From Oopsacas minuta (Eukaryota; Animalia; Porifera): 64,000 nucleotides of DNA. The position numbers and the translations under genes are program-made. Of this stretch, positions 1-64,000 are shown piece after piece. How positions within the stretch are numbered: the first letter of the stretch is position 1; every line of letters begins with the position of its first letter. The notes under the pieces were generated by a model, which had not been told where the DNA came from, did no database searches, and saw nothing but the letters and a program-made list of their open reading frames with translations. The stretch spans positions 496,001 through 560,000 of the forward strand of contig JAKMXF010000066.1 of NCBI GenBank assembly GCA_024704765.1. The letters are read 5' to 3'.

Positions 1-153
1 TGTATAGTTATGGTGGGATGTATTGTCTCGAGACACAATCTTTCGGGTAGAGAGCATTCTGACCTATATTTTCGCAATTTGAGCTTATAAACATCTTAAG
101 CTATATAATTTTCGGATCTAATCTTTATATATTATAGGTTATTGCTATTTGAA

Positions 154-3100
154 ATGTCTAGAATATTCCTGTGTGGCTCTCGTTCAGTAGGAAAGACAAC
201 TCTATGTAAAGATTGGTGTGAATGGAATAAAGAATATGTTCATATTAATGGAAATGACGTCACTAGTGAAGTAATGGATGCAAATAATATTAGTCGTGAT
301 GATATTATTAATTCTTTGAATACAGAAGCTAAAGAGTTATATTACAATCTACAGAAGTATCTTTTTATTGAGCAAAACAAGAGAGAAGAATTGCTAAGTG
401 ATCGATTGTTCATATCTGATAGCGGACCAGATCCTCTTATTTATACTCACAAAGAAAGTAAGGATATGTCTTATAAATTGTATAAGCATGAAGATGTTAC
501 GAATTGCTTCAATCTCTACCGCAAGAGTTTAATAGTTGTAGTAGCTCCTTTAGAAGATGACAGAGAACATAATTCTTATACAAAGGTATTGAGACATGTA
601 TTACAAGAGTGTGGTGTACCTTATATGTACCTGAGAGAGAGGGTTAGATCAAAAAGATTAGAAATACTTAAGATAGCAGCTATTAATGGGTGTGTCCTTA
701 TGCCATTGGATCAGTTAAAAGAACAGCAGTGTCTTGCTTACTACATGGACATAGGAACTGTGAAAAATCGCATATTTTGCTCTCCAATGTCTCTGCAAGA
801 TAATACAGCCTATATTCGTAAATTCATAATATATCCATATGAAATACAATTATCTATTCAATCAATGGACAGTACTAATCGTATGCTAGAGAGATATGGT
901 ATAGGTAATTTTGTATTACTTGAATTCCACTGGAAAGTTAGTGATAATGACATTAAAGATATTCTGGGTATAGGACTATATGTAGATGGTGATGAATACC
1001 AGTTTATAGGTTGTAGCTCAGAGGAATTGAGGAGTAGGACTTGTTACCTTATGAAGGGAGATACTAATTACATTGATGCTGTATTGAGTGAGTGTGGAGA
1101 TTTTTCTGGGGTAAACACGGTTGCTGAGAGGTTGAATAGGATAGGATACCTATTCTCAAAAGGTATAAATACAGGTGTAGCTATTAGCAATGACGAGTTT
1201 GAGGTTATTGAAGATGTCTCAAATGCTGGAAGGATATTCACTGATGGTTGTGGATTAATTGGATTGAATTTAGCTAAGAAATTGGCTATAGGTTCTAATG
1301 TGGGTATAAACTCTCCAGATGATAATATTCCAGGTGTTTTTCAGATCAGATTCCAAGGGTACCAATGTGTTGTTATGAAGGCCCCAAAAGAAAACCAAGA
1401 TTCTTTTCAGTTAAGAAATTCTATGTTGAAATATAATACTGGAACAAAGCCTTTTCCACATATCTGGATCTGCAACCATTCTCGTCCTAATTCATACGGC
1501 AATCTAAACAAACAGTTTATTATGTTACTATCTGGACGAGGGATAAGTGACAAAGTTTTCCTTACAAAACAAGATAGTTATTTCACTGCATTAGAGAATA
1601 TGTTAATCGATCCTAAATTCGCTATTAAACTTCTTAACTGGAAAAACTACACAGAACTAGCCGAAACAGTAGCTGCCTGTCCTTCTACCGAGGATATGCA
1701 ACAGAACAAAGAAATACAAAACAAACTCAAATACCTCAAAAATACACTTGTAGAGAGAATTGACGAATTAGAAATTCCAGTTATTAACTCGCGATATATG
1801 TTTGGTGTCTGTGATCCTAATCAGCTGTTAGAATACGGAGAATGTTTCGTTAGATACACATTGAATGATGAACTAAAAACACTACAGGCAGGAACTTCTG
1901 TGATTGTTGGGAAGAATCCTTGTTATCATCTCGAAGATATTAGAGTTTTAATCACAGTAGATTATCCTGAATTGAATCATTTAGTTGATTGTATTGTATT
2001 TCCTGTAAAAGGTGAGAGACCCCATACATCTGAGATTGCTGGTTCTAGTCTAGGTGAGGACCGGTATTTTGTGTGTTGGGACGATAATCTGATCCCTAAA
2101 GATGTACCAAAACCTTATAAATACCTTGAAATAGAACCTGATCGAGCTCAAAACATATCTCGTGAAAATATCATCGAGTTCTTCGCTGGTTGTATGAATA
2201 ATATGGATATGATTAATTCATATTATCAATATTGGGCAGATAAACTAGGAGCAGGTTGTAGAGCTTGTAGAGATCTGGCTCAGCTGTTATCCAGAGGTGT
2301 AGCTTCTACAACAACAGTTGATAAGTTACCATGTGATCCCAAACCTCACAGAAATAAAAATCTCACATCACACGGTGAAATGGTTTGGCATAAGATGAAG
2401 ATAATAGCTCGTAGTAAAAGGAAGACGTTTACACTAGATACCATTGAAGATGCTCTGGTTAATACATGTTATGTCTCCTCTATTCCAGAAGACTTTATGA
2501 TAAGAATATTGAAGGATAAAGATAGGAGTATTCCTGAATACAAAATACTAATTACCTTATACAAATGGTGTAGGAGACTCAAATTAACTGACATTGAGAT
2601 AATTGATAAATTCATTGAGCTGTCCAGCTTTATAAACTTCGGTATTCTAACACTGAATGAGAGGATTGAAGCTATTAACCATGGCATACCAACTACTCAT
2701 GTAATGAACGCGTTATACAAGTCTAGAATACTCACTACAAAGATGTTACAGTCTCTGAAATTACCTTGTTATGGATGGGAATATTGCTTCAGAGAGAAGA
2801 GTAGTGATTTTGCCTGGAGCGATTTGTCTACTGCTATTACTAGTTTTACTGAATCTTTTATTATTCTTCAACTTGAAGAGTACATTTTAGCTTTCCATAT
2901 TATTGGTACGATTCGACTAGGGGACTCTGTGTTACCGCCTGGAAGCCTGACGTCATATTTATTCTCTGGGGGACAAATGTTCAGATACGTAACAGAATGT
3001 CATTATAATATTAATTTAGCTACAGAAGTAATACAATTTTATATCGAACATAAAGAGAATACATTTCTGTTTATGAAAAGATTCGGCAGAAGTTCTAAGA

Positions 3101-6100
3101 ATGATTTTGAAGGTGTCAAATATGATATTATTAGTATTGAGTTGGATAAATTCAAAACTGAATCCTCTGGAAATTCCAAACATCCTCTAATACGGAAAAA
3201 GAACTTCCAAATGATTGAGGTATTCGTTAAGAATAAATTCCAGCAGGAGATCAGCTGCTCTTTAGATGCCAATTCCCATCCGACAGAGAACGAGCTGGAG
3301 GATCTGCTGAGTGAAGATAAAGACTGTTTCATTGAACTACAAACTCTACCTGATTCACCGTTATTAGCTATGAAGGAATTTGCTTGTAAAGGAGATGGTA
3401 TAGGATTCTCTGGAGTACTACAACATATCAATGTATCTTCTATTAATAGTGTTATATTAATAGAACAATTCCTTATTCTTCTGTCAAATGTTATTGCTAA
3501 AATAGCACATAAATGTAGTTCGGAGTTACATACACAAGCATTGGAAGTCTATTGTAATCCTGGAGATCAAACTATTGAGCAAGAATGTTCGGAATTGCCA
3601 ACACCATCAAGTATCTTCGAAATAGCTAGTACAGTTGATAATCAAGTTATTCATACGATAGGAGATAGCTATCATGATACAAATCCATTCGTTCATGAAG
3701 TAGAGCAGTACACACATGATAAGAAGTATAGTAGTAGAAATAGCGTAAGATTAACGGTACCATTAATAGAGGAAAATGGATCAGATCTAGACGCACAACC
3801 AATGGAGGCTAAGAAATTATCTACAGAGTCACTTATACAGGAAACTGGACCAGAAGAACAAGTATCATCATTGGATAAGTTCAGTGAATCTTTATTAGAA
3901 CCTGTAGCTGAAACACAAACAATTCGTAATGGTACTCAATCATCAGGTCTTGTTGTAAAGGAAGTTAGGTCAGAGATACTAATAGAAATCTCTGATACAG
4001 AAAAAGCACTGGCTACTCCATTTGCCAAGGGAGATCAATCCGAAACACAAACAACTTGCAATGACATCCAATCCTCTAATACTGTTATACAGGAAAATAA
4101 ACCAGCATTACTAATAGAATTGTCTGATACAGAAATTACACCAGATAATACATTTGTACAATCAGATCAACCAAAAATTCAATCAATTTGTAGTGGCGGA
4201 CAACCGTCAGAACCTGTTCTGAAAAATCCACCAAAAATACTTATAGAATTATCAGACACAAAAATTACCGCGGAAGATTTATATATCCAAGCAGCTCAAT
4301 CAGAAACACGAGCAATTTGTAATGATATCCATATCCAATCGTCAGAGCATGTTCTCCAGGAAAATATACCTGACTTACTAATTGAATTATCAGAAACAGA
4401 AATTACACCAGATAATACATTAGTACAGTCAGATCAACCAGAAATTCAATCAATTTGTTGTGAAGAACAACCGTCAGAGCCTGTTCTGGAAAATAAACAA
4501 GAAATACATATGAAATTCTCAGATACGAAAATTACCGCGGATAATTCATATATACAGGCAGATCAATCCGAAACAAAACCAATTTGTAGTGATATCCATA
4601 TCCAATCGTCAGAGCATGTTATACAGGAAAATACACCTTTGTTGCTAATAGATACGTCAGTTTCAGAAATTACACAAGATAATCCAATTATCAACGCTGA
4701 TGAACTAGAAATTCAAGAAACAATACAATCAATGGCAGTGATAGATGATCAACTTGTTAAAGCGACTGAATTACGAGATACATTCAAATCCTTGGAAGAG
4801 ATATTGAATTCTCCTCATATAGAAATAACACAAGCAAGAGATATACTGCTTCTCTACAGTAGTCTCAGCAAATTACATCTTTATGACGTCATCAAACAGC
4901 ATCTTTGCAAGTCAATCGATACAATTGAGATTCCAACAATAGCTCAGTATCTTGACTGTATTTCTAATTGGGAGTTGTGGACATTCCTTCCACTGTCAGT
5001 ATCCAGTCAGCTGTCTAATCAGCTGTTTAAGTTATCTCTTAATCTTGACACTATACATACACCGGATCCTGAACATTTTGATGAAAAAGCTCCGAGTATT
5101 CAGGATTTGTGTATGAAAAGTGGAGTACCTTCATTTGATCAAAACATACTGAATTATTACAGATGTTATTTCTCTCATTTAATACTAAACTCTCTTCTAA
5201 ACGAGTCTATTGTAGAAGAAATGATTGAGAATTCTGATACTACATTGTGTATGTGGAGGATGGTTTATTGTCAAGAAGAAGAACGCCTGGATGATGATGC
5301 TACTGCTAATCCATGTGAAATTAAGAAAAAATGTAAGGCATGCTTCTCTCCAACAAGCAAGATTATGACAGATAAATTCACATTAGGTTCTTATGTCAAA
5401 ATCAGCTTTGTAGCTAGATCTACATCTTCTAACTCGAGTATGCCAATTGCACTAGGCTACATATCAACAGTATCAAATATTCTAGGTCGTATTACAGTAG
5501 AAATATTGGATCCTGTCCCTGATTGCCTAAAGAGAGCAGGTCGACTTGAGGTAGGCATATGGACTCTCACCTTGCTAGACAACATTACTACATTCAAGAA
5601 TTGTACCAAAGCTCTACATAGCTTACACGAGAGTAAGATTATTTCTATATTAATACATCCTAAAGGGTTCCCTCCTCTTCTAGAGATAGCACAAGAACAC
5701 AATTTAGACTATACATCTAAACAATCTCTACCTCCAGAAGAGATAGAAAATGTTTCGCATCCTTATGATGTATTCCCTAACTGTCAGGGTTGTAATAATA
5801 GGATTAGCTTCAATGAGAGACAGGAAAATGCCATCATCTCCGCTCTCGGAGACTCCCTTACTCTGATACAGGGTCTGCCTGGTACTGGTAAGACTGTAGT
5901 AGCAGCAGAGATTGTACATCAGTTACGTCATCTGATTAGACTTAAAGATAGATGTGATACTGCTAAAATGCTAGTTACAGGTGTTACTAATATCACTGTG
6001 GATAATCTCACATATAAACTGTTGGATTTAGGGATGCTAGTGTTGCGTATTGGGGAGACTACCAAAGACCTACGTGAATACTCCTTAGAATATCAGCTGC

Positions 6101-7071
6101 AAATGAAAGGGATAGAACTACAAGAAAATGGAGAGTTTAAAGAAGAAGAAATAATCAATAAAATATTAAAATCAGCTGATATAATCGCTACAACATGTTC
6201 AAGAACAGGAGATAATATTCTGAAGAATATAACATTCCCTTATATACTAATCGACGATGCTACTCAAGTGATAGAACCTATATCATTAATTCCTATAGTC
6301 AAATCTTGTGAGAGGCTTATTCTCATAGGAGACCCACAACAACTAGTACCCAAGTTACCATATGAACCAGAGGGTGTGATTCCTCTAAATGCACTTCGTG
6401 TTACTCTATTCCACAGGTTACATGCTCAAATGGAGCCTCTTTCGCTAGTTGAACAGTATCGTATGCATCCTGCTATAGCTGAATTTCCTTCTAGATTATT
6501 CTATTCTGGGAGATTGAGAACAGCAGTCAGCTGTTTGAATAGAACACCGCCTAATGTTAGGTTCCTCACTAAAGACAGACCTGTTACATTCTGTAATGTA
6601 GAATCAAGAGAAGAGGAAGCTGGAAGTTCTTGGAAGAATACAGGAGAAGCTAATAAAGTTGTAGAGATTATTAAAGAACTGATAGCTACTACAGAATACA
6701 AAGTATCTGATATTGGAGTAATTACACTGTATGTCGGACAAGTTAAATGCATTAAAGATACGCTAGGTAGGATACAAGTAGATGTAGATACTATAGACAG
6801 CTATAGAGGCAGGGAGAAGGAAGTAATTGTATTCAGCACTGTTCGGAACACAAAACACGGAGATATTAGTCTTATAGAAGATTTAAATACAATAAATGTG
6901 TTGTTAACAAGAGGAAGGCGAGCAATAATCGGAGTTGGTAACCCTATGACTCTGTCTAGATCTCATATCTGGAATGAATGGTACTATTTCTATTTTGAAG
7001 GAGACAATGAAGACGATAAACCGCCGCATGATGACGTCACTGAGGCTTCAGATTGGGCATGGGATGCTTGA
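154..7071 (+). CDS. Intronless multidomain protein: N-terminal P-loop (AAA_28/NadR-Ttd14-like) + cellular two-barrel RNA-dependent RNA polymerase domain (catalytically degenerate) + repeat linker + Upf1/DNA2-NAM7-like SF1 helicase
   Basis: ORF 142..7071 with first ATG at 154. P-loop is GSRSVGKTT. RdRP motifs are FTDGCG, FQIRF, KNPCYH and RPH..EIAGSSLGEDRYFVCWD. Helicase motifs are QGLPGTGKT (5869-5895), ILIDDATQ, GDPQQL, QYRMHP, DSYRGREKE and NVLLTRGR. Confidence 0.9.
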   Translation: MSRIFLCGSRSVGKTTLCKDWCEWNKEYVHINGNDVTSEVMDANNISRDDIINSLNTEAKELYYNLQKYLFIEQNKREELLSDRLFISDSGPDPLIYTHKESKDMSYKLYKHEDVTNCFNLYRKSLIVVVAPLEDDREHNSYTKVLRHVLQECGVPYMYLRERVRSKRLEILKIAAINGCVLMPLDQLKEQQCLAYYMDIGTVKNRIFCSPMSLQDNTAYIRKFIIYPYEIQLSIQSMDSTNRMLERYGIGNFVLLEFHWKVSDNDIKDILGIGLYVDGDEYQFIGCSSEELRSRTCYLMKGDTNYIDAVLSECGDFSGVNTVAERLNRIGYLFSKGINTGVAISNDEFEVIEDVSNAGRIFTDGCGLIGLNLAKKLAIGSNVGINSPDDNIPGVFQIRFQGYQCVVMKAPKENQDSFQLRNSMLKYNTGTKPFPHIWICNHSRPNSYGNLNKQFIMLLSGRGISDKVFLTKQDSYFTALENMLIDPKFAIKLLNWKNYTELAETVAACPSTEDMQQNKEIQNKLKYLKNTLVERIDELEIPVINSRYMFGVCDPNQLLEYGECFVRYTLNDELKTLQAGTSVIVGKNPCYHLEDIRVLITVDYPELNHLVDCIVFPVKGERPHTSEIAGSSLGEDRYFVCWDDNLIPKDVPKPYKYLEIEPDRAQNISRENIIEFFAGCMNNMDMINSYYQYWADKLGAGCRACRDLAQLLSRGVASTTTVDKLPCDPKPHRNKNLTSHGEMVWHKMKIIARSKRKTFTLDTIEDALVNTCYVSSIPEDFMIRILKDKDRSIPEYKILITLYKWCRRLKLTDIEIIDKFIELSSFINFGILTLNERIEAINHGIPTTHVMNALYKSRILTTKMLQSLKLPCYGWEYCFREKSSDFAWSDLSTAITSFTESFIILQLEEYILAFHIIGTIRLGDSVLPPGSLTSYLFSGGQMFRYVTECHYNINLATEVIQFYIEHKENTFLFMKRFGRSSKNDFEGVKYDIISIELDKFKTESSGNSKHPLIRKKNFQMIEVFVKNKFQQEISCSLDANSHPTENELEDLLSEDKDCFIELQTLPDSPLLAMKEFACKGDGIGFSGVLQHINVSSINSVILIEQFLILLSNVIAKIAHKCSSELHTQALEVYCNPGDQTIEQECSELPTPSSIFEIASTVDNQVIHTIGDSYHDTNPFVHEVEQYTHDKKYSSRNSVRLTVPLIEENGSDLDAQPMEAKKLSTESLIQETGPEEQVSSLDKFSESLLEPVAETQTIRNGTQSSGLVVKEVRSEILIEISDTEKALATPFAKGDQSETQTTCNDIQSSNTVIQENKPALLIELSDTEITPDNTFVQSDQPKIQSICSGGQPSEPVLKNPPKILIELSDTKITAEDLYIQAAQSETRAICNDIHIQSSEHVLQENIPDLLIELSETEITPDNTLVQSDQPEIQSICCEEQPSEPVLENKQEIHMKFSDTKITADNSYIQADQSETKPICSDIHIQSSEHVIQENTPLLLIDTSVSEITQDNPIINADELEIQETIQSMAVIDDQLVKATELRDTFKSLEEILNSPHIEITQARDILLLYSSLSKLHLYDVIKQHLCKSIDTIEIPTIAQYLDCISNWELWTFLPLSVSSQLSNQLFKLSLNLDTIHTPDPEHFDEKAPSIQDLCMKSGVPSFDQNILNYYRCYFSHLILNSLLNESIVEEMIENSDTTLCMWRMVYCQEEERLDDDATANPCEIKKKCKACFSPTSKIMTDKFTLGSYVKISFVARSTSSNSSMPIALGYISTVSNILGRITVEILDPVPDCLKRAGRLEVGIWTLTLLDNITTFKNCTKALHSLHESKIISILIHPKGFPPLLEIAQEHNLDYTSKQSLPPEEIENVSHPYDVFPNCQGCNNRISFNERQENAIISALGDSLTLIQGLPGTGKTVVAAEIVHQLRHLIRLKDRCDTAKMLVTGVTNITVDNLTYKLLDLGMLVLRIGETTKDLREYSLEYQLQMKGIELQENGEFKEEEIINKILKSADIIATTCSRTGDNILKNITFPYILIDDATQVIEPISLIPIVKSCERLILIGDPQQLVPKLPYEPEGVIPLNALRVTLFHRLHAQMEPLSLVEQYRMHPAIAEFPSRLFYSGRLRTAVSCLNRTPPNVRFLTKDRPVTFCNVESREEEAGSSWKNTGEANKVVEIIKELIATTEYKVSDIGVITLYVGQVKCIKDTLGRIQVDVDTIDSYRGREKEVIVFSTVRNTKHGDISLIEDLNTINVLLTRGRRAIIGVGNPMTLSRSHIWNEWYYFYFEGDNEDDKPPHDDVTEASDWAWDA
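3976..4682 (+). repeat. Coding tandem repeat of 43-46 aa units organised as an 89-aa (267-bp) higher-order dimer
   Basis: Units start LLIE(L/I)SDT; e.g. ttactaatagaattgtctgatacag at 4108 recurs at 4375 (period 267). Unit lengths are 44, 43, 46, 43, 46 plus a partial unit. Confidence 0.85.
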
Positions 7072-7302
7072 AAGGTTAATTTATTGATACCATGTATAAA
7101 TATTTTAATATTTATTAGGTTTGAAAAGTACTTTTTAAATGACAAATAGCTACAGAATTCCATAATAATAATATTCAATTAGTAATTGAATAAATCTTAT
7201 TTATATTTTCTTATAAATAGTCACAGATATTATATGCTAAATAATTATACAAATATTTACAAATTGGGGGAGTTTGTAATCCAAATTAGACAATTATGAG
7301 AG

Positions 7303-8427
7303 CTACATTTGTTCTTCCTTCGCCATTCCCTTCATGAATGGCTCTCTGTTTTTATTTTGAAATTTCCTGACCATTTCATTGACAATTCCATCCTGACTTT
7401 CTGTGAAGTCTGATCTCGTTCTCATCTTTGGATTTTTAATCACGGTTTGTTGTCGCATGTAACAAGGAATATGTTGTAAAGAAGAGGCAATATCTTTGCT
7501 TTCATTTTCCATCAATAGGATATCCCTTTCTCTTGGATCACAGAATTTTATCGAGGACATATTGACATAATTATGATTCATTGCGCTGTTACCCATGATA
7601 GGAGAATGTGGTGCACTCCTACTAAGCCGTATATTATCTGCTGCTGTATATGAGCTAGGCATATTCAGCCTGCAATATTCATTGGAGTCAAAAGCAATTC
7701 TATAATCAATATCATTATCCGTTGCCTGATGTTCGTTATCATAAGTATATGCTCTATCCAGTTTATTTAATCTCCTAGAAGTGAATTGTCCAGTAGATGG
7801 GCTACTTGTATTGATCTTGGTATTATATTGGTGTATACGTTCATAATCTTGTGATTGTGAATAGAAATTCGTGCTTCGTGACTTTTTAAGTTTGCCAGGT
7901 TCGAAATCAAAAGCTTGTTCACATAATGGAGTTACATCTGTGTCGATATAGTTCATAGAACTAGCTACACTCGGATTTGCATTTGTCAAGAGGTCTAAGT
8001 AGAAAGGCATAGTTCTCTCTGTTTGGTTACTAGTAACACAAATCTCCTCTGAATTCTGGATACACCACGTCATGTTTGCAATTTTACTGTGTTTATTGAT
8101 CTCGAATAATTTTACTGTTCTATCCCAGTGTATTTCAATGATAGGTTTTCTTGCTTGATTATACTGAATCTCAGATTCTATATTAGCCATTAATCTTTTC
8201 TTCGAGGAATACAAAGAGCTGTACTCTGATATTTCCTGATCCACATCGTGTTTGACCTTCTGTAATTTCGCGATATCTCTTTTCCACTCCCTCTCTAATT
8301 TATCTATTTCATCGTATAATTGGTTTTGTATATTATTTAGAAGTCTACTAAACTCGATAAACTTATTCTTTACTACATCTCTAGCATTGTCAAAAGGACA
8401 ATACTCTGAATCTGTTCTATACTGCAT
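7303..8427 (-). CDS. Uncharacterised protein: N-terminal coiled coil (TRIM/BBC-like) plus disordered Ser/Asn-rich C-terminus
   Basis: 374-aa ATG ORF. Heptad-rich FIEFSRLLNNIQNQLYDEIDKLEREW segment. No recognisable catalytic motif. Confidence 0.65.
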   Translation of the reverse strand: MQYRTDSEYCPFDNARDVVKNKFIEFSRLLNNIQNQLYDEIDKLEREWKRDIAKLQKVKHDVDQEISEYSSLYSSKKRLMANIESEIQYNQARKPIIEIHWDRTVKLFEINKHSKIANMTWCIQNSEEICVTSNQTERTMPFYLDLLTNANPSVASSMNYIDTDVTPLCEQAFDFEPGKLKKSRSTNFYSQSQDYERIHQYNTKINTSSPSTGQFTSRRLNKLDRAYTYDNEHQATDNDIDYRIAFDSNEYCRLNMPSSYTAADNIRLSRSAPHSPIMGNSAMNHNYVNMSSIKFCDPRERDILLMENESKDIASSLQHIPCYMRQQTVIKNPKMRTRSDFTESQDGIVNEMVRKFQNKNREPFMKGMAKEEQM

Positions 8428-9579
8428 TGAATCTGTTGATATTTCATTTTATACTTTATAAACGAGCATATATATATATCACCAAATACACGAGCACGAT
8501 GTCTCCAATTACATATCTTATCTTGATATATCAGGAATTGCTCTACAAATAGGACTTTAGGAGAAATATTACTAAATATTTGTAAGTACAAAAAATATCT
8601 AATTTTGAAATCTGCTAGCACTACGTATGATATTTCAACACAATCATTTTTACTATATACTTTGTTATATTCATTTATTAGAGGACATATCTTGTCCGTG
8701 ATCAGTATTAGTTATATACTCTTGGATCTACCGTGTTAACACAACTGTAGATTCTGCATCAGTTTAATCAACTGTTCTTTACGACACATAACTTCACCCT
8801 CTCTTCTTAACTACATCTAATCTCTACTATATTTATTTTGTGGTAAGTTTAACGATACAATCCAGAGGTTTCATACTTCAGTAGGTTAATTATTGCAATA
8901 TTATCCTTGAAGAGGTTACTTTATGCTTTCTGCATTAATAATCATTATCTTTGCATTTCTATTTCAAATATTGATATATGTGTATAGTAGTTCTAAATAT
9001 ATACCAGTTCTAAATATATACCAGTTCTATTTTGGTATATATTGGTGTATTCAATGTACTTAAGTTACAAGTAGTGGAACCATTAGTCCTGCGTGAATCT
9101 TTACATAACTATTTACTAGTAGGCTAATTAATCAACTCAGAGTAGTGACTAACTATCCATTTTACCAGCAATTTGCAACCGTTTCATCCGTGGACCAACA
9201 AGGGGTCATTTGCCCCCAGGTTTGGGATCGCTACATAATGCAATAATTCATGAGATTATTCGTTGTTCCACTTTCGTTTATCCAAATTTCTGAGTCTGTA
9301 AATAGTTCTGTGATGTATCATCCTGTTATGCAACGAATTCTCTAATATTATATGTACAACTGTCTCTACAAAAATATTTATAGACCTAATATTTACACAA
9401 GTTGCTTATAATCATAAAAATTATTTTCCTACAGATATATTCGCTCAGTATGGCATTTTAAACCAATCAATGTTCCTTTTCAATTCAATGCCCAATTATA
9501 TTCAAATCGTGTTTATAACAAATTACTCAACTGATCACATCTCACACACAAGAGAAAAACTTTTACGCAAATACGCGAA

Positions 9580-11556
9580 ATGTCGCAAGCGGCTAAAAAT
9601 AAGGTGACCATTGGCTTTGATGGCAGTGAAGAGCTGCTGGCTAAGTGTCACATGACCGGACAGAAGGGACGACGTGTTAAACTCGACGCTACACACCTAC
9701 TTAACTTCACCACAGACACTCATAAATATCATGGACAGCATGGAGCTCCATCGAGTGCTCAAAACAGAGCTAGACGGAGTGCTGCTTATACGAGGGGCTA
9801 TACTAAGGAGCATTATCTTCTCAGTAATGCCCGATTTGTTGTGCAGCAAGGACTAGACTGTGAAGGTATGTTGCAGTACGCTAGCCTGTGTTTGTAAACT
9901 AAATAATTGATGGTGCTTTATTCAAAATATCGCTTGTTATAATTGTCCCAACACTAGAGATTACAGTCAACTCCCTTTATATCGAAGCCCAAAGGACCGT
10001 GATAATTACTTCTATATAAGCGGAGTTCGATATAACCGATGAGAATTATGTTACTTCGATATAACTGGAGTTGACTGTATTGTTGTTTGTTCTTATATAT
10101 AGGATATCTGTTTAATCCAGACCAGATGTTCCCCTGGGAGGTTATTCTACAGATCTACTTGATAACAACCTCTCTTTCCTCCTGTCCCATCTGCTTATCT
10201 CGTCCTGAAGCAGCTCGTGTTACCAAATGCGGACACACCTACTGTCTCCCTTGTATCATGCATTTCTTCTCATCAGCTGAGGGGAAATGGGAGCCTTGTC
10301 CAGTCTGTGGTGAAATTATAAAACTGTCAGACTCTAAGCCAGTAGTTATCCTCCAAAAGAGAGAATTCAAAAGAGGAGATATGGTTAACTTCGTGCAAGT
10401 ATGTCGACCTGTTGATCTTAACTATCCGCTACCTTGCTATCTAGACAGAGGAACGAGTAGAGAACTGTTGACCTGTTCAGATAAAGGAGTACAATTTGCT
10501 AAAATATTAACAGCTGATAATCAATTCAAAAAACAAACACTGATTAGAGATAGAAATGAAATGTATAGAATTCTTAAGGATAAACTATGTGATGTAACGT
10601 TTGTACAGAATGCATTGAAAATGATAAACAGTGAGTTAAGAGAATATGATAATCCTGAAATTATAGATTCAGCTACTAATGTATTCGCTGACGAGTTTGT
10701 ATGTCCAGAAGGAAGTGAGATTTTGACGGAAATCGACTCAGAAATGAGTTCTAAATACAATCAGGAAGATTGGGTATTCACGTATCAATCAGCTGATGGA
10801 CAATACATATTCTTAGACCCGTTAAATGCCGCGATGTTAAGAGAGGAGTATGGAATGCTGTGTAAGTCTCCTGATAGGATAAGAGCTCAAATACTCAATA
10901 TTACACATCATGTTGTAACTGAACAGCTACGGTCTCGGTTTAAATGGTTATCTCATTTGCCGTTAATGTGTGAATTACAGTTCTTTGAGGTTAGTTTTAA
11001 ACCTCCGCTAATATCACGCTATGTATTGGATAACTTTAGAGATACTGTTGAAAAGCGCAGAATAAACCGACAGATTAAACAGAAGCAAGAGGAAGTATCC
11101 GATAAGAAGGCAGCTGCTTACTGGAATAAGACATATCCCTCTCTCTTGGTATCAGACCCAGGAGATCAATTACCTGACTTCTCAATAGAGAACTTTACTC
11201 CTCTACCTTCTACTATCACTAATATTGTTACAGAACCTACTCAGTTATCTTCTAGCTTTGCACAAGCTCTATCACACCAACACACTCTCAGTAAAGATAT
11301 TACGAGCAATCCACATGAAAATACTCCAATTGATAGTAAACAGGACCATTCCTCTGAATCAGATGACGAATTCGCTCCTCCTATCAATCGAGAAAGTCTC
11401 AGTAACGTCATAGCTACTAAGCTAGATGCCTATCTTCTACAGAAAGATTTAGAAGGAGTACATAAATCTAAAGTACAATCTGGGCCTACTCGTAGCAAGA
11501 GGGGAAAGGGGAAGAAGATTGTTCTATTCTCTACTTCTTCAGGGAGGCCGAGCTAG
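9580..11556 (+). CDS. RNF10: RING finger protein 10 (E3 ligase; yeast Mag2 homologue), 2 exons
   Basis: Exon 1 is 9580-9865 (DATHLLNF, HYLLSNARFVV). The GT-AG intron 9866-10102 keeps phase. Exon 2 has the C3HC4 RING CPICLSRP..TKCGHTYCLPCIMHF..W..CPVC, YQSADGQYIFLDPLN and RFKWLSHLP. Confidence 0.9.
9964..10077. mobile_element. MITE family A (Tc1/mariner-pogo type, TA TSD) in RNF10 intron
   Basis: ta|cagtcaactccctttatatcgaag ... cttcgatataactggagttgactg|ta; about 24-bp TIRs. Confidence 0.9.
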
Positions 11557-11978
11557 TAATACTTTATATTAGGTCAATATAACACCTGATTTGCTATTTA
11601 GCTATAGTAGACCCAATTTATCAATAATAATAATTTCCAGCTTACTAATATATTCAATTGTGTTTAGATTATTAGCAAATATATATAAGATTATGTGTAA
11701 TTAGTGCTGATTTATACTTTTTATATTATTTCAATAATAAGATTTTGTCTCAATTTATACGAGTTATACTTTAGTAAATTAGGATTACATTGAATTGCAG
11801 TGAACCGCCACTAGCATTTCTCGGCGTCCCTGGTACCCCGTTTTCTCATACTGACATTCCGTAAGTATACTATCTCCTTGGATGTAATAGAATTCGTAAT
11901 ATATGAATACGTCATTGTAATATAAGAGTGAATCAGCTGGGTAATAGAATATAGAATATAATGTCTGATTATTCTCTC

Positions 11979-13788
11979 TCAAACTACGTTTAGTTTGGTT
12001 ACAATACACACTCTTACTGACTGATCAAACGAGGGACACACGAACAATCCTTCCTATAGAATACAGAATAGAAATGCAAAATAATTTTGTTTGTAGCACA
12101 ACTTATAAATGTTGTTTACCTTGTCATTATTCCAGTCCAATGTCGATATAGGTTGATCTGACAGATGTATATTCTGTAGAGCAGTCACACTACCCATTAC
12201 ACCTTCCTCTGTTTCATCCTCGTTCTTCTTAAACCGTTTAGGTGGATAGTTGCTACAATTTGTAATAATTCATTAGGTATTTAAGAGAGTGCTATCAATT
12301 AACTCACTATTTCCAAATGTTAACTGTCCCATTTCCGCCAGTGGTAGCGAATATATCTCTGTTCTGAGGGAGATGTTTCACGCTCCAGATTGTAGACTCA
12401 TGTGCCTAGATTAAATTGCTCATAATCACTGTAAAATTTTACTGCAAAATAACTGTACAATCAACTTCCGTTATATCGAAGCTTAGTGGACCGCGATAAA
12501 TACTTCGATATATCCGTGTTAGATATAACGTGAGTTAACTGTATTTCCTTACCTTTTCAACAAGAGATGCGAATCCTTTGGCCTCGTTAAAAGTGCGTAA
12601 ATCATAAATATGATATTTCCCCTCTAGTGTGACTGCTACTAACTTATTCTTAATAATATCTGTTCTATCGAATTGTAAGCCACAAACCTAATTCATTAAA
12701 TGAAATAAAATCAGCTATTTCTAAACGGAAATTTGTTACGTCACTCACTCCATTTTTAAGATTATTCTCCCAGAATAAACTCAAATTTCTCAAATCAAAC
12801 ATCTTAACATCTCCGTTATCATATCCAGAACACACAAACCTTTCTTCATTGTTATGAGAATTCCCTACGAACATTTGAATTTAGTTTCATGAATACATAG
12901 TAATTATAATTATATTACCCATTGCAACAGCCCAGCAATCTCTTCTAGCCTCTCCTTTAGCAGGTTCCATGCAAGCTACCGGGTTATTCTTCTGTCTTAC
13001 GTCCCACACTTTCACTGATCCTATAAACACACGTTATTAACACAGTCTATTTCCATTATATCGAACACGGATATATGGAAATACCCGCTTATACCGAAGT
13101 CAAGTCTTAAATTGTACAAATATTATCCCAAACCTTCAAAGTAACATAATTTCATTGTTTATATCCCAATAATTATCGCGATCCCTTGAGCTTCGATGTA
13201 ACGGGAGTTGACTGACACAACTGCAGTGTTTATATTGTAAGCTAATTGGTACTCAAAATTATTCTTGAAATCAACATAGGTAGTATTTATTTATAACAAA
13301 CCGTCTCTACTCCCAGTCACTATCTCAGGTGCTCCATTCCCTATTCCCACTCCACCACATCCATCAATAGCATTGATTATCCCTTCATGAGCTTTCACAC
13401 TGTATACCGGATAATCTAACCTCTCTAGATCCCATGTAGCTAGTCTTCCATCAAAGTCTCCAGTAGCTAGATGTCTCTGGTGTAGAGAGCTAGCTCCAAA
13501 TGTCCCGCACTTGAATGAAGATTTCTTCTCTGTCTAGAAATAATATAAAAACACGAATCGTGACGTAATTCACGCTTAATAAATACATTATTATTGTATA
13601 CTTACTTGTACAATTAATTTTAACTCTCCCTTATTGACTTCATATATTTGAATTGCTCCCGTGCCTCGGGGATGAGAGCCCAATACAACACACTTAGCAC
13701 TTGATGGTATCCATTTGGTATCGTAGACAGTGAAGTTTAGACTCTTGTGGATGTGTACTATTATTTGCGGCTTTTCCCAGGTGGACAT
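11979..13788 (-). CDS. WDR92: WD repeat protein 92 / dynein axonemal assembly factor 10, 8 exons
   Basis: Exons reconstructed with GT-AG ends and consistent phase: 13788-13606, 13533-13302, 13020-12919, 12864-12749, 12687-12553, 12405-12308, 12252-12120, 12053-11979. Translation runs [50 protein letters not shown]. Confidence 0.93.
12458..12541. mobile_element. MITE family A in WDR92 intron
   Basis: ta|caatcaacttccgttatatcgaag ... gatataacgtgagttaactg|ta. Confidence 0.8.
13043..13214. mobile_element. MITE family A (degenerate TSD) in WDR92 intron
   Basis: cagtctatttccattatatcgaac ... cttcgatgtaacgggagttgactg; internal sequence shared with copies at 22687 and 36503. Confidence 0.75.
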
Positions 13789-14065
13789 TTTGTAGATTTT
13801 CAATTCAAATTGCAGTTTATTTCTACAATACTTGTGTAAATATATAATCAATTAAGGGAGACTTAGATCTTCCACGATTTATGAGATATTATTTGAATTG
13901 TTAAGATCGTGTAAACAATTAAATATGTATACACAGTCGTGGAAAACACCCAACAAACTGTATACCCCCAGAGATCTCTAGAATTATTGATAGTTCAAAC
14001 TATACTAAGAAACAAAGATGCAATGGTTTGTAGGTTAAATATTGTCTGTCACATTTGAACTTAGC

Positions 14066-14830
14066 ATGGCAAGTTTAAAGAAAGTTCTTAATTATTCTCA
14101 ATTATTTGACGAATGGAGGCACAATTCAGATAGAGACATATTTGACTCGACTGTCACTCCAACTGATTCTCCTTCTTCTAATAATCCTTTCCGTGTCGGA
14201 ATGAAACTAGAAGCTGTAGATAGAAAGTTTCCAGGTCTTTTCTGTGTAGCTTCCGTTATAAGAGTTATAGATGATGAATTGCTTATATTCTTCGATGGAT
14301 GGCCACATTATTATAACTATTGGTGTCACTTTAAAAGTCCAGAGGTTAGACCGATTCATAGTTGTGAAAATTCAAAATTATCCCTACAGATTCCTAATAC
14401 AGGAGACAGAGCACGTGAATTGTGGAGAGATACAGGAGAAGGTCATGGATGGGATGTTTACCTACGTAACACCAGGGCTACTATATTACCAGATGAAAAA
14501 TTCTTTCCCCTTTACTTATCACAAACAAATGAAAATATGCTGAGCTTATTCGAGTTAACTGTACGTATCATTTTAGCAACTGATCAAATTAATATTTATA
14601 CTCTACCAGTTAAAATACAGGAACATTTAAAAGAGGCCATAATGTGCTGTATTTGTGGTACAAAGTTCTTGTTGGGATGGAGATGTGTACGTATGTTTAC
14701 CTGTCAGCGAATGCTCGATCCATCTGATAAAGCTTTTAATGAGCGAGCTAGAATTGTTTGCTCAGAAACTTGTGCAAATATTTTCACCAAAACTATTCCA
14801 CCAAATTCTGGTTCATGGAGGTGGGAGTAA
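14066..14830 (+). CDS. Single-MBT-repeat protein with C-terminal BC-box-like/Cys-rich (LRRC58-like) region
   Basis: MBT repeat FRVGMKLEAVDRKFPGLFCVASV..LIFFDGWPHYYNYWC..SPEVRP. Tail is SLFELTVRII..LP..HL..C.CG..CVR.F..VCSETC. First in-frame ATG is at 14066. Confidence 0.75.
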   Translation: MASLKKVLNYSQLFDEWRHNSDRDIFDSTVTPTDSPSSNNPFRVGMKLEAVDRKFPGLFCVASVIRVIDDELLIFFDGWPHYYNYWCHFKSPEVRPIHSCENSKLSLQIPNTGDRARELWRDTGEGHGWDVYLRNTRATILPDEKFFPLYLSQTNENMLSLFELTVRIILATDQINIYTLPVKIQEHLKEAIMCCICGTKFLLGWRCVRMFTCQRMLDPSDKAFNERARIVCSETCANIFTKTIPPNSGSWRWE

Positions 14831-15278
14831 TTGATGTATGTATCTTTCTATAGTAACTTTTGAGTCTATCTTTTATAACTATTAATTATTTATAATTATT
14901 ATTTCGATATACATAGGCCTGCCCTTACGTTGGTAGGGTGAGTGATTCAGGAATGTCTTTAGATCTATTATAGATTTTAATTTTAGAGCTAGAGGCTAAC
15001 TTTTTTCGATTATATTTGGCCTTGTATTTATTCGTCAAATCGTCCTTATTCCTGCTTGTAAATTCGAGTCAATTCGTATTTTTCTTACAATCTCGTTCTC
15101 CCGTAATGGATATGCTACGCTGAGCTGATATATATATATTCACGAGCTCGATTACAAATGCAGTCATGTCTTTAGTAATATCACACTAATAGCTAGACTA
15201 TAAAAGTATAGGCCAAGCCTTACAATAGTATTATATTAACTAATTAATTCGAAATCTCTAAATTTTCAATTATTCGAC

Positions 15279-17447
15279 ATGGTAAAGACATGTCTACGAA
15301 TATTTCTTATACTAATCCTGTTTAGTTGTTGTCGATCTTCTTTCATTCAATATAACGGGTTTCAGAATCTATTTTCTACCTCGCAACTTGAGATTCCATC
15401 CAACAAAACAAAAGAATTTCTCGAAACTGCGGATTGCTCAGTTGTGAGTAGCTTAAACATTTCCATCCATAATTTGACAAAATGTTATTTTGTCCGTAAT
15501 GCAGATGATTGTTCTATTGACGACGGATTCGTGAACTATCTCCAATTTCCTTACTGTGTCTTGCCCAACATTTATTGGTTGGCTATGGTAATCCTGTTTA
15601 TTTGGTTAGGCTATCTTTTCATTTCGCTGGGAGCTGCAGCTGAAGAGTTCTTCTGTCCTAATCTGAATACAATTGCTAATACATTACGTCTTAGTCAGAA
15701 TGTAGCTGGAGTAACATTTCTAGCATTTGGTAATGGAGCCCCTGATATATTCAGTGTTATTTCTGCAGTACGTGCTTCTCGTGATGGGGAAGCAGGTCTT
15801 GCCATGGGCGAGTTGTTCGGTGCAGGGATGTTCATAACAACAGTAATAGTCGGCGCTATTTCAATGATAAAACCATGTGAACTGCCTAAACGCCCGTTCC
15901 TCCGCGACTCAATCATCTATCTATTCTCTGTATACTGCACCTTTGTACTGCTTTGGTTCAATTTCATTGATATATACCAGTCAGCTGCTTTCATACTCGT
16001 GTATGTGGTCTACGTCATAATAGTAGTTGCAGGCAGAGAAGTTAGGATGTGGTATATTAGACGTCAGAAACGTAAGAAAAAGGCTGGACAGTTAGACATA
16101 AACTCTCCAAGTTTACATGTAAATGACGTCACAAATGAACCAACATCTGTACATAACGTAATAATAACTAAAGTAACAGATGATCAAGATAGTGAGGAGG
16201 TCAGTGTGAATAGGCTGACGTCACACACTAATAGTTACGGAGCTGTTAATGATAGCATAACAGAACCGTTACTGAAGGTAACAAGAGGTGCCCGCCGGGG
16301 TAATGATAGTGATAGAGAGGATAGCTTTCAAAGGAGCAAGAGTCCAATGCGGATGTTCCCCGGGGGCGGATTAAGACGTACACAATCTGGGGGGATTGAT
16401 ATTAGTAGAACAGCTGGTGTAGCTTTCTTAGGGAAAGACGAGCAGGAAGATGAACGGAAGAGGAGAGCTGAAAATGCTATGCCTGATGAATCTCTGCCTG
16501 TCATTGGAAGAGGGCGGAAAGCGTCACGTCGAATTAGTGATTACATGACAGATTTCAGGCGAGATGACTTGTTATCCAGCTTCAAGGAATTCTTATGGGC
16601 TATTTCGCCAGTGAATGAAGATTATAAGAAATTGAATTATTTTTGGAAAGTTTTCCAACTTATAAAATATCCTATTTGGTTACTTCTCACTATAACGATA
16701 CCAGTTGTAGACCTAGACGCTGAAAAGCAGAATTGGAAGAAATGGTTATTTGTACTGCAATCATTTCTATGGCCAACATTCTCATTACTAGCTACACAGC
16801 TTAGACACATCTGGATTAGTGATACATTCCCTCTATGGGGGGTAACATTAATATTTGGATTCTTCTTAGCTATATTCGTGATTATGTCCAGTAACTATCG
16901 CCAGCAGCCATTCTATCATATGTTATTCTCGTTTATTGGATTCGGTGTGAGTGTCATATGGATATACAGCTTGGCTAATGAGGTTGTTAATTTGTTACAA
17001 GCATTTGGTGTAGTGCTCTCGCTTACTAAGGCTATATTAGGATTGACCTTTCTCGCATGGGGTAATAGTGTAGGTGATTTCGTAGCTGATACAACTCTGG
17101 CCAGACAGGGGTTCCCTAGAACAGGACTATCTGCTTGTTATGGTGGGCCTCTGCTAAATACTTTATTAGGAATTGGATTCGCATGGACTATAAAAGGCAT
17201 AACTTCTGGAGTAACAACTTTCGAGTTGAAATTCTCTCCGTTAGAACTCGTCTCTGCAGCATTCCTTACATTCAATTTAGTTGTTACTCTAATCGTACTC
17301 ACTTTAACGGGTTACAAACTCCACTGGGTATTCGGGATATATCTTTTGTTATACTATGTCGTGTTTCTGATTGTTGGAATTCTGCTAGAAGTTGGAGTTA
17401 TTAATATTTGTCTACCCAACTTAACTCCTACAGATGGCAATTGCTGA
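15279..17447 (+). CDS. SLC8B1: Mitochondrial-type Na+/Li+/Ca2+ exchanger NCLX (CCX family), intronless
   Basis: Alpha-1 repeat AGVTFLAFGNGAPDIFS and alpha-2 repeat GLTFLAWGNSVGDFVAD..GFPRTGLSACYGGPLLN. Signal peptide plus multiple TM helices. Confidence 0.9.
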   Translation: MVKTCLRIFLILILFSCCRSSFIQYNGFQNLFSTSQLEIPSNKTKEFLETADCSVVSSLNISIHNLTKCYFVRNADDCSIDDGFVNYLQFPYCVLPNIYWLAMVILFIWLGYLFISLGAAAEEFFCPNLNTIANTLRLSQNVAGVTFLAFGNGAPDIFSVISAVRASRDGEAGLAMGELFGAGMFITTVIVGAISMIKPCELPKRPFLRDSIIYLFSVYCTFVLLWFNFIDIYQSAAFILVYVVYVIIVVAGREVRMWYIRRQKRKKKAGQLDINSPSLHVNDVTNEPTSVHNVIITKVTDDQDSEEVSVNRLTSHTNSYGAVNDSITEPLLKVTRGARRGNDSDREDSFQRSKSPMRMFPGGGLRRTQSGGIDISRTAGVAFLGKDEQEDERKRRAENAMPDESLPVIGRGRKASRRISDYMTDFRRDDLLSSFKEFLWAISPVNEDYKKLNYFWKVFQLIKYPIWLLLTITIPVVDLDAEKQNWKKWLFVLQSFLWPTFSLLATQLRHIWISDTFPLWGVTLIFGFFLAIFVIMSSNYRQQPFYHMLFSFIGFGVSVIWIYSLANEVVNLLQAFGVVLSLTKAILGLTFLAWGNSVGDFVADTTLARQGFPRTGLSACYGGPLLNTLLGIGFAWTIKGITSGVTTFELKFSPLELVSAAFLTFNLVVTLIVLTLTGYKLHWVFGIYLLLYYVVFLIVGILLEVGVINICLPNLTPTDGNC

Positions 17448-17619
17448 ATATATAAGTATACGAAACTTTTATTTGATAGCATTTTTAATATTATTTTTAC
17501 GTTTTAAGCTTGTATTTAACATGTCCCTTTTTTATTGCATTGTCAATATCTTATATTTGCTTCTATATTTTTGTAGTTAATATTTTAGCAATACTTTGTG
17601 GTTGTTTATGTAGCTGGTA

Positions 17620-17746
17620 CAGTAAACTCCTGTTATAACGAATGATTCTTTACCCCCTATAACTTAAAAATAGTAATTGATTTTACTCCGCTCACAACGA
17701 ACTGAAATCGGGGTCCCAAGCACATTGTTATAACGAGAGTTTACTG
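17620..17746. mobile_element. MITE family D (CAGTAAACTC TIR, TA TSD), intergenic
   Basis: ta|cagtaaactcctgttataacg ... gttataacgagagtttactg|ta. Confidence 0.85.
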
Positions 17747-18117
17747 TACATTCTTTACTATAAAAATCAAGCTATACGTATTAATTTACCCACTGAAGTT
17801 CTATATTGTCCCACGTGTACCCACTTCTTCGCATATACTCTGAACTATAGCTGAGATAAATATATTTATACAGAATGTGACCTGTAATGTGACTGTTGAG
17901 CAATACTAGTGGGTTTAATTTAATCTCCATACCCCTGACCTAATACTCTACAATATAATGTGTGTACTATGATACAACTGCACATGATTATTTATCACTA
18001 TAATAGTTACAAATATACATCACATGAACATTATACACACGAATTTATATGTCGAAACGTTTTGTTATATTTGCTGTTATTGAATTAAAATTGTTTACTA
18101 ACAATTAGTGTTATAAT

Positions 18118-18951
18118 ATGGCTTATAACAAGCTAATAACAATTCTACATGTGACAGACATACATGATTCATTCGATAATATCAAAGCCCTTGAATTACA
18201 ACTTAATACAGACGGAATAGCTGTTGACATTATCCTCGTGTCAGGAGATATCTCTACCATGCCAATGGGCATTAATCCCAATGATTTAGACCTGATTGCA
18301 ACATTTGAGAAATCAGTCATCAAGGTATTGACAGAGCTATTTAAAATATGCCCAAAGGTTGTATATATACCTGGAAATCATGATCCCATCAATTTCTTTA
18401 ATAAATTTGAATATCCGCTTATAAACGACAATATTATAAATTTACATAAGGACATGTTCCGTATAGCTGACGGGCTAGTAGTAGTTGGGTTTGGAGGTTC
18501 GCTCCCTGGTTACAAATCTGGTGTTATGGAATGGGATGGATTTCCACATCACCAAACAGATACCTATGAAGCTGAACTGGAACCTTTTCTAGCCCGCATT
18601 TTGTCGAATAATCCAGAAATCACAGAATATATTGCTGAGGATGACGTCATTATTTTAATGACTCATGTTGGTCCTGATGGCTTCCCAACTGCAATCGACT
18701 ACACAGAACCAAATACCCCTATTACATGTGGATCTACCAGTTTACGTAAATGTTTGCTCTCCAATGCTCAAAATAAAGTTATACTAAATATCCATGGACA
18801 TACTCATGTAGGTATAGGACATAATCTGATCGGTAAAATTACAGTTTCTAATCCAGGACCCCTTAAATCAGGGAAATATGGTTTGTATACCTTTAGCAGG
18901 TTAGAGAAGCTTTGGAAGATCACATCTATCCACTTGAATGCTATAAAATAA
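18118..18951 (+). CDS. Calcineurin-like metallophosphoesterase (Icc-related)
   Basis: All five metal motifs present: HVTDIH, VSGD, YIPGNHD, MTH, NIHGHTH. Confidence 0.85.
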   Translation: MAYNKLITILHVTDIHDSFDNIKALELQLNTDGIAVDIILVSGDISTMPMGINPNDLDLIATFEKSVIKVLTELFKICPKVVYIPGNHDPINFFNKFEYPLINDNIINLHKDMFRIADGLVVVGFGGSLPGYKSGVMEWDGFPHHQTDTYEAELEPFLARILSNNPEITEYIAEDDVIILMTHVGPDGFPTAIDYTEPNTPITCGSTSLRKCLLSNAQNKVILNIHGHTHVGIGHNLIGKITVSNPGPLKSGKYGLYTFSRLEKLWKITSIHLNAIK

Positions 18952-19349
18952 TATATTATTATTCTATTTCGATATTTCAGTAGAACCTCTCATTAGTTCG
19001 AACACAGTTAATACGAATAAATATTTACACAAAGTAGGTCCCTACAATGGGTAACTGAATACTGCCGGGAATATGTGTGATTTTATGACCTCAAAAAGGT
19101 GCTAAAATTTCGTTCTTGGTGCGGGAATTGGTTGAAACGAACTGGTAAAATTTTAGTATTCCATTTCATGACGAACGTAACACTGACCGTACGTAATCGC
19201 TTAATTAACGTTAGCGCCAGTAGCCTACCAAGGCTGGCAGCCCGCTGGTTACGTTACTGTGGAGGTTACACTGTATTCTAAAGCGTAAATTAAAATTTGA
19301 TGAACGCTTTTACCTAACATTAGCTATTGTATATTGATAATCTGAATAT

Positions 19350-19910
19350 ATGGCTACTTCTCTCAGACTATTTTCGATACAAAGTCCTCTCTACGTTATA
19401 TTATTCACTCTAGCTTGTTTCTGTATTTGGGAAGCTTTTGGATTCATAATTGTCACAAAACGTGAAACCGCTAGCATAGCCTCACAGATCATAGAAGATA
19501 ACATAATCTCACAGAGTAGCGAGAAAACCTATAGCTCTCCTGATAATTCCCCTCTTGCTGTTAGTTCATCACAATTATACTGTGTAGACGGAGATTGTAC
19601 TTGTAAATCTCTGGGCTGTTTTGAATGCTCAAAAGCTGAAATAGAAATTCCTGAATTGAAAGAATTTTGTGAGTCAGAACATTCTTTTCAGAAATTTGAA
19701 TGTGAGCGAGGAAATCTCTTGAAATATGCAAGTTGTCAAAGTGAAAATTTCTCACCTTTCAGACCAGTTGAAGAAATGAGATTCCTCAAATTTGAGGTAT
19801 TTTGTTTTATACTATCTATTATTTCCTATGTTGTCGTGTGGAAGAGAAAGAGGGTAGGAGAGAGAGTTATTGTGAAGAGAATACAGAAACTTATTGAAGA
19901 CCCAATATAA
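19350..19910 (+). CDS. JTB: Jumping translocation breakpoint protein homologue (type I membrane)
   Basis: Signal/TM start, Cys-rich ectodomain, EEMRFLKFE..TM..KRKR..KRIQK, resembling the JTB FWKFE..RQR..KVRKQI C-terminus. Confidence 0.7.
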   Translation: MATSLRLFSIQSPLYVILFTLACFCIWEAFGFIIVTKRETASIASQIIEDNIISQSSEKTYSSPDNSPLAVSSSQLYCVDGDCTCKSLGCFECSKAEIEIPELKEFCESEHSFQKFECERGNLLKYASCQSENFSPFRPVEEMRFLKFEVFCFILSIISYVVVWKRKRVGERVIVKRIQKLIEDPI

Positions 19911-20314
19911 TTTAAGAGCTCTGTCATATACATTTACCATTCATTAATGACTCAACAATTTATACTTTTATAGTTGATAAATAATTACACTGATTTGTTG
20001 TTGCAATCCAGAAACGCTCGTCTATGATTTGGCTCTTGACGTCCCCAATAAGCAATGAGGGATGATTTGTGGGCCTATTGTCTTGGTTCACTAAAAATGC
20101 AAATGCGTTAAATATATGTATATCTATTGTACCAGGGATATTGCGTATAATAACAACTTGGTTAACACTTTTATGCTATGCTATTAAGTAACGTATAACT
20201 TATTACATCAGTTTAATTCGTGTAATTTGTGATTTGTATTAATTAGAAATATCTACATAAACGATTTAATTCATTTTACTTTCTAGTTGTAATAGTTAAA
20301 CTGATATAATAATA

Positions 20315-23117
20315 ATGCAAACAGAACTGCCTCGTACAGAGCCCTGCTATATATCTCGATTGCCTTGTGAAGTTTGGTTAAATATTCTCAGTTCTCATGG
20401 ACTATCCAGTAGAGATCTAGTAGCAGTCGAGAATACTTCTATTTTCTTCAGAATACCTCAAAAACTATTCAATGGTGAGATAATGGAATTAAAATCAAGA
20501 TAATTAAGAGTAAAACAACTTGTATATCATCTGTTATATTTATATGTTCTCTATCAGGAGCTTCTATAACAGAGGAATCTGCTAGAGTAGCTATTACATT
20601 GGATTTTAAGAGATTTGGACAGTTTTGTTCTAAAAGAGAAGGTATTGAATTATGCATTATTTATTAAATTAGATGTATTATATTTCCAAGTGGTTTTCTA
20701 CCTAGATATTTGTTTGTTTGTCTAATTAGCACTGATATTCCTTCATCTTTCATACTCAGTATTCGAGTCTATGCTATTTGTAGGATTTGAATCTTGGAAA
20801 CACGTATTGAATCTGGTAGAACAACTCAATCATACATCAAGGAAATTAGCTTCTGGAGCGTTCCAGAACCTGTTTGTCACTCCCAACAGGTAACCGTCAT
20901 TATATACTAATATACAATCACAATCTTATGAATAATACTGGTGAATTTATATAGTCAGCTGTTATCCTGGGGAGCTGGTAAGCTGGGACAGCTGGGTAAT
21001 GGTAAGAGAGAGGATAACAATAATGTTAGTGACATCACTAGAAGTTTTCTACCCCCAGCTGAGAGAATAGTGCATGTGAGTTAGTACAGTGGAGTTCGCC
21101 TATTTGCAAGTTGTATTTTGCACGAATTTCCCTTGCTACAACGTAAAACGCAAACTACGTATTAGGGGAGTTATTTCCAATGCAAAATCGACGCTTAAGT
21201 TCTTGAAAAAACTTGCTAATAAGCGATTATTCCTAATAGGCTAAACCATTGTAGATCTTGTTGTTATTGTATTGTATATTAGGTATCAGCGGGACTAGCT
21301 CATGGTATGGTAGTGACTGATTCAGGATCTGTATATGCCATTGGAGATGGTAGATACTATCAAACAGGTAAATACACTCTTCCAATTACTACTGTAAATT
21401 TATATTTGTTATTATTTGCTATTAGGCATGGGTAACAAGGCAGTGCTATTGAATCCACTAATAGTTACTCCTATTCATCAGCATCATGTCATACAGACAT
21501 CTTGTGGAGGTTCTCATAGCTTATTTCTAACAGACATGGTATGTAATATACAGTTAACTTCCGTAATATCGAATTACCCGCTTATATCTAAGTCTGAAAT
21601 TGTACAAATATGGTCCCGAACTGTCAAAGTAACAAATATTCCATCGGTTATATCGAATTCAACAGGGAGATGTATATTCAGTTGGTTATGGAGAACAAGG
21701 ACAACTTGGGCTGGGATTGGGGGCTAATACAGGTTCTACTTCTATTCCTAAGAAGATAGAGTTGATGGATAACTCAGTAATTATCTCTATTAGCTCTACA
21801 GTTACACACAATAGTATGTAAGCTATCATAATTAGAATACACGATAAATGAATTAATATTCTTTAATGAATACTTTTGTAGTATTACTAACGTTACAAGG
21901 CTCTGTGTATGCATTTGGTTTGAGGGTAGAAGGAATGCTGGGTATAGAGACTAGTATGTCTACTGCAGGACCTCATATTACTGATTCTGTTGCGTTTAAG
22001 GTTAGCTTAATATTGTTAATAAATACCTGCAGTATAGATCAGCGGTTTCCACGGGGTCCACGAGTTAAAATGTTGGGAGCCGTTATATGTTTAAGACGTG
22101 TATTTAGCCAGTAAAGATTCCTAATCTGGAGAATATTCGGGAAGTTACAGCTTGTCCTGGTCGTTCTATTTGTATTGATAAACGAGGTTTGTTTATACAT
22201 ATAACTAATCCTAGCATTACTTCCATAAAAGTACATGTTATTATTATGTAGGTAGAGTGTACACATTTGGAACCTGTAGGAAAGGTTCACTTGGTCATGG
22301 TGATACAAGACCTCAGAAAACTCCAAAAATTGTAGAAGCATTATTGGTTAGTAAATAGAAATACAATTCTTACAATTTGAATGAATTATGAGTACGTATT
22401 TGTATATAGGAATATAAGATAGCTCATGCGTTTGGAGGTGCGTTAGTATCAATCTTCCTAACTGATGAGGGTCATCCTTTCTGGTGTGGTTATGGTATGG
22501 GAGAGATGTATGAGGTAATTACATCATTTATTTTGTATATTTACTTCTAAATATGTAAGCTAATTTATCCCTTTTTTGTGTTTAGTTTCCAACTTGTCTT
22601 CCTACATGTATTCGAGTACCTGAGAAGATTATAGGAGCTTCTATTGGAGATTCTCATATATTACTTCTGTCTCAGTATGTATACTACAGTCAACTCTCGT
22701 TATATCGAACACGGATATTTCGAAATACTTGCTTATATCAAAGTTCTCAATTATACAAATATGGCCCTAAACCGTCTGAGTAGCATAATTTCTTTGGTTA
22801 TACCGAAGTAATTATCGCGGTCCCATGAGCTTCGATATAATAGGAGTTGACTGTACAGTAAAAAATATTTCGGAACACAGTAACAAATGTCAAACAAAAG
22901 TAACTTTCATCTGTCTAGAAAATAGCAAGCGTTGTAGAATTTTATTAAACGAAGCTACAAAGCAAACTTTCCTAGGAAATACGGTTCAAAACTTGTAATC
23001 AAACTCTTCTTTAGGAACAACAATATCTATAGTGTTGGTATGAATACTCGTGGACAGACAGGACACGATATATCTATACAGAAAATTGACAAATTCACAC
23101 GATTCCATTACTCATAG
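20315..23117 (+). CDS. F-box-like + RCC1-repeat protein (FBXO24-like architecture), multi-exon
   Basis: N-terminal ISRLPCEVWLNIL F-box-like motif. Spliced RCC1 motifs include LLSWGAGKLGQLG, SCGGSHSLFLTD and IYSVGMNTRGQTG. Last exon stops at tag 23115-23117. Not every exon boundary was resolved. Confidence 0.7.
21087..21251. mobile_element. MITE family B (CAGTGGAGTTCGCC TIR) in RCC1-gene intron
   Basis: ta|cagtggagttcgcctatttgcaag ... taataggctaaaccattg|ta; internal sequence shared with 40104, 42328, 55832 and 63266. Confidence 0.8.
21551..21660. mobile_element. Truncated MITE family A in RCC1-gene intron
   Basis: ta|cagttaacttccgtaatatcgaa plus the shared internal segment. No right TIR before the acceptor aacag at 21665. 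Confidence 0.65.
22687..22853. mobile_element. MITE family A in RCC1-gene intron
   Basis: ta|cagtcaactctcgttatatcgaac ... cttcgatataataggagttgactg|ta. Confidence 0.9.
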
Positions 23118-23475
23118 AATTATTATATATCACCAAAATAACTTGTAATATCTGCTGTATGTTAGAATTGTATATTTATATATTTTGTTGTTATTTTGAT
23201 TCGCTATTATTTCTCGTGCTTTTATACTTCTGTTATAAATTATTTTGATTAAAGTTGCTATGAATATTTGAGTCTCCCTAAATCTGTCATATTTCTAATG
23301 TGAGGGAAGTTAACCAAAGGAATTAATAGATTTCGCTTGGGAAGAACATTCGAAATTTGACAGTACAGTTTTTGCAAATTGTTGCGGACAATAAGAATCG
23401 AGTGATAATAATAAATAACGAGCCTTTGGCTCGTTATTTCTTGTATTTTAGCTGATCATCTCCACAAATCTGATA

Positions 23476-23609
23476 CAGTAGAACTCGGATAAGACTTACC
23501 TACAGGAACTAAATTTTAGTTTGAATGAAGGAGTACGTATTGACCGAGTCATCTGACCTCCGTTCTTATCCGAGAACGGAGGTCAGGTCTTCTTATCCGA
23601 GTTGTACAG
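23476..23609. mobile_element. MITE family C (CAGTAGAACTCGGATAAG TIR), intergenic
   Basis: ta|cagtagaactcggataagac ... cttatccgagttgtacag|ta. Confidence 0.8.
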
Positions 23610-23848
23610 TATTAGAACCCAATTCATCATAGATGTAGTTGTATTGTATGATGTCACTAAGTAAATTTTCTGCCAATCAATTTCTGCTTACAACTAAGGA
23701 AACAATCTGATTGGCTGAGAGAGACAGAAGGATATAGGCATTATGTACTTATAATTGTATTTGTAATAAAGAGGTTGCAGAAAGGAGCTCTCCTGGAATG
23801 ATACCGTATTAGTGGGTGATATTTTGAGTCCCATCTGACCTCCGGAAT

Positions 23849-24395
23849 ATGTCTCCATACTTTTTATGCAAAAAATTAGAATATTTGAATACTTACAGTC
23901 GAAGAAAGCGAATTGGCAGTTTAGTTGTTACTTTAATCTTCTCACTTTTACTCTTTTTATTATTTCTATACGATCTTTGTATTATTTTGGCTACTGGAAA
24001 TCCTGACTACTCAACACACGTGGCTACAGATTATATCCCGGTAAGTATCAGATGTTTATTTGAATTTGAAGAGTTGATTTTTTCAGAAACTTTGTATTTA
24101 TACTGGATCTGATTAAATTAACAACTAATACTCCTGGAGTGTAGGTTTACATATCTATTTACTTCCTGTTAGGACATCTCATACTCTTAAAGATTAAAAT
24201 TTTGACGAAATATAACATTACATTGCATTGCAAATATTGCTTTCTACGCGTTCTTGACAACTAACCGTACGTATTATAACTATTCACTTTAGCTATTTCA
24301 GATGCTTTCCTGTTACACATTACTCTACTCACTAATCTCATCATGGTCTATCTCTAATCGTCTCATGCTCACTTTATCCCTTATTGCTGGAGGTT

Positions 24396-24461
<66 letters not shown>

Positions 24462-24756
24462 TCCTCTCCTTAATGTCCTGAATTTCGTACTTATTAAACA
24501 TATTAATAGAGACTATTTTGACTGAGTGTCTTCTCTAAATAGGGATTGTATTCAAATGAATGGAGATATTATTTGTTGAAAGAAGTTGTACATCTTATCC
24601 GAACGAGAATTAACGAGAAACCATTACACTTTAATGTACAAAATTAATTTGCATTTTTTGTTCTTAGGACTTGTCGCTCTAACTCTGATGGCACGGATAT
24701 CTCTCAATTTAGCATTCATCAGCTTCTACTCAGAAAAGTATGTGGATACTCCTTGA
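23849..24756 (+). CDS. Putative small multi-pass membrane protein, exon structure unresolved
   Basis: Exon 1 MSPYF..TM..DYIP ends at a gtaagt donor. Further hydrophobic segments (IANIAFYAFL; MLSCYTLLYSLISSW; LVALTLMARISLNLAFISF) lie between GT/AG sites but could not all be joined in phase. Confidence 0.35.
24399..24457. repeat. (AC)n microsatellite
   Basis: Pure AC run of about 59 nt. Confidence 0.97.
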
Positions 24757-24796
24757 ACAATGTCAGTTTGTTAGCATCTCTGTGTATAATATCAAA

Positions 24797-24844
24797 AAGT
24801 AATTATCGCGGTCCATTGAGTTTCGATATAATAGGAGTTTGCTG
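24797..24844. mobile_element. Right half of MITE family A
   Basis: aattatcgcggtccattgagtttcgatataataggagtttgctg|ta matches the right end of the 22687 copy. Confidence 0.7.
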
Positions 24845-25364
24845 TATGTATCAATTATAAATTTATGGACATTCAAAAGATGATAGTTTGAGTTTTATAT
24901 CGGATATTTTGGTGATAGCCAAGTACATCACTGCTCCAAATTAGTGAGAAGTACACTGAAGCCCCACATGATGAATGATAGCGAATATATTCCTCCAAAC
25001 AGACAGGCTTGATAACATTGAAATACTTTCTAATTCTAAATTATTGAATGCCTTACGCTCTAGACTGCTTCTTATAATTACTACGTTAGCATTGTAACCA
25101 TGAAATAATAATAACCTCTATGCGTATATGTATATATTCAGTTAAATTACTAAAATCTCTATTTAATTACAATTTCAGTCCTTCAAATACAATGCGATTC
25201 AATTTACATATGTCATCCTATCCTTGCCATGAATGTAAACAGTCAACACAAAATACACAATATAAAGAGCTTAATAGTATTCAACAACTGTACTTCTATA
25301 ACATGCAGCTTATCAATGTTATAAAAACTATAGCAAATACTAATCCAGAAAGATACGTAGAACT

Positions 25365-27026
25365 CTAGTAGTCTGAAAGGTTCATGTAGTGAGATTCATA
25401 ATGTTCGCTCTTCTTAGCTGTCTCAGAACCGTGTTTAAGAGTAATATTTTTAACTACTGCTGGATACGTAGCTGGTTTTAGAACATCCCTGATTTTTTCT
25501 TCATCGATATAAGTGTAATATCCTGGTTGTGATTTCTGTTCAGTTGTTGGTTCTGGTACCTGTAGTGTAGTATATTCCCTGTTATCTTTGGCCTCGGTTG
25601 TTTTCTCAATGCTTTTATTCCTTCCCTTCCAACAGCACGTAATTATTAATGCGATAACCAAGGCAATTACTATAATCGTTAGAAATATGGTGGTAACAAT
25701 AAATACTAGAGTTATAGAAGGTACAGGATTACTTTGGTTTAGGTAGCATCCACACGTATAGCTCCCATCTGTGTTAATACAAATGTCATCACAACCTCCA
25801 TTCCCATCTATACACTCATCTATATCTACACATCCATCAGCTGTTAACTTATAACCTGATTGACACTGACATGTGTGCCTGTCATTGCTAAGAATGAAAT
25901 GCTCATAACAAGAACACAAGTAGGATCCCATAGTGTTAGTACAATTATGCTCACAAGGATTGTTACTACACTCATTCACATCAGAACATGTATTCCCATC
26001 ATTACTCACTAAGAATCCCTCACTACAATAGCACTGATAAGATCCTAGAGTATTCCTACAATTCTGTTCCTGACAGATAGTTACATTCTGTACACACTCA
26101 TCAATGTCATGACATGCTTGTTCAGCTTCTATCAGTGTCAGTCCGTAACCTTCTGTACAAGCACATATGTAGCTATCTGCTGTATTAATACAAACGTTAT
26201 CACAGCTAACTGACTTGTTGAAACATTGATAAGACTCAGTACTATGACACTGTGAATATGTGGAAGGAGAATCTATGCTCAAACCAGATCCCTCACAACT
26301 TCCTATAATATCAATCCAACCATTAGCATCTACTATAGACATCCATTGTAGTTGACAAGTACAGTTTAATTGACCTCCATAAACAATTAATTCCCTAAGA
26401 GATGGTAAGTGCTGGAATGTTTCACTAGACAGATACGATATGGAATTATAACTTATGTCTATGAAGGATAAAGAAGACAGACCTCTGAAAGCATCTACTG
26501 ATATATTTACTAGCGAGCTAAACCTCCATGTTAGAGAGGATAGGAACATAAGATCACTCAACAGATTGCTATCTATTATATTGATGGAACGTCCATCCTC
26601 TATTCTAATTATTTGTAAGTTGGGAAAATATGTAGATAATTTATTGTCTCGTGTTTCCCAATTATATCGATGATATCCCAGTTGTAACTCTGTTATATTT
26701 GTATGTTGTCTTAGTGGATTGATATAAATTTCTGACCAATACATATCGATCGTTAAAGTAGTGATATTATCACTCAGATTCAATCGCAACTCAAAGTTTT
26801 CTGTGAAGTAAATTTCAAGATACAGCTCATGATAATGTTCTCCTACTGTACAAGATGTCAACACATTCCCAAAAACAGTAGAGTTTATAGGGTGCCCATG
26901 GCAATAAAGCACACCAGAGGAATATTCATAGCAGTAATTATTATCCTCACAAGATGATAATACTGTTGATGTTTCTAACAACACAAACACCACTAAAAGA
27001 TGAAGAAAGATACAAATATTCGTCAT
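25365..27026 (-). CDS. Type I membrane receptor: signal peptide, LRRs + LRR-CT, Ca-binding EGF repeats, TM, Tyr-containing tail; intronless
   Basis: LRR FRGLSSLSFIDISYNSI, LRR-CT LNCTCQLQW, cbEGF DIDEC/DVNEC..C.NT.GSY.C.C, TM SITLVFIVTTIFLTIIVIALVIALIITCCW. Confidence 0.88.
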   Translation of the reverse strand: MTNICIFLHLLVVFVLLETSTVLSSCEDNNYCYEYSSGVLYCHGHPINSTVFGNVLTSCTVGEHYHELYLEIYFTENFELRLNLSDNITTLTIDMYWSEIYINPLRQHTNITELQLGYHRYNWETRDNKLSTYFPNLQIIRIEDGRSINIIDSNLLSDLMFLSSLTWRFSSLVNISVDAFRGLSSLSFIDISYNSISYLSSETFQHLPSLRELIVYGGQLNCTCQLQWMSIVDANGWIDIIGSCEGSGLSIDSPSTYSQCHSTESYQCFNKSVSCDNVCINTADSYICACTEGYGLTLIEAEQACHDIDECVQNVTICQEQNCRNTLGSYQCYCSEGFLVSNDGNTCSDVNECSNNPCEHNCTNTMGSYLCSCYEHFILSNDRHTCQCQSGYKLTADGCVDIDECIDGNGGCDDICINTDGSYTCGCYLNQSNPVPSITLVFIVTTIFLTIIVIALVIALIITCCWKGRNKSIEKTTEAKDNREYTTLQVPEPTTEQKSQPGYYTYIDEEKIRDVLKPATYPAVVKNITLKHGSETAKKSEHYESHYMNLSDY

Positions 27027-27438
27027 TTATTTGTAGATAGCAACTAGTCTGTATATGTTAAGAAAATTATAACTGTTAGTAGCACAAACTGAAAGTTACT
27101 ATGCATAATTATTTGTAAATTGAGAGTTTAATATAATGAGTAATGTCTACGAATTCATCCCATAATAAATCAGATGATAATAAACTTTCCTACAAGACTT
27201 ACGTGTTTAAATACAATATTTTAGCTAATCTTCTATTGTAAAGCTAGAGTATTTTTTCCTTATTCCCGGGTAATATATATAGCTAAGTTTTCATATATTG
27301 CTGAATGTCTGAGGTAATATCTTTTGTATTTTGGTTACCGTTTTGTAAGCATAATATAATAACATAAGCAAAGCAAAGTATAGTGGATAGCATATATATA
27401 AATACATATATTTTATATCAGATAGATATACTCATATT

Positions 27439-28575
27439 ATGATGAATTTTACCATTTTATTGGAGAGTTTTACAATTCAACAAGTTGGTATTGCGGTTAT
27501 TTACGGATTTTTCATTTCGTTTAACGTAGTTTTGTTAATCTATGTTGTAAGGCGGTTTTACCTTGAATACAGGAAATATTCTCTCTGCAAACGAACACAT
27601 GAGCTAAATTCTAATGTGAGAACTATCTCCAACCAGTACCAATTGTACAACTTTACAACACAGCTTAGAAAATATTTTATAACAATATTGTGTTGTGTGA
27701 CAGAAATAATGACACATTTAATAACGTTTCTTTTATGGGTGATTTATGTGAATTTAAGTGACCCTTCTGAGAGTGAAATATTCCGTGAGAGTAATATATC
27801 GCATGATAATTGCCATTTTCCACTTTACATCTTAAAATTCTATCATTATCAATATCTCTTAATTTTACTGAACACGATTGTCTTCCTATACTTTCTCCTC
27901 TTTTCTTTACTTTCCATTCTCAGTCGTTATCTTGCTGCAAGGTATTTGAATCATGAATTTAAGCGAACGCTCATTAAATATTGTATTTGGATTCTGTTAC
28001 AGCTTTTCATCGTTGCATTATGCTCTTCTAAATACACCATCGCCCTTTCATTTATCCTAGTTCCTATGTTATCTGTTATAAATTGGTTAGTATGTTTACG
28101 AGATGTCAGAATCCTCTCTCAAGTGCTCAAATCAAGTCTAATCCAAATGCATACGCATTTAGAGAGTATAGAATTGTATAATGAACAGTTGATTGGCTAT
28201 AAATTATTCAGAATATTCGGTACAATTTTGCTAACTTCGTCATTCTTTCTAACGGTTGCTGTTGTCTCATCAAATATTGGAGAAATAGTTAGAGTTAATT
28301 CTGAGGGTTACTGCTTAATAAATTTGATTTATCATACACACATACATCCTCTTATTCCCGTTTCTAATGCAGTTCATGTTGTTAGAGAAATAATAGCTCT
28401 CGTTACAGAATTGTCGTTTTCCTTATACGTTCTATCAATGAGTATACCAGTATTCGCTATGATAATAATATCAATAGTACACAGATGTGTTAAGAGGTGG
28501 AAGGATAAAGCAGATAATTACAGATTTAACTACGATAAGATGGAGCCTCTGATTGGGAAGTATAGGGCATACTAG
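27439..28575 (+). CDS. Lineage-specific 7TM-like membrane protein, intronless
   Basis: 378-aa ORF with about 7 hydrophobic segments and a paired extracellular Cys. No canonical class-A DRY/NPxxY motifs. Confidence 0.7.
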   Translation: MMNFTILLESFTIQQVGIAVIYGFFISFNVVLLIYVVRRFYLEYRKYSLCKRTHELNSNVRTISNQYQLYNFTTQLRKYFITILCCVTEIMTHLITFLLWVIYVNLSDPSESEIFRESNISHDNCHFPLYILKFYHYQYLLILLNTIVFLYFLLFSLLSILSRYLAARYLNHEFKRTLIKYCIWILLQLFIVALCSSKYTIALSFILVPMLSVINWLVCLRDVRILSQVLKSSLIQMHTHLESIELYNEQLIGYKLFRIFGTILLTSSFFLTVAVVSSNIGEIVRVNSEGYCLINLIYHTHIHPLIPVSNAVHVVREIIALVTELSFSLYVLSMSIPVFAMIIISIVHRCVKRWKDKADNYRFNYDKMEPLIGKYRAY

Positions 28576-28756
28576 CCATCAGTCTTATATTTTATATAAG
28601 ATATTTCTCATATGTATTATTATTATTATTATTATTGGTCTACTTTGTATACTATCAGTTGTTCTTTAAGTATATTACAATATACAATAAAATTAAATAT
28701 TTTCAACAGTAACCTCTTGTTATAACGAAGTGTTTAGTTCTGTTCAGAAGTATAAT

Positions 28757-29602
28757 ATGTTAAACAAACACTCAGAACCAATAATCACATTGGGTCATCA
28801 ATGCAAGAGTCCTGGTAAGCTATTCAAACCGCACGGAATAGCTATTAATGAACAGAATACTCTCTTGTATGTTGCTGAAGGTATTGGCGTATCTCGAATT
28901 TCTACATTTACCTGTGAAGGGGATTTTGTGACTTGTTTCACAGATAAGAGAATGCTAAGTAGTACGTGGGGTATTGCTGTTATTAAGGATAATATTTATG
29001 TAACAGATATGGACGAGGATTTATTAATCAATTTCCAACAAGAAGGTCTCTTGTGCCGTGTTACTGTTGTAGGTGGCTATGGGTCAGGGGATGATGAGTT
29101 CAAAGGTCCCAATCAGCTGGCTGTTTCTAATAAAGGAGACATATATGTAGCTGATGTTTGGAATAACCGAATTAAAGTATTAGATAGTAATCTCATATTT
29201 CTATATAGCATCATACATGCTTTATTAACATTCCCTGTTGATGTTCAATTGCTACCAAATGAACTGTATGTTCTCAGTTGCGAGGATTCGCCATGTGTAC
29301 ACGTGTTCTCTTATAAAGGAGAAATGTTACGGTCGATGATTACCCAGGGAGACGGGATGCAAGTCCATGGAGCGAGTTTTTTCTGTCTTGACTCTGCTAA
29401 TAATATATTTATTAGTGATTGGGGTTGTCATCAGGTGAAAATATTCTCAGATAGAGCACTAGTACAGGTAATTGGAGAGGAGGGTCATGAAAAAGGAATG
29501 TTCTGGTATCCTTATGGAGCTACTATTACAATTGATTCAATAATTATTATTGTATCACTGAACAGGAATTATACATTACAGATATTTGATGTGCAAATTT
29601 GA
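28757..29602 (+). CDS. NHL-repeat beta-propeller protein
   Basis: Repeats FKPHGIAI, TWGIAV..IYVTD, FKGPNQLAV..IYVAD..NNRIKV, FPVDV, IFISDW. First ATG is at 28757. Confidence 0.88.
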   Translation: MLNKHSEPIITLGHQCKSPGKLFKPHGIAINEQNTLLYVAEGIGVSRISTFTCEGDFVTCFTDKRMLSSTWGIAVIKDNIYVTDMDEDLLINFQQEGLLCRVTVVGGYGSGDDEFKGPNQLAVSNKGDIYVADVWNNRIKVLDSNLIFLYSIIHALLTFPVDVQLLPNELYVLSCEDSPCVHVFSYKGEMLRSMITQGDGMQVHGASFFCLDSANNIFISDWGCHQVKIFSDRALVQVIGEEGHEKGMFWYPYGATITIDSIIIIVSLNRNYTLQIFDVQI

Positions 29603-29826
29603 TATAGTTTTTACAGATTATAGTATTCTGTATATTTGTAAATGAACGGGAAATGTTTACTTTGTAATTATTTTTAGCCAATTTACGGTTTTAATCTGGG
29701 TATTTTTAATTCTTGACTGTTTTACTTACGTATTATTATGTTATTTTAGAACAACAAATAAACAAACAAACAAACAACAAATTTGGTATCGCTCCTCCTA
29801 TTATGGTTATTCGTCGACTGGGAAAT

Positions 29827-29991
29827 ATTTCAAAATATATGGAAAGATAGTTTGAATAGAGATTTTCTAATTTTGCTGATTCCTGTGATTTAATAAATTT
29901 TCCCTACAACAGGTGTACCATATAATCTCCCTTCTTTGAAATAAGAGTATTAGGCCGAGTCTTATGAACTCTAAAGATAAGAATATGGATA
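29827..29991 (+). repeat. 165-bp direct repeat, copy 1 (left flank of 21-bp array)
   Basis: atttcaaaatatatggaaag...aagaatatggata is identical to 30899-31063 on base-by-base reading. Confidence 0.95.
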
Positions 29992-30898
29992 GAAAAATCA
30001 AGCAAAAATATAGAAAAATCAAGCAAAAATATAGAAAAATCAAGCAAAAATATAGAAAAATCAAGCAAAAATATAGAAAAATTAAGCAAAAATATAGAAA
30101 AATCAAGCAAAAATATAGAAAAATCAAGCAAAAATATAGAAAAATTAAGCAAAAATATAGAAAAATTAAGCAAAAATATAGAAAAATCAAGCAAAAATAT
30201 AGAAAAATCAAGCAAAAATATAGAAAAATCAAGCAAAAATATAGAAAAATCAAGCAAAAATATAGAAAAATCAAGCAAAAATATAGAAAAATCAAGCAAA
30301 AATATAGAAAAATTAAGCAAAAATATAGAAAAATCAAGCAAAAATATAGAAAAATTAAGCAAAAATATAGAAAAATTAAGCAAAAATATAGAAAAATCAA
30401 GCAAAAATATAGAAAAATCAAGCAAAAATATAGAAAAATTAAGCAAAAATATAGAAAAATCAAGCAAAAATATAGAAAAATTAAGCAAAAATATAGAAAA
30501 ATTAAGCAAAAATATAGAAAAATCAAGCAAAAATATAGAAAAATCAAGCAAAAATATAGAAAAATCAAGCAAAAATATAGAAAAATTAAGCAAAAATATA
30601 GAAAAATCAAGCAAAAATATAGAAAAATCAAGCAAAAATATAGAAAAATCAAGCAAAAATATAGAAAAATCAAGCAAAAATATAGAAAAATCAAGCAAAA
30701 ATATAGAAAAATCAAGCAAAAATATAGAAAAATTAAGCAAAAATATAGAAAAATCAAGCAAAAATATAGAAAAATCAAGCAAAAATATAGAAAAATTAAG
30801 CAAAAATATAGAAAAATCAAGCAAAAATATAGAAAAATTAAGCAAAAATATAGAAAAATCAAGCAAAAATATAGAAAAATCAAGCAAAAATATAGAAA
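29989..30898 (+). repeat. Minisatellite: 43 x 21-bp unit ATAGAAAAAT(C/T)AAGCAAAAAT
   Basis: 43 units counted. The only variation is C/T at one position (T in units 5, 8, 9, 16, 18, 19, 22, 24, 25, 29, 36, 39, 41). Confidence 0.97.
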
Positions 30899-31063
30899 AT
30901 TTCAAAATATATGGAAAGATAGTTTGAATAGAGATTTTCTAATTTTGCTGATTCCTGTGATTTAATAAATTTTCCCTACAACAGGTGTACCATATAATCT
31001 CCCTTCTTTGAAATAAGAGTATTAGGCCGAGTCTTATGAACTCTAAAGATAAGAATATGGATA
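30899..31063 (+). repeat. 165-bp direct repeat, copy 2 (right flank of 21-bp array)
   Basis: Identical to 29827-29991. Confidence 0.95.
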
Positions 31064-31293
31064 CAGATTTGTTTTATTGGTTATTAAGTTTTCTTACAGA
31101 TTTTAACGTGTTATTTAACGAATATTCATTCCATTAAAATACATCAGAGGTAATTTCTAGATAAAATTCAATTGTAATTAGCTTCGTATTTTAGTAAAAT
31201 TTAATAATTCAAATTTCAAAGATTGTATATTTGAATATTCAGGACATATAAGATTGGAGTTGTGAGAATAGAGCAAGTAAGTAAATATTATAA

Positions 31294-31599
31294 TCACAAA
31301 TATATTTCTAATTCTTGTTTTTCTAGCTGTATGAATTCTTCAATATCCTTCAAGTAGGTTCTTATATCTTCCTCCAATTCTTGTTTTTGTCTGTTAAGTG
31401 CAATTTTGGATTCCTTCAACCTGAAATATCTCGTTCCCTGTCGCAACTGCTCACGTCGTCTTTCTTTTCGCATTTCTTTAACCTTATCAGGGAATAAGTC
31501 TTTTATTTTCTTGGTAGTAAGTTTAACCAGATCTCTCCTCGTAATGGAACTGTCATTCCCTGAAAGATTTGAGTTTTGATAAAAATAAATATTATTCAT
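31294..31599 (-). CDS. Small non-canonical Maf/CNC-like bZIP protein (copy 1)
   Basis: DLVKLTTKKI..KERRREQLRQGTRYFRLK followed by Leu heptads. TATA-like gtataaatag at 31630-31639 on the minus strand. Confidence 0.7.
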   Translation of the reverse strand: MNNIYFYQNSNLSGNDSSITRRDLVKLTTKKIKDLFPDKVKEMRKERRREQLRQGTRYFRLKESKIALNRQKQELEEDIRTYLKDIEEFIQLEKQELEIYL

Positions 31600-32568
31600 T
31601 TCGTATTTGAGAAATTCCGATCTACAGTTCTATTTATACGTATACATTAGTATCATAGGGCGTATACATCTATTAATATAATATTAAGGATATGTTACGT
31701 TTTAAGGTTCCAATTACTGCTGCATAATTTTAGTTTACAGCACCTGTGCATCCTTTTATTAACTAAGATACCATTAAACATTTTAGCATCTATATTATAT
31801 TGACAAAAATTAAATTAACTAAACTGATACTGAAGTGTTTAGTTCGTGGAAATAGCTGAATTAATTAGTTTGTTTTAGGGGAAACTCAATGGGAATTTTC
31901 CTGTTCACACTTTTTATAATCTCTTTAATATCTTATTTGTAAGATAATGCAATCTTGACACTGAATAATTTCTTCACAATTCTCATGATATCTAGAAATG
32001 GATTCTGGATTACAGGTGTATAAATTCGCCATTTGTATATTTTCATATACACTATACCATAGGCTGTATCCACAAGTAGGGTTGATTATTGCTCAATCTT
32101 AACACTCATCTTTTATTTTTATTATAATTTCAATTTTTCATTGCTGTAAAACAATATTTATGTTTGCCTGTTTTATTGATAGAACCGTTTGGAGCATGTT
32201 CTCAATATGATTGTTGAATACATCTGGTCCTTCATAATAACTAGACTAGTACTCTGATGCATTTGTTTGAGTACAGTGGAGGTAAAGGGCTACTATTCAG
32301 GGTAATGTTATATTGTCTATAACACTACTTGTATGTTCTGTCCTTACGTAATTTAATTTTGTAAAATAATGCAATATAGTAAATACCTTTAATGATATAA
32401 TTATAATAGATGTTTACTAACAAGATCTGCGCGCAAAAGTTGTTTTCTTAATTGTGTGTGCTGAATGCATTGTCATTAGCGCGGGATTATGAGTAAATAC
32501 ACATGTATATTATTATTATTCACATTATACGAAGATACGTGAATTTATAACTGATCTTAACGTATTGC

Positions 32569-32853
32569 TTATTGCACTTTAACAGAACGAACAACTCTGC
32601 TATTTTCCTTTGTATTTGAGTTATTCAAATCATCTATTTGGCTCTTCAAGCTAAGTATTTCATTTTCTAGATTATTTCTTTCATTCAAAAGTTCTCGTTT
32701 TTGTTTTCTTAGTCTCATATTTTGAACATTAAACTTGACTTGTTCTCTACGTCTCTCTTTTAACAGCACTTCTTTATGCTTGTCATTAATAGCTAAACGA
32801 GACAGCTCAGTAGTTGAGTAGCATACCAGATATTCCTGTAATTGTGAACACAT
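32569..32853 (-). CDS. Small non-canonical Maf/CNC-like bZIP protein (copy 2)
   Basis: ATG at 32853. LKERRREQVKFNVQNMRLRKQKRELLNERNNLENEILSLKSQIDDL has four Leu heptads. Confidence 0.72.
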   Translation of the reverse strand: MCSQLQEYLVCYSTTELSRLAINDKHKEVLLKERRREQVKFNVQNMRLRKQKRELLNERNNLENEILSLKSQIDDLNNSNTKENSRVVRSVKVQ

Positions 32854-33974
32854 GAATATGTAATCGAGAACCTTCAAAAATTGTTATTATTTGTAAATTG
32901 TTTCCATCTGCACACACATGCATTTGGTTTATATATTTTCTGATTTATCTTAAACTCATTTATTACTCAACAAGTTATTACATTTTTTGAGGGAATAATC
33001 TATTAAATCACACTAAATACAACTGTAAGCAGCTAACTCTATTCAAGGTGATGGGATATACTAAATTTATCCTCACCTAATACTCTCAGGATCACATAGG
33101 GTCAATTCATATTGGAAAATAATTCCTTTAATAGCAGGTTAGCGTGTTAGCAAAGGAAATCTGTGCTAATTTCGACTTGCTATTTCATAGACCAACATTA
33201 CTGTATAAGTAAAAAGCAATTATTCAACTAATTCTGAAAAGGAGTGCTGGAGTGTATATAAATTTTGTCTCAATGGGTTAGAATCTATAATATTAAATCT
33301 CAATGATTGTTTGTCGGTTGTCAAGGAAAGGATTTACGGTATGCAATTTTGAAATTGTTGCATAACTATGTATTTATCGTGTTTATCAAGGAAGTAAATA
33401 GAATTCAATAAGACTTCACTAAATATATGAAACATGCTGAATCCTATTTTCACACTTTTGGATTAATCATATGTAAATTTATTGCTGTTTTTATGAATAT
33501 AAAGTAAACAAATTTCAAAATTGAGGTAGAATCATACTTTCAATGGTTATACTGAGGTAATCGAGTATGCTGAGTCTGAATATTGTAAACAACATCAATA
33601 TTATTAAATCTTAATTGTTGTTTGTCTGTTTGTTTGTCCGTTGAATACTTCGAGGCGCAATGCGCCGAGTTCATCGCGAAGCGACGAGTCAAAGGCTCGT
33701 ATCAAATATATCCATTCGTGCATCAGTTATACGTAAATTTGAATGTAATATTATTTCCGATACTATGTTATTAAGATGGCGCAATACGTATTTCCATATT
33801 AATTACATTTTGTAATGCCATAGGTAAACTGGATTGTGTAATTCAGTCAGAAATTCCCGGCTTTACCTACACGCCTACAACTAGCAGGAGGGTGTTATGC
33901 CAGGAATAGTATCATTCACTGATGTAATCTTTATTATTGAAAGAAACATTTTCAAAGAACTGAAAATTTGCATA

Positions 33975-34016
33975 TATTTAAAAGTGAGTAGCGCATGCGC
34001 TACTCACTTTTAAATA
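33975..34016. other. Perfect spacer-less 42-bp palindrome
   Basis: tatttaaaagtgagtagcgca|tgcgctactcacttttaaata; all 21 pairs checked. Confidence 0.95.
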
Positions 34017-34321
34017 CGTCAAAATTTGATCCCCTACTTATTACTGAACTATCAGGAAACTAATTTATTATATTTTACTTTTGTTTAGAAATGCATACTC
34101 ACCAAAAGTAAGTGTTATGTGCAGATCCTCGCTCACCGGCTGATTGTGATAGAAGATTGTATATGTATAGCGCCATAACGGCCTGTATTCATTACATTTA
34201 TAGCTAGAACGTTTGCTATCATGATATCATTGTACTTCCTTGAAATATTTAGATAATACTAGCTATAATTAATTATCAAATACACTGATTATTCAGATAA
34301 TTATCAAATGTTATAGTTTTA

Positions 34322-35767
34322 ATGGCAGGCAAAGAACAAAATGACAAAGACGAAGAGCTAACAGGCCCCCTAGAGAAGATAAAGATGGAAATTCAGAAAG
34401 TCTCCGGCTGGAAATCCGAGATGGAGAAGGAGGAAGAAGAATCAATAGCTCATATAGCGAAGAGGTATGCTGTTCTCTTGTCAACTCTAGAGAAGAGAAG
34501 AGATAAATTAATCGGGAATACTAAGAAGAAATATGCTCTAGCGTTCTATGAGGCAGATCAGCAAATCTCTGAGTTGGAAACTTGTCTATCTTCACATTTA
34601 GAACTGGTTGAACAACAAATGGTAGATGTTAAAGATGTTTCAGCGGTTTCACTTCAGTCCCTTGAGGGGAAACTTAAAGATTGGAAGTTAAAACTTAAAG
34701 ATTCTGAACAGAAACTTGATTCCTGTTCTCAAGAATTCAGTTTCAATTATAATCTGAGTAGAATTATGCTAGATCGACACGAGGTTAATTGTTTATTAGA
34801 AAACGTAGGTACTTCTAACGTAGATATTGGCTGTACAGTGGAAGAGCATGTGTTATCTGGTATACACGGTCATTCAATACTACTTGATATGTGTATTGAT
34901 GTGAATACAGGGACTTACTACTTCCTGAAGCAAGACACAGGACAATGTGCAGAGATAGCTGTATGTACTTTTGATAGGCAAAAACTCAATGCTCTGAATG
35001 TAATACAGATTGATAGAGCATTCTCTGGCTCATTCTGGTCGTTAGGGAAGAAGAAACCTATTCCACACAGCATAACAATTAACTCACGTCATCTGTTCGT
35101 TAGTTTCCAGCATGAGAGCGCTGTAGTAATAATGACTAGAGCAGGAGAGTATATAGACACTATGAGTATTGATAAATGTAAGAATCCTCTTAACTTGTCT
35201 ATGGTAAAAGGCTTAGCTTCTGATTTAGAAGATTACGTATTGATATGTGATAGCGGGAATGATCGTGTATTAATCTTACAGCCAGATCTAAAGGCTACTT
35301 TTCCTATCTCACACAATCGTAACTCTATTCCTTATCTCTGTGCTCCAGAGAAAGTTTCTTCTGCTGGACATCAGAAATTGGTTGTTCTACACAAAGGTTA
35401 TCCTCCGCTTCATATTTATAATTTCCACGGTGAAGTCATTGCTCTATTCGGAGCTCTCGGTAGCGGTATGAATCGGTTTGTACCACAGAATTTATGCTGG
35501 ATTCCTCAGCGTAAAAATATACCCGAGTTGTTCCTATGTGTTGGTGATTATGGACCTCTTCCTGATTACGTCATTGGTTTTGATTTGAGTGAGGGGATTG
35601 TCTATCATTTTGGGAGTGTAGATCCAGATCGTATTGAGGGTACAGTAACACCTCCAGCTATTTTAGCTGATCCTAATGGTATCGTGCTACTGACTATTTC
35701 AGATAGAAATATTCTGTTTGTCATTCGTAATAATTCTGAGTTCTTTAGCTGCAATAAGGAGAACTAA
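34322..35767 (+). CDS. Coiled-coil + degenerate NHL beta-propeller protein (TRIM-NHL-like without RING/B-box)
   Basis: N-terminal heptad-rich region; NHL-like VKGLASD..VLICDSGNDRVLIL and CAPEKV segments. Confidence 0.75.
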   Translation: MAGKEQNDKDEELTGPLEKIKMEIQKVSGWKSEMEKEEEESIAHIAKRYAVLLSTLEKRRDKLIGNTKKKYALAFYEADQQISELETCLSSHLELVEQQMVDVKDVSAVSLQSLEGKLKDWKLKLKDSEQKLDSCSQEFSFNYNLSRIMLDRHEVNCLLENVGTSNVDIGCTVEEHVLSGIHGHSILLDMCIDVNTGTYYFLKQDTGQCAEIAVCTFDRQKLNALNVIQIDRAFSGSFWSLGKKKPIPHSITINSRHLFVSFQHESAVVIMTRAGEYIDTMSIDKCKNPLNLSMVKGLASDLEDYVLICDSGNDRVLILQPDLKATFPISHNRNSIPYLCAPEKVSSAGHQKLVVLHKGYPPLHIYNFHGEVIALFGALGSGMNRFVPQNLCWIPQRKNIPELFLCVGDYGPLPDYVIGFDLSEGIVYHFGSVDPDRIEGTVTPPAILADPNGIVLLTISDRNILFVIRNNSEFFSCNKEN

Positions 35768-35920
35768 TTAGCATGTTTGAGAGTTTATCCTTCGGAATTA
35801 TGTAAATTTGTATATCAATTAATCTATTTCTGAACATTTCAATATTTGTAGAAAATATTCCATATGCATAAGAATATTTGAATATTTCATTTGTTTTGAA
35901 TGAAGTCTTTACTTATACAT

Positions 35921-35990
35921 AAGCGGTTCCCAACCTTTTTCACCTGCTGGACCCTCTATTCTAATTTTAACACATTCTGTGGACTCCTCC
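35921..35990. mobile_element. Left-end fragment of hAT-type MITE
   Basis: aagcggttcccaacctttttcacc..ttaacacattctgtggac, shared with the 38955 copy. Confidence 0.6.
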
Positions 35991-36044
35991 GTAGACTGCA
36001 ATACAAATTTTGAGAATTAATTAGTAGATTTTAATTGAGTTATC

Positions 36045-38812
36045 ATGGCACACACAAAGTCAAGCAACACTAATTTCCGTGCTATGAAGAGGATTGGATA
36101 TTTATTGAACTTTATTTACAGTCTTGGATACATAGTAAGGTTCTTCCACCAATTATTCTACATTCTAAAATGTCAACTAAACAAGCTAAGAGGGTTAGAA
36201 ACAGTAACAAAGATAGTCTGGAGTGATAATGAGATATTAAACTGCTCGGCTGTGCGTCTTTCTAGAATGATAAGAAGTAGGAGTGTAACTTCTGAGTTAG
36301 TTGTACAAACATTCATTGATAGAATTAATGAAGTTAATCCTGTTATCAATGCTGTAGTATGTGATAACTTTGTTCAAGCACTCAAGAGAGCTAGAGAGGT
36401 AATTTCTATGTAAATCTATCCATATTCGTCAGGATTGGGGAAATTGTACTATTTTTCACTTTTTTGAAGTAGAAAACTCCCGAAATTCTTTATTAAAACT
36501 TACAGTCAACTCCTGTTATATCGAAGCTCAAGGGACCGCGATAATTTTGACGGTTTGGGACCATATTTGTGTAATTAGACTTCTATATAAGCGGGTAGTT
36601 CGATACATCCGTGTTCGATCTAAAGGGAGTTAACTGTATTTACAAATAATATTTCAATTAGATTGATGCATATCTGGATGGACCTACTGAATCCTTCCCC
36701 TCTGACCTATCCCCAGAAAATGCTCCTCTTGTTGGTGTTCCCTGTTCCATCAAGATGAGTATATTCGTTACAGACATGGTGAATGATGTTGGTGTATGGT
36801 GTCGTAGAGGTCGAGTAGCTAGTAGAGATGCTGATGTTGTAGTGAGGCTGAGGAAAGCTGGAGCTATTCCTCTCGCGGTTACTAACACATCTGAGTTCTG
36901 TTTCTTTTGGGATAGTTGTAATAAAGTGCATGGAGCTACCAAGTAAGTAACTTTTATAATATACGTAGAATCGCGTTAATACGAACAAATATTTGCACAA
37001 TGTCAAGTCTCTACAATTGTTATTCAATTGGTACTAACGAGGTTTCTTTGTATGTACGCGATTTATACGAAAATCCATACGATACGTTTATGAGTGCTAA
37101 TGCTATTTCAATGAATATACAATTCATACTACATGTATGTATATAGCAACCCTTACAATACTCAACATACGAGTGGAGGTAGTTCTAGTGGTGAGGGAGC
37201 TCTTGTAGCTGCTCAAGGATCCCCGTTTGGTATCGGAACAGATGGAGGAGGTAGTATTAGGATGCCTGCTTACTTCACAGGGGTATACGGTCACAAGTGT
37301 AGTCCTGATATGGTATCAAATGACGGACAGTTTCCTCATATTGAGGATACACGTATCTCTATAACTACAGGGCCTCTATGTAGATATCCGGAAGATATAG
37401 GACCTGTTATGCGAGTTATCTCATATAGTCCTTTCCCTGAGTGGAGTGAGGTTATATATGTTATTAATAATACAGTCAACTACCGTTACATCGATTCTGA
37501 AAGGACTGTAATATTTACTTCGATATAACCGATGAAACTTATGTTTTGTAACGGAAATTGACTCTAAGATCTAATTTTAATGAGCTACACATTAGAACTC
37601 AGATAAGACATACTCCCTCGGGAAACTCAGCATAGTACGTTTTAACTGAAGTATGTCTTATCCGAGTTCTACCGTATATTATAATATTTTCATTAGATAG
37701 ATGCATCCAAGCTTAAGATCTACTACTTGCTGGAGCCTAACATATCCTTATCTTCCTCAATAGATCCTGTTATCACAGAACGTACTAGATCTCTCATAGA
37801 CACCCTAACAACCAAGTGTAGTATGCACGTAGAGCCGTATGATAATAAGTTATTCCAATGGAGTCTTCCTATATGGACAGGGACTAATCTCATGCATGGA
37901 GATCCTTCAATTGATAAACAGCTGTTAATTAATGATCCAACTTCTAAACGTGTGAGTTATGTCGCAATTTCTATTGTAAATAAAGTTAACTTCCGTTATA
38001 TCGAAGCTCAAAGCAAAAAGATCGCGATAATTACTTCCATATAACCGTAAAATGATATAACAGGAGATGATTGTATCTATTTTAACAAACTTTTGATCCA
38101 CATTACTAATTCAGTAATTTTCACAAAAACTAGAATTTTATTAGTTCCTGCCTATACATATATTATTGTTATTTATGACTGACTGTATGTGTGTGTAGAT
38201 TAACTTTGGCTGGGAGCTATTAAAGAGCTTTGTCTGTGCAGCTAACTTTAACATGTTCACAAACATCCTCGCTCTATCTCAAAGGAGAACTAAATTTAAT
38301 TCTAATGCTGGGTTTAACCATAAAATGTATAATGTCGGACAGAAGCTGAAGCAACAATTAGAAGATTTACTGGGGGATAATGGAGTGCTATTGTTTCCTT
38401 CTCACCCTACTACAGCCCCTAGACATAATATGCCTCAGGTAATGTAGTGATAGCTATATAGCTATTAGTATATTTCAAATGCTAACTAATATAATGAGAG
38501 TTTGATGGGGAAATTTGGAACTTCTTATCTGTAAACTTGTTATGATAAATCTGTGAATATTTCGGTTTGAAATATTACATTTCATTATATATTTTCTCTA
38601 AGGTAATGCCTACGAACTTCTCATTCACTGCAGTATTCAATGCTATACTAATGCCTGTAACTCAAATACCGCTTGGACTTTCACCAGACGGTCTACCATT
38701 AGGAGTACAACTTGTAGCTAAACAAGGGAATGATCATTTAACTATTGCACTAGCTGAATATATCTCAGAAGTGACCAAGGTAGGATGTACTCTTCCTACA
38801 GGTTGTACATGA
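36045..38812 (+). CDS. FAAH2: Fatty-acid amide hydrolase 2-like amidase, multi-exon
   Basis: Spliced amidase signature: GVPCSIK (catalytic Lys), GAIPLAVTNTSE, NPYN...GGSSSGEG, GTDGGGSIRMPA (catalytic Ser), LFPSHPTTAP, GLPLGVQLVA. Confidence 0.85.
36503..36636. mobile_element. MITE family A in FAAH2 intron
   Basis: ta|cagtcaactcctgttatatcgaag ... ttcgatctaaagggagttaactg|ta. Confidence 0.88.
37473..37564. mobile_element. MITE family A in FAAH2 intron
   Basis: ta|cagtcaactaccgttacatcga ... gtaacggaaattgactc|ta. Confidence 0.72.
37590..37674. mobile_element. MITE family C in the same FAAH2 intron
   Basis: cattagaactcagataagaca ... tgtcttatccgagttctaccg|ta. Confidence 0.75.
37983..38073. mobile_element. 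MITE family A in FAAH2 intron
   Basis: ta|aagttaacttccgttatatcgaagc ... gatataacaggagatgattg|ta. Confidence 0.72.
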
Positions 38813-38954
38813 ATTTATATAAAATTATTAGTTGGAAATTGTAGAGTTTAGTTTGAGTTACTTGCATATTCTTGTATTATTTATTATTATTTATTATTAA
38901 TATATTATTTGATATTTTGAGTGATTATCTTATAATTTATCAAAAATTAAGACG

Positions 38955-39071
38955 CAGTGTTTCCCAACCTTTTCACTAGGGATCCTCTAATTTTACAATT
39001 TTAATACATTCTGTGGACCCCTGCTGTCGTCAGTGTACCACCAAAGGGTCATGGACAGGTTGGGAACACTG
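38955..39071. mobile_element. hAT-type MITE
   Basis: TIRs cagtgtttcccaacct ... aggttgggaacactg. TSD not preserved. Confidence 0.7.
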
Positions 39072-39114
39072 AAATACGGTACTGAAAGATTTAATATCAT
39101 TTGTAGCTTTCTGT

Positions 39115-40537
39115 ATGGTTCTAGTCAAAATGAAGAAATTTTCCAAAAAGCATAAAATTAGAATTTTACTTCTATCATCACTCATAATTATTGTTCTTAT
39201 TCTAATTGGATTGAGTATTGCACATGAATACCCAAAACAGACAGCTCATTTCAAAAGGCTGGTATATTTACTTTACAGCAAAGTTATCGGAGATATTGCT
39301 AAAAGACCTATTACGACTAATCTCTCTGCCTCAGATAGGTAATTTGCTAGTGAACAAATACTGATTTTACTTGCAAATATGCAAAATTTGTAGGTTGATA
39401 TTTGAGAGTTGTGCTCCATTTTACAAAGAGGATCATAAAGTAGTGAAGAGGGTTTGTCCTCGAAATATGAGGTTTCGACCTGCTAATAAAGCTAATGACG
39501 TCACGGCTTTGATAAGTTTTCCTGGATCAGGAAACACATGGATGAGACAGATTATGGAAGAAGCTACTGGTATATATACTGGAGCTATATATTGTGATGA
39601 GGATCTGAAGAGAGCAGGGTTTCTTGGTGAGTTGATAACTACCATACATCCCATCTGGCTTGTTAATAGGTGAACTCAAGTGTATTTGCAAAGTGTTAAA
39701 AACTTTAACACTATTTTATTATTTAGGAGAATATCTTACTTCTAACGCAGTTATAGCTATTAAAACACATTTAACGGACAATAGATTAATTAATGGAAAA
39801 TCTGGAAAATCATTTGATTCTGTTATATTTCTAACACGCAATCCTTATGATGCTATAATAGCTGAGGCTAACAGGGAATGGACTGAAGACCATACTAAAG
39901 TAGCACAGATAGAAAAATTCAAAGATTTGAAAAACTGGAGTGAATTCGTATCTAAGATGTCAAAGATATGGGAAATGACAGTCAGAACTTGGTTGCAAGA
40001 GGATAAACCGTTGCTGATTGTAAGGTAAGATCCTTTATTCAATTTTACGTTCATACGCGCATATACGTACTTGACAAAAGTTTGAATGGTAGAATTTTGA
40101 GTACAGTGGAGTTCACCTATTAGCAAGTCATATAGTGTGCGAATTTCCCTTGCTGCTATTTAGAGGAATTATTTCCAATACAAAATGGACTCTAAGTCCC
40201 TGAAAATATATGCTATTAGGCGAATAATGGTAACAGACTAACCTAAACACACAACTGTATATTATTGAGAAATTATATTTTAAGATATGAAGATTTGAAA
40301 TCAGACCTACTTAACCAATTAAAGCGTATACTAACATTCCTGAAGGTTCCATATACTGAAGATCAGCTCCATTGTGTTCTCAAGGCAAACTTAGATACAT
40401 TTAAACGGAAGAATGGTAGCGAAAATGAAGAAAAATACAAGAAATATTATTATACAGATGAACTTGTACAGTATGTTAATTCTACAATTGAAAATGTTAG
40501 ACCGATTTTGAATAAATTTAGCATATTCTATCTATAA
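39115..40537 (+). CDS. WSCD1/2-like Golgi sulfotransferase (type II membrane), multi-exon
   Basis: N-terminal TM; 5'-PSB ALISFPGSGNTWMR..EEATGIYTG; IKTH; 3'-PB FLTRNPYDAIIAE; RYEDLK. Confidence 0.82.
40104..40257. mobile_element. MITE family B in sulfotransferase intron
   Basis: ta|cagtggagttcacctattagcaag ... acaactg|ta. Confidence 0.8.
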
Positions 40538-41288
40538 ATTCAATATTTATTGATTATACCGAAAAGATGAATATGTTTGCATAATATGATAATCAAGAGA
40601 AATGACTTTGAGAACTGGTTCCCAAACTTTTCACCAGTGGATCTCTTTACAAATATTATATTTTAACACAACCATTTCCTACAGATGTCATTCTCATATC
40701 ACCCTTCCATATACATTACTGGAACAATAATTACAAAGCTTCTATCAAACACTAAATTGAATAAATTATAGGGGATCTCCCTATCTCACGAATATTGCAA
40801 ATACTGAAACTATACTAATTTGAATATCAATAGCATATGCATATACAACACCCAATTGCATGTAACTCAATATTATATCTGAGCATTATTCCCTAATGTG
40901 TCCCTTCTTCAGGTATTATTCTGTCAGCAAACATTGCTATTTTAATTATCTTAACTTATCTAATTTTAAACACATTTGTTACCCTAGATCAAATTTATAG
41001 TTCATAAACCTACACACTCTACTGGTATAATCGGGTATTATGCTAATGGGGTATTATACCCAAATTAGTTTTCTAATTAAGTGGCACTTACCACTTACAG
41101 AAAGTGGACAATAAATAGTTTTAAATATCGATGATTTGAGGGTTTATTAAAATCCAAAGAGTATGTCATAATTCCCTAAAAATTACGAATTAAGCTATTG
41201 TATGGAACTTATTTGAAATTTCTTGAAAAATTACAAAATTTAAAACAGGAAATTATATCCATTTTTGACATATTAGTTACATCACCTA

Positions 41289-42194
41289 ATGGCATCCAAC
41301 GATTTAACTATTACAGATAGTCATCACCATTTATGGACACCTGAAACTCACTCATGGTTGAAATCAGCTGATGACCCAGATAATCCCCTTGCTATTTTCA
41401 GATCTGTGCAGAAATATTTGCTACCTGATTTTATAACAGATATAGAACCATACAACCTAACAAAGTCTGTTTACGTTCAATCTAATAGAGATGGTGATCC
41501 TGTAGATGAAACAAAATGGGTACAAACTATATCTGATACAAATCCTAAGGGATTTCCCCATGGGATAGTAGGTAGTTGTGACCTAACATCAAAAGACCTA
41601 CCTCTGATTTTAAGTAAGCATATAGAGTTCGCGAATTTTAGAGGCATACGACAGGGATTAATGTTCCACCCAGCGAAACCGCAACTACGCTTCGCTTCAC
41701 ACGATAATTATCTTACTGATATAAATTGGCAGCAGGGATATTCTCTTCTCTCTACTCACAACTTATCATTCGATATGTTAGTGTTACCTCATCAATACAC
41801 ACGAGTATATGACGTCATAAAGGCTAATCCAGCTGTTCCTGTCGTGATCAATCATTGTGGTGCAATGTTTGACAGAAATGAAGATACTATGAAATTATGG
41901 AGAGATGGAATTGCAATGTTAGCTTCATTACCTAACTGTTATATGAAGTTATCTGGCCTTCAATCGGCACAAATTAATCCTGATGATTTCGCCCTTATCA
42001 AGAGTATAATCCAACAGTTAATTACACTGTTTGGTACTGATAGGTGTATGTATGCTTCTAACTACCCTGTTGACAAGATATATGCTACTTATAAGCAAGT
42101 AATGAATGCATTTGAGTTCTCCATTGCTGATTATACACTGGAGGAGAAGAAAAATATATTCGCGAAAAACGCGAATATATTCTACAGATTGTAG
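41289..42194 (+). CDS. Amidohydrolase_2 TIM-barrel (L-fucono-lactonase/COG3618-like), intronless
   Basis: DSHHHLW, VYVQS, FRGIR, LSFD, VINHCG, MKLSGL, MYASNYPVD motifs. Confidence 0.85.
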   Translation: MASNDLTITDSHHHLWTPETHSWLKSADDPDNPLAIFRSVQKYLLPDFITDIEPYNLTKSVYVQSNRDGDPVDETKWVQTISDTNPKGFPHGIVGSCDLTSKDLPLILSKHIEFANFRGIRQGLMFHPAKPQLRFASHDNYLTDINWQQGYSLLSTHNLSFDMLVLPHQYTRVYDVIKANPAVPVVINHCGAMFDRNEDTMKLWRDGIAMLASLPNCYMKLSGLQSAQINPDDFALIKSIIQQLITLFGTDRCMYASNYPVDKIYATYKQVMNAFEFSIADYTLEEKKNIFAKNANIFYRL

Positions 42195-42327
42195 ATTGAC
42201 TTTTGAATACCCTTTAGATCGTTTAGATCGAATAATATACACATTTTAGTAATTATGTATCTTGGAAAATTATTGTATTTTTATACACATTTTGAGGATA
42301 ACGATAGATGTATGGTGTTTCCAATTA

Positions 42328-42471
42328 CAGTGATGTTTGACTATTAGCAATATTCGCTAAATAGCAATGAGACTTCCATTTTGTATTGCAAATAATTCCT
42401 CTAATCGCAAGTTCGCGTATTAGTAAGGGAAGTTCATACAAGAGTCTACTTGCTAATAGCGAACTCCGCTG
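42328..42471. mobile_element. MITE family B, intergenic (reverse orientation)
   Basis: ta|cagtgatgtttgactattagcaa ... cttgctaatagcgaactccgctg|ta. Confidence 0.8.
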
Positions 42472-43414
42472 TAATATACAAGATTATCTAAGATGGTTTA
42501 AAATAATTACTTACGAGTAATGACACTAGTTAATTATCCTTTTCATCCCCTTTCATGGTAATTATTTTGAAGGTGTGTTTAGGCAAGATGTATTGAATGT
42601 TTGGGATTATTTTATTATTCATAAACCTAGGCTATGTCTTCTGTCAATGATTACAAGTGTTTCTAATGGGACGAATAATTAATAATGGATTCACCCACCT
42701 CATTTCGATATTGTATGGAAGAATTATACCTAATGGTTATTTGGTTAAGCAATGTAATAAATAATTTGAGTGTTTATTCTTTGAAGATAATTGCTAATGA
42801 CACAATTCATTTGGGATAGTCATTTTATATTGACCTATGCTTACAACCATTATTCTACTAACCAAATAGTTCTTGTGGAAGCGAAAAATACATCTACCGT
42901 ATGTATTATCTTGTGGCCGCCATTAAACAAATTTGTCTTTGTAGAACTCAAGCTAATAAGTTTAATTCTTTGAATTGTCTCATATATATTGTATTAGTCA
43001 TTTGTAATATTATATTCTAAGAAAATATTATACGAATCTCTATACTGATCTAATATAATAATAGCTGTTGTATCTCTGTGGAAATCGAAAGTGAAATTCA
43101 AACCAGTTTCAAGATCAGTAAGTGCTTATCCAATAGAAATTACCAAGTAAATTAATTGAGATAGCACAAAATGCTTCTCAAACAATATCTATGTTATTCT
43201 ATATGGAACTGGTACTAAATGTGTTGCAAACTATGATATAATTAACTCAACTACTTTCAAGTAATACACAGAGGAATGAGTATTAAGGTATACTGAGTAT
43301 AGATCATTATACCGGTACATGAGTATATACAAATGAGGTAAAGGACTGAAAACTATATAATGGAAGAAATCATACATTAATTAACTTCATCTCTAAACAA
43401 AAATATAAACAAAT

Positions 43415-43651
43415 ATGCCCAAATTTGCCCTTTCAGGAGAAGATCTGTTATTGGTATCCCCATCAATGTTAATACATTTTGCCCGAGATGATCAACATTA
43501 CAATAAGATGTTGAAAGATAGACGTAGGCTACAAGTTAAGTATAATGTACAAAAACTGAGACTTAAGAGACAGAAGACAAATCTCATAAATGAAGCTATC
43601 AAATTGAGGAAGGAGATACATTTTCTGAAACAACAAATGGATCTAATATGA
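43415..43651 (+). CDS. Small non-canonical Maf/CNC-like bZIP protein (copy 3)
   Basis: LSGEDLLLVS..KDRRRLQVKYNVQKLRLKRQKTNLINEAIKLRKEIHFL; clear paralogue of copy 2. Confidence 0.7.
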   Translation: MPKFALSGEDLLLVSPSMLIHFARDDQHYNKMLKDRRRLQVKYNVQKLRLKRQKTNLINEAIKLRKEIHFLKQQMDLI

Positions 43652-44787
43652 TTTATTCTACATCACATCTCATAGAATCTTGTCTCCAGCAGTAATTGAA
43701 TACAAATAAGTATTTTTAAGCATTGGAAAATTAGCTCACTGTCTACATATGTATATCTTATTCATTCATTATATTTACTAAGTTTTGTTATTCCATAGAT
43801 ATTAATATATGATTCATAATTTATAAATGAAGTATTATTTTAATTCAAGTTGTTTTATATTATTTTGTCATAAGAATTGTTAAAATGGTATGTCAATAGT
43901 TCTTGGATATCCAGCTAGTACTTCGGAATGACTATTCCACATTTCAATGGAAAAAGAGGTGTTGTAAAGTTCCTCTAGGGAGAATACGCCCAACGTATGT
44001 GCGCTCGAAATAAAGGACTAAACCCTCTGCCATAGGTATAGATAGATTCTATTATTTGCGTACTCCTATAGCAAAAAATATTGATTGGGAGTACAACTAA
44101 TAAGATCTAGTGAATAGAATTTGAGTCTAATTATCGCTGTCTAAAGATGGTTCCATTTCGGAATTTATTCTCTCGTCACCTACCGCGCAATCGCGTATCG
44201 AAATGTCGGTATCCCACCCAGCGGCTCAGCCAGTCTTGGCATACTACAGGTGTGGGAGGGGGCAGGTGGCATGAAATTGGGAAAGCGACATTGCCTAGCG
44301 CAATCTACAAAAGGTGGCTACTTATCTACTCCACCCTATTCACTTTAGACGTCTTATGAGGCGCAAGGAGTTGAGTAAACCCAGTTTGTCATTAATCTTT
44401 GCTGTAAGACGCGAATTCTGGGTAATCCCTATCATGTAAACATGTAAACAAATCATGTAACATTAGTCAAATTTTAAACTCATCATAGGTAATATTTCTA
44501 TTTATAAGAAAATTTATAGAGTTTCACTTTCACTTTGTGTTGTACATATTCTAACACTACAATTGTTTACAAATATTATTGTAGGGTTTGTTTACATAAT
44601 CTCAGGTGTTTTTGTTGTTTTGTAATTTTATAGTAATCTATATTTATGATGTTTCAATTTATAACCGTCCTCTTGAAATCACTTATAGAGCTAGGGACAC
44701 AAGATATGTACACGTAATGTCGAACAACTCTGCACTTATAAATAGAGACCTAAATCAAATAATTTGAGAGAAGCTAAAATAAACACA

Positions 44788-45192
44788 ATGAACTCGCCAT
44801 ACAATCATTACTATCCTACTTACCAACTTGTTCATGATTCATTCATTCCACAGTCAAATTCAGGAATATCTACAAATTATAATATCAATAACAGAACGTA
44901 TATGAACCAACCCAGAAGGAACATACAATATCAATACAATTCCCATAATTATTCTCATTCATTCACAATAGAAGATTTAGTTAATCTTAAGCTAAGTGAA
45001 ATTAGGAAATTATACACTGACCCTGTAGAGAGGGCTGAAGTGATTAAGATTAGACGTAAGGAGCAGATTAGACAAGCTGTAACTCTGTGGAGGATTAGGA
45101 ATATAAAGAAATCTTTGATTGAAGAGAAACTGGAATTAGAAAAGGAGATTGAAATGATGAAGAATGAAATGTATGGAGGATTTACAGAATAA
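44788..45192 (+). CDS. Non-canonical Maf/CNC-like bZIP protein with Tyr/Asn/His-rich N-terminus (copy 4)
   Basis: SFTIEDLVNLKLSEIRK..KIRRKEQIRQAVTLWRIR plus zipper. TATA box cttataaatag at about 44737; ATG at 44788. Confidence 0.75.
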   Translation: MNSPYNHYYPTYQLVHDSFIPQSNSGISTNYNINNRTYMNQPRRNIQYQYNSHNYSHSFTIEDLVNLKLSEIRKLYTDPVERAEVIKIRRKEQIRQAVTLWRIRNIKKSLIEEKLELEKEIEMMKNEMYGGFTE

Positions 45193-45280
45193 ATATTTAA
45201 ATACTTAAAGCACTATACTTCCTACAGATAATCAATAATTAAGTAATCTACATTAATCTAATCTACAATAATATAATAAA

Positions 45281-45317
<37 letters not shown>
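45281..45317. repeat. (AAT)n microsatellite
   Basis: Pure aat run. Confidence 0.9.
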
Positions 45318-45320
<3 letters not shown>

Positions 45321-46180
45321 TGCTCTTGTAATTACACAAATTCCTGTTTATTTCACCTAACATATCTACACATTTTGAGTAAATATTGATAAATATATTC
45401 TACTTATATTCCATAAATATTGATAATTCTATAAAATCTTATTAAAGCAATTGTTATGTTAATTAAGTGTCAGTGGGTGCTACTAATGTTAAAATGTGCA
45501 AGCTAGGAAGTAGACTGGATAATGTGAGAATTGAGATTAGAGAAGACAGTAATAGTAAAAAATATATTAAATTATATTGCTGCCTGGAAACAAACACGTT
45601 ACGCATACTTAAGAGTTCTTAATATACAAGGGAGATTTTGTCATTTTGTTCAATATTTATGAATCACAGGAATTTGCAAAGAATTAACATTTGGGAATAG
45701 CCCCAACTCACAGATTTAGGTTTTCATGGGTGTACATATTAGAAACGTAATTATTATGATGTATTGTGATAATCAAGTCAGTACAGAAATAGATTTATGT
45801 CCGTGTGTAGGGACAGAAATGGAATAACATTAGAATTATATTAAAGTTATTTTGAACATTTTATTGCTAATAATTAATCATGAGGTTTACAAGTAAGTGA
45901 TATAGAGACAATAATATGCGGCAATTTTTTCCAAATATTATTAATTTGTAATTATTGTTGTTCCCAAATATAAATATTGTTCTATTTGTATTCAGCTCAA
46001 CTACTCGCTGATGCCCGGCCTTTACCAATAATAATGAAGTAAATAATATGATAAACTTCCAGAAATAAATAAATATAACACCAATAGGTAACAAAAGAAA
46101 CATCATTTACATTAAACACATTATTAAACAAATACTTCGGTATATATATAAACTTGAGTAAATGTTTTTATCGAGGTTTA

Positions 46181-48249
46181 TCACACATCTGATATTACTG
46201 GAGGTTTCCTAGGCTTAGGAAGTGACTTTGGAAGCGTAGTATACTCCTTATCCTTAGAATGAGAAAAATTTGAGATTGCCTGTTGAGAGGTGAAAATGGT
46301 GAATTTCGAATCTTTCGAGAACAGATCTTTAACTTGAGCATTTCTGATGGTAAAAACAAAAAAGAATACAACACCAATTGGCCCATTTAGAAATATAAAT
46401 ATCCATTCCATAAGTATAGTGAATGTTGCTTCTCCGATAGCATATCCGCTGATTATATTCACGACAGCAAAGAACCAAGGTAATCCTAATATCGAGATTA
46501 GTATTAGGAATTGGAAGTATATAGCTCTGTACTGGAGATAGAAGGTTTTGGTTGACGATTTCATATTGATTTTGTCTGGTTTAAGTTTCAAACATATCCT
46601 TATAGTCAGGAATATTAGAGCACTGGAATTAACCACTAAGAGCATCATAATGGGGCCTAACAATCCCCATACCGTGTATGTAGGACTTCTGTTAGAGAGA
46701 TAGCAAGTTAAATTCAATAACTGTGAATTGTATGTGATGTAATCTTCAATAATACCATTCGGTATTGTAATACCTAATGTTATTATGCACGGTATAACAG
46801 GTGTCCCCCACCCTATCAAGAAATATATTATAAAATACTTCACCTCACCGTATACAAGTTCTTCCTTGAAGAATTGTATTAGCACAATGCTAATACAAAC
46901 ACTCCAAGTAAATACTGATATCCAAATATACTGTGTGAAAAGAGATGATATAACACAATAGCGATTATTCAAGACGCTAGTTGGTAGAATGAAAATGAAA
47001 GTTCCACAAGCAAATGTTAAAGCGACTGCGTAATTGAAGTAAATTAAATTTGGCAGACTACGGAAAAATGGTTTTCCAGCCAGACAGAAGAGGAGCAGAG
47101 AGATGATCAGAGCTAAAAATGAAGCTGATAATAATAGGAAACTAACTATCCTAGAAGCAAGATCTTCTCCTCGATCAGTTTGACGACCAAATCGTACAAT
47201 AGCCGCGAAAGATGTTAAATGATTTGTAGCACATACAATCACTTGCTCATTGAAACTTACCAATTCTACTCCTGTTGTATCAATTACAGCTAAATCGTTT
47301 ATGAAGACGCATTGTGGATTTGAAACTAATCCAGGATTTTGGAAATTATGTGGAAAAGTTAGACTAATTCTTTCTATGAAAATGCTTAGGAATGGTAAAT
47401 GGAAATTAAGCGATAGGAACTGAGTAGTTTGTGCATTGTTCTGGATAGTTATACTCAAGTCAAATATGATAGAAGAGGCGTAGAATGAAGATACATTGTT
47501 TAGTTGTGCAAGTTGATTTAATACTGTAATTGGCACATTAGTTGATGGAGATTGGCTAAATATTATATTTGGTTCTGGTATTGTAATATCAGATTGCACA
47601 GATAGATTAACATTTGCAATATTTACCTGCACTCTTCCAAAACTTTGGCTTACTTGTCCTGATAAAGAATTTGGTGGTATTATCTGTACGAATTTATCTA
47701 TGAAATTTTCTAAGATTAGAATCACAGAGAAAAGCTCTGTAGAAATCTCTTGGTTGGAGTTATCTACTGCTATAAAGTGATCTACCATATTAGATGTTAA
47801 TTCTATCACACTCTTAATTACTTCCTGATTTTGTATTGTGGTAGCGTTAATACCATTTACAATTCTTGCATATTCGTTAACGAGGGTTTGTGTAGATGAA
47901 GTATTCAGTGAAATCATTGCAATCACAGAATCTATATCATCAATTACCTCGCTTGTCTCATTTTCAGAAGTTTCACTTATATCTGTAACTGTTGGAGTAA
48001 ATGCAAAACTTGTAGTAGTATTTGAAGCTGTTGGGGTAGATATCGCTGTTGATATTGTATTGGTGAACTGTGTGCTATTAGTAGTATTTGAAGCTGTTGG
48101 GGTAGATATCGCTGTTGATATTGTATTGGTGAACTGTGTGCTATTAGTAGTATTTGAAGCTGTTGGGGTAGATATCGTTGTTGATATTGTATTGGTGAAC
48201 TGTGTGCTATTAGTTACATTATCATCTCCATTTATTGATATGATTACTC
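46181..48249 (-). CDS. Adhesion GPCR (Thr/Ser-rich stalk, GAIN/GPS, 7TM_2); upstream exon(s) not resolved
   Basis: GPS CVF...VCATNHLTSFA and 7TM motifs GWGTP and WGLLGPI. The frame stays open above the track's GTG (47926) up to an AG acceptor at 48250-48251. Confidence 0.85.
48013..48214 (-). repeat. 3 x 66-bp coding tandem repeat (NTISTAISTPTASNTTNSTQFT mucin-like stalk)
   Basis: tagtagtatttgaagctgttgggg at 48013, 48079 and 48145. Confidence 0.92.
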
Positions 48250-48525
48250 CTTTTAAATAGCAACATCATAAACAATTCATTCAATAATTTGGTTTATATT
48301 TTCTTAAGAGGATAATGAATTATTGCAGAATGTTGCTACGTACTAGTATTTGGGGCTGGAATTGATTGGTTGTAAATTAACAAATATTGCTATTAATAAG
48401 CTGGAACATTTGTGTGTATTGGTGTTTGTGAGCTTTCATGAAAATATAAATTTACAAATACGTGTTGTCCTTGCCAACAAATATTCTGTATTTATTGTAT
48501 AGTATTCAAATTTAATTATTCATAT

Positions 48526-48606
48526 GGGACCATTCAACGTGACGCTACAAGGGTACGGGGTCAAGTTCAATCTACATTTTCGTTACGTGACGTTTGAACG
48601 GCTCCC
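48526..48606. mobile_element. PIF/Harbinger-like MITE
   Basis: tat|gggaccattcaacgtgacg ... cgtgacgtttgaacggctccc|tat; GGG..CCC ends with a 3-bp duplication. Confidence 0.55.
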
Positions 48607-49293
48607 TATTACGAATATTCTCACCTGATAGTTGGAGAATTACTCCAATAACAACTGATAGTAGAACAATATTGTACTTCATTTTAGTATTTTGCAGTAA
48701 GTCTCTTCGTATTTATCCTATTTAAAGGAACTCTAACTAACCACTAAAATAGTTAGGTAAGGAATTGCTAGCCAAATTCTCATTATGATTTGCTGTTTAT
48801 CTTACATTTTCAACATTTTGACTACCAGCTTCCTTTTATACCATTGATAATAATTATTGGTTAGTTATAATCACTTCCTTCTTTGTGAAAACCCACGCTT
48901 ACAAATTTGTAAGTTCTGTGTAGACATAAATTGTGATGTATCTTGTTGTTTACTAGAGCTAACGACACTCGCTAATTATACTTTACAACAACAGAAAGTG
49001 ATATATCTATTTACTCCTTCTTGTTGAGTGCAATACTCACTGGACATGAGTAATATATGTGTGTCCTTGTGATTGTTTGCAGGAGATAACGGGACTCTAA
49101 ATAGCCTAATTATTTTATCAACAGCTTGTTTTCAAAGATTATTCTGTCACTTATTGTCTGAGTCACGAATCCTCTCAATACGTAATTCTAATATCCACAG
49201 TTCTATTTGCAATGCTTCTATGTAGATTCAATCTATTGGTATAGTTATTGTATAGAACTTCTATTTTGTTATTAGAATTGTAAACTAGCTGTA

Positions 49294-49827
49294 ATGCCTG
49301 CTTATCATTCCAAATTCAATGACACTTCTTCTCGATGTATCGGGAACATGGCTCTACTCCCCCTCAACACCACGATGAAGGGACCAGCCCCAAAGGGTAA
49401 CGGAGAGGAAGATATCATTGATGAAGCTATATACTTCTTCAAAGCTAATATATTCTTCAAAACCTATGAAATCAAGGGATCCAGTGATCGTGTCCTGATC
49501 TACCTAACTCTATACATAACTGAGTGTATAAAGAAGCTAGCTAAATCGACTGATAAAAACGATGGTAATAAACAGATGTACCAGCTCGCTATTTCTACAT
49601 TTGACATACCAGGAGATCCGAAATTCCCTCTAAATGCTATGTATAGGAAACCGCAGGATAGAGCAGAGGCCGATCTGATGAAGAACTACTTCATCCAGCT
49701 GAGACAGGAAACAGGTAATAGGGTGCTCGAGAAGGTGTTTGAAGGGAGTGAGAAGCCTAGCAAGTGGTGGACATGTTTCGCTAAGCGTAAATTCATGGAC
49801 AAGAGCTTGTCTTCTCCCGGACAGTAA
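49294..49827 (+). CDS. ARPC3: Arp2/3 complex subunit 3 (p21), intronless
   Basis: [66 protein letters not shown]. Confidence 0.97.
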
Positions 49828-50150
49828 CGAGTGTGTGTGTTTGATAGCTATAATTGGTATTGTCTCATTTGTGTATAGAGAATCTATTTGGTGTGTATTT
49901 ATACTGTATTTGTTTGATTGAGTTAGTTATTTCCTAATACTTAAAATCATGAATTAAGATGTTAGTAGGGTCCCTATGTCAGCATGCTACACCGTTTTCC
50001 CGTTACTACCTTTTGTGGAAGTTCATTTGTATGGGATTAGGAATTCGCTCTGTTCTTTACTACTTTTCCAGAATTTCCTCCCATTGGTGGAGGTTTCACT
50101 GTAGTGTGTACATCTATTGATTACGTAATTGCTAACACGTTATTAGCACT

Positions 50151-50606
50151 ATGACTTCAAATTCCAATGCACTGACTACGTTACCACCGCAACCCGACAC
50201 CTCAACAGAACCTACACTAAATAATGCTAACATGTTCTTCAATCTAACTCAACTGGGACTACTTGACCCTATAAAATCCGTGATAAAGCCAGATTCACAG
50301 ACACAACCCTCATGTCTCGCCCACACCCTCTCTCCCAAACCTCTACCTGATCATAACGGTTCCTATAGGAAATATGTAGATATCATGAGGAAACATCAAC
50401 GTAATGCTAAAGGTCCTAACGAGCTATATTCCCACACTATAACCAGCTCACAGGCATACGGTAGATGGATACTAGAATATCCTAAAAGTTCCTCTCCTGA
50501 CGATTCGTGGATTATCAACCCGAGGAGATTTCATCATAGAAACAGCGAGATGACACGGTATGTGGATGATATGGCTCTCACTAATAAGGAATTCAGGCTA
50601 TATTAA
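50151..50606 (+). CDS. TEX49: TEX49/SPMIP11-like (sperm/flagellar microtubule inner protein); start may be ATG 50232
   Basis: MFFNLTQLG N-motif and WIINPRR..SEMTRYVDDM..NKEFRLY C-terminus resemble human TEX49 as recalled. Confidence 0.6.
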   Translation: MTSNSNALTTLPPQPDTSTEPTLNNANMFFNLTQLGLLDPIKSVIKPDSQTQPSCLAHTLSPKPLPDHNGSYRKYVDIMRKHQRNAKGPNELYSHTITSSQAYGRWILEYPKSSSPDDSWIINPRRFHHRNSEMTRYVDDMALTNKEFRLY

Positions 50607-51162
50607 TTCTCATATCTGTGTAATTGTATTCTTAATATGTACAGTGTGTACTCGTCTTGAACATCTTATATCTAACATTATGTATTGAAGGTTTCATTTA
50701 ACGACTGTATAGATACGGGAGGGAGATATGTTATGTTAGTAACGATAATGTGGCTTATCTGTAATGTTATACCCCCGGCAACATTTGTGTAATTCTAACC
50801 AGCTGTTTGACATTCCTATTCCGTTACTTGCTGCTTATAGTTCTGGTTACAGGAATACTATGTGAAACATTGTGATTACCCCATTCTAGATATGTCTTAT
50901 GTGCTTAATACATTTGATCTTCGTTATCTTGAACCCATAGTGGACATCTATAGTGTTCGAGATAGCGAATGTTAGAGATAACGGATGGTCCCAATCATAT
51001 CTGAGTATGTATGTCTTGTTTAGAAGCGTCTAAAATATCCCGAATCATGTCCAACTCGGATAATTATTAATTTATAACTATCAAATAATTATATTCAACT
51101 TTTATTATATTGTTTTGCATTGAAAAGTATAGTACACATAACCGATCAATAAGTATATATAA

Positions 51163-52413
51163 ATGTCACTTACAGATACTTCTAATCACTACCACAAGAG
51201 ATTCCTCCCACCCAAGAATCTAAACACAACATTTGACTATTCTCACACAAGTTTGCCACAAGATAATGACCTAATCGAGAGAAGTGAGATTCCTTTAGAC
51301 GAATTATCATTTGGTAAATTTTTATTCAGATCATCAGAAGGTTATAACATATCACTTCGCTATAGTCAATGTATTGGACTATGTATCTGGGTAGATATTA
51401 ATAAATCCATGATTTGCTATATATCTGTCCCTAACACAGGAATAAAAGCAGTCAATTTACAAATTAGTAGTAATGTCCCTGGTTCCCTTACATCAATGCA
51501 TACATCACTCTTATTAGAAGCATGTCAGCCTCTTAATATAACAGCATTTCCACATATGTCTTCCAGAGCACGTACTAGTCATAAACTATTACCAAATAAG
51601 AATTTCTATATCCTTAAGATTCGATCTGATCTCAAATACGCTGGTGATATACATAAAATTTTAGTTGGGCTAAAAGGCCCTGATAATGTAGAGCAAAAGA
51701 AGAGTTCTTTGTTCCAAGAAGGCCTTCCTTATTGGGCTGCTTATATCCCATCGTATGCTTACTCTTTCCAACTCAGGACCTTGTTACAACTTATCATAGC
51801 TATATACACATATTTTAATATAATACTAGCTGTATGGCAGTTATACAGGCATGTAGATCTTATACACGATAGTATACGTCCATTTGTTGAACTGTTTGAT
51901 TATTACCTACAGCATACTGCAGTGCGTATTAAATACGTGTTCAATTTGTTTGCTCAATTCTGGTGGGATGTTTTGAAGCCAATTCTATTGCTGTATTATA
52001 ATTATGAAGTATTTATCAGGATTTTTGCCATATTTAAGCCTTTATTTCTACATTTTGATATCGCTATATCTTGCTTTTATTGTATTGGGAAGATTCTATT
52101 TGAAATACTCAACCCTATTTGGTATGTATTCACTCCGGTATTAAGATTATTACTGGTCATTGGTGGTCAATTTTGGAATCTAAAAATTATACTTTTCCCA
52201 TTCAAAAGTATACTGTCTTTTATATGGCAGACACTACGTGTATTTAACACATATTCACCGACTATTGAGATTGTTGTACGTAACTCAATGCGTTCTCTAT
52301 TCATGAATTCTATTAAAACTATATTTCTGGGGATTTTCTATGCGTTTCAGAGAGTATGGTATTCGTTCAGGGAGAAATTTGATCAGAGAGAGAATGCGAA
52401 GAAACAATTATAG
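51163..52413 (+). CDS. Uncharacterised membrane protein
   Basis: 416-aa ATG ORF with a soluble N-half, then GLPYWAAYIPSY..WQLYRHV and several aromatic-rich TM segments. Confidence 0.65.
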   Translation: MSLTDTSNHYHKRFLPPKNLNTTFDYSHTSLPQDNDLIERSEIPLDELSFGKFLFRSSEGYNISLRYSQCIGLCIWVDINKSMICYISVPNTGIKAVNLQISSNVPGSLTSMHTSLLLEACQPLNITAFPHMSSRARTSHKLLPNKNFYILKIRSDLKYAGDIHKILVGLKGPDNVEQKKSSLFQEGLPYWAAYIPSYAYSFQLRTLLQLIIAIYTYFNIILAVWQLYRHVDLIHDSIRPFVELFDYYLQHTAVRIKYVFNLFAQFWWDVLKPILLLYYNYEVFIRIFAIFKPLFLHFDIAISCFYCIGKILFEILNPIWYVFTPVLRLLLVIGGQFWNLKIILFPFKSILSFIWQTLRVFNTYSPTIEIVVRNSMRSLFMNSIKTIFLGIFYAFQRVWYSFREKFDQRENAKKQL

Positions 52414-53195
52414 TACAAGAACTAAGAACTTTATGACAACTGCAAACTTTTGGTTATAATCATATTTGTATTTTTTCGGATTATCTGCTTGCTGTGTAAC
52501 TTATTTGTATCAATTAGTATTGATTTTATTTTTATTTTGGAAATAATTGGAGTTCCCCTATTTATTTGAATGGTATTATTTGCTTAGTATTAGCCATGTA
52601 TAGTATTTTCAAAACAGCTCTCTTATACGTATGTATGTCAGTGCAATGATCCCATTCCTGCTAGCAAGAATTTGAAATCAAATCCTATTCCAAGAATAAA
52701 AGTGAATTTTCTATAATCCGAATAATAACCTTTCTTCCCTTGTATGACATTACATGGTACAAAGCTCTCCGCTAGAAACGACCACAGATATATGAAATAT
52801 ATTTTTTATATAGTGTTATATATCAATTATTTATACATATATCAATAGATGGAATGTACCCAACACAGATCTAACAACTGGTTCAATATTCAGCTGTGCT
52901 TACTGTGTGGTTATTAAGTCTACAATATATAGCCAGTCATAATTAGACTAATTACCTTATTAACACACACTATACTATGGAACTAAACTATTTTGTATTT
53001 TCATTTTCTCTATTTTGTAAATACAGTGGACTCTTAATTCACAGGAAATTCCAATAGGGGATGATATGATATTTAAGTTTTGGGGTATAATTCCCGTGAA
53101 AGTAAATATTAAAATTATTGACACCTTTTTAATGTGTATAAAACAGTGAACAAACAAATAGAATGAGCTTTTTGACAGAATAATTCAGTTCGTAC

Positions 53196-53663
53196 TTAAA
53201 AACTGCTGATTTCTTTTTTGGTTACATATTGAGTTGAATTGATAGTGAAAAGTGTGATGTCATCTTCGACTGAGAGGATCTTCACGAATTCAAAGAAGTC
53301 GATTTGATTGTCTCCGTTCATATCGGCCTCATCAATCATTTCGTCAATGACTTCATCTGATAAATTCTCCCCCAGACTCAGCATCACTGACCTTAATTCT
53401 TCCGGTGTAATATAACCGTTACCATCTTTATCAAACAGTTGGAACATGTCATATATTGCTTTACCTTCATTCACTTTTCGTACTTTTTCAATCATTATCT
53501 GTATGAGCTCGTTGAATTCCATCTCTGTATACCCTTCTACTTCGTATTCTTCTATTATAGCCATTATTTCGAATTCACTCGTCTCTATTCCCATTCCTAT
53601 AAGAAAGTTAGCTATCTCTTCTATTTGTTCGAATTTAACATCTGCAAATGCTATGTTAGACAT
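53196..53663 (-). CDS. Calmodulin/centrin-like EF-hand protein with degenerate N-lobe
   Basis: Canonical loops DKDGNGYITPEE and DMNGDNQIDFFE. EF1 is absent and EF2 is degenerate. The frame stays open upstream without an ATG, so an extra exon is possible. Confidence 0.82.
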   Translation of the reverse strand: MSNIAFADVKFEQIEEIANFLIGMGIETSEFEIMAIIEEYEVEGYTEMEFNELIQIMIEKVRKVNEGKAIYDMFQLFDKDGNGYITPEELRSVMLSLGENLSDEVIDEMIDEADMNGDNQIDFFEFVKILSVEDDITLFTINSTQYVTKKEISSF

Positions 53664-54002
53664 TTTCGTGTGTGTTGAAGAATAGTGCCGCGTTAGAATA
53701 CAGCCTTTCGATTTTGAAGCCTTTTATACTTTTCTTACTTTGCTTTCGCCAACTGGCCTTTGTTACTACTGAGTAGTTAGTTAAAATAGACAAATTGTTG
53801 AAAGTTTCATAAATACTTTACGTTGCACTCACACCAATGTATTTTCAGTTTTGTATTTTTCTACTTACAATAAATGCATCGTCAATTTTATCAAGTTTCA
53901 ACATATGAAACAATCACAAACAACTTACTCAGTACCATACTGGATTAATTTGTAATTGGAAGGGAAGTTATATGAATGAAGTTTTCTCGTATTATGGCCA
54001 AG

Positions 54003-54117
54003 CAGTAGAATTCAAATATGACATACCTCTTCAGGAATACATTGAATGGTAACTAATTTTTTGAGATTCAAGAAATAGTACGTCTTATCCCGAGCATGTC
54101 TTATCCGAGTTCTACTG
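54003..54117. mobile_element. MITE family C, intergenic
   Basis: cagtagaattcaaatatgaca ... tgtcttatccgagttctactg|ta. Confidence 0.75.
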
Positions 54118-55040
54118 TATTTTTTCTATTTCGTTTGTATTAGTAGTTCAGGTGATGTGCTGTACAAACATCTTACTACAATTTGATAGCTATACACGGC
54201 TATTTTCTGGATATACGATTATTGTTGGGGTCGAATTGTATATATTTTGTTCAATATATACTCTGAATTCATATGACACTATTTATTATCCAATTTATTA
54301 GGAATACCGTGATAACCTAATTCAACATAAGCTATGCTGTTATAGATTATCTTTAACGGACAATGTCTATGAATAACAAAGATATTAAGCTATTCATCAT
54401 TCATCCTTATTTGTAGTCACAACGGTCAAAATTCGAATTTGATCCTTCTAAAACTTAACTACTTAATCATTGATTAATTTGGCCTATTGTCTGTAAATTC
54501 CCTTAGAATGGTTATCTGTGTGTGGTGTATTATGTATGGCTTAACTTGGCTTATTGTCATTTGTGAGCCTTGAATCTCACAAACAAATTGTAAAATTTGT
54601 CCAATACAATTTTTCTTTGGAAGCTATACCAGTTCTCTAGGACCTTTCCAGATGACTTAAAAGTTAGATACAGTTCTGCATTATAATTATTGAACATCAT
54701 CAGTTCCATATTACACCAACATGGTCTAGTAATAAATATTATCACTGAACTACATATTATGTATCGAATAGAACTCATGCAAATTGTCATATTATATGGA
54801 ACTAATATTATACTTGAAACTTTATATGTTTATTGCCTCCTTCGGAACTTCAGAATTTGCTATATTTCTAGAAAATGTGTGATATTATGTCCATAATAGT
54901 TGTATTCATATTTATGTCTTCAAACCACTACAGGCAAATCTTAGTTTATTATCTTATGATAGCTTATTTTATTCAACGCAATCTAGTTGACTCCTATTTT
55001 GGGAAGTTTATGGCATTGCAATTAGTCCTAGCTATTTGAT

Positions 55041-57495
55041 ATGGTAGAAGATACAGAGGAAGATATTTATGGATTTCTACATACAAAGTGGAGTTACACA
55101 AAAATCGAGAAAGCTAAATTAGATATTTCTCTAAGAAAAACAAAAAAATTCTCTTTACAAGAAACAGTGAGATTGACTTCTAATATTAAGCATTATTTGG
55201 ATTTGAATAACCTAAGTTACCCTGAAGATATAAAGCACTTCATAGATCCTCGTAAAAGACTGAGAAATGCCAATTTCTATAGAAGTATATCAAATGGTAA
55301 GAAGGCATTTATAGCTTGCTCTAATATATACAGACAACTTCCGTTATATTGAAGCTCAAGGGACAGTGATAATTGCTTCGATAAAAGCGGAGTTCGATAT
55401 AACCAATGAATTATATACTATTTTCAAGGTTTGGAACATATTTGTACAATTTAGCACTTCGATATATCCGTATTCTATCGGAGGGAGTTGACTGTACTTA
55501 TATTATCAGTTTATCGTACCATTTCATTAGGTATATGTCGTACTCTATACAGTATTTACAGACATGTACACAGACACTACAGCTATTTACTGTATCAGCG
55601 AGGCAGTTGGGATAGAGAGGAAGAGATTAAACTGCTGGAACTTCTCAAGGCGCATAAAGGAAATTGGAATGCTATAGGAGAGAGCTTAGGACGTAGTAGA
55701 ATAGATTGTATTGATAAGGTTTCTTCTTCTTCCCTTGGATGTGGTACTGTTGGAAAGTGGGGACCTGTAGAGACCGGGAGACTCATGGAATCTGTGTGTT
55801 ATCAGTTAAGAGAGAAAGGTATGTTACACTATAGTGGAGTTCGCCTATCACCAAGTTGTATTTGCACGAATTTCCTTTACTAATACAGTAGGTCCTCTCT
55901 AATTGTCCGCTTCGGAGTTCGGGAACACTACTGTACACATTATGTACAGAGAAATATTAAAATAATCCTCCAGTGAGCGCAATGCTTTGAGTCAGCGAAA
56001 ACTGATTTCTACTGCAATATCCTTTCATATGATCACTACGTACACTATTTAAGCTATAGAATATGGAAGTAAACATTTTTCTATAATAATAAGTAATACA
56101 GAGATTACATGAATAATGTAATGCCATTGTATTCGCTGTATTTCTAATTGACAACTCTAAATAAGATATTTCATTGAAATTAGTCACAGTTTGTGAGTTG
56201 AAACCCTTATTCAGCTGATATGAACTGATATTTGTGTCTAAGAACTGAACTAGCCTGACTTACCTGATCCAGTGATTTAGCCATCCAACGCGATTTTCCT
56301 ATTTTTCCTAAGATTATTAGAAATACACTTATCTATGCAGTACACATAAGGATGTGTGTAAAATGCTTATACAGTGTATCTTGTCTATCATGTGGGCTAA
56401 CTGATAATAAAATTCCTAGTATTATTGTTAATTTCAAATAAATTAAGTAAGATCTACTCCAGTTATATCAAACATCAAGGGACCGCGATAAATTACCGAT
56501 ATAACCAATGAAACTTATGTTACCCTGAAGGTTTGGGTCATATTTATACAATATAAGTCGAGATATCCGTGTTTGATATAACAGGAGTTGTATCTGGCAA
56601 TCGTATAGGGATTGAGGGTAAGCTAGAAGAACCAGTACTAATAGAAAACAAAGAAAAAGAGGTAACTATTTCTTCTCAGATCAACTGGAACCTAACTTCC
56701 ACACACGTGGGTACTCGTACCAGACACCAATGCCTCTCTAAATGGGCTAATTCTCTCTCCACTGATGTTGATAACCCCACTAAAATATGGGTAACTACTG
56801 ATGATATTACACTGATAGAGATTATATTGAGTATGAAAATTAGAGATGAATATAATGTTAACTGGTTAGAAGTGTTAAAACAAGGGAAATGGAAAGGTTA
56901 GTTATAATTTATTTTGCTTGAATTTGCTACGAATTAGCATACTCAGCTGTTTTATATTTATTTGCTTACTAACTTGAAAGTATCATTGATTTTCTAATTA
57001 TCACATTGTAAACTTTAATTCCCTATTCCAATATTGTTTTTGTCTCGTATGTGTGCAAATTGGACATTATTCTGGTAAATTTACATTCACATACAGTGAG
57101 ATCTCGGGACTCCCGGCTTCATTTAGTCATAAGCGGAATTTTGCTTGAACTTTCAAGCTCTAGGGAGTAAAAAATCACTTCGTTATGATGGGAGTTTGTT
57201 ATTTCCGACTTCGTTATGACAGAAGTTTACGGTATTTCCCACAGGTCGCACATCTTCCTGGATACAATCAAAATGGAGTAGACTAGTTCACTGTATCCCT
57301 GGTTATAAAGTGAAATATTTCTATCAGAAATGTGCATTCCTGAGACAATACACTCTACCAGCTCTCAAGAAATCTCTGGAGAGGTTTCAACACAATGATA
57401 TTACAGATACTATATGTACTCAGGAAGATTTACTCAGTAGTAATAGAGGCTCACAAGATATTAATTGTACAGATTCTATTAATGATCCTACTTGA
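55041..57495 (+). CDS. Myb-repeat protein of the TTF1/DMTF1 (Reb1-like) family, multi-exon
   Basis: FYRSISNG|GICRTLYSIYRHV, GSWDREEE..L..GNWNAIGESLGRS, GKW..ETGRL, INWNLTSTHVGTRTRHQCLSKW, QSKWSRL. Confidence 0.8.
55331..55494. mobile_element. MITE family A in Myb-gene intron
   Basis: ta|cagacaacttccgttatattgaag ... ggagggagttgactg|ta. Confidence 0.85.
55832..55933. mobile_element. Composite: left half of family-B MITE followed by a 48-bp TA-flanked TIR element (55886-55933)
   Basis: tagtggagttcgcctatc...gcacgaatttcc, then ta|cagtaggtcc...gggaacactactg|ta. Confidence 0.6.
56450..56596. mobile_element. Degenerate MITE family A in Myb-gene intron
   Basis: actccagttatatcaaac..gggaccgcgata ... 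gatataacaggagttg. Confidence 0.65.
57094..57232. mobile_element. Degenerate MITE (family-D-like) in Myb-gene intron
   Basis: ta|cagtgagatctcg ... cgttatgacagaagtttacgg|ta. Confidence 0.5.
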
Positions 57496-57626
57496 AATAC
57501 ATTTCTTTATATGTTTAAACCAGGGATTGTTTTATAAATTTATAAACTTATCACATTAGAAATTAATGGAACTTTTAACATCACAAATCAGTTTATATTA
57601 GAATATAATCATTACACAGTGAGTGA

Positions 57627-60085
57627 ATGGCAGGATTGGATAAAGTGAGTATTACTAATATCTAAACGAGGACTTTCCTTCTCTGCAAAATTGTTTTTTC
57701 TAGAATTCTGAATTGGATTTGACAGATCAATCATTGAAAGTTGAGATTTCTGATGCATTGAGTGAACAAGAAAAAGTCAAATTCACAATACACACTAAGG
57801 TTATTTAATGTAATAAACAGCTGATGAGTTATTCTTATCTATAACTATACATCTAGACAACATTAAAGGAATTTAAAAAGCCAGATTTTACAGTAATTCG
57901 AGATCATGATGAGTTTATCTGGTTACACGAGGCATTCCTGGAGGACCAAACTCTACAAGGATTTCTTGTAAGGACTATTTAGTATACAAATCCTGTATCA
58001 ATTATATTATATAATTATTTAACAGATACCTCCCCCTCCTCCTATTCCTGACTTTGAAGAACCAAGATACAAACTACAAAGATTAAGCGAGAGTAAGGAT
58101 AATATATGTTACGTTAGTTCAGCGGTTACCTAACTTTTTAGGTTGGGAACCGCTGAGATAGTTGTTGACATCTGTAATTTATATAGAATTTTGATAATTT
58201 AATTGTAGATGAGGCTACATACACCAAAGAGGAGAAGCATACATTTAAAGCAGAAATTGAAGCGTGAGTTCATTATTTATTTAAAATACTTGTATTTTAC
58301 TTAACAAATCTTAATCTCTGCAGGGAATATTTGGCTCTTTTCAAACGGACAGTGTCCCTACATGAAATGTTCCTTCAGAGGTTAGCAGCTCACCCTAAAC
58401 TCAGGAATGATCATAACTTCCATGTATTTCTTGAATTTGATAAAGAGGTGAAGTACAGCTATTTTATTTGATATTTCCAAACTTTGAAACATTATTTTCA
58501 TTACGTATTTCCCTGATTATAAGTAAATTACAGATTCTTTGTTTGAGTATAGTTATCATTACGGAATAAGAACACTAGAGAGAGGATTAATACTATCGTA
58601 AAAGGATTTTCGAAGTCATTTGATGAGAATGTTAAATTCAGAGATCACAAGGTTAGTTCATTTCTTATCACAGAGAACTAACAATATTTGTTTGTATTAG
58701 CTAATATGGGAGTTCATTCCTTTTATTAGGATGTTGATTCTGATTTTGAACAAGAGAAGACATTCTACAGTAAATATCATAACAAGTCAGTTATTATCAT
58801 TTACTTATATTAATATTATAGAGTATTATAATTTTTACTGTGCTCTCTCTCTAGTTTGGTTATATCTTCACGCAGTGCAAGAAAACTATCCAATTCCCAT
58901 TGTTCTGTAGCCATTGCTATTCTGCACGTGGCTAATAATCTCAAAGCACTGAGCACTATGGAATACACAGACTGTAACAGGTATTTCTTATACGTATACG
59001 TATATTACTAACTTCACGTGTTTGTTATATACGCTATTTAGAACTTTCCAGAAAGCAGGAGAAACACTAGAGAAAATAAGAGTAAGTATATGGAATTAAT
59101 TAGAGAATGTATACAGGTTACATTCATGCATTCATAACGTTACACTATTCTCTCATAATTATGGGAAAAAAATTCAGCAATTCTGGTTGTTGCTAATTAT
59201 ATAACGTTATTACCAAGACTAATACAGTATAAGCATTTCTCGCTTATAGAAACTAGAACATAGAGCTGGATCAGATGAGGAATTGAAACTCGCCGATTTT
59301 CTCTCCTACTATGCTGCAGAATGTCAAGCAGCTCTTGACCTGTTACTCAGGAGAACAAGAGCATTTGCTTATGTTGAGAAGTCTAGCAAAGCTCTAGAAG
59401 GAGCTAGAGCTAAGAACAAAGCTATTGAAGCGGTATTGCTAATCTTGTTTGTAAATGTTATTGTTTGACAGATTGTGATTATATTTTTCTTTATAGTCTG
59501 AAGCGATTAGATTGAAATCAGCTGAGGTATTCGAGACTATATCAGAAAATGCAAAAAAAGGTACAGTCAACTCGCATTATATCGAAGTCTGATTAATTAT
59601 ACAAATATAGTTCCAAACTGTCAAAGTAACCTAAATTCCGCGATAATATCGAAGTAAATATTGATGATTGTTAAAATGATAAATTTATATTCTTAGAATT
59701 GGCGGAATCAACTGACAGAAGAATTGAAGCTTATAGAAAATATTTGGTAAAGTTGATATTATCCATTGTTTATTATTATTATTATAGTAGAACTCGGATT
59801 AAACATACGCATACCCCCTCTAGAAACAAAAATAGTACGTATTAACTAATTAACCGAATTTCTTCCTATACAATTAGTATGAGAATAGAAACTAACAGAG
59901 TTCTATCATAGAATTTATGTATATATGTTTACCAATGTAGGGAGAGTTAGCAGAACTACAAATCAAACATGCAAAGGTGTGAAGATTATTTTCAACATGC
60001 AATCACATTCTATCTGACAAATTTGTTTATTTAGGCTGAAGTTAAAATTCTAAAAGAGTGTTTACAAACATGTGAAGATTTATAA
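57627..60085 (+). CDS. SNX6: Sorting nexin 5/6 (PX-BAR), many short exons
   Basis: [79 protein letters not shown]; stop taa 60083-60085. SNX5 versus SNX6 is not distinguishable. Confidence 0.9.
58120..58155. mobile_element. 36-bp hAT-type element reduced to two TIRs, in SNX intron
   Basis: cagcggttacctaact-tttt-aggttgggaaccgctg; flanks cgttagtt / agatagtt (6/8 match, degenerate 8-bp TSD). Confidence 0.7.
59564..59670. mobile_element. Truncated MITE family A inserted at the TA of a splice donor in the SNX gene
   Basis: exon..aaaag|gta-cagtcaactcgcattatatcgaag; the element starts at intron +4. Confidence 0.75.
59785..59908. mobile_element. Degenerate MITE family C in SNX intron
   Basis: ta|tagtagaactcggattaaaca ... 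gagttctatca|ta. Confidence 0.6.
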
Positions 60086-60942
60086 TATGAGATTATCAGA
60101 ATGTGATTAAAGAGATGGAGAAGAGACGTTATGTATATTAATGTAGTATTATTAATTTGTAGTATATCAGTATACGATAAGTAATAATAGAATGAATTAT
60201 CTATTGTTTGTTAGATTATGTATCTCTTGAGAAAAATCTAATATATATTATACATAATTATAGTGTATGCGTTAAAACGGAACATTGTGTTACCTTATTT
60301 GACGATTAGATTTCAGTATTGGAGTGATTCTTCAATTATTGAAAGGAATCCTACTATACAATATCCATAGTCTTAACATTCCATGTAGACTAAACAAATC
60401 ACCGAACTTATAAATTCAGAAGCTTTATTCTCAAAGTTATGATATAGATATTTCATGAATACTAATTGTCTAATTTACATATTCTATGATTGAGAGAGAG
60501 ACAAGAGAATAATAAAGGTAATCATATTTGAATTCAAAGCTATTTGTTGTTAGATTTACAGACATTACGGTTGATTGCAACATTGAATATTTTCAAAATT
60601 AATTATGGACACCTCACGAATTTGGACAAATTTATTTGCCAACTTGACAGAACTTTATATCAAAGTCAACACTTCCTAAGCAGATTTATATTCCAGCTCT
60701 AATATCTAATTTTACCTACGAATTGATCAGTGATTTCTTGGTATCCATTTTCATTTCTATACTTATCTATGCTACAAACAAATTTACTCGTATATATATA
60801 TATATATACATAGAGGTAAATAGTGCATATATTTGTATTGAAAATCATTGCTCGCTTCGCCGATTTATTAATAATAAAAATCTTTTTCCTCAAAAACAAT
60901 TTACAAATCTCATAATTTATAGAAATAAAGTTTAGAAGTAGA

Positions 60943-63900
60943 ATGGGTAATACAAATGGTACTTGTAATCTGCAAGAAGATATTGAAAGAATTACAGATG
61001 GATCACTACAAGCACATCTAAGGGAGATGTGCAGATGCCCTCAGGGGGGTACTTTCCTCCGAGATTATGCACAAACCCTGTTTACATTTAATTACACACA
61101 GCCCTGTGGAGGTGGAGTATGCAACCAAACGGATATCGATAACATAATGGGAATTAACGATCAAGTTTTGAGCTATGAAGTTACAACTGACAACTCTTCT
61201 CTATTGTATACTGCTAGCAATTTGTTTCCAATATGCTACGAGACATTTACTGGAAAACCTAATCAGGGGGTGGAAGCTCCGTTCTTGATATTTGTAGCTG
61301 CTCTCGTATATCTACTAGTCCTGCTGTACATGTTCGTAGGTGTAGCACTGATTGCTGACAGATTCATGGCATCAATTGAGGTAAGTACATACAGTATAAC
61401 TGGAAAACAGGTAGCCTCTCGGGAAACGAAAATTATGACGTACTATCCAAGTTTGTCTTATCCGAATACTGATGTTATAAATGCACCGGAAATTTGGTTT
61501 GAAAGAAGTACAGTGAAATAATTCCTCTATTGCAAGTGGAATATTGCAAAACACGACTTGCAAAAATAGGCAAAACGTATCAACCAAGTGTTCCGAGTTC
61601 TACAGTGCAGTAATTATTACTAATATATTATTGAAACCTTCCTAAAAGGAAACATCTGCAAATCTGCAAATTGTTATTCTAATTCTAATTTATTGTAATT
61701 TTGGAAGTTAGCAGAAGTTTGCTAGATATGAATCATCCAGTCAATCACCAATTACTTCCCTAATTTAGCAACTATTTTACAGTACAACACATTCGTATTT
61801 GTACTTCTAGCAATAATTGCTTCTTCCACTGTTTCAGTACTGCTAAATAATATTGCTATATCTGGAGAGAATTGTATGGTCGATTTAAAATTAGAATATG
61901 AGTGAATAGATTTGAACAAAAGATAATTCATGTGATTTCATTATGAAATAATCAGGCTCCATAGAAATTAACTAGGTGATTTGACGTCATATTCGTGTGA
62001 TTAATAGAGCGGAATTATATACCTTTGTTTAATAGGTTATAACCTCAGTAACACGAAAGGTTGAACTACCAAAAACTAAGCAAGTGATAGAAGTACGTGT
62101 TTGGAATGATACTGTTTCAAATTTGACACTGATGGCTCTCGGAAGCTCAGCTCCGGAAATTCTCCTCTCCCTGATTGAGCTTGTTAGCACAGCTCCTGAT
62201 TTCCTCGCTGGTTCCCTTGGTCCCAGCACTATAGTTGGATCAGCTGCTTTCAATCTATTGATAATATCAGCTGTTATCGTCTCGTGTATCCCTAAAGGGG
62301 AAGTAAGGAAGATACGAGGATTACTGGTGTTTGCTATTACTGCATTCTTCTCAATATTTGCATACCTTTGGTTGCTCATTATTCTGCTGGTAAGCACGTA
62401 ATAGAACTACAATTTGACAAACAATAAAATTAGTGAAGAGTACTCGCTTTTATGGATTTGCAACAGTATTTCATTCAAGAATGTATTTTCACGATTTCTT
62501 TTCTATTATATTAGGGATTCTCTCCCAATGTGATAGAAATATGGGAGGCATTAGTTACATTAATGTTCTTCCCTCTCCTGGTGGTAATTGCTTACTTAAT
62601 GGACAAGAAATTCTTCCTTTATCACTGCGTTAAGAGCATCAAGAAAGATAACCTTATCCTTAAGCTACAGTCTGGTATTATGGGTAGAGGAGATGTGTCT
62701 CATGGTGTTGTACGGGCTACTAAGGCTGCCATTCTTGAAGAGGTTAGTTGAGACTGAATAGAATTAACATTAATTATATTAATACAGTCAACTTCGGTTA
62801 TATCGAAGCTCAAGGGACCGCTGTAATTACGTCGATGTAACCGGTGAAATATATTACTTTGACGGTTTGGGAACATATTTGTACAACGTCAGACTATATG
62901 ACGGTAGTTGACTGTAATGACACTATTCTATTTGAATTTTAAAACTTGCTTAATCATTCTGAAATTTCCCAGTCATCCTCTCGTGTGAGAGGATGACTAT
63001 AACAAATGTTAATTCATTAGCAAATAATCATATTAACTTTATCAATATTATACATCTCTTAGAACTTTTCAGAATCTGATGTTGTTTTGAAGAAAATCAA
63101 TAAACCTGTAAGTTATTTCTAATAATCCAACAAAATTCAATTTCTCTATTCAGAGTAAGGTATTCATGCGCAGGGACATATTTTGTATACAAATGTCTCA
63201 ATACAGAATTGCCTATTACATAGCATCGGTTGTGTAATTATTTCAGTAATCTCTCAAAATGTAAACAGTGGTGTTTACCTATTAGCAAGTTTTTCAGAGT
63301 CCATTTTGTATTGGAAATAATTCCTTCGCTTATTAGCAAGGAAATTCATGCAAATACGACTTGCTAATAGGCGAACTCCACTGTATCTACATATTGCTAT
63401 AATACATTATTTTGTTTCTAGATACAGTCTACAGATATTGTAAAGGATGACGAGGTTCCTCCTGAAACTCAGAGACTTGTATCTCAGGATGATACTCATC
63501 TTGAGCAACAGTTAGAGAAGTTATTATTACATCGTGTAAAGATGGAGTTAAAACATAATGCTCCTGATAACGATAGTGATGAGATGGATCCTGATGCTCA
63601 ACAGGTTTGCATATTTCATACTTACCAATTTTCACTGCCAAACCCCTGTATTTCACATGATTCCACGTATTCAAAGTTATTAAGAAATACAGCGAAAATA
63701 GAAAGATTTTCCTGAGATTTTCAAAATATTGGCTTGGATAAGAAATGAATCCCGAATAATACATACATACTTTATTATATTTATTCATAATAGCGGATTG
63801 CAGAAACTCTCTCTCACAAGCTATACGGAACATCTCGTGCTGCTTACAGAGTAAATGCTACTAGATTCTTAACTGGAGGAAAGCGTGTTATTAGAACTAA

Positions 63901-64000
63901 TCCATCTACAGATACTGGAGGAATTAAAATGAAGAATCTTGACACTAAATTTAGTCTTACTGAAGGACATACTGGCATAGGATTCTCTCTTGTTGAGGTC
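60943..64000 (+). CDS. SLC8A: Plasma-membrane Na+/Ca2+ exchanger (NCX), multi-exon, runs off the window end
   Basis: YMFVGVALIADRFMASIE|VIT..VRVWNDTVSNLTLMALGSSAPEILLS..LGPSTIVGSAAFN..WEALVTLMFFP; later exon with ANSLSQAIRNISRAAYRVNATRFLTGGKRV. Confidence 0.93.
61392..61605. mobile_element. Degenerate MITE family C in NCX intron 1
   Basis: ta|cagtataactgg..cttatccgaa ... ttccgagttctacag. Confidence 0.5.
62785..62914. mobile_element. MITE family A in NCX intron
   Basis: ta|cagtcaacttcggttatatcgaagc ... acggtagttgactg|ta. Confidence 0.85.
63266..63383. mobile_element. MITE family B in NCX intron
   Basis: cagtggtgtttacctattagcaag ... cttgctaataggcgaactccactg|ta. Confidence 0.85.

What the first reader, a model, noticed from the sequence alone, without database searches (positions are those of the whole stretch)
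154..7071. One polypeptide joining a P-loop domain, a cellular RdRP and a Upf1/ZNFX1-type helicase (an RdRP complex in one gene)
Seen: a single intronless 2.3k-aa ORF carries, in order, an AAA_28-like P-loop, an RdRP (pfam05183-type motifs), a BACK-like helical segment (SIPEYKILITLYKW..INFGIL), a repeat linker and an SF1 helicase. Established: RdRPs work with separate Upf1-like helicases in S. pombe (Rdp1-Hrr1), plants (RDR6-SDE3) and C. elegans (EGO-1 with ZNFX-1), and animal RdRPs have a patchy distribution. Inference: this is a Rosetta-stone fusion for an animal small-RNA amplification or antiviral module, with a nucleotide-kinase-like N-domain of unknown role.
Basis: partly seen in the sequence, partly recalled or inferred. 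Interest (0 to 1): 0.8.

Follow-up and report, generated by a model that had tools for sequence, protein, structure and literature searches.

The report
Dead-polymerase RdRP–helicase fusion in glass sponge
This glass-sponge gene does join a kinase-like domain, an RNA-copying polymerase and an RNA helicase in one protein, but that design is old and widespread in eukaryotes, and this copy is a duplicate that has lost the polymerase's catalytic residues while still being kept by selection.

Summary
Window 154-7071 (+) is one uninterrupted 2305-codon ORF of Oopsacas minuta (JAKMXF010000066.1). In order it carries an AAA_28-type P-loop kinase fold, a cellular RdRP (PF05183, E 2e-92), a BACK-like helical segment, a tandem-repeat linker and a Upf1-like SF1 helicase. 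I add a TLDc-like domain after the BACK-like part.

The architecture is not a new animal Rosetta stone. About 200 collinear proteins exist, in sponges, molluscs, an acoel, amphioxus, a centipede, many fungi, a green alga, a diatom, a dinoflagellate and a diplonemid. RdRP and helicase trees recover the same groups, which points to one ancient fusion. One paper noted the amphioxus case in a figure legend. I found no functional study.

The window copy is the "B" paralogue, which is restricted to glass sponges. Its DxDGD triad reads SSLGED, whereas 127 of 133 fused relatives keep DxDGD. Its helicase Walker B is DD, not DE. Even so, B orthologues in four species are syntenic, full-length and under purifying selection (dN/dS 0.13-0.38). 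O. minuta also has an intact "A" copy.

My best reading, which is inferred, is a non-catalytic RNA-binding or regulatory partner, not an siRNA amplifier. No RNA data could be obtained. The scan flagged this same stretch twice before, and flagged a different RdRP fusion elsewhere in this genome.

The parts
154..7071 (+). Single intronless ORF of 2305 codons plus stop: the glass-sponge 'B' paralogue of the AAA_28-RdRP-BACK/TLDc-Upf1-like helicase family
   Evidence: Record JAKMXF010000066.1 about 496154-503071.
154..753 (+). N-terminal P-loop kinase-fold domain (AAA_28-like), aa 1-200. Walker A GSRSVGKT is intact. The family's Arg in ISDRGPD is Ser here, and the DDGxR loop segment is deleted.
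832..2301 (+). Cellular RdRP domain (PF05183), aa 227-716
   Evidence: E 2e-92; RDR2 7eu0, E 1e-45
2044..2061 (+). Degenerate catalytic loop SSLGED (aa 631-636) in place of (G/S)DxDGD. The first and second Asp are lost and the third (D636) is kept.
2380..2775 (+). BACK-like helical segment (aa ~743-874; range of the structural alignment)
   Evidence: (KLHL11 4ap2 Z 8.4)
2704..3243 (+). TLDc-like beta domain (aa ~851-1030; range of the structural alignment)
   Evidence: Foldseek E 1e-5, TMt up to 0.70; Z 11.6-14.4, rmsd 2.7-3.1 over 140-164 residues; (Pfam TLD weak in 10 of 60 relatives)
3286..3513 (+). Helical end of the conserved middle region (aa ~1045-1120)
4028..4716 (+). Tandem-repeat array inside the poorly conserved acidic linker (linker aa ~1121-1555). 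The expansion is specific to this species.
   Evidence: contig breaks at 4324-4620
4819..5793 (+). Conserved pre-helicase region (aa 1556-1880), probably the accessory/1B-type domain of Upf1-like helicases. This is a lead only.
   Evidence: no PDB sequence match
5809..6963 (+). Upf1-like SF1 helicase core (AAA_11 + AAA_12), aa 1886-2270
5872..5895 (+). Helicase Walker A GLPGTGKT (family consensus GPPGTGKT)
6253..6258 (+). Helicase Walker B DD (aa 2034-2035) in place of DE
   Evidence: 127 of 133 relatives have DE

Best explanation
Shown: this is a real, single-ORF nuclear gene of the glass sponge Oopsacas minuta. It belongs to an old, widespread and functionally uncharacterised eukaryotic family built as AAA_28 kinase-like P-loop (present in part of the family), cellular RdRP, BACK-like helices plus TLDc-like domain, linker, accessory region, and Upf1-like SF1 helicase. 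RdRP and helicase trees give the same groups, so the fusion arose once and was inherited as a unit. Glass sponges carry at least two paralogues. The 'A' copies (in O. minuta: P0195, annotated 'Regulator of nonsense transcripts 1') keep every catalytic motif. The window gene is the 'B' copy. All four known B orthologues have lost the first Asp of DxDGD, and each reads differently at the motif. The O. minuta copy has in addition lost the conserved Lys-Gly of the first barrel motif, the Walker B Glu and the motif V Gln of the helicase. B is nevertheless syntenic, full-length and under purifying selection in every domain, with about twice the dN/dS of A in the RdRP and helicase domains. Inferred: B no longer polymerises RNA. 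It survives as a pseudo-enzyme that still folds and probably still binds RNA and ATP. It most likely acts as a non-catalytic partner, clamp or regulator of the pathway run by the active A enzyme, for example by heterodimerising through the RdRP body (QDE-1 is a homodimer) or through the BACK/TLDc module. For the family as a whole, the likely logic is that a 5'-3' RNA helicase feeds or clears the template of a covalently attached RdRP.
For: Domains and order. Organism: plus JAKMXF named in PMC10280926. Family breadth: searches (exhaustive HMMER search; 1235 hits at E<=1e-30; at least 55 of the top 150 carry RdRP plus helicase; 199 proteins at E<=1e-20, the Pfam combination PF05183+PF13086+PF13087 on most rows listed), and for names. 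Single fusion: the helicase tree recovers the four RdRP-tree groups with Jaccard 1.0. Paralogy: P0003 (B) and P0005 (A) lie in one assembly. O. minuta has P0195 (A) and the window gene (B). B synteny is EST1-GLMP-gene-unknown-RING. Decay: SSLGED, PHYGGD, PHLDRD and PHSDGD against DxDGD in 127 of 133 fused proteins. At columns at least 90% conserved, the window protein changes 8 of 47 in the RdRP and 7 of 51 in the helicase; the intact control copies change 0-2 and 0-1. Selection: B orthologues have dN/dS 0.13 (P-loop), 0.24-0.30 (RdRP), 0.22-0.25 (Mid), 0.31-0.38 (pre-helicase) and 0.18-0.25 (helicase) at dS 0.35-0.65. A copies of the same two species have 0.14 (RdRP) and 0.12 (helicase). B has a long stem and tips. 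Precedent: Paramecium Rdr3 has a highly divergent catalytic domain yet is required for RNAi (PMC2896523).
Against: There is no transcript, protein or activity data. The only runs holding the locus behave like DNA. The third Asp, the one shown essential in QDE-1, RDR6 and Rdp1 (PMC2896523), is kept, and Glu635 lies next to it, so residual or altered metal binding cannot be excluded. Any A-B interaction is pure inference. dN/dS was computed pairwise with NG86, not with a branch model. The exact sister of B within glass sponges is unsure.
Confidence: 0.6

Rival explanations
1. One reading: an active single-chain RdRP-helicase that amplifies small RNAs or acts in antiviral RNAi in this animal.
For: The domain calls are all real. 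Separate RdRP-helicase pairs are established in RNAi (S. pombe, plants, C. elegans; from my own knowledge). Walker A of both P-loops, the helicase Arg of motif VI and the third catalytic Asp are retained.
Against: Two of the three catalytic Asp and the conserved Lys-Gly of the first barrel motif are lost. The motif differs in each of the four orthologues, which is the signature of a released constraint. Walker B reads DD. Amphioxus, with an intact family member, shows no RdRP-dependent small RNAs (PMC6396948).
Confidence: 0.08
2. A decaying pseudogene: the ORF is intact only by chance or because of its youth.
For: Catalytic residues are lost in all three modules. Branches are long. A lineage-specific repeat has expanded in the linker.
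Against: The frame is open for 2305 codons. Full-length syntenic orthologues exist in four species. dN/dS is 0.13-0.38 in every domain at unsaturated dS. 39 of 47 and 44 of 51 highly conserved columns are kept.
Confidence: 0.07
3. Neo-functionalised enzyme: the altered site (Glu635-Asp636, with His in the relatives) supports another reaction, such as nucleotidyl transfer or RNA-end chemistry, or the protein works mainly as an ATP-driven helicase using the dead RdRP as an RNA-binding platform.
For: The B orthologues P0002-P0004 keep canonical helicase motifs (GPPGTGKT or GPSGTGKT, DEATQ, FQG, TRA[KR]R). Purifying selection on the RdRP body persists. One or two acidic residues remain in the loop.
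Against: The loop differs in every orthologue, which does not fit a new fixed active site. The O. minuta copy also has a weakened helicase.
Confidence: 0.17
4. The ORF yields two or more separate products (internal promoter, internal start or proteolysis in the linker), so RdRP and helicase are not one working polypeptide.
For: There is a long, poorly conserved, repeat-bearing linker. In one sponge the A copy is called as two overlapping ORFs. The A. fumigatus reference annotation lists the helicase part alone.
Against: The frame is continuous in some 200 relatives across eukaryotes. The two domains have co-evolved strictly. The split in L009 is a 1-nt frame change inside a domain, not at a boundary.
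Confidence: 0.08

Closest known systems
Amphioxus RdRP BL02069 (Pinzon et al. 2019, PMC6396948); Branchiostoma belcheri XP_019625576 / KAI8492821
   Same: It has RdRP, the conserved middle region and a Upf1-like helicase (AAA_11/12) in one chain. It is the only literature mention of this architecture that I found.
   Different: Its DLDGD and helicase motifs are intact. No N-terminal AAA_28 domain was detected. It lies in the other major clade, with fungi. It is reported as transcribed, with no RdRP-dependent small RNAs detected.
O. minuta paralogue P0195 ('Regulator of nonsense transcripts 1 [Oopsacas minuta]', 2061 aa) and the other glass-sponge 'A' copies
   Same: Same genome, and the same five-module order including AAA_28.
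   Different: It keeps SDLDGD, GPPGTGKT, DEATQ and FQG. Its branch is short, and dN/dS in the RdRP and helicase is about half that of B.
Non-covalent RdRP-helicase complexes: S. pombe RDRC (Rdp1-Hrr1-Cid12), plant RDR6 with SDE3, C. elegans EGO-1 with ZNFX-1/DRH-3 (from my own knowledge, not tested here)
   Same: They pair a PF05183 polymerase with an RNA helicase.
   Different: The chains are separate. Hrr1, ZNFX-1 and SDE3 belong to other SF1 subfamilies, or to SF2 in the case of DRH-3. Those polymerases are catalytically active and make siRNA precursors.
Dicer/RIG-I-type helicase-RdRP fusions
   Same: One chain joins a helicase and a cellular RdRP.
   Different: There the helicase is SF2 and N-terminal. 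Here it is SF1 Upf1-like and C-terminal, with AAA_28 and BACK/TLDc modules.
Divergent-site RdRP paralogues: Paramecium Rdr3 (PMC2896523), Cryphonectria rdr4 (PMC4182546)
   Same: They are RdRP paralogues lacking a canonical DxDGD. Rdr3 is still genetically required for RNAi.
   Different: They are not helicase fusions. rdr4 is judged a pseudogene, whereas the sponge B copy is under purifying selection.
UPF1/NAM7
   Same: It is the best solved-structure match of the helicase core (E 1e-55).
   Different: The CH zinc-knuckle domain was not detected. The N-terminal context is entirely different, and Walker B is DD in the window copy.
TLDc proteins (NCOA7, OXR1/2, TBC1D24, mEAK7, Rtc5p; BTB-BACK-TLDc proteins; IFI44)
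   Same: The fold of aa ~851-1030 matches (Z up to 14.4). A BACK-like segment precedes it, as in BTB-BACK-TLDc proteins.
   Different: The window sequence has no significant Pfam TLD hit. The known TLDc proteins bind V-ATPase, and nothing here tests that.

Membership tests
Eukaryotic cellular RdRP (PF05183) | Pfam PF05183 match above the gathering score | tested here: met
   311 bits against a 23.8 cut-off, aa 227-716; RDR2 7eu0 at E 1e-45
Eukaryotic cellular RdRP (PF05183) | Catalytic DxDGD metal-binding triad | tested here: not met
   SSLGED aligns to GDLDGD of RDR2. 208 of 218 aligned RdRP domains and 127 of 133 fused ones have DxDGD.
Eukaryotic cellular RdRP (PF05183) | RNA-templated RNA synthesis | not testable with these tools
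   This needs a biochemical assay.
Upf1-like SF1B helicases (AAA_11/AAA_12) | Pfam AAA_11 and AAA_12 above the gathering score, with Upf1 as nearest structure | tested here: met
   126.9 and 162.5 bits against a cut-off of 27; NAM7/UPF1 at E 1e-55
Upf1-like SF1B helicases (AAA_11/AAA_12) | Walker A GxxGxGKT and the motif VI Arg | tested here: met
   GLPGTGKT and TRGRR
Upf1-like SF1B helicases (AAA_11/AAA_12) | Walker B DE (catalytic Glu) | tested here: not met
   DD at aa 2034-2035; DE in 127 of 133 relatives
UPF1 orthologue (NMD factor) | N-terminal CH (Cys/His-rich) domain | tested here: not met
   No such Pfam domain was found. The N-terminal 1880 aa are AAA_28, RdRP, BACK/TLDc and linker.
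ZNFX1/Hrr1/SAD-3-type helicases | NFX1-type zinc fingers, and ZNFX1 as the nearest helicase | tested here: not met
   No zinc-finger family appears in Pfam. ZNFX1 9q9z scores E 3e-31 against Upf1 at 1e-55. There is only a weak atlas lead to PF25396 (score 0.85).
AAA_28 (PF13521) P-loop kinase-like domain | Pfam match above the gathering score | tested here: inconclusive
   The window copy scores 24.8 bits against 27, but covers profile positions 1-160 of 164. 43 of 49 homologous N-domains match, best E 1e-20. The fold matches NadR, shikimate and adenylate kinases.
TLDc domain (PF07534) | TLDc fold or Pfam match | tested here: inconclusive
   The fold criterion is met: Z 11.6-14.4 to six TLDc structures and Foldseek prob 1.0. 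Pfam gives no hit for the window copy and weak hits in 10 of 60 relatives (best E 0.005).
Fused AAA_28-RdRP-BACK/TLDc-Upf1-like helicase family (unnamed) | Collinear full-length homology across all modules | tested here: met
   All five local HMMs hit in order in the window protein and in dozens of relatives.
Glass-sponge 'B' paralogue group | Monophyly, shared synteny and shared loss of the first catalytic Asp | tested here: met
   Support is 100% in three trees. Synteny is shown.

The most novel reading that the evidence does not exclude
Glass sponges keep a catalytically dead copy of a pan-eukaryotic, single-chain 'kinase-RdRP-TLDc-helicase' machine as a dedicated non-enzymatic subunit or regulator (RNA clamp, decoy or sensor) of the active copy. 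The family as a whole performs an RNA-copying function that is not classical siRNA amplification.
Probability: 0.3. Interest if true: 0.75.

Novelty: new variant of a known kind. Interest (0 to 1): 0.55.

Why it matters
What cellular RdRPs do in animals outside nematodes is an open question. Pinzon et al. 2019 found intact RdRP genes in amphioxus but no RdRP-made small RNAs. This work shows that one large branch of those RdRPs is permanently welded to a Upf1-like helicase, to a BACK/TLDc module and often to a kinase-like domain. It occurs from diplonemids and algae to fungi, molluscs and chordates, and nobody appears to have studied it. That gives concrete handles for study: helicase ATPase, TLDc partners, and fungal members that can be knocked out. 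The glass-sponge B copy is a natural experiment, because polymerase chemistry was given up while the protein was kept. That separates the scaffold or RNA-binding role of an RdRP from its catalytic role. For annotation, it shows that 'Regulator of nonsense transcripts 1' in O. minuta, and split helicase models in fungi, hide RdRP fusions.

Tried and rejected
Transcript test. The look-up of sequencing runs found four runs from one study, none on record as RNA. Their contigs run through the intergenic spacer into the neighbouring gene with near-uniform depth, and one run has a 107-kb contig, so they behave as DNA. There were no joints or indels. The single-transcript question stays open.

Sequence-profile searches of PDB with the middle, pre-helicase and P-loop regions gave nothing useful, so I folded two of them. 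There I have only weak atlas leads, with scores of 0.83-0.86.

Literature. I found no paper describing the fusion beyond the amphioxus figure legend.

I suspected that the fungal members are the RRP-3 lineage, or one of the A. fumigatus RrpA/RrpB genes. I could not verify this by accession, so I do not claim it.

Pinzon's placement of the Strigamia RdRP in their gamma group hints at the subfamily, but I did not test it.

I rejected the ZNFX1-type label, because there are no zinc fingers and Upf1 is the closer match. I rejected the pseudogene reading on dN/dS and synteny. I rejected a mobile-element or viral origin, because the gene is single-copy and syntenic and PF05183 is the cellular family.

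The 'DDGxR' loop of the P-loop domain is not a clean marker of decay, because several A copies, including P0195, also lack it.

One search failed because the protein exceeded the tool's length limit.
Full report
**1. What is in the sequence**

Window 142/154-7071 (+) is the only long ORF in that stretch. From the ATG at 154 it encodes 2305 residues, and the N-terminus MSRI(I/F)LCG is shared by all orthologues.

The contig is JAKMXF010000066.1 of assembly GCA_024704765.1. The accession prefix JAKMXF is given for Oopsacas minuta (Hexactinellida) in PMC10280926.

Domain calls:
- **RdRP.** Pfam gives PF05183 at aa 227-716 (E 2.2e-92).
- **Helicase.** Pfam gives AAA_11 and AAA_12 at aa ~1886-2263 (E 1.5e-36 and 1.2e-47). 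NCBIfam's best model is the IGHMBP2-family helicase. Among solved structures, the helicase core is closest to Upf1/NAM7 (E 1e-55), well ahead of DNA2, Sen1, ZNFX1 and IGHMBP2 (1e-30 to 1e-35).
- **N-terminal domain.** It is a P-loop kinase fold. AAA_28 scores 24.8 bits in the window copy, just below the cut-off of 27. AAA_28 matches 43 of 49 homologous N-domains, with a best E of 1e-20. An AF2 model (pLDDT 87) resembles shikimate kinase, the NadR ribosylnicotinamide-kinase domain and adenylate/thymidylate kinases.

**2. The middle region**

Profile searches of PDB sequences found nothing for aa 716-1110. An AF2 model built on 60 homologues (pLDDT 85) shows three parts: helices, then a beta domain, then helices.

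- **Beta domain (aa ~851-1030).** It matches six independent TLDc structures (NCOA7B, OXR2, mEAK7, Rtc5p, TBC1D24, Oxr1) at Z 11.6-14.4, with rmsd 2.7-3.1 Å over 140-164 residues. Foldseek gives E 1e-5, probability 1.0 and target TM up to 0.70. The ESM-atlas shape search returns TLDc clusters, including BACK+TLDc, BTB+BACK+TLDc and IFI44. Pfam TLD is weakly detectable in 10 of 60 relatives.
- **Preceding helices (aa ~743-874).** They align to the BACK region of KLHL11 at Z 8.4, which stands above the other helical matches at 6.3 or less.
- **Linker.** It holds a tandem array at nt 4028-4716, with period 267 x 2.6 or 129 x 3.8. The array is absent from the orthologues, and short-read contigs break there.
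- **Conserved region before the helicase (aa 1556-1880).** It has no sequence match in PDB. There are only weak feature-based leads to the 1B/ZNFX1/DUF6469 accessory domains of Upf1-like helicases.

**3. The architecture is old and common**

A word-index search with the whole protein found six collinear relatives of 2069-2165 aa.

An exhaustive HMMER search with a profile of aa 1-1110 found 1235 proteins at E<=1e-30. Local HMMs of the five modules show that at least 55 of the best 150 representatives carry RdRP, the middle region and the helicase in one chain. About 30 of those also carry the P-loop domain.

A profile word search returned 199 proteins at E<=1e-20, and most rows listed carry PF05183+PF13086+PF13087.

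Named members:
- **Sponges:** O. minuta itself (P0195, 2061 aa, annotated 'Regulator of nonsense transcripts 1'), Dysidea avara, Ephydatia muelleri.
- **Other animals:** Dreissena polymorpha, Patella caerulea, Symsagittifera roscoffensis, Branchiostoma belcheri, Strigamia maritima.
- **Fungi:** many Ascomycota (Trichoderma reesei, Aspergillus fumigatus, Podospora and others), Glomeromycota, a basidiomycete and a chytrid.
- **Algae and protists:** Edaphochlamys debaryana, the diatom Amphora, the dinoflagellate Effrenium and the diplonemid Rhynchopus.

Separate trees of the RdRP and helicase domains of 127 fused proteins recover identical groups (Jaccard 1.0). The groups are the B clade, a 17-row glass-sponge clade, an 84-row sponge clade and a 28-row clade of amphioxus, fungi and Strigamia. 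This supports one ancient fusion inherited as a unit.

In the literature I found only one mention. The legend of Fig 1B of Pinzon et al. 2019 notes that the amphioxus RdRP BL02069 'also possesses AAA_12'. The same paper detected no RdRP-dependent small RNAs in amphioxus (PMC6396948). Other searches found no description of the fusion.

**4. The window copy is a decayed paralogue**

Aligned to Arabidopsis RDR2 (7eu0), the catalytic GDLDGD corresponds to SSLGED.

| Gene | Source | Catalytic loop |
|---|---|---|
| Window (B) | O. minuta | SSLGED |
| P0002 (B) | BUSC20 sponge metagenome | PHYGGD |
| P0003 (B) | unnamed ENA assembly ERZ25071281 | PHLDRD |
| P0004 (B) | unnamed ENA assembly ERZ25069837 | PHSDGD |
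| 127 of 133 fused proteins | across eukaryotes | DxDGD |

The remaining exceptions among the 133 are P0024, an independently decayed glass-sponge-clade copy, and one row that is an alignment gap.

I counted changes at columns that are at least 90% conserved across the family.

| Domain | Conserved columns | Window | P0002-4 | Intact control copies |
|---|---|---|---|---|
| RdRP | 47 | 8 | 10-11 | 0-2 |
| Helicase | 51 | 7 | 3-4 | 0-1 |

- The window's RdRP changes include K404Q and G405C in the first-barrel KG motif, G594E, D632S, D634G and G635E.
- Its helicase changes include P1908L in Walker A, E2035D in Walker B and Q2218R in motif V.
- In the P-loop domain, the Arg of ISDRGPD is Ser in all B copies and a DDGxR loop is deleted. 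That loop is also degenerate in several A copies, including P0195, so it is a weaker argument.

**5. It is nevertheless maintained**

The B genes share their neighbours, in the order EST1, GLMP, gene, a ~330-aa unknown on the minus strand, then a RING protein. The window's neighbours are 42% and 65% identical to those of L002.

One unnamed ENA assembly carries both a B copy (P0003) and an intact A copy (P0005), at similar coverage. O. minuta likewise has both B (the window gene) and A (P0195).

Pairwise NG86 dN/dS, with B compared among P0002/3/4 at dS 0.35-0.65 and A compared across the same species pair:

| Domain | B copies | A copies |
|---|---|---|
| P-loop | 0.13 | 0.14 |
| RdRP | 0.24-0.30 | 0.14 |
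| Middle region | 0.22-0.25 | 0.19 |
| Pre-helicase | 0.31-0.38 | 0.22 |
| Helicase | 0.18-0.25 | 0.12 |

B is therefore constrained everywhere, but about two-fold relaxed exactly in the two enzymatic cores.

In an IQ-TREE analysis (25 rows, 1741 columns), B nests inside the glass-sponge clade with 100% support. Its stem is 0.41 and the window tip is 0.41, against 0.03-0.27 for A tips. Its exact sister is unsure.

**6. How it probably works**

Shown: the domain order, the loss of catalytic residues, purifying selection and the coexistence with an intact paralogue.

Inferred: B cannot polymerise RNA. It is kept for a structural, RNA-binding or regulatory role in the pathway of the A enzyme. In most species its helicase may still be active, because P0002-4 keep the DE of Walker B. 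In O. minuta the helicase is probably a slow or non-hydrolysing ATP-dependent RNA clamp.

A functional divergent-site RdRP has a precedent in Paramecium Rdr3 (PMC2896523). An RdRP lacking DxDGD and judged a pseudogene is Cryphonectria rdr4 (PMC4182546).

For the family as a whole, a covalently attached 5'-3' helicase would clear or feed the template of the RdRP. The roles of the kinase-like and TLDc modules are unknown.

**7. What could not be done**

No RNA evidence was available. I therefore cannot confirm that one transcript spans the gene. The support for a single gene is indirect: an unbroken frame in about 200 relatives and strict co-evolution of the domains.

**8. Verdict**

The Rosetta-stone idea is valid as a statement about the family, but three qualifications apply:
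- The family is neither animal-specific nor newly seen.
- This gene is its catalytically decayed, selectively retained glass-sponge paralogue.
- siRNA amplification is unlikely for this copy.

Earlier notes of this scan on the same stretch (s1-226679, s1-257339) agree with what I tested. A different RdRP fusion, with a Dicer-type helicase, was noted elsewhere in this genome (s1-201549); I did not test it.

Noticed in passing
L009:12440-12560 (also L010 and L011): The clade-A copy in the 'BUSC20' sponge metagenomes is called as two overlapping ORFs of 1507 and 613 aa. Homology to P0005 jumps from frame 3 to frame 2 at about nt 12467, inside the pre-helicase domain, and the junction is identical in three assemblies from two samples. 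The downstream helicase still shows dN/dS 0.12, so this may be an assembly error, a very recent lesion or recoding.
   Followed up: partly
P0024 (ENA contig of 2.47 Mb; glass-sponge clade): This is a second, independent decayed paralogue. It reads SDLAGD in the polymerase and GYPGSGKT, DDATL and TRAQL in the helicase, on a long branch (0.76). Loss of catalysis has therefore happened at least twice in this clade.
   Followed up: partly
P0295 (EDP48578.1, A. fumigatus A1163) against P0255/P0282: A 648-aa 'RNA/DNA helicase, putative' of the reference strain sits in the same 90% cluster as the 1655-1687-aa fused RdRP-helicase proteins of other A. fumigatus strains. Reference gene models may split the fusion, which would hide it from RNAi studies.
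   Followed up: no
P0274 (Strigamia maritima T1IXA6, 4256 aa): A merged gene model named 'Large ribosomal subunit protein mL46' contains the RdRP and helicase modules. In the RdRP tree it groups with fungal sequences. An origin by transfer from a fungus was proposed earlier and is disputed by Pinzon et al. 2019.
   Followed up: partly
window:7303-8427 (-): This is a 374-aa ORF with no Pfam family. It lies convergent to the RdRP gene with a 231-bp spacer, and it is conserved in position and sequence (42% identity) in other glass sponges.
   Followed up: partly
window:3990: A C>T difference at a third codon position appears in three of the four DNA runs of the same sample. It is probably allelic.
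   Followed up: no
window:4324-4620: Short-read contigs of all four runs break here, at the repeat units of the linker array. The repeat number in the assembly is therefore the least certain part of the ORF.
   Followed up: no

Follow-up and report, generated by a model that had tools for sequence, protein, structure and literature searches.

The window analyzed here is a stretch of 64,000 nucleotides from Oopsacas minuta contig JAKMXF010000066.1. It carries a long intronless open reading frame on the plus strand, P0001 (154 to 7071), which starts with a Met codon at 154 and comprises 2,305 codons plus a stop codon; its product is identical to that of the gene called on this contig. The stop-free frame around P0001 extends from 142 to 7071. 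Over the same stretch, the other five frames contain 84 to 262 stops, and about 173 stops per 2,305 codons were predicted from base composition, none being found inside P0001. The protein is also colinear with homologues of 2,000 aa. All motifs and coordinates given in an earlier note on this DNA were present in the window sequence. P0001 encodes a single chain with a P-loop (AAA_28-like) domain, a cellular RdRP domain, a TLDc-like domain, a disordered linker, and a UPF1-like helicase, all features lying on the plus strand. No Pfam family matched the part preceding the helicase (aa 1560 to 1885).

The cellular RdRP domain (832 to 2301) was recognized by Pfam PF05183 with an E value of 2.2e-92 and a score of 311 bits, the cut-off being 23.8, and the RdRP family profile matched RDR2 with an E value of 1.7e-110. 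Structure modeling, a check that had been proposed earlier, gave an AlphaFold2 model of this domain with a pLDDT of 88 and a pTM of 0.87, in which the double-psi beta-barrel (DPBB) fold is present. In Foldseek, the model matched maize RDR2 (TM, 0.84; E, 1.5e-33) and QDE-1 (TM, 0.7), QDE-1 and plant RDR2 being solved two-barrel RdRPs of the same fold. Judged from the model, the polymerase fold is retained in P0001. The block holding the catalytic loop has a locally low pLDDT of 59.

In the catalytic loop at 2041 to 2061, GSDLDGD reads GSSLGED, as the earlier note had reported. The first Asp is replaced by Ser, the second Asp by Gly, and the Gly by Glu, and the third Asp is kept, so that two Asp of the DxDGD triad of cellular RdRPs are gone. 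In the aligned family, the first Asp is D in 113 of 113 members and the second in 115 of 117. The third (D636), the one most often mutated in experiments, does not vary among the 117 aligned proteins, the four described next being no exception. Among 120 homologues, G[SG]D[LM]DGD was found in 116 and was missing only from P0001 to P0004, referred to here as the dead proteins; the loop reads HYGGD, HLDRD, and HSDGD in the three closest relatives of P0001. The sister-species assemblies were ERZ23490157, ERZ25071281, ERZ25069837, ERZ25072730, and ERZ25072740; the species identities of the three other dead-copy genomes (spA, spB, and spC) come from gene trees only, and one of these three is labeled a metagenome.

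Two further active-site motifs are altered. The first-barrel motif at 1339 to 1368 reads FQIRFQGYQC; these letters were known, and the consensus previously given for them, FQIRxGGxKG, is corrected here to FQIR[YF]xGxKG. The changes K404Q and G405C are private to P0001, whose sister proteins lose R399 instead, and K404 and G405 are invariant in the other 116 family members. The RSVDxxKTGD motif, which had been overlooked, has become SRGVASTTTVD at 2290 to 2322 (D717A and K720T). The FTDGCG motif is retained. In total, 12 of the 77 family-invariant RdRP positions are changed in P0001, and the dead proteins lose 12 to 19 of these columns, whereas the median loss among intact members is 0 and the largest is 7. 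Because such positions are nearly invariant in the family, the motif departures in P0001 are not due to chance.

In QDE-1, the single mutants D1007A, D1009A, and D1011A each lack detectable activity, and D1007 and D1009 bind both cations (PMC9508822). The equivalents of these two residues in P0001 are Ser and Gly. By homology to the QDE-1 mutants, P0001 most likely no longer makes RNA. The retained third Asp and the adjacent Glu-Asp may form a crippled or altered metal site. If this site were functional, P0001 could still be a polymerase or nucleotidyl transferase working through the third Asp and the new Glu or other acidic residues, and the invariance of D636, the E635-D636 pair, and the retained DPBB fold and FTDGCG motif are consistent with such an activity. 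However, loss of either D1007 or D1009 alone abolishes activity in QDE-1, and SLGED, HYGGD, HLDRD, and HSDGD differ from one another, as for an unconstrained site and unlike a re-engineered one. In addition, both FQIR..KG and SVD..KTG are broken. Thus, an unconventional polymerase is highly improbable.

The N-terminal P-loop domain (154 to 678) is AAA_28 or NadR ribosylnicotinamide-kinase-like, as assigned by Pfam and NadR alignment. Its Walker A motif, GSRSVGKT, is kept at 175 to 198. In the ISDRGPD motif at 409 to 435, the Arg is missing (FISDSGPDP), in agreement with the earlier note. Two losses had escaped that note: the Arg of EVARD (253 to 276) and the whole DDGxR segment, which is deleted at 544 to 570 (DDGVRLVQS in the NadR alignment). 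These three Arg are absent, through loss or deletion, from each of the four dead proteins. The missing DDGxR, one part of the P-loop decay, is shared with a polymerase-intact paralogue group (group Z). The Pfam AAA_28 score of P0001 was 25.3 bits, under the gathering cut-off of 27, compared with 61.4 for the intact orthologue P0006 and 33.9 for P0012.

The UPF1-like SF1 helicase (5794 to 6948) matched AAA_11 and AAA_12 with Pfam E values of 1.5e-36 and 1.2e-47, respectively, and yeast Upf1/NAM7 with a phmmer E value of 5.5e-55. Its Walker A motif, GLPGTGKT, lies at 5872 to 5895. The closest solved helicases are UPF1/NAM7 and its relatives (SEN1, IGHMBP2, and ZNFX1); like them, P0001 has a Walker A motif, motifs Ia, III, and IV, and TRxxR in motif VI. 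P0001 differs from this group in having DD for DE in motif II, Arg for Gln in motif V, and Thr for the first Arg of motif VI. Motif II DEATQ reads DDATQ at 6253 to 6267 (E2035D), and motif V FQG reads YRG at 6802 to 6810 (Q2218R), both as noted before. In the motif VI region at 6886 to 6921, xRINVLLTRAK has become NTINVLLTRGRR (NTINV..TRGRR), a new observation in which the first conserved Arg is lost (R2246T). All three changes are private to Oopsacas; in the family, 105 of 109 aligned proteins have Glu at position 2035, and 105 of 107 have Gln at position 2218. The SF1 pattern of a motif II DE, a motif V Gln, and the motif VI arginines, residues with catalytic roles in SF1 helicases, is thus broken in P0001. 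With motifs II, V, and VI altered, ATP hydrolysis in Oopsacas is probably weak or absent. The earlier note had spoken of decay in all three modules. The RdRP and P-loop changes are indeed old and clade-wide, but the helicase changes are found in Oopsacas only and are partly conservative (E to D), and joint decay of the three modules was therefore rejected.

The TLDc-like beta-sandwich domain (2776 to 3243) was recognized from an AlphaFold model with a pLDDT of 84, for which Foldseek returned the TLDc domains of NCOA7, OXR2, and TBC1D24 (E, 1.7e-5 to 8e-4; TMt, 0.54 to 0.71), those of NCOA7 and OXR2 with an E value of 1.7e-5 and a TMt of 0.6 to 0.7. With the threshold relaxed to an E value of ≤1, Pfam still gave no family for aa 717 to 1110 of P0001 or for the corresponding part of P0012; the fold match is the sole match for this part, and the domain is therefore labeled TLDc-like only. 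It contains a loop at 3064 to 3144, FLFMKRFGRSSKNDFEGVKYDIISIEL, that is conserved only within the dead clade. Residues 951 to 1000 are 78% identical between Oopsacas and spA, compared with 51% overall. The domain is followed by an acidic, Ser/Thr/Gln-rich linker (3604 to 4803); over most of its length, nothing in the intact paralogues aligns with it. Within it lies a tandem array (4028 to 4716) with periods of 129 and 267 nt, including five strict copies of an LLIELSDTE-like core and a weaker sixth. The dead-clade loop and the new acidic linker are candidate partner surfaces.

Consensus error, named in the earlier note as a refuting result, was checked for with sequencing runs. Contigs of three runs from one sample (about 60 to 156x mean depth), which may be the runs used to build the assembly, matched 1500 to 7400 exactly except for one site, a synonymous C-to-T difference at 3990. 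Since the run contigs reproduced all motif letters, the motifs are not consensus errors. A faulty assembly or consensus, or a gene model joined wrongly, has a negligible probability, and we found no point in its favor: the run contigs agree letter for letter at the motifs, similar substitutions are seen in other species in three assemblies made independently, and the protein is colinear with the 2,000-aa homologues.

In the gene tree, the dead clade (P0001 to P0004) has 100% support and is sister, with 96% support, to the intact proteins P0006 and P0009. The order GLMP, the gene, and a minus-strand gene of about 330 aa is found in six of six glass-sponge genomes with homologous flanking proteins. 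GLMP lies upstream of all four dead genes, with a RING gene further downstream in the four dead-copy loci; in two more glass sponges, the GLMP locus holds a DLDGD-intact gene (P0006 or P0009). The four dead-copy reading frames, of 2,082 to 2,305 codons, are all intact. Intact paralogues occur in the same assemblies, namely, P0013 in spA, P0011 and P0005 in spB, P0014 in spC, and P0012 (JAKMXF010000221.1) in Oopsacas, the last answering the earlier question of a DLDGD-intact copy in this genome. The loss in the dead clade is older than a split for which synonymous sites have reached saturation (dS of about 1.8). As the dead copies share one syntenic locus that is intact in two species, the data indicate one ancient loss in a positional orthologue and no recent relaxation.

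The suggested per-domain dN/dS analysis compared the dead gene (2,061 codons) with the intact paralogue in the same three species, at a dS of about 0.4. Omega was 0.283 (0.254 to 0.320) for the whole dead gene and 0.143 for the intact paralogue; the corresponding values were 0.269 and 0.079 for the RdRP and 0.228 and 0.083 for the helicase. For the P-loop domain, omega was 0.121 in the dead gene (0.12 to 0.14 over analyses) and 0.211 in the intact paralogue. An ML codon model (IQ-TREE) with Oopsacas included agreed with this comparison. Constraint on the dead gene is relaxed about two- to three-fold but is clearly purifying. In a relative-rate test of the dead gene against the intact positional orthologue, 258 and 80 unique changes were counted, respectively (p = 6e-23), with the excess in every domain. 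Oopsacas itself had 131 unique changes against 177 in its dead sisters. Of the two explanations offered in the earlier note, a non-catalytic protein kept by selection is supported by a loss common to four species at one syntenic locus, intact reading frames, and an omega of 0.25 to 0.32. The other, a recently relaxed paralogue, does not fit the age of the loss, the intact positional orthologues, or an Oopsacas gene no faster than its sisters; recent paralogue-specific relaxation was rejected by the tree and the relative rates.

A narrower form of decay was also considered, in which the pseudo-polymerase of the clade was functional and the Oopsacas copy recently lost its remaining function and is turning into a pseudogene. 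In favor of this, P0001 alone carries six helicase departures at near-invariant positions, and a search for sequencing runs of any kind gave no RNA run, all those listed being without a recorded kind (probably DNA). Moreover, omega was about 0.9 between Oopsacas and a close relative (about 92% identical), based on 9 synonymous and 30 nonsynonymous differences in two short segments only, a value that would suit recent relaxation on the Oopsacas side. Protein fragments of this relative were sought with P0001 residues 1690 to 1990, and none was found at an E value of ≤1e-20; only these 39 listed differences were therefore usable for the Oopsacas branch. However, the two segments are the least conserved parts of P0001. 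The three indels inside the reading frame relative to the same relative are all in frame, whereas four of six just downstream of the stop codon are not multiples of three. A dying gene is also hard to reconcile with 2,305 open codons where about 173 stops were predicted, or with fewer unique amino acid changes in Oopsacas than in its sisters, the helicase included (35 against 42). Overall, ongoing pseudogenization is unlikely.

The explanation we favor, and hold to be probable, is that P0001 is a selected pseudo-RdRP, a non-polymerising binder or regulator that belongs to a glass-sponge clade of pseudo-polymerases. The residue losses, the shared ancestry and synteny, the selection, the retained fold, and the intact paralogues in the same genomes are all shown by the data; the loss of activity, by homology to the QDE-1 mutants, and the binding or regulatory role are what we infer. 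The ancestor would have been an active gene at the GLMP locus with P-loop, RdRP, TLDc-like, and UPF1-like helicase domains. On this reading, the first metal-binding Asp of DxDGD was lost in the common ancestor of Oopsacas and the three related species, and further active-site motifs, along with arginines of the kinase-like domain, degenerated in that lineage too. The catalytic loop then drifted freely and has a distinct form in each of the four species. Purifying selection has held on to the fold, the frame of more than 2,000 codons, and most structural residues, with working paralogues persisting alongside. The dead protein probably works by binding RNA, through the polymerase cleft and the helicase, or by binding partners, whether as a non-catalytic subunit, a regulator, or a competitor within the pathway that the intact paralogues serve. 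In Oopsacas, the helicase may be a nucleotide-dependent RNA clamp rather than a motor.

More speculatively, the dead clade could be a neofunctionalised non-catalytic RNA sensor or regulator, in which the cleft and, in Oopsacas, the ATPase-impaired helicase only grip RNA, and which was re-targeted by the basic TLDc-like loop and by NPF and SIM-like repeats of the linker. This extension is rather doubtful. If true, the disappearance of kinase-like arginines and polymerase Asp together in the ancestor would imply that the P-loop and polymerase domains form one coupled catalytic unit in the intact family.

RdRP fusions with AAA_11/AAA_12 in the same domain order as P0001 occur in animals and fungi (amphioxus, bivalve, coral, demosponge, and Trichoderma/Fusarium), amphioxus BL02069 being an example (Pinzon et al. 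2019, PMC6396948). P0001 is homologous to this family over its whole length (E values down to 1e-297), and the sponge and bivalve members share its N-terminal AAA_28-like P-loop domain. The other 116 members retrieved keep G[SG]D[LM]DGD. The dead clade lacks it, its rate of evolution is about three times higher, and a long acidic linker has been added to its proteins. Our literature search found no biochemical characterization of the RdRP/helicase fusion family. Rdr3 of Paramecium tetraurelia provides a precedent for an RdRP that is non-canonical or possibly dead and yet functional. It coexists with canonical RdRPs, but transgene-induced siRNAs, endogenous siRNAs, and surface-antigen exclusion all depend on it (Marker et al. 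2010, PMC2896523). This ciliate protein has no helicase, P-loop, or TLDc fusion and keeps three Asp at altered spacing, whereas P0001 lacks two; for the P0001 clade, moreover, a tree that includes syntenic intact orthologues allows the loss to be dated. P0001 resembles pseudoenzymes, such as pseudokinases and regulatory inactive paralogues, in having active homologues, lost catalytic residues, purifying selection, and active paralogues beside it. It differs from pseudoenzymes generally in that, in Oopsacas, as many as three enzymatic modules within a single chain look impaired. The literature searched yielded no animal with a pseudo-version of a cellular RdRP.

To our knowledge, no function is established for the cellular RdRPs of animals outside nematodes. 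Here, the GLMP locus offers a natural experiment, in which the gene is active-site-intact in two glass sponges and long retained in a dead form in four, with intact paralogues alongside. It shows that selection on these proteins is in part independent of RNA synthesis. P0006/P0009 and P0012, set against P0001 to P0004, provide matched live and dead pairs for a non-catalytic role; as glass sponges are not experimentally tractable, tests need recombinant protein. With this finding, cellular RdRPs would join those enzyme families in which pseudoenzyme members are conserved.

P0001, the protein under study from the glass sponge Oopsacas minuta, is encoded on the forward strand. A stop-free frame spans 142-7071, and its Met at 154 begins MSRIFLCG, the same start as in the homologues. 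Over this stretch, the other five frames hold 84 to 262 stops each, and for 2,305 codons of this base composition about 173 stops would be expected, versus none in the P0001 frame. Pfam searches assigned, all on the plus strand, aa 3-163 to an AAA_28-like P-loop domain, aa 227-716 to a cellular RdRP domain (E 2.2e-92) and aa 1890-2263 to a UPF1-like AAA_11/AAA_12 helicase. The structure model of aa 775-1075 (+; pLDDT 84) matched NCOA7 and OXR2 over their TLDc domains (E 1.7e-5; TMt 0.6-0.7); because the Pfam search gave no TLDc sequence-profile support for this middle region, the domain is named TLDc-like only. It is followed by an acidic linker (aa 1151-1550; window 3604-4803, +), which contains a tandem array at 4028-4716, and by a conserved stretch 5' of the helicase (aa 1601-1880; window 4954-5793) with no Pfam match.

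The five degenerate motifs described in the earlier note, among them GSSLGED at 2041-2061 in the RdRP, were all present at the coordinates stated there. The catalytic signature G[SG]D[LM]DGD was found in 116 of 120 full-length homologues drawn from sponges, bivalves, a crinoid, amphioxus, a coral, a flatworm and fungi. The four proteins lacking it were P0001 (GSSLGED) and its nearest relatives, P0002 (HYGGD), P0003 (HLDRD) and P0004 (HSDGD), from three other glass sponges; all four of these dead proteins had lost the first Asp of DxDGD, two had also lost the second, and every one retained the third. When 77 near-invariant RdRP columns (at least 95% identical over 113 intact proteins) were compared, 12 to 19 were altered in the dead proteins versus no more than 7 (median 0) in intact members. 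The FQIR..KG motif was broken by K404Q and G405C in P0001 and by R399T/V in the sisters, and RSVD..KTG by D717A and K720T in P0001. The catalytic-loop sequence was different in each of the four dead species, and the adjoining YFVCWD was conserved. The RdRP fold was kept in P0001 (model pLDDT 88; TM 0.84 to maize RDR2), with the catalytic loop as the sole low-confidence spot of the modelled core. As reported previously, cation A is bound in QDE-1 by all three Asp and cation B by the first two of them, and D1007A, D1009A or D1011A alone abolishes activity (PMC9508822). By analogy with these mutants, P0001 would be unable to polymerise RNA. Separately, GSDLDGD occurred twice, at aa 484 and 1270, in P0079 of the crinoid Anneissia japonica, which is a double RdRP in tandem unless its gene model is a fusion.

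Contigs from three runs of one sample, at mean depths of about 60-156x, were identical to the window over 1500-7400 except for a synonymous C>T at 3990. Consensus error, which the earlier note had raised as a possible source of the motifs, was thus ruled out, with the caveat that the runs may be those behind the assembly. Two of the three runs had this C>T (Ile1279) in their contigs; because the site lies shortly 5' of the tandem array, the difference may reflect allelic variation or confusion between repeat copies.

The four dead proteins formed a clade (support 100%), sister to the intact pair P0006/P0009 from two further glass sponges (96%). All six genes lay between an upstream GLMP gene and a downstream opposite-strand gene of about 330 aa, and a RING gene further downstream was common to the four dead-copy loci. 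Since these flanking proteins were homologous among loci and showed the same species relationships as the focal genes, the dead genes are positional orthologues of the intact ones. Clade and synteny together place a single active-site loss after the split from P0006/P0009 and before Oopsacas separated from the other three species, an old split with saturated dS (about 1.8-2 between Oopsacas and spA). The downstream neighbour in the window (7303-8427, -; 374 aa) kept its position at all six glass-sponge loci, with 30-42% sequence identity, and has no Pfam domain on record. The search for a DLDGD-intact copy in the genome, proposed earlier, was successful: a second conserved locus holds an intact paralogue in every dead-copy genome (Oopsacas P0012, spA P0013, spB P0011 and spC P0014), with a third gene, P0005, in spB. 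P0012 lies on JAKMXF010000221.1 of the same assembly under the NCBI name "Regulator of nonsense transcripts 1".

Coding sequences were intact in 11 of 11 cases. Omega (dN/dS) was estimated by NG86 with bootstrap intervals in three closely related species, in which synonymous sites were unsaturated (dS about 0.4). For the whole gene, omega was 0.283 (0.254-0.320) in the dead copies versus 0.143 (0.122-0.165) in the intact paralogue; the corresponding values were 0.269 and 0.079 for the RdRP, 0.228 and 0.083 for the helicase, 0.246 and 0.154 for the TLDc-like/middle region, and 0.121 and 0.211 for the P-loop. A maximum-likelihood codon model including Oopsacas agreed (RdRP, 0.266 versus 0.075; helicase, 0.248 versus 0.069). 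In Tajima relative-rate tests, the dead lineage carried 258 unique amino-acid changes versus 80 in the intact positional orthologue (P = 6e-23), an approximately threefold excess in every domain. The Oopsacas copy was no faster than its dead sisters (131 versus 177 unique changes overall; 35 versus 42 in the helicase). Plain pseudogene decay, the outcome that the earlier note had set against a retained function, is refuted by the intact frames and because omega indicates clear constraint and Oopsacas is not faster than its sisters. Constraint is relaxed over the whole protein yet real. Within the TLDc-like domain, conservation of aa 971-997 was much higher among members of the dead clade than in comparisons of dead with intact genes, so this stretch may have a function peculiar to the clade.

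A relative with about 92% identity was present in a run from another organism. Selection may recently have relaxed further at the Oopsacas tip; the main evidence, a small sample, is an omega of about 0.9 from 39 listed substitutions (9 synonymous, 30 nonsynonymous). These sit in aa 692-771 and 1092-1174 (window 2209-2469 and 3427-3675), both short segments of poor conservation, a further 197 differences falling outside this count. However, all three of the relative's indels inside the ORF were in frame, whereas four of six just downstream of the stop were not multiples of three, which argues for continued protection of the frame in the Oopsacas lineage.

The earlier proposal of decay in three enzymatic modules held clade-wide for the RdRP but not for the helicase. 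E2035D (DDATQ, 6253-6267), Q2218R (YRG, 6802-6810), R2246T in motif VI, which had been overlooked, and three milder changes were found in Oopsacas only; the sister proteins retained DEATQ, FQG and the motif VI Arg. The motif VI Arg was also lost in P0052, P0096, P0099 and P0050, with motif II off-consensus in all four and its Glu replaced in three; such co-occurrence suggests a joint loss of ATPase function. By the general properties of SF1 enzymes, the Oopsacas helicase would be expected to bind nucleotide and RNA with little hydrolysis. These four homologues are also the converse variant, with an intact polymerase DLDGD and a broken motif II (DAATE; DKASQ in two Coleophoma fungi; EEAEQ). In the P-loop domain, Walker A was retained, and the EVARD Arg, the ISDRGPD Arg and the segment aligning to NadR DDGLRSLGS were lost in all four dead proteins. 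However, the DDGxR segment was also missing from the polymerase-intact group P0010-P0015, including P0012 (L012:3001-9186); its absence is thus weak evidence of decay, and even live members may well lack catalytic competence in this domain.

Most of the linker had no aligned counterpart in intact paralogues. In Oopsacas, tandem amplification of a 43/89-aa unit has produced an LLIELSDTE-like core in five strict copies and a weaker sixth; the core runs from hydrophobic to acidic/Ser residues, a pattern that may correspond to SUMO-interaction motifs. The sister proteins carried a single unit of this kind (ILEITDTK) together with three NPF motifs, and Oopsacas one NPF (3679-3690). A function for these motifs is speculative.

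Fusion of an RdRP to an AAA_12 helicase has been noted in amphioxus (BL02069; PMC6396948) and was widespread in our 120-homologue search; the literature searched yielded no biochemistry on such fusions and, for animals, no description of a dead cellular RdRP that is conserved. The closest precedent is Paramecium Rdr3, whose catalytic domain is divergent and may or may not be active, although siRNA pathways require the protein (PMC2896523). P0001 is classed as a probable pseudoenzyme that arose within a known enzyme family. Because the rest of the protein is conserved, it would act by binding RNA or partners, likely taking part in the intact paralogues' pathway as a noncatalytic subunit, as a regulator or as a competitor.

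What the first reader, a model, noticed from the sequence alone, without database searches (positions are those of the whole stretch)
29827..31063. A 0.9-kb pure tandem array inserted between two identical 165-bp direct repeats
Seen: structure X-[165 bp]-(21 bp)x43-[same 165 bp]-Y with zero mismatches between the two copies. The junctions show microhomology (ATA on the left; GAAA..ATTTC on the right). The repeats lack TG..CA LTR ends and there is no outer TSD. Inference: a very recent event in which de novo repeat synthesis accompanied a long target duplication (staggered break filled by iterative templated synthesis, target-primed reverse transcription, or MMBIR/Pol-theta repair). It is not an ordinary minisatellite expansion. 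An assembly artefact remains possible.
Basis: partly seen in the sequence, partly recalled or inferred. Interest (0 to 1): 0.75.

Follow-up and report, generated by a model that had tools for sequence, protein, structure and literature searches.

The report
Minisatellite between duplicated 165-bp flanks
In a glass-sponge genome, a 0.9-kb run of a 21-base repeat sits between two identical copies of a unique 165-base piece of spacer DNA; it is most likely the scar of one error-prone DNA-break repair that borrowed a repeat from a transposon-borne array elsewhere, which is an ordinary kind of mutation, and the raw reads needed to confirm it were not available.

Summary
An exact 165-bp direct repeat (29827-29991 and 30899-31063) frames 43 head-to-tail 21-bp units plus 4 bases (907 bp). 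The array is not pure: 30 units carry C and 13 carry T at one position, in an aperiodic order.

The genome fits the Oopsacas minuta draft (61.46 Mb, 365 scaffolds). X, R and Y are single-copy intergenic DNA between two convergent genes, so R is not a transposon end.

The repeat was not made de novo. The T-unit occurs exactly 17 times, in 29-30-nt exact runs, in a degenerate 2.27-kb 10/11-bp array on another scaffold. That array grew in a hairpin loop of an integrase-bearing transposon family of at least 40 copies. The C-unit is derived here yet is the majority, so the array grew stepwise.

Best reading (about 0.5): a short tandem duplication made by microhomology-mediated break repair captured a seed of that repeat at its junction, and ordinary minisatellite expansion followed.

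An assembly artefact (about 0.2) cannot be excluded, because linkage of the two R copies rests on PacBio reads I could not see. A graph assembler would also make near-identical copies identical.

This is a new example of known processes, of modest interest. The scan had already noted this same stretch (s1-235770), not other DNA.

The parts
28730..29602 (+). Left neighbour gene (NHL-repeat protein ORF). Its stop lies 225 bp before R copy 1.
   Evidence: ORF. Pfam NHL PF01436, E 2e-15.
29603..29826 (.). X: unique left flank. It ends in GAAAT, and it holds a small AAC-rich microsatellite at 29750-29782.
   Evidence: Single copy in the genome. TRF.
29827..29991 (+). R copy 1: 165 bp of unique intergenic DNA. 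It contains an AATAAA at 29892.
   Evidence: Exact repeat. Only 2 genomic hits, both at this locus. No RNA family, no tRNA, no significant fold. AATAAA.
29992..30898 (+). Minisatellite: 43 units of 21 bp (GAAAAATYAAGCAAAAATATA; 30 C, 13 T) plus a partial unit GAAA. It has 86 A5 tracts spaced 11 and 10 bp alternately.
29989..29991 (+). Left junction overlap ATA, shared by the end of R and the end of the repeat unit.
   Evidence: The chance of any given 3-mer of this kind is about 0.04.
30895..30899 (+). Right junction: partial unit GAAA, then the first A of R. GAAA also precedes R copy 1, but there it is followed by an extra T.
   Evidence: p(GAAA) is about 0.006.
30899..31063 (+). R copy 2, identical to copy 1.
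31064..31293 (.). Y: unique right flank, with an AATAAA on the minus strand at 31073.
   Evidence: Single copy..
31294..31599 (-). Right neighbour gene (101-aa mini-bZIP), convergent with the NHL gene.
   Evidence: ORF. The exact protein is in NCBI-derived collections, on one contig only.

Best explanation
This is a mutation scar, not a functional device. A DNA break arose in the 3'-3' spacer between two convergent genes and was repaired by an error-prone, microhomology-using pathway. One broken end was extended by about 165-170 nt on the sister or homologue and then joined to the other end instead of annealing. That duplicated the copied stretch R in tandem. At the join a short piece (30 nt or more) of a pre-existing A-tract repeat was captured. 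Its source was the family that grew inside a transposon hairpin loop and is now seen on scaffold C310. The captured 30-mer carries the same 9-nt word at both ends, 21 nt apart. It therefore slipped into a 21-bp tandem repeat and then grew to about 43 units by ordinary replication slippage and unequal exchange. During that growth a T-to-C variant arose and spread. Shown here: the duplication of unique DNA, the junction overlaps, the shared unit at a second locus, the TE origin of that second array, and the stepwise variant pattern. Inferred: the break, the pathway, the order of events, and that the seed was short rather than a ready-made array.
For: R, X and Y are single copy, so host DNA was duplicated, not an element end. 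The duplication is 165-170 bp with overlaps of 3 nt and 1 nt at the two joins. The 20-mer of the unit occurs at only two loci in 61 Mb, and the reversed-pattern control gave 0. The T-unit is exact 17 times in the C310 array, with shared runs of 29-30 nt. The C-unit is never exact there. The C310 array arose in place: most of the 40 or more copies of its host repeat have no array, and 3 copies have a 3-4 unit proto-array. That host carries integrase remnants. The unit cannot be pieced together from the local flanks, where the longest match is 8 nt. The variant order is aperiodic, with a duplicated 9-unit block and internal exact repeats up to 209 bp. The left edge of the duplication lies on a stretch that aligns 23/29 to the unit (shuffle p about 0.05), which could have guided the join. 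Known precedents: polymerase-theta joining of failed strand-annealing intermediates gives tandem duplications of about 100 bp to 10 kb, with microhomology and occasional templated inserts (PMC8654963). Satellite arrays spread to new loci at microhomologies, in some cases with a 32-bp duplication of the target (PMC7403614).
Against: There is no read-level, population or cross-species evidence. The junction overlaps are short (3 nt and 1 nt) and weak on their own. Known templated inserts are tens of bases, so the 0.9-kb array needs a second, separate expansion phase. Meanwhile the two R copies show no substitution. That is possible for a fast-evolving minisatellite, but the identity may be imposed by the assembler. 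The donor could equally have been a ready-made homogeneous array that is not in the assembly. This is a single case in the 264 kb sampled.
Confidence: 0.5

Rival explanations
1. Assembly artefact. The true locus has one R, or the two haplotypes differ, and the hybrid assembler threaded a wrong or chimeric path (or a wrong copy number) through a tangled repeat graph.
For: The pipeline was hybrid SPAdes (k 21-99) on Illumina plus Canu-corrected PacBio reads, followed by SSPACE, Pilon and GapFiller. R (165 bp) is longer than k. The array has many repeated 99-mers (multiplicity up to 6) and an internal exact repeat of 209 bp, longer than the 150-nt reads. Order, copy number and the linkage of the two R copies therefore rest on long reads alone. 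The same scaffold keeps a 211-N gap inside another array. A graph assembler makes near-identical copies identical by construction. No second assembly exists in the collections I could reach.
Against: All four junctions (X-R, R-array, array-R, R-Y) are distinct sequences, and a k-mer assembler does not invent them. The only linear path that uses all four is the one reported. The array-R junction cannot be produced by GapFiller's 10-nt overlap merge, because the array and R share only 1 nt there. GapFiller's 0.7 majority rule would stall on a 70:30 variant site. The aperiodic variant order looks read-derived, not cyclic filling. It is the only such structure in 264 kb, so it is not a systematic product of the pipeline.
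Confidence: 0.2
2. Target-site-like duplication. Two nicks about 165 nt apart on opposite strands gave a staggered break. Both overhangs were filled in, and a ready-made array fragment (for example from extrachromosomal circular DNA shed by a repeat locus) was ligated between them.
For: The topology is identical to a giant target duplication. The repeat exists at an unlinked locus. Tandem-repeat eccDNA and its reinsertion at microhomologies have been proposed for insect satellites (PMC7403614; PMC11610590). Fill-in of staggered breaks into duplications is established knowledge from paired-nickase work; this rests on my own knowledge and was not checked here.
Against: The only other array in the assembly (C310) is heterogeneous 10/11-bp, not a homogeneous 21-mer, and the C-unit is absent from it. 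A fragment cut from it would not look like this array, so an unseen donor is needed. Complementary 165-nt overhangs would normally just re-anneal.
Confidence: 0.12
3. In-situ birth. R plus GAAAT first duplicated in tandem by slippage. The new R|R junction happened to resemble an A-tract repeat and itself slipped into the 21-bp array. The likeness to the C310 array is then convergence of low-complexity DNA.
For: A reconstructed R|R junction aligns to the unit over 32 columns with two gaps, score 26. It would contain two similar 7-mers about 20 nt apart.
Against: The junction sequence differs from the unit by 2 substitutions and 2 indels in 21 bp, whereas the two R copies differ by nothing. The unit matches the C310 array exactly over 29-30 nt, 17 times, and nowhere else in 61 Mb.
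Confidence: 0.07
4. One-step iterative templated synthesis. A polymerase or reverse transcriptase copied the same 21-nt template about 43 times during the repair event that also duplicated the target.
For: The 30-nt shared segment has 9-nt identical ends 21 nt apart, an ideal substrate for repeated primer re-alignment. Patchwork inserts from iterative polymerase-theta rounds are known (PMC8654963).
Against: One template would give identical or strictly periodic units. Instead 13 T and 30 C units are interspersed aperiodically, with duplicated blocks. Known iterative inserts are tens of bases, not 0.9 kb.
Confidence: 0.05
5. Retroelement tail-only insertion. This would be a fully 5'-truncated LINE inserted by target-primed reverse transcription, leaving only an A-rich repeated 3' tail and a giant target duplication.
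For: The plus strand of the array is 67% A. Another reader noted an L2-type LINE flanked by a direct repeat of about 170 bp in this genome (s1-205413, unchecked).
Against: There is no retroelement sequence at either edge. The related C310 array sits in an integrase-type element, not at a LINE 3' end.
Confidence: 0.03

Closest known systems
Small tandem duplications from polymerase-theta end joining of failed strand-annealing intermediates (C. elegans helq-1 and brc-1 backgrounds; PMC8654963)
   Same: Direct duplication of unique DNA in the reported size range of about 100 bp to 10 kb. Short overlaps at the join. Extra DNA at the join whose template can be found elsewhere.
   Different: The insert here is 907 bp of tandem repeat, not a few to tens of bases. 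Its best template is on another scaffold. No genetic evidence for the pathway exists in sponges.
Spread of satellite arrays to new euchromatic loci by microhomology-mediated repair, interlocus template switching or eccDNA (Drosophila Rsp-like/1.688, PMC7403614; Tribolium Cast satellites, PMC11610590)
   Same: The same repeat is present at unlinked loci. Junctions lie at microhomologies or A/T-rich sites. In four Drosophila clusters the target next to the insert is duplicated (32 bp). Local expansion by unequal exchange follows.
   Different: Only two loci are involved here, not a dispersing family. The target is unique spacer DNA, not an older satellite. The target duplication is five times longer. 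eccDNA was not tested.
Tandem repeats born inside transposable elements (central repeats of non-autonomous elements, for example Tetris in Drosophila virilis, as cited in PMC11610590)
   Same: The donor-type array on C310 grew from a 3-4 unit proto-repeat in the hairpin loop of a dispersed element.
   Different: The array in this window has none of that element's flanks, so it did not arrive by transposition of the element.
LTR retroelement or other insertion with terminal direct repeats
   Same: Two identical direct repeats frame an internal segment.
   Different: There is no TG..CA, no outer short duplication and no coding or priming sites. R is unique in the genome.

Membership tests
Minisatellite | Head-to-tail array of a 10-100 bp unit | tested here: met
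   21-bp unit, 43.4 copies, 97% matches, no indels.
Minisatellite | Interspersed unit variants and duplicated multi-unit blocks, indicating stepwise slippage or unequal exchange | tested here: met
   30 C and 13 T units in aperiodic order. A 9-unit block occurs twice. The longest internal exact repeat is 209 bp.
Minisatellite | Length polymorphism among individuals | not testable with these tools
   Only one assembly was reachable.
Microhomology-mediated tandem duplication with junction insert (TMEJ / template-switch class) | Tandem direct duplication of otherwise unique sequence, about 0.1-10 kb | tested here: met
   165 bp exact, or 170/169 bp with one indel. R occurs only here.
Microhomology-mediated tandem duplication with junction insert (TMEJ / template-switch class) | Microhomology at the joins | tested here: inconclusive
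   3 nt (ATA) and 1 nt (A). GAAA recurs before both copies, but with a 1-nt offset. Too short to be significant alone.
Microhomology-mediated tandem duplication with junction insert (TMEJ / template-switch class) | Insert traceable to a template elsewhere in the genome | tested here: met
   Exact 29-30-nt runs, 17 times, in the C310 array and nowhere else in 61 Mb.
Microhomology-mediated tandem duplication with junction insert (TMEJ / template-switch class) | Dependence on polymerase theta or another specific repair enzyme | not testable with these tools
   This needs genetics.
LTR retrotransposon | LTRs ending TG..CA, an outer 4-6 bp target duplication, and an internal PBS/PPT or gag-pol | tested here: not met
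   R starts ATTTC and ends GGATA. X ends GAAAT and Y starts CAGAT. The interior is only the array.
LTR retrotransposon | Repeat family present at other loci | tested here: not met
   R has 2 hits in the genome, both at this locus.
TIR transposon / MITE insertion | Terminal inverted repeats at the insert ends and a 2-10 bp target duplication | tested here: not met
   No inverted repeat lies at the array edges. The duplication is 165 bp. The flanks of the C310 element are absent here.
LINE insertion by target-primed reverse transcription | Retroelement 3' sequence or RT remnant inside the duplication | tested here: not met
   The insert is array only. The related array lies in an integrase-type element.
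Satellite spread by microhomology-mediated insertion (Drosophila model) | An empty orthologous site in relatives or other individuals | not testable with these tools

The most novel reading that the evidence does not exclude
The 165-170 bp duplication is not incidental. It may reflect a chromatin- or replication-set ruler, since it is about one nucleosome repeat or one Okazaki fragment long. Insertions in this sponge would then recurrently come with target duplications of 120-170 bp. Other readers noted a repeat of about 170 bp around an L2 LINE and a 122-bp repeat around a 9.7-kb segment in the same genome; both notes are unchecked. In that reading the array would have been laid down in the same event by iterative templated synthesis.
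Probability: 0.06. Interest if true: 0.7.

Novelty: new member of a known kind. Interest (0 to 1): 0.3.

Why it matters
If real, the locus is a clean, datable natural example of how a tandem repeat born inside a transposon seeds a new array at an unrelated unique site. Both repair junctions and the duplicated target are intact, and it comes from an early-branching animal whose DNA-repair outcomes are essentially unstudied. It would also make a convenient polymorphic marker, with an expected empty allele of about 0.62 kb against 1.69 kb. It does not reveal a new mechanism or a functional element. If it is an artefact, it is a useful warning about exact bracket repeats in hybrid SPAdes assemblies.

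Tried and rejected
(1) Transposon or LTR ends: rejected, because R, X and Y are single copy and there is no TG..CA, TSD or TIR.

(2) Shared flanks between this locus and the C310 array: none.

(3) Local templating of the unit from nearby sequence: the longest match is 8 nt.

(4) A structured RNA, tRNA or SINE in R: none.

(5) A coding reading. An ORF runs through the array, (RKIKQKY)n, and the C/T variant is synonymous in it. That exact protein is in no collection, and any 21-bp A-rich repeat without stops gives such ORFs. I judged it spurious.

Two metagenome scans, one for R and one for the two-unit array word, found nothing. The bZIP neighbour is known from one contig only.

(7) A genome-wide survey for other bracketed arrays. 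The two similar structures noted by other readers could not be located or examined.

(8) GapFiller or SSPACE overlap-merge as the source of the array-R junction: rejected on the sequence, because the shared stretch is 1 nt against the required 10.

Full report
**What is in the sequence.** The longest exact match gives a 165-bp direct repeat R at 29827-29991 and 30899-31063 with no mismatch. BLAST extends it to 170/169 bp if one 1-nt indel is allowed (GAAAT before copy 1, GAAA before copy 2). Between the copies lie 43 in-register 21-bp units plus a partial unit GAAA, 907 bp in all. The array is not pure. One position is C in 30 units and T in 13. The order is aperiodic, with no clear period at any lag from 1 to 21 units (best agreement 0.74 at lag 20), and one 9-unit block occurs twice. 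The end of R and the end of the unit share ATA. At the right join only one base is strictly shared. R lacks TG..CA, and X and Y share no short outer duplication. No inverted repeat lies at the array edges.

**Which genome and what context.** The window is G000:C66:496001-560000 of an assembly of 61,460,524 bases in 365 contigs. This matches the published Oopsacas minuta (glass sponge) draft of 365 scaffolds and about 61 Mb (PMC10280926), and other agents' notes name the same species. It is not human. The structure fills most of a 1,691-bp 3'-3' spacer between an NHL-repeat ORF (28730-29602, plus strand; Pfam NHL) and a 101-aa mini-bZIP gene (31294-31599, minus strand). Without the array and one R the spacer would be 619 bp.

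**R is host DNA, not an element.** R has two hits in the whole assembly, both at this locus. X and Y have one full-length hit each, plus one 41-nt low-complexity match for X. R has no Rfam or tRNA match and no significant fold. In a contiguous 264-kb sample of the scaffold, the other exact direct repeats of 60 bp or more lying within 20 kb fall in two stretches (C66:370-376 kb and 397-406 kb). There, several segments match at near-constant offsets, which I read as tandem segmental or gene duplications. Two further pairs lie inside this array. Of 8 tandem arrays of 100 bp or more, only this one has duplicated flanks. The structure is therefore real in the assembly, is not chance, and is not a common product of the pipeline.

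**Where the repeat unit comes from.** A 20-mer of the unit occurs at exactly two loci in 61 Mb: here, and in a 2.27-kb array at C310:628480-630753. The reversed-pattern control gave zero.

- The C310 array is a degenerate 10/11-bp repeat (81-84% matches by TRF). It contains the T-form of the 21-mer exactly 17 times, with shared exact runs of 29-30 nt. The C-form never occurs there exactly.
- The C310 array arose in place. Its left flank belongs to a dispersed repeat with at least 40 copies. In most copies the corresponding site is a short hairpin with no array. Three copies carry a 3-4 unit proto-array, and only C310 has the expanded one.
- The host element carries integrase-core remnants (rve, E 3e-07, just under Pfam's cut-off).
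- The flanks of the two loci share nothing. The unit cannot be pieced together from local sequence, where the longest match is 8 nt.

I conclude that the T-unit is ancestral and came from this TE-born repeat family, and that the C-unit is a local derivative. The shared 30-mer has the same 9-nt word at both ends, 21 nt apart. That is a textbook substrate for slippage into a 21-bp tandem repeat; this last step is my inference.

**How the array grew.** A derived variant in 70% of units, scattered aperiodically and with duplicated blocks, means many rounds of duplication and loss after the variant arose. That is ordinary minisatellite dynamics. It argues against one burst that copied a single template, which would give identical or periodic units.

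**Most likely mechanism (confidence about 0.5).** A break in the spacer was repaired by a microhomology-using pathway. One end was extended about 165-170 nt on the sister or homologue and then end-joined instead of annealed. That duplicated R, and a short piece of the A-tract repeat was captured at the join. The seed then expanded.

- Precedent for the duplication: polymerase-theta joining of failed strand-annealing intermediates gives tandem duplications of about 100 bp to 10 kb, with microhomology and occasional templated inserts (PMC8654963).
- Precedent for moving a repeat: satellite arrays reach new loci at microhomologies, in four cases with a 32-bp duplication of the target. FoSTeS/MMBIR, interlocus template switching and eccDNA have been proposed as routes (PMC7403614; PMC11610590).
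- A possible guide for the join: the left edge of the duplication lies on a stretch that aligns 23/29 with the unit (shuffle p about 0.05).
- The break, the pathway and the order of events are inferred, not shown.

**Artefact (about 0.2).** The assembly used hybrid SPAdes (k up to 99) on Illumina and corrected PacBio reads, then SSPACE, Pilon and GapFiller.

- For an artefact: R is longer than k. The array contains 99-mers repeated up to six times and an internal exact repeat of 209 bp, longer than the 150-nt reads. Unit number, unit order and the linkage of the two R copies therefore depend on long reads I could not see. A graph assembler also renders near-identical copies identical, so "zero mismatches" is weaker evidence of youth than it looks. 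The same scaffold keeps a 211-N gap inside a (TCTATAT)n array.
- Against an artefact: the four junctions are distinct sequences that must exist in reads. The only linear path through them is the one reported. The array-R join shares 1 nt, not the 10 nt GapFiller needs. The variant order is not cyclic.

**Other rivals.**

- A staggered break with a ready-made array fragment needs an unseen homogeneous donor array.
- In-situ birth from an R|R junction fits worse, because that junction differs from the unit by 2 substitutions and 2 indels while C310 matches exactly.
- One-step iterative synthesis is contradicted by the variant pattern.
- A LINE tail-only insertion has no retroelement sequence behind it.

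**Novelty.** This is a new example of known processes: TE-born tandem repeats, microhomology-mediated duplication with an insert, and minisatellite growth. The unusual points are the length of the duplicated target (165 bp) combined with a 0.9-kb array, and the traceable origin of the unit. Interest is modest (0.3). It would rise only if duplications of 120-170 bp prove recurrent in this genome, as two unchecked notes hint.

**Limits.** No relatives or reads were reachable.

Noticed in passing
L013:4480-6753 (G000:C310:628480-630753); L035-L039: A 2.27-kb 10/11-bp A-tract array sits in the loop of a short hairpin inside a dispersed element of at least 40 copies that carries integrase (rve) remnants. 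Most copies have no array, three have a 3-4 unit proto-array, and one has the full expansion. This is a clean series showing the birth of a minisatellite inside a transposon. A 9-bp word (TGTTCTCAG) flanks the hairpin on both sides, as if the hairpin were itself a nested miniature element.
   Followed up: partly
window 29992-30898 and L013:4480-6753: Both arrays keep A5 tracts spaced 11 and 10 bp alternately: 86 tracts here, with a mean spacing of 10.5 bp, the helical repeat. They should therefore be strongly intrinsically bent DNA. Whether this favours their growth or affects the two convergent genes is unknown.
   Followed up: partly
L026:2667-3059 (G000:C66:418667-419059): The only run of N (211 bases) in 264 kb lies inside a perfect (TCTATAT)n array that continues on the far side. 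The assembly pipeline leaves gaps in arrays it cannot cross.
   Followed up: partly
L021:6115-7028 and L021:9136-9791 (G000:C66:372115-373028, 375136-375791): Tandem repeats of period 228 bp (76 codons, about 90% alike) lie in a segment duplicated about 3 kb apart. The consensus reads like ubiquitin units, so these may be two polyubiquitin-like genes with unusually diverged repeats. Not translated or searched.
   Followed up: no
L024:720-1397 (G000:C66:396720-397397): A second 21-bp minisatellite (32 copies, 86% matches) has an unrelated unit and no duplicated flanks. It lies at the edge of a cluster of tandemly duplicated segments (397-406 kb).
   Followed up: no
window 29964-30965 (+): An ATG-started 333-codon frame runs from R copy 1 through the whole array, (RKIKQKY)n, into R copy 2. 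The C/T unit variant is synonymous in this frame. The exact protein is in no collection, so it is probably a by-product of a stop-free 21-bp unit.
   Followed up: partly

Follow-up and report, generated by a model that had tools for sequence, protein, structure and literature searches.

Miniature Maf/CNC-derived bZIP genes in a glass sponge with a replaced basic-region asparagine and a hinge shortened by two residues

The window analysed here, a stretch of 64 000 nucleotides from Oopsacas minuta (JAKMXF010000066.1, 496001-560000), contains four miniature bZIP genes, g1 to g4. We are highly confident that these are real, selected, Maf/CNC-derived genes in which the basic-region Asn has been replaced and in which the hinge between the basic region and the zipper has lost two residues in a single event. 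In the textbook signature, N-x7-R/K-x9-L-x6-L-x6-L, the first zipper Leu is found at Arg+10. The four proteins keep a basic region adjoining a zipper as well as the Arg, and depart from the signature in the Asn and in the Arg+10 spacing. The full statement, that they belong to a glass-sponge-restricted CNC/Maf-derived subclade that binds DNA as dimers with altered geometry, is in our estimate evenly balanced.

All four genes are intact, intronless, single-exon open reading frames of 78-134 amino acids, located as the earlier note had them, at 31294 and 32569 on the minus strand and at 43415 and 44788 on the plus strand. On the minus strand, g1 (31294-31599, 101 amino acids) has its basic core at residues 47-60 (31420-31461); Leu52 (31444-31446) occupies the Asn position, Arg60 is retained and Leu68 (31396-31398), the first Leu of the zipper, lies at Arg+8. 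The neighbouring g2 (32569-32853, minus strand, 94 amino acids) was read from its first ATG, the program-called TTG start at 32877 being unnecessary, and has a basic core at residues 34-47 (32713-32754), Val39 (32737-32739) in the Asn position and Leu55 (32689-32691) at Arg+8. On the plus strand, the basic core of g3 (43415-43651, 78 amino acids) spans residues 36-49 (43520-43561), with Val41 in the Asn position and Leu57 (43583-43585) at Arg+8. The longest protein, g4 (44788-45192, plus strand, 134 amino acids), starts with a low-complexity N-terminus; its basic core covers residues 89-102 (45052-45093), with Ile94 (ATT, 45067-45069) in the Asn position and Leu110 (45115-45117) at Arg+8.

Each gene is preceded on its own strand by a TATA-like box: TATAAAT at 31632-31638, 39 nt upstream of the g1 ATG; TATATAA at 32929-32935, 82 nt upstream of that of g2; TATATAA at 43354-43360, 61 nt upstream of that of g3; and TATAAAT at 44737-44743, 51 nt upstream of that of g4. 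A TATAWAW element 39-82 nt before the ATG in all four genes exceeds the two copies counted earlier. It is present in 11 of 12 gene copies over three species, the background being about 0.5 per 300 nt.

The two gene pairs flank a block of four unrelated conserved genes (34322-42194, plus strand) encoding an NHL-like protein of 481 amino acids, an intron-containing amidase, a sulfotransferase-like protein and an Amidohydro_2 protein. This block is outside the bZIP system and serves as an anchor for synteny. Assemblies ERZ25069837 and ERZ25071281 contain all four genes, intact and in synteny, and in further assemblies clade members are found beside the same neighbours. Syntenic orthologs of g1 are located at L019:10600-10896 and L082:6877-7173, and those of g2 at L019:10001-10243 (P0004) and L082:7500-7742. 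For g3 they are P0005 (L020:10001-10240), P0003 (L021:10001-10240) and P0007, and for g4 they are L020:10874-11173, with Ile in the Asn position, L021:10819-11109, with Asn (AAT), and P0009, also with Asn.

The claim of selection made in the earlier note is supported by these comparisons. For g1-g4, dN/dS lies between 0.12 and 0.42 at a dS of 0.28-0.56 and between 0.2 and 0.39 once dS is saturated. Conservation is strongest in the basic region, with 50 of 80 columns invariant versus 92 of 230 elsewhere (Fisher p = 6.6e-4), and in g3 18 of its 20 columns are invariant over three species. Its net charge is +6 to +9 per 20 residues in all four genes, and non-basic residues are fixed within it as well, for example in QVK[YFL]NVQKLR across assemblies. 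The Asn replacement and the short hinge are selectively maintained in at least seven sponge-like assemblies.

The four proteins share a Maf/CNC-type pre-basic region, followed by RR-x2-Q-[L/V/V/I]-x7-R and the zipper. Leu, Val, Val and Ile are found opposite the Maf Asn in g1-g4, respectively, while the Arg eight residues further on is retained, as had been read from the sequence previously. This register agrees in three independent alignments: a profile of the four genes against the MafG and MafB chains, an HMM iterated over the family members in this genome, and an hhalign comparison with canonical paralogs. HMMER places a two-residue gap after R-x-K-K relative to the Maf sequence RVKRvtQK, and the hinge gap in hhalign is 16 residues, which equals 2 modulo 7. 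An alignment-free heptad-phase score places the first zipper 'd' position at Arg+8 in g1, g2 and g4 and in the g3 orthologs P0003, P0005 and P0007. The basic region of g3 itself is mis-registered by the family HMM, and its Arg+8 is a direct reading (d positions L-L-L-L-I). Together, these results bear out the earlier Arg-to-Leu spacing of eight. The Arg is present without exception in the 14 members of the clade alignment and in the full set of 31 clade proteins, and the clade consensus for the contact stretch is Q-[VLI]-[KR]-x-[NAGS]-[VT]-x-x-x-R.

Derivation from the Maf/CNC family, which had also been proposed, is upheld at the level of profiles and of fold. The clade matches canonical N-R paralogs that pass Pfam with 96.9% probability (hhalign, E = 1.5e-10), and MafG and MafB are the best sequence matches among solved structures (E = 1.3e-4 for the four-gene profile versus MafG), the ancillary-helix (extended homology) region aligning to MafG residues 4-40. 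Singly, no member reaches the gathering threshold of Pfam bZIP_Maf (PF03131, 22 bits): only two of the 14 clade members give any match, and the best single-sequence E-values, 0.016-0.05, are below the cut-off. Neither of the contact motifs NxxYAxxCR (Maf) and NxxAAxxCRxRK (CNC) is present in the clade consensus.

In the genome examined (61.46 Mb in 365 contigs), the mini Maf/CNC genes have expanded to about 90. Two further members of the clade are found on contig C298, one of them a gene of 143 amino acids, so the 'family of four' of the earlier note was drawn too narrowly. The loss of Asn, taken there as a hallmark, is true of all four genes but is the commoner state in the expansion, where only 30 of 86 distinct members retain it (replacements are Met in 25, Ser in nine, and others). 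The Arg+10 hinge, in contrast, is kept in 76 of the 86, and outside the clade Arg+8 occurs among them only in an independent pair, L072/L029, which has a Pro in the hinge. Judged from the sequences, what sets g1-g4 apart is the -2 hinge; Asn loss alone does not define them.

Only 26 representatives match among 1.84 billion proteins, and every one of them lies on a large contig, either eukaryote-sized or from a sponge metagenome, that is syntenic with the g1-g4 locus, in agreement with the lineage-specific origin suggested before. Arg+8 is found in 26 of the 31 clade proteins, and the residue in the Asn position is Val in 15, Lys in ten, Ile in three and Leu, Arg and Asn in one each. In trees built without bilaterian sequences the clade sits within the sponge's own expansion, in its CNC-like half (NxxAAxxxR type; SH-aLRT 91). 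In a tree computed without the hinge, all Arg+8 rows fall on one branch (support 98/98). A sister group, 'RINV', combines the same recoded basic region with a canonical hinge, the hinges of the nearest relatives vary (Arg+6, +9 and +10), and one lineage of g4 orthologs has regained Asn (AAT versus ATT). From the order of events on the tree we infer that the Asn was first replaced by an aliphatic residue and the preceding Lys by Gln, the hinge still being canonical. Two hinge residues would then have been lost once, shifting the zipper from Arg+10 to Arg+8, and Arg+8 would have become fixed in all descendants save one Arg+9 protein.

The zipper is four to five heptads long, with at least four heptads that carry a hydrophobic 'd' residue: LLLLL in g2, LLLLI in g3, ILLM in g4 and, in g1, LLL with a one-residue skip after the second heptad. 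Most g-e' pairs are E-K or neutral, with a single repulsive E-E pair in each of g2 and g4, and zipper chemistry as deduced from the sequence allows homodimers. The AlphaFold2 monomer model of g2 (pLDDT 88) has helices at residues 3-11, 14-20 and 24-92, the last predicted to run as one continuous helix through the hinge with pLDDT above 90. The structures closest to this model are MafA, MafB and MafG, matched over 86-92 residues (Z = 7.2-7.4), and the Foldseek matches (E = 0.3-1.4) are weak for long helices. The hinges of g1-g4 contain no Gly or Pro, and the basic region is free of disruption by Pro, Gly or acidic residues.

Each protein has two short ancillary helices, a strongly basic helix RR-x2-Q-X-x7-R and the zipper, and would form zipper-driven dimers in which the basic helix retains its role in sequence-specific nucleic-acid binding. 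With the helix predicted to run on without a break, the -2 shift should turn each basic helix by about 200° and draw it some 3 Å toward the fork, and the canonical contact face would therefore be unavailable to a palindrome of the MARE/ARE type. The dimer may read DNA through a different stripe of residues, through a different arrangement of half-sites, or both, and the outcome would be a new specificity class rather than a dead partner. Since the basic region is conserved, we prefer this geometrically altered DNA binding by dimers to a dominant-negative role. The sub-threshold Pfam scores of single members, the weak structural matches and the failure to find transcript contigs for g1 or g3 count against it. 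Against it also stands the residue in the Asn position, which is not fully constant (V, I, L, K, R or N); this is odd for a key base-reading residue and expected if that face no longer meets the DNA. The variable hinge of the nearest relatives could mean that geometric coupling in the clade is loose, and conservation of the basic region could instead reflect a role in nuclear import or in protein contacts. We put forward only tentatively that this is a bZIP class kept by selection, its basic helix offset from the phase of the zipper by two residues, that still binds DNA through a contact face or half-site arrangement new among characterized bZIPs.

A rather less probable reading, and yet the best surviving alternative, is that the out-of-phase hinge disables the basic region and that the proteins are non-DNA-binding or half-site-only partners that titrate or re-aim the mini-bZIP family of about 90 genes, as CHOP does among the C/EBPs and Id among bHLH proteins. 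The loss of the canonical Asn, the tiny size without space for an activation domain, the many potential partners in the genome and the charged Lys and Arg residues at early 'a' positions are all in line with this. GCN4 (Pu & Struhl, 1991, as cited in PMC5344682) tolerates an insertion of seven residues between basic region and zipper and not of two, four or six, and by analogy a -2 hinge should misplace the basic helix. The sponge hinge is likewise altered by a non-multiple of seven, but whereas these GCN4 mutants lose DNA binding, the -2 change has become fixed and is held by purifying selection alongside a conserved basic region. This region is the most conserved segment, uncharged residues included, and remains strongly basic and undisrupted; a decoy would not need the exact Arg+8 found in 26 proteins, and the g-e' pairs for self-pairing are mostly attractive or neutral.

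It is unlikely that the heads are decoupled, with the unit of ancillary helices and basic region docking largely alone and the zipper acting as a tether through a bending hinge. Skn-1, a zipper-less relative of CNC proteins, likewise docks on DNA largely by itself; the sponge genes differ from it in having retained the zipper. The Maf/CNC ancillary helices are kept, close relatives differ in hinge length (Arg+6, +8, +9 and +10) and the L072/L029 pair has its hinge Pro, all as this reading would have it. The absence of Gly and Pro from the g1-g4 hinges, the uninterrupted helix in the AlphaFold2 model and the strict conservation of Arg+8 inside the clade argue against a bending hinge.

The earlier note had allowed that its register might be wrong, in which case these would be ordinary bZIPs with the true contact residues two positions off. 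Sub-threshold individual Pfam scores and the mis-registration of g3 by the family HMM speak for such an artefact, which is nonetheless very improbable, given that the three alignments concur and that the alignment-free phase score rates Arg+8 about twice as high as the next phase. Direct reading with gapless anchoring on the zipper, moreover, puts Glu or Leu at the Asn position, Lys-Glu opposite the RR pair and a non-conserved residue at the Arg position. Chance reading frames or decaying pseudogenes within AT-rich intergenic DNA have next to no probability left: no transcript contigs were found for g1 or g3, and g2 and g3 are absent from the protein collection, but this reading is effectively refuted by frames that are intact in every assembly examined despite saturated synonymous divergence, by a dN/dS well below 1, and by conserved synteny and TATA elements.

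Among known systems, the Maf proteins (MafG, MafB and MafA; PF03131), which among solved structures match best in sequence and fold, share with g1-g4 the two ancillary helices, the RR...R frame, the R-[LV]-[KR]-[KR] stretch after the Arg and a leucine zipper, and the small Mafs also share the small size and the lack of an activation domain. The sponge proteins differ in having Val, Leu or Ile for Asn, no NxxYAxxCR, a hinge two residues shorter and sub-Pfam scores. The bilaterian small Mafs are reported to have arisen after the cnidarian-bilaterian split (PMC4736632), and on this dating, with trees lacking bilaterian sequences, the sponge genes are probably not their orthologs. With CNC proteins (Nrf2/NFE2) the clade shares its place in the CNC-like half, an Ala at Asn+3 in g4 and the sequence NCRKNKK retained by one relative in another assembly; it differs in having no Neh-type or activation region, in the lost Asn and in the shortened hinge. 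The 'novel bZIP' classes of Phytophthora sojae (C-R, R-R, V-R and others), conserved, transcribed and presumed functional according to the available text of PMC4046829, are likewise a lineage-specific expansion in which Asn is replaced, by Val among others, and Arg is kept; they belong to an unrelated lineage and bZIP subfamily without the ancillary Maf/CNC helices, and that text makes no mention of a changed spacing between basic region and zipper. The other recoded mini Maf/CNC genes of the genome share the expansion, the intronless mini format and the frequent replacement of Asn, and differ in mostly keeping Arg+10.

The nine-residue spacer between the Arg and the first Leu counts as one of the constants by which bZIPs are defined. 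Here, a -2 hinge arose once and has persisted in many glass-sponge lineages alongside a basic region that is highly conserved, and this provides a natural test of the geometric rule. With the canonical hinge of the 'RINV' sister group, the clade offers matched natural pairs for how hinge phase sets the geometry of the DNA site. The clade also forms a separate branch of a large and apparently undescribed expansion of mini Maf/CNC regulators, in an animal otherwise noted for the loss of many transcription factors (PMC10280926). If the proposed reading is true, the spacing between basic region and zipper would reflect a frozen choice rather than physical necessity.

The four open reading frames that the earlier note had placed in the window are present as described: g1 (31294–31599, minus strand, 101 amino acids), g2 (32569–32853, minus strand), g3 (43415–43651, plus strand, 78 amino acids) and g4 (44788–45192, plus strand, 134 amino acids). 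The start of g2 is best taken at the first ATG, at 32853, which gives a protein of 94 amino acids. Aligned with each other, the four proteins share the frame RR-x2-Q-[L/V/V/I]-x7-R-[LI]-[KR]-x4-x-L, followed by a heptad zipper. A profile of the four picks out MafG (E = 1.3 × 10−4) and MafB as the best sequence matches among solved structures. When compared with Maf using HMMER, the pre-basic part pairs with the Maf ancillary region, the aliphatic residue lies opposite the Maf Asn, the Arg is kept and a two-residue gap opens against Maf 'RVKRvtQK'. An HMM iterated on the Maf-like ORFs of the genome itself returns the identical register for g1, g2 and g4, with g3 mis-registered. Alignment by hhalign of 14 members of the clade (g1–g4 and their relatives) against 22 canonical N-x7-R paralogs (probability 96.9%, E = 1.5 × 10−10) pairs Val with Asn and Arg with Arg, with a zipper gap of 16 residues, which is 2 modulo 7. 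An alignment-free heptad-phase score places the first zipper Leu ('d') eight residues after this Arg (Arg+8; Arg+10 in canonical bZIPs) in g1, g2, g4 and the orthologs of g3, and is about twice that of any other phase; g3 itself is Arg+8 by direct reading. The replaced Asn, the retained Arg and the Leu at Arg+8 reported earlier are thus recovered in the same register by HMMER, hhalign and, except for g3, the family HMM.

With the zipper as an ungapped anchor, the Asn position would fall on Glu or Leu and the RR pair would face Lys-Glu, and because of this misplacement the gapped register is the only coherent one. Canonical geometry is restored neither by the ungapped zipper-anchored registers nor by an alternative frame on the Asn at +3 of g2 and g3. 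That the Arg+8 register is an alignment artefact is effectively excluded. The g1 zipper (window 31333–31398; L019:10600–10896) contains a one-residue skip after the second heptad, with Leu at Arg+8 and +15 and then at +23, +30 and +37; the three species compared all conserve it.

In single-sequence Pfam scans neither g1–g4 nor any of the 14 clade members scored above threshold, and only profile methods connect the clade with the bZIPs. The AlphaFold2 model of g2 (69-row alignment, pLDDT 88) contains helices at residues 3–11 and 14–20 and an uninterrupted helix at 24–92. In Foldseek the top nine hits of this model are without exception chains of MafA, MafB or MafG, aligned over about 90 columns at weak E-values of 0.3–1.4, and a second structural aligner gives Z scores of 7.2–7.4 over 86–92 residues for Maf chains. 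As the helices are long, these matches are supportive but not decisive, and the case for homology rests on the sequences.

The four genes flank, two on each side, a block of unrelated genes in a window of 30–36% GC. The gene order is LRR-EGF, g1 (−), g2 (−), an NHL-like protein of 481 amino acids, an intron-containing amidase, a sulfotransferase-like gene, Amidohydro_2, g3 (+), g4 (+), 7tm_2, ARPC3 and SPMIP11. In assemblies B (ERZ25069837) and C (ERZ25071281) all four genes are intact and gene order is conserved over ∼25 kb. This microsynteny of about 12 genes, between window 25365–50606 and the orthologous loci L019, L020, L021 and L082, is kept in the two other assemblies despite saturated synonymous sites. 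In ERZ25072730 (L084:8932–14593) four Arg+8 genes of the clade are grouped on one strand, all to the same side of the enzyme block, and a FLYWCH/MULE transposase-like ORF lies in their midst, so that the split 2+2 arrangement of the window is not universal. A 21 bp unit is repeated 43.4 times (97% matches) at 29989–30899, ∼400 bp downstream of the g1 stop codon, and yields long spurious ORFs in three frames.

Between assemblies B and C the mini-bZIPs have a dS of 0.28–0.56 and a dN/dS of 0.12–0.42. In comparisons with O. minuta, dS reaches saturation and dN/dS ranges from 0.2 to 0.39; the adjoining enzyme genes have a dN/dS of 0.07–0.13. The basic region (net charge +6 to +9) is the best-conserved segment, with 50 of 80 columns invariant compared with 92 of 230 elsewhere (Fisher p = 6.6 × 10−4), and in g3 18 of its 20 columns are identical in three species. 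With dN/dS well below 1 and the basic region most conserved, the proposal that the shared changes are held by selection is upheld. Of the 12 gene copies, 11 have a TATAWAW motif 18–91 nt before the ATG; the background frequency of this motif is about 0.5 per 300 nt. The TATA boxes noted earlier exist, but a count of two was too low, as all four genes have one (−39, −82, −61 and −51). No contig with g1 or g3, from transcripts or otherwise, came up in exact look-ups. A reading of the four ORFs as pseudogenes is effectively excluded.

HMM searches show that the family is not limited to four: two more members lie on contig C298, and 26 proteins match in a collection of representative proteins. The own-genome profile search located a member of 143 amino acids (L013:1426–1857, minus strand), in which Arg replaces the Asn and the hinge is Arg+8, and one of 118 amino acids (L013:2545–2901, minus strand) belonging to the 'RINV' sister proteins, which are aliphatic at the Asn position. 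The latter is Arg+6, whereas its RINV relatives in other assemblies (P0021, P0023, P0025 and P0026) are Arg+10. A word-based protein search returned just three outside proteins; the full HMM search, with a 14-member profile against 1.84 billion representative proteins (E ≤ 1 × 10−3), returned only these 26, all of 75–160 amino acids. Together with cluster mates they make 31 proteins, every one of which contains RR-x2-Q-X-x7-R, X being Val in 15, Lys in ten, Ile in three and Leu, Arg and Asn in one each. Of these, 26 have a zipper beginning at Arg+8, four at Arg+10 and one at Arg+6. Their sources are ENA assemblies with contigs of up to 2.5 Mb or sponge-type metagenome scaffolds (ERZ25069837, ERZ25071281, ERZ20067936, ERZ25072730, ERZ25072740 and three ERZ2348/9xxxx samples). 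At the loci inspected, the clade genes again have Amidohydro_2, amidase, NHL or 7tm_2 genes next to them. One relative (L085:2874–3203, ERZ20067936) has a CNC-like 'NCRKNKK' basic-region tail and the sole Arg+9 hinge seen.

A first quick family tree supported the clade moderately (SH-aLRT 86). The second tree was built from the pre-basic and basic parts and the zipper and rooted on six canonical CNC-like paralogs; the hinge was excised from its alignment, so the hinge trait cannot shape it. The whole clade is recovered at 100/98, with the RINV proteins as a basal grade that is aliphatic at the Asn position and Arg+10 (the O. minuta copy excepted), and a single branch (98/98) holds all Arg+8 rows and one Arg+9 row. 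According to this tree, the Asn-to-aliphatic and Lys-to-Gln changes came first, while the two-residue hinge loss occurred later, once, and was then kept. One subclade within the Arg+8 branch later changed to Lys or Arg at the Asn position. In g4 the codon is ATT (Ile) in O. minuta and assembly B, and AAT (Asn) in the orthologs from assembly C (L021:10819–11109) and the BUSC20-1 metagenome samples (L087:3001–3300). The latter is a one-base regain of Asn in one lineage, setting the N-x7-R frame on an Arg+8 hinge.

Own-genome searches covered 61 460 524 bases in 365 contigs. PF03131 (bZIP_Maf) matches 92 places, mostly intact ORFs of 100–170 amino acids, and none of g1–g4 is among them. Among 86 distinct ORFs the Asn position is occupied by Asn in just 30, making its loss common in the expansion, and by Met in 25, Ser in nine, Val and Ile in five each, Leu in three, Arg, Lys and Ala in two each and Cys, Gln and Asp in one each. 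The Arg is kept in 70 of the 86 and the first 'd' lies at Arg+10 in 76, and a changed hinge is rare. What sets the lineage-specific class of the earlier note apart is the Arg+8 hinge and not Asn loss, which the wider expansion shares. Among the family ORFs scored, Arg+8 occurs outside the clade only in an unrelated pair of Met-class mini-Mafs (L072:592–933 on C7 and L029:477–815 on C354; NKM.KYRRDSR), where it is independent and accompanied by Pro at Arg+5 (RMRTDPKKL). In a related, shorter protein (L055:434–649) the hinge is shorter still, with Gly-Gly. Four larger genes of 256–320 amino acids, clustered on C88 (L001–L004, C88:838965–846304), have the fully canonical Maf RRx.KNR.YA..CR and Arg+10, and are probably conventional Maf genes and the starting point for comparisons. 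An inverted pair of Met-class copies (L081, C310:600600–602900) carries stops inside the PF03131 match (one TGA and three TAA each); unlike the intact g1–g4, these look like decayed duplicates. The O. minuta genome paper makes no mention of bZIP or Maf, that of Aphrocallistes vastus mentions only one bZIP, of unknown function, and hexactinellids are absent from the reference survey of metazoan bZIPs.

Among known families g1–g4 come closest to Maf and CNC, which they match in homology, ancillary helices, Arg and zipper, but not in the Asn, the contact motif, the spacing or the Pfam threshold. For the Asn replacement, the nearest analogy is found in the 'novel bZIP' classes of oomycetes, among them a V-R class (PMC4046829). 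Limited literature searches found no description of natural bZIPs in which a non-heptad hinge-length change has become fixed in a group. Overall, what the earlier note observed is confirmed, while its interpretation is borne out only in part.

g1–g4 are bZIP homologs encoded by intact, selected genes, with a conserved, highly basic helix and a fixed Arg+8 hinge. In GCN4, a seven-residue insertion between basic region and zipper is tolerated while insertions of 2, 4 or 6 residues are not (Pu & Struhl, 1991, as reported in PMC5344682, which attributes this to misalignment of the two basic regions). A −2 hinge would turn each basic helix by ∼200° relative to the coiled coil, such that the face used for canonical contacts, and with it the former Asn position, would no longer point towards a MARE/ARE-type palindrome. 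Drift between Val, Ile, Leu, Lys, Arg and Asn at this position, with its neighbours fixed, would follow from such a turned face. The dimer may then read nucleic acid through a new stripe of contact residues or with its half-sites arranged in a new way. We consider the chances evenly balanced that the dimers still bind specifically in this manner. In favour of this reading, conservation is highest in the basic region and extends to its uncharged residues, the hinge length is held exactly, and in self-pairing most g–e′ pairs would be attractive or neutral; g2 and g4 of O. minuta have one E–E g–e′ pair each. Its main rival, in which the proteins act as dominant-negative or re-aiming partners of other mini-bZIPs, seems rather unlikely. 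A Skn-1-like arrangement with decoupled heads is quite improbable; the helix is predicted to be continuous through the hinge. To a mini Maf/CNC expansion of about 90 genes, the locus adds a single-origin clade with a conserved −2 hinge together with its canonical-hinge sister group.
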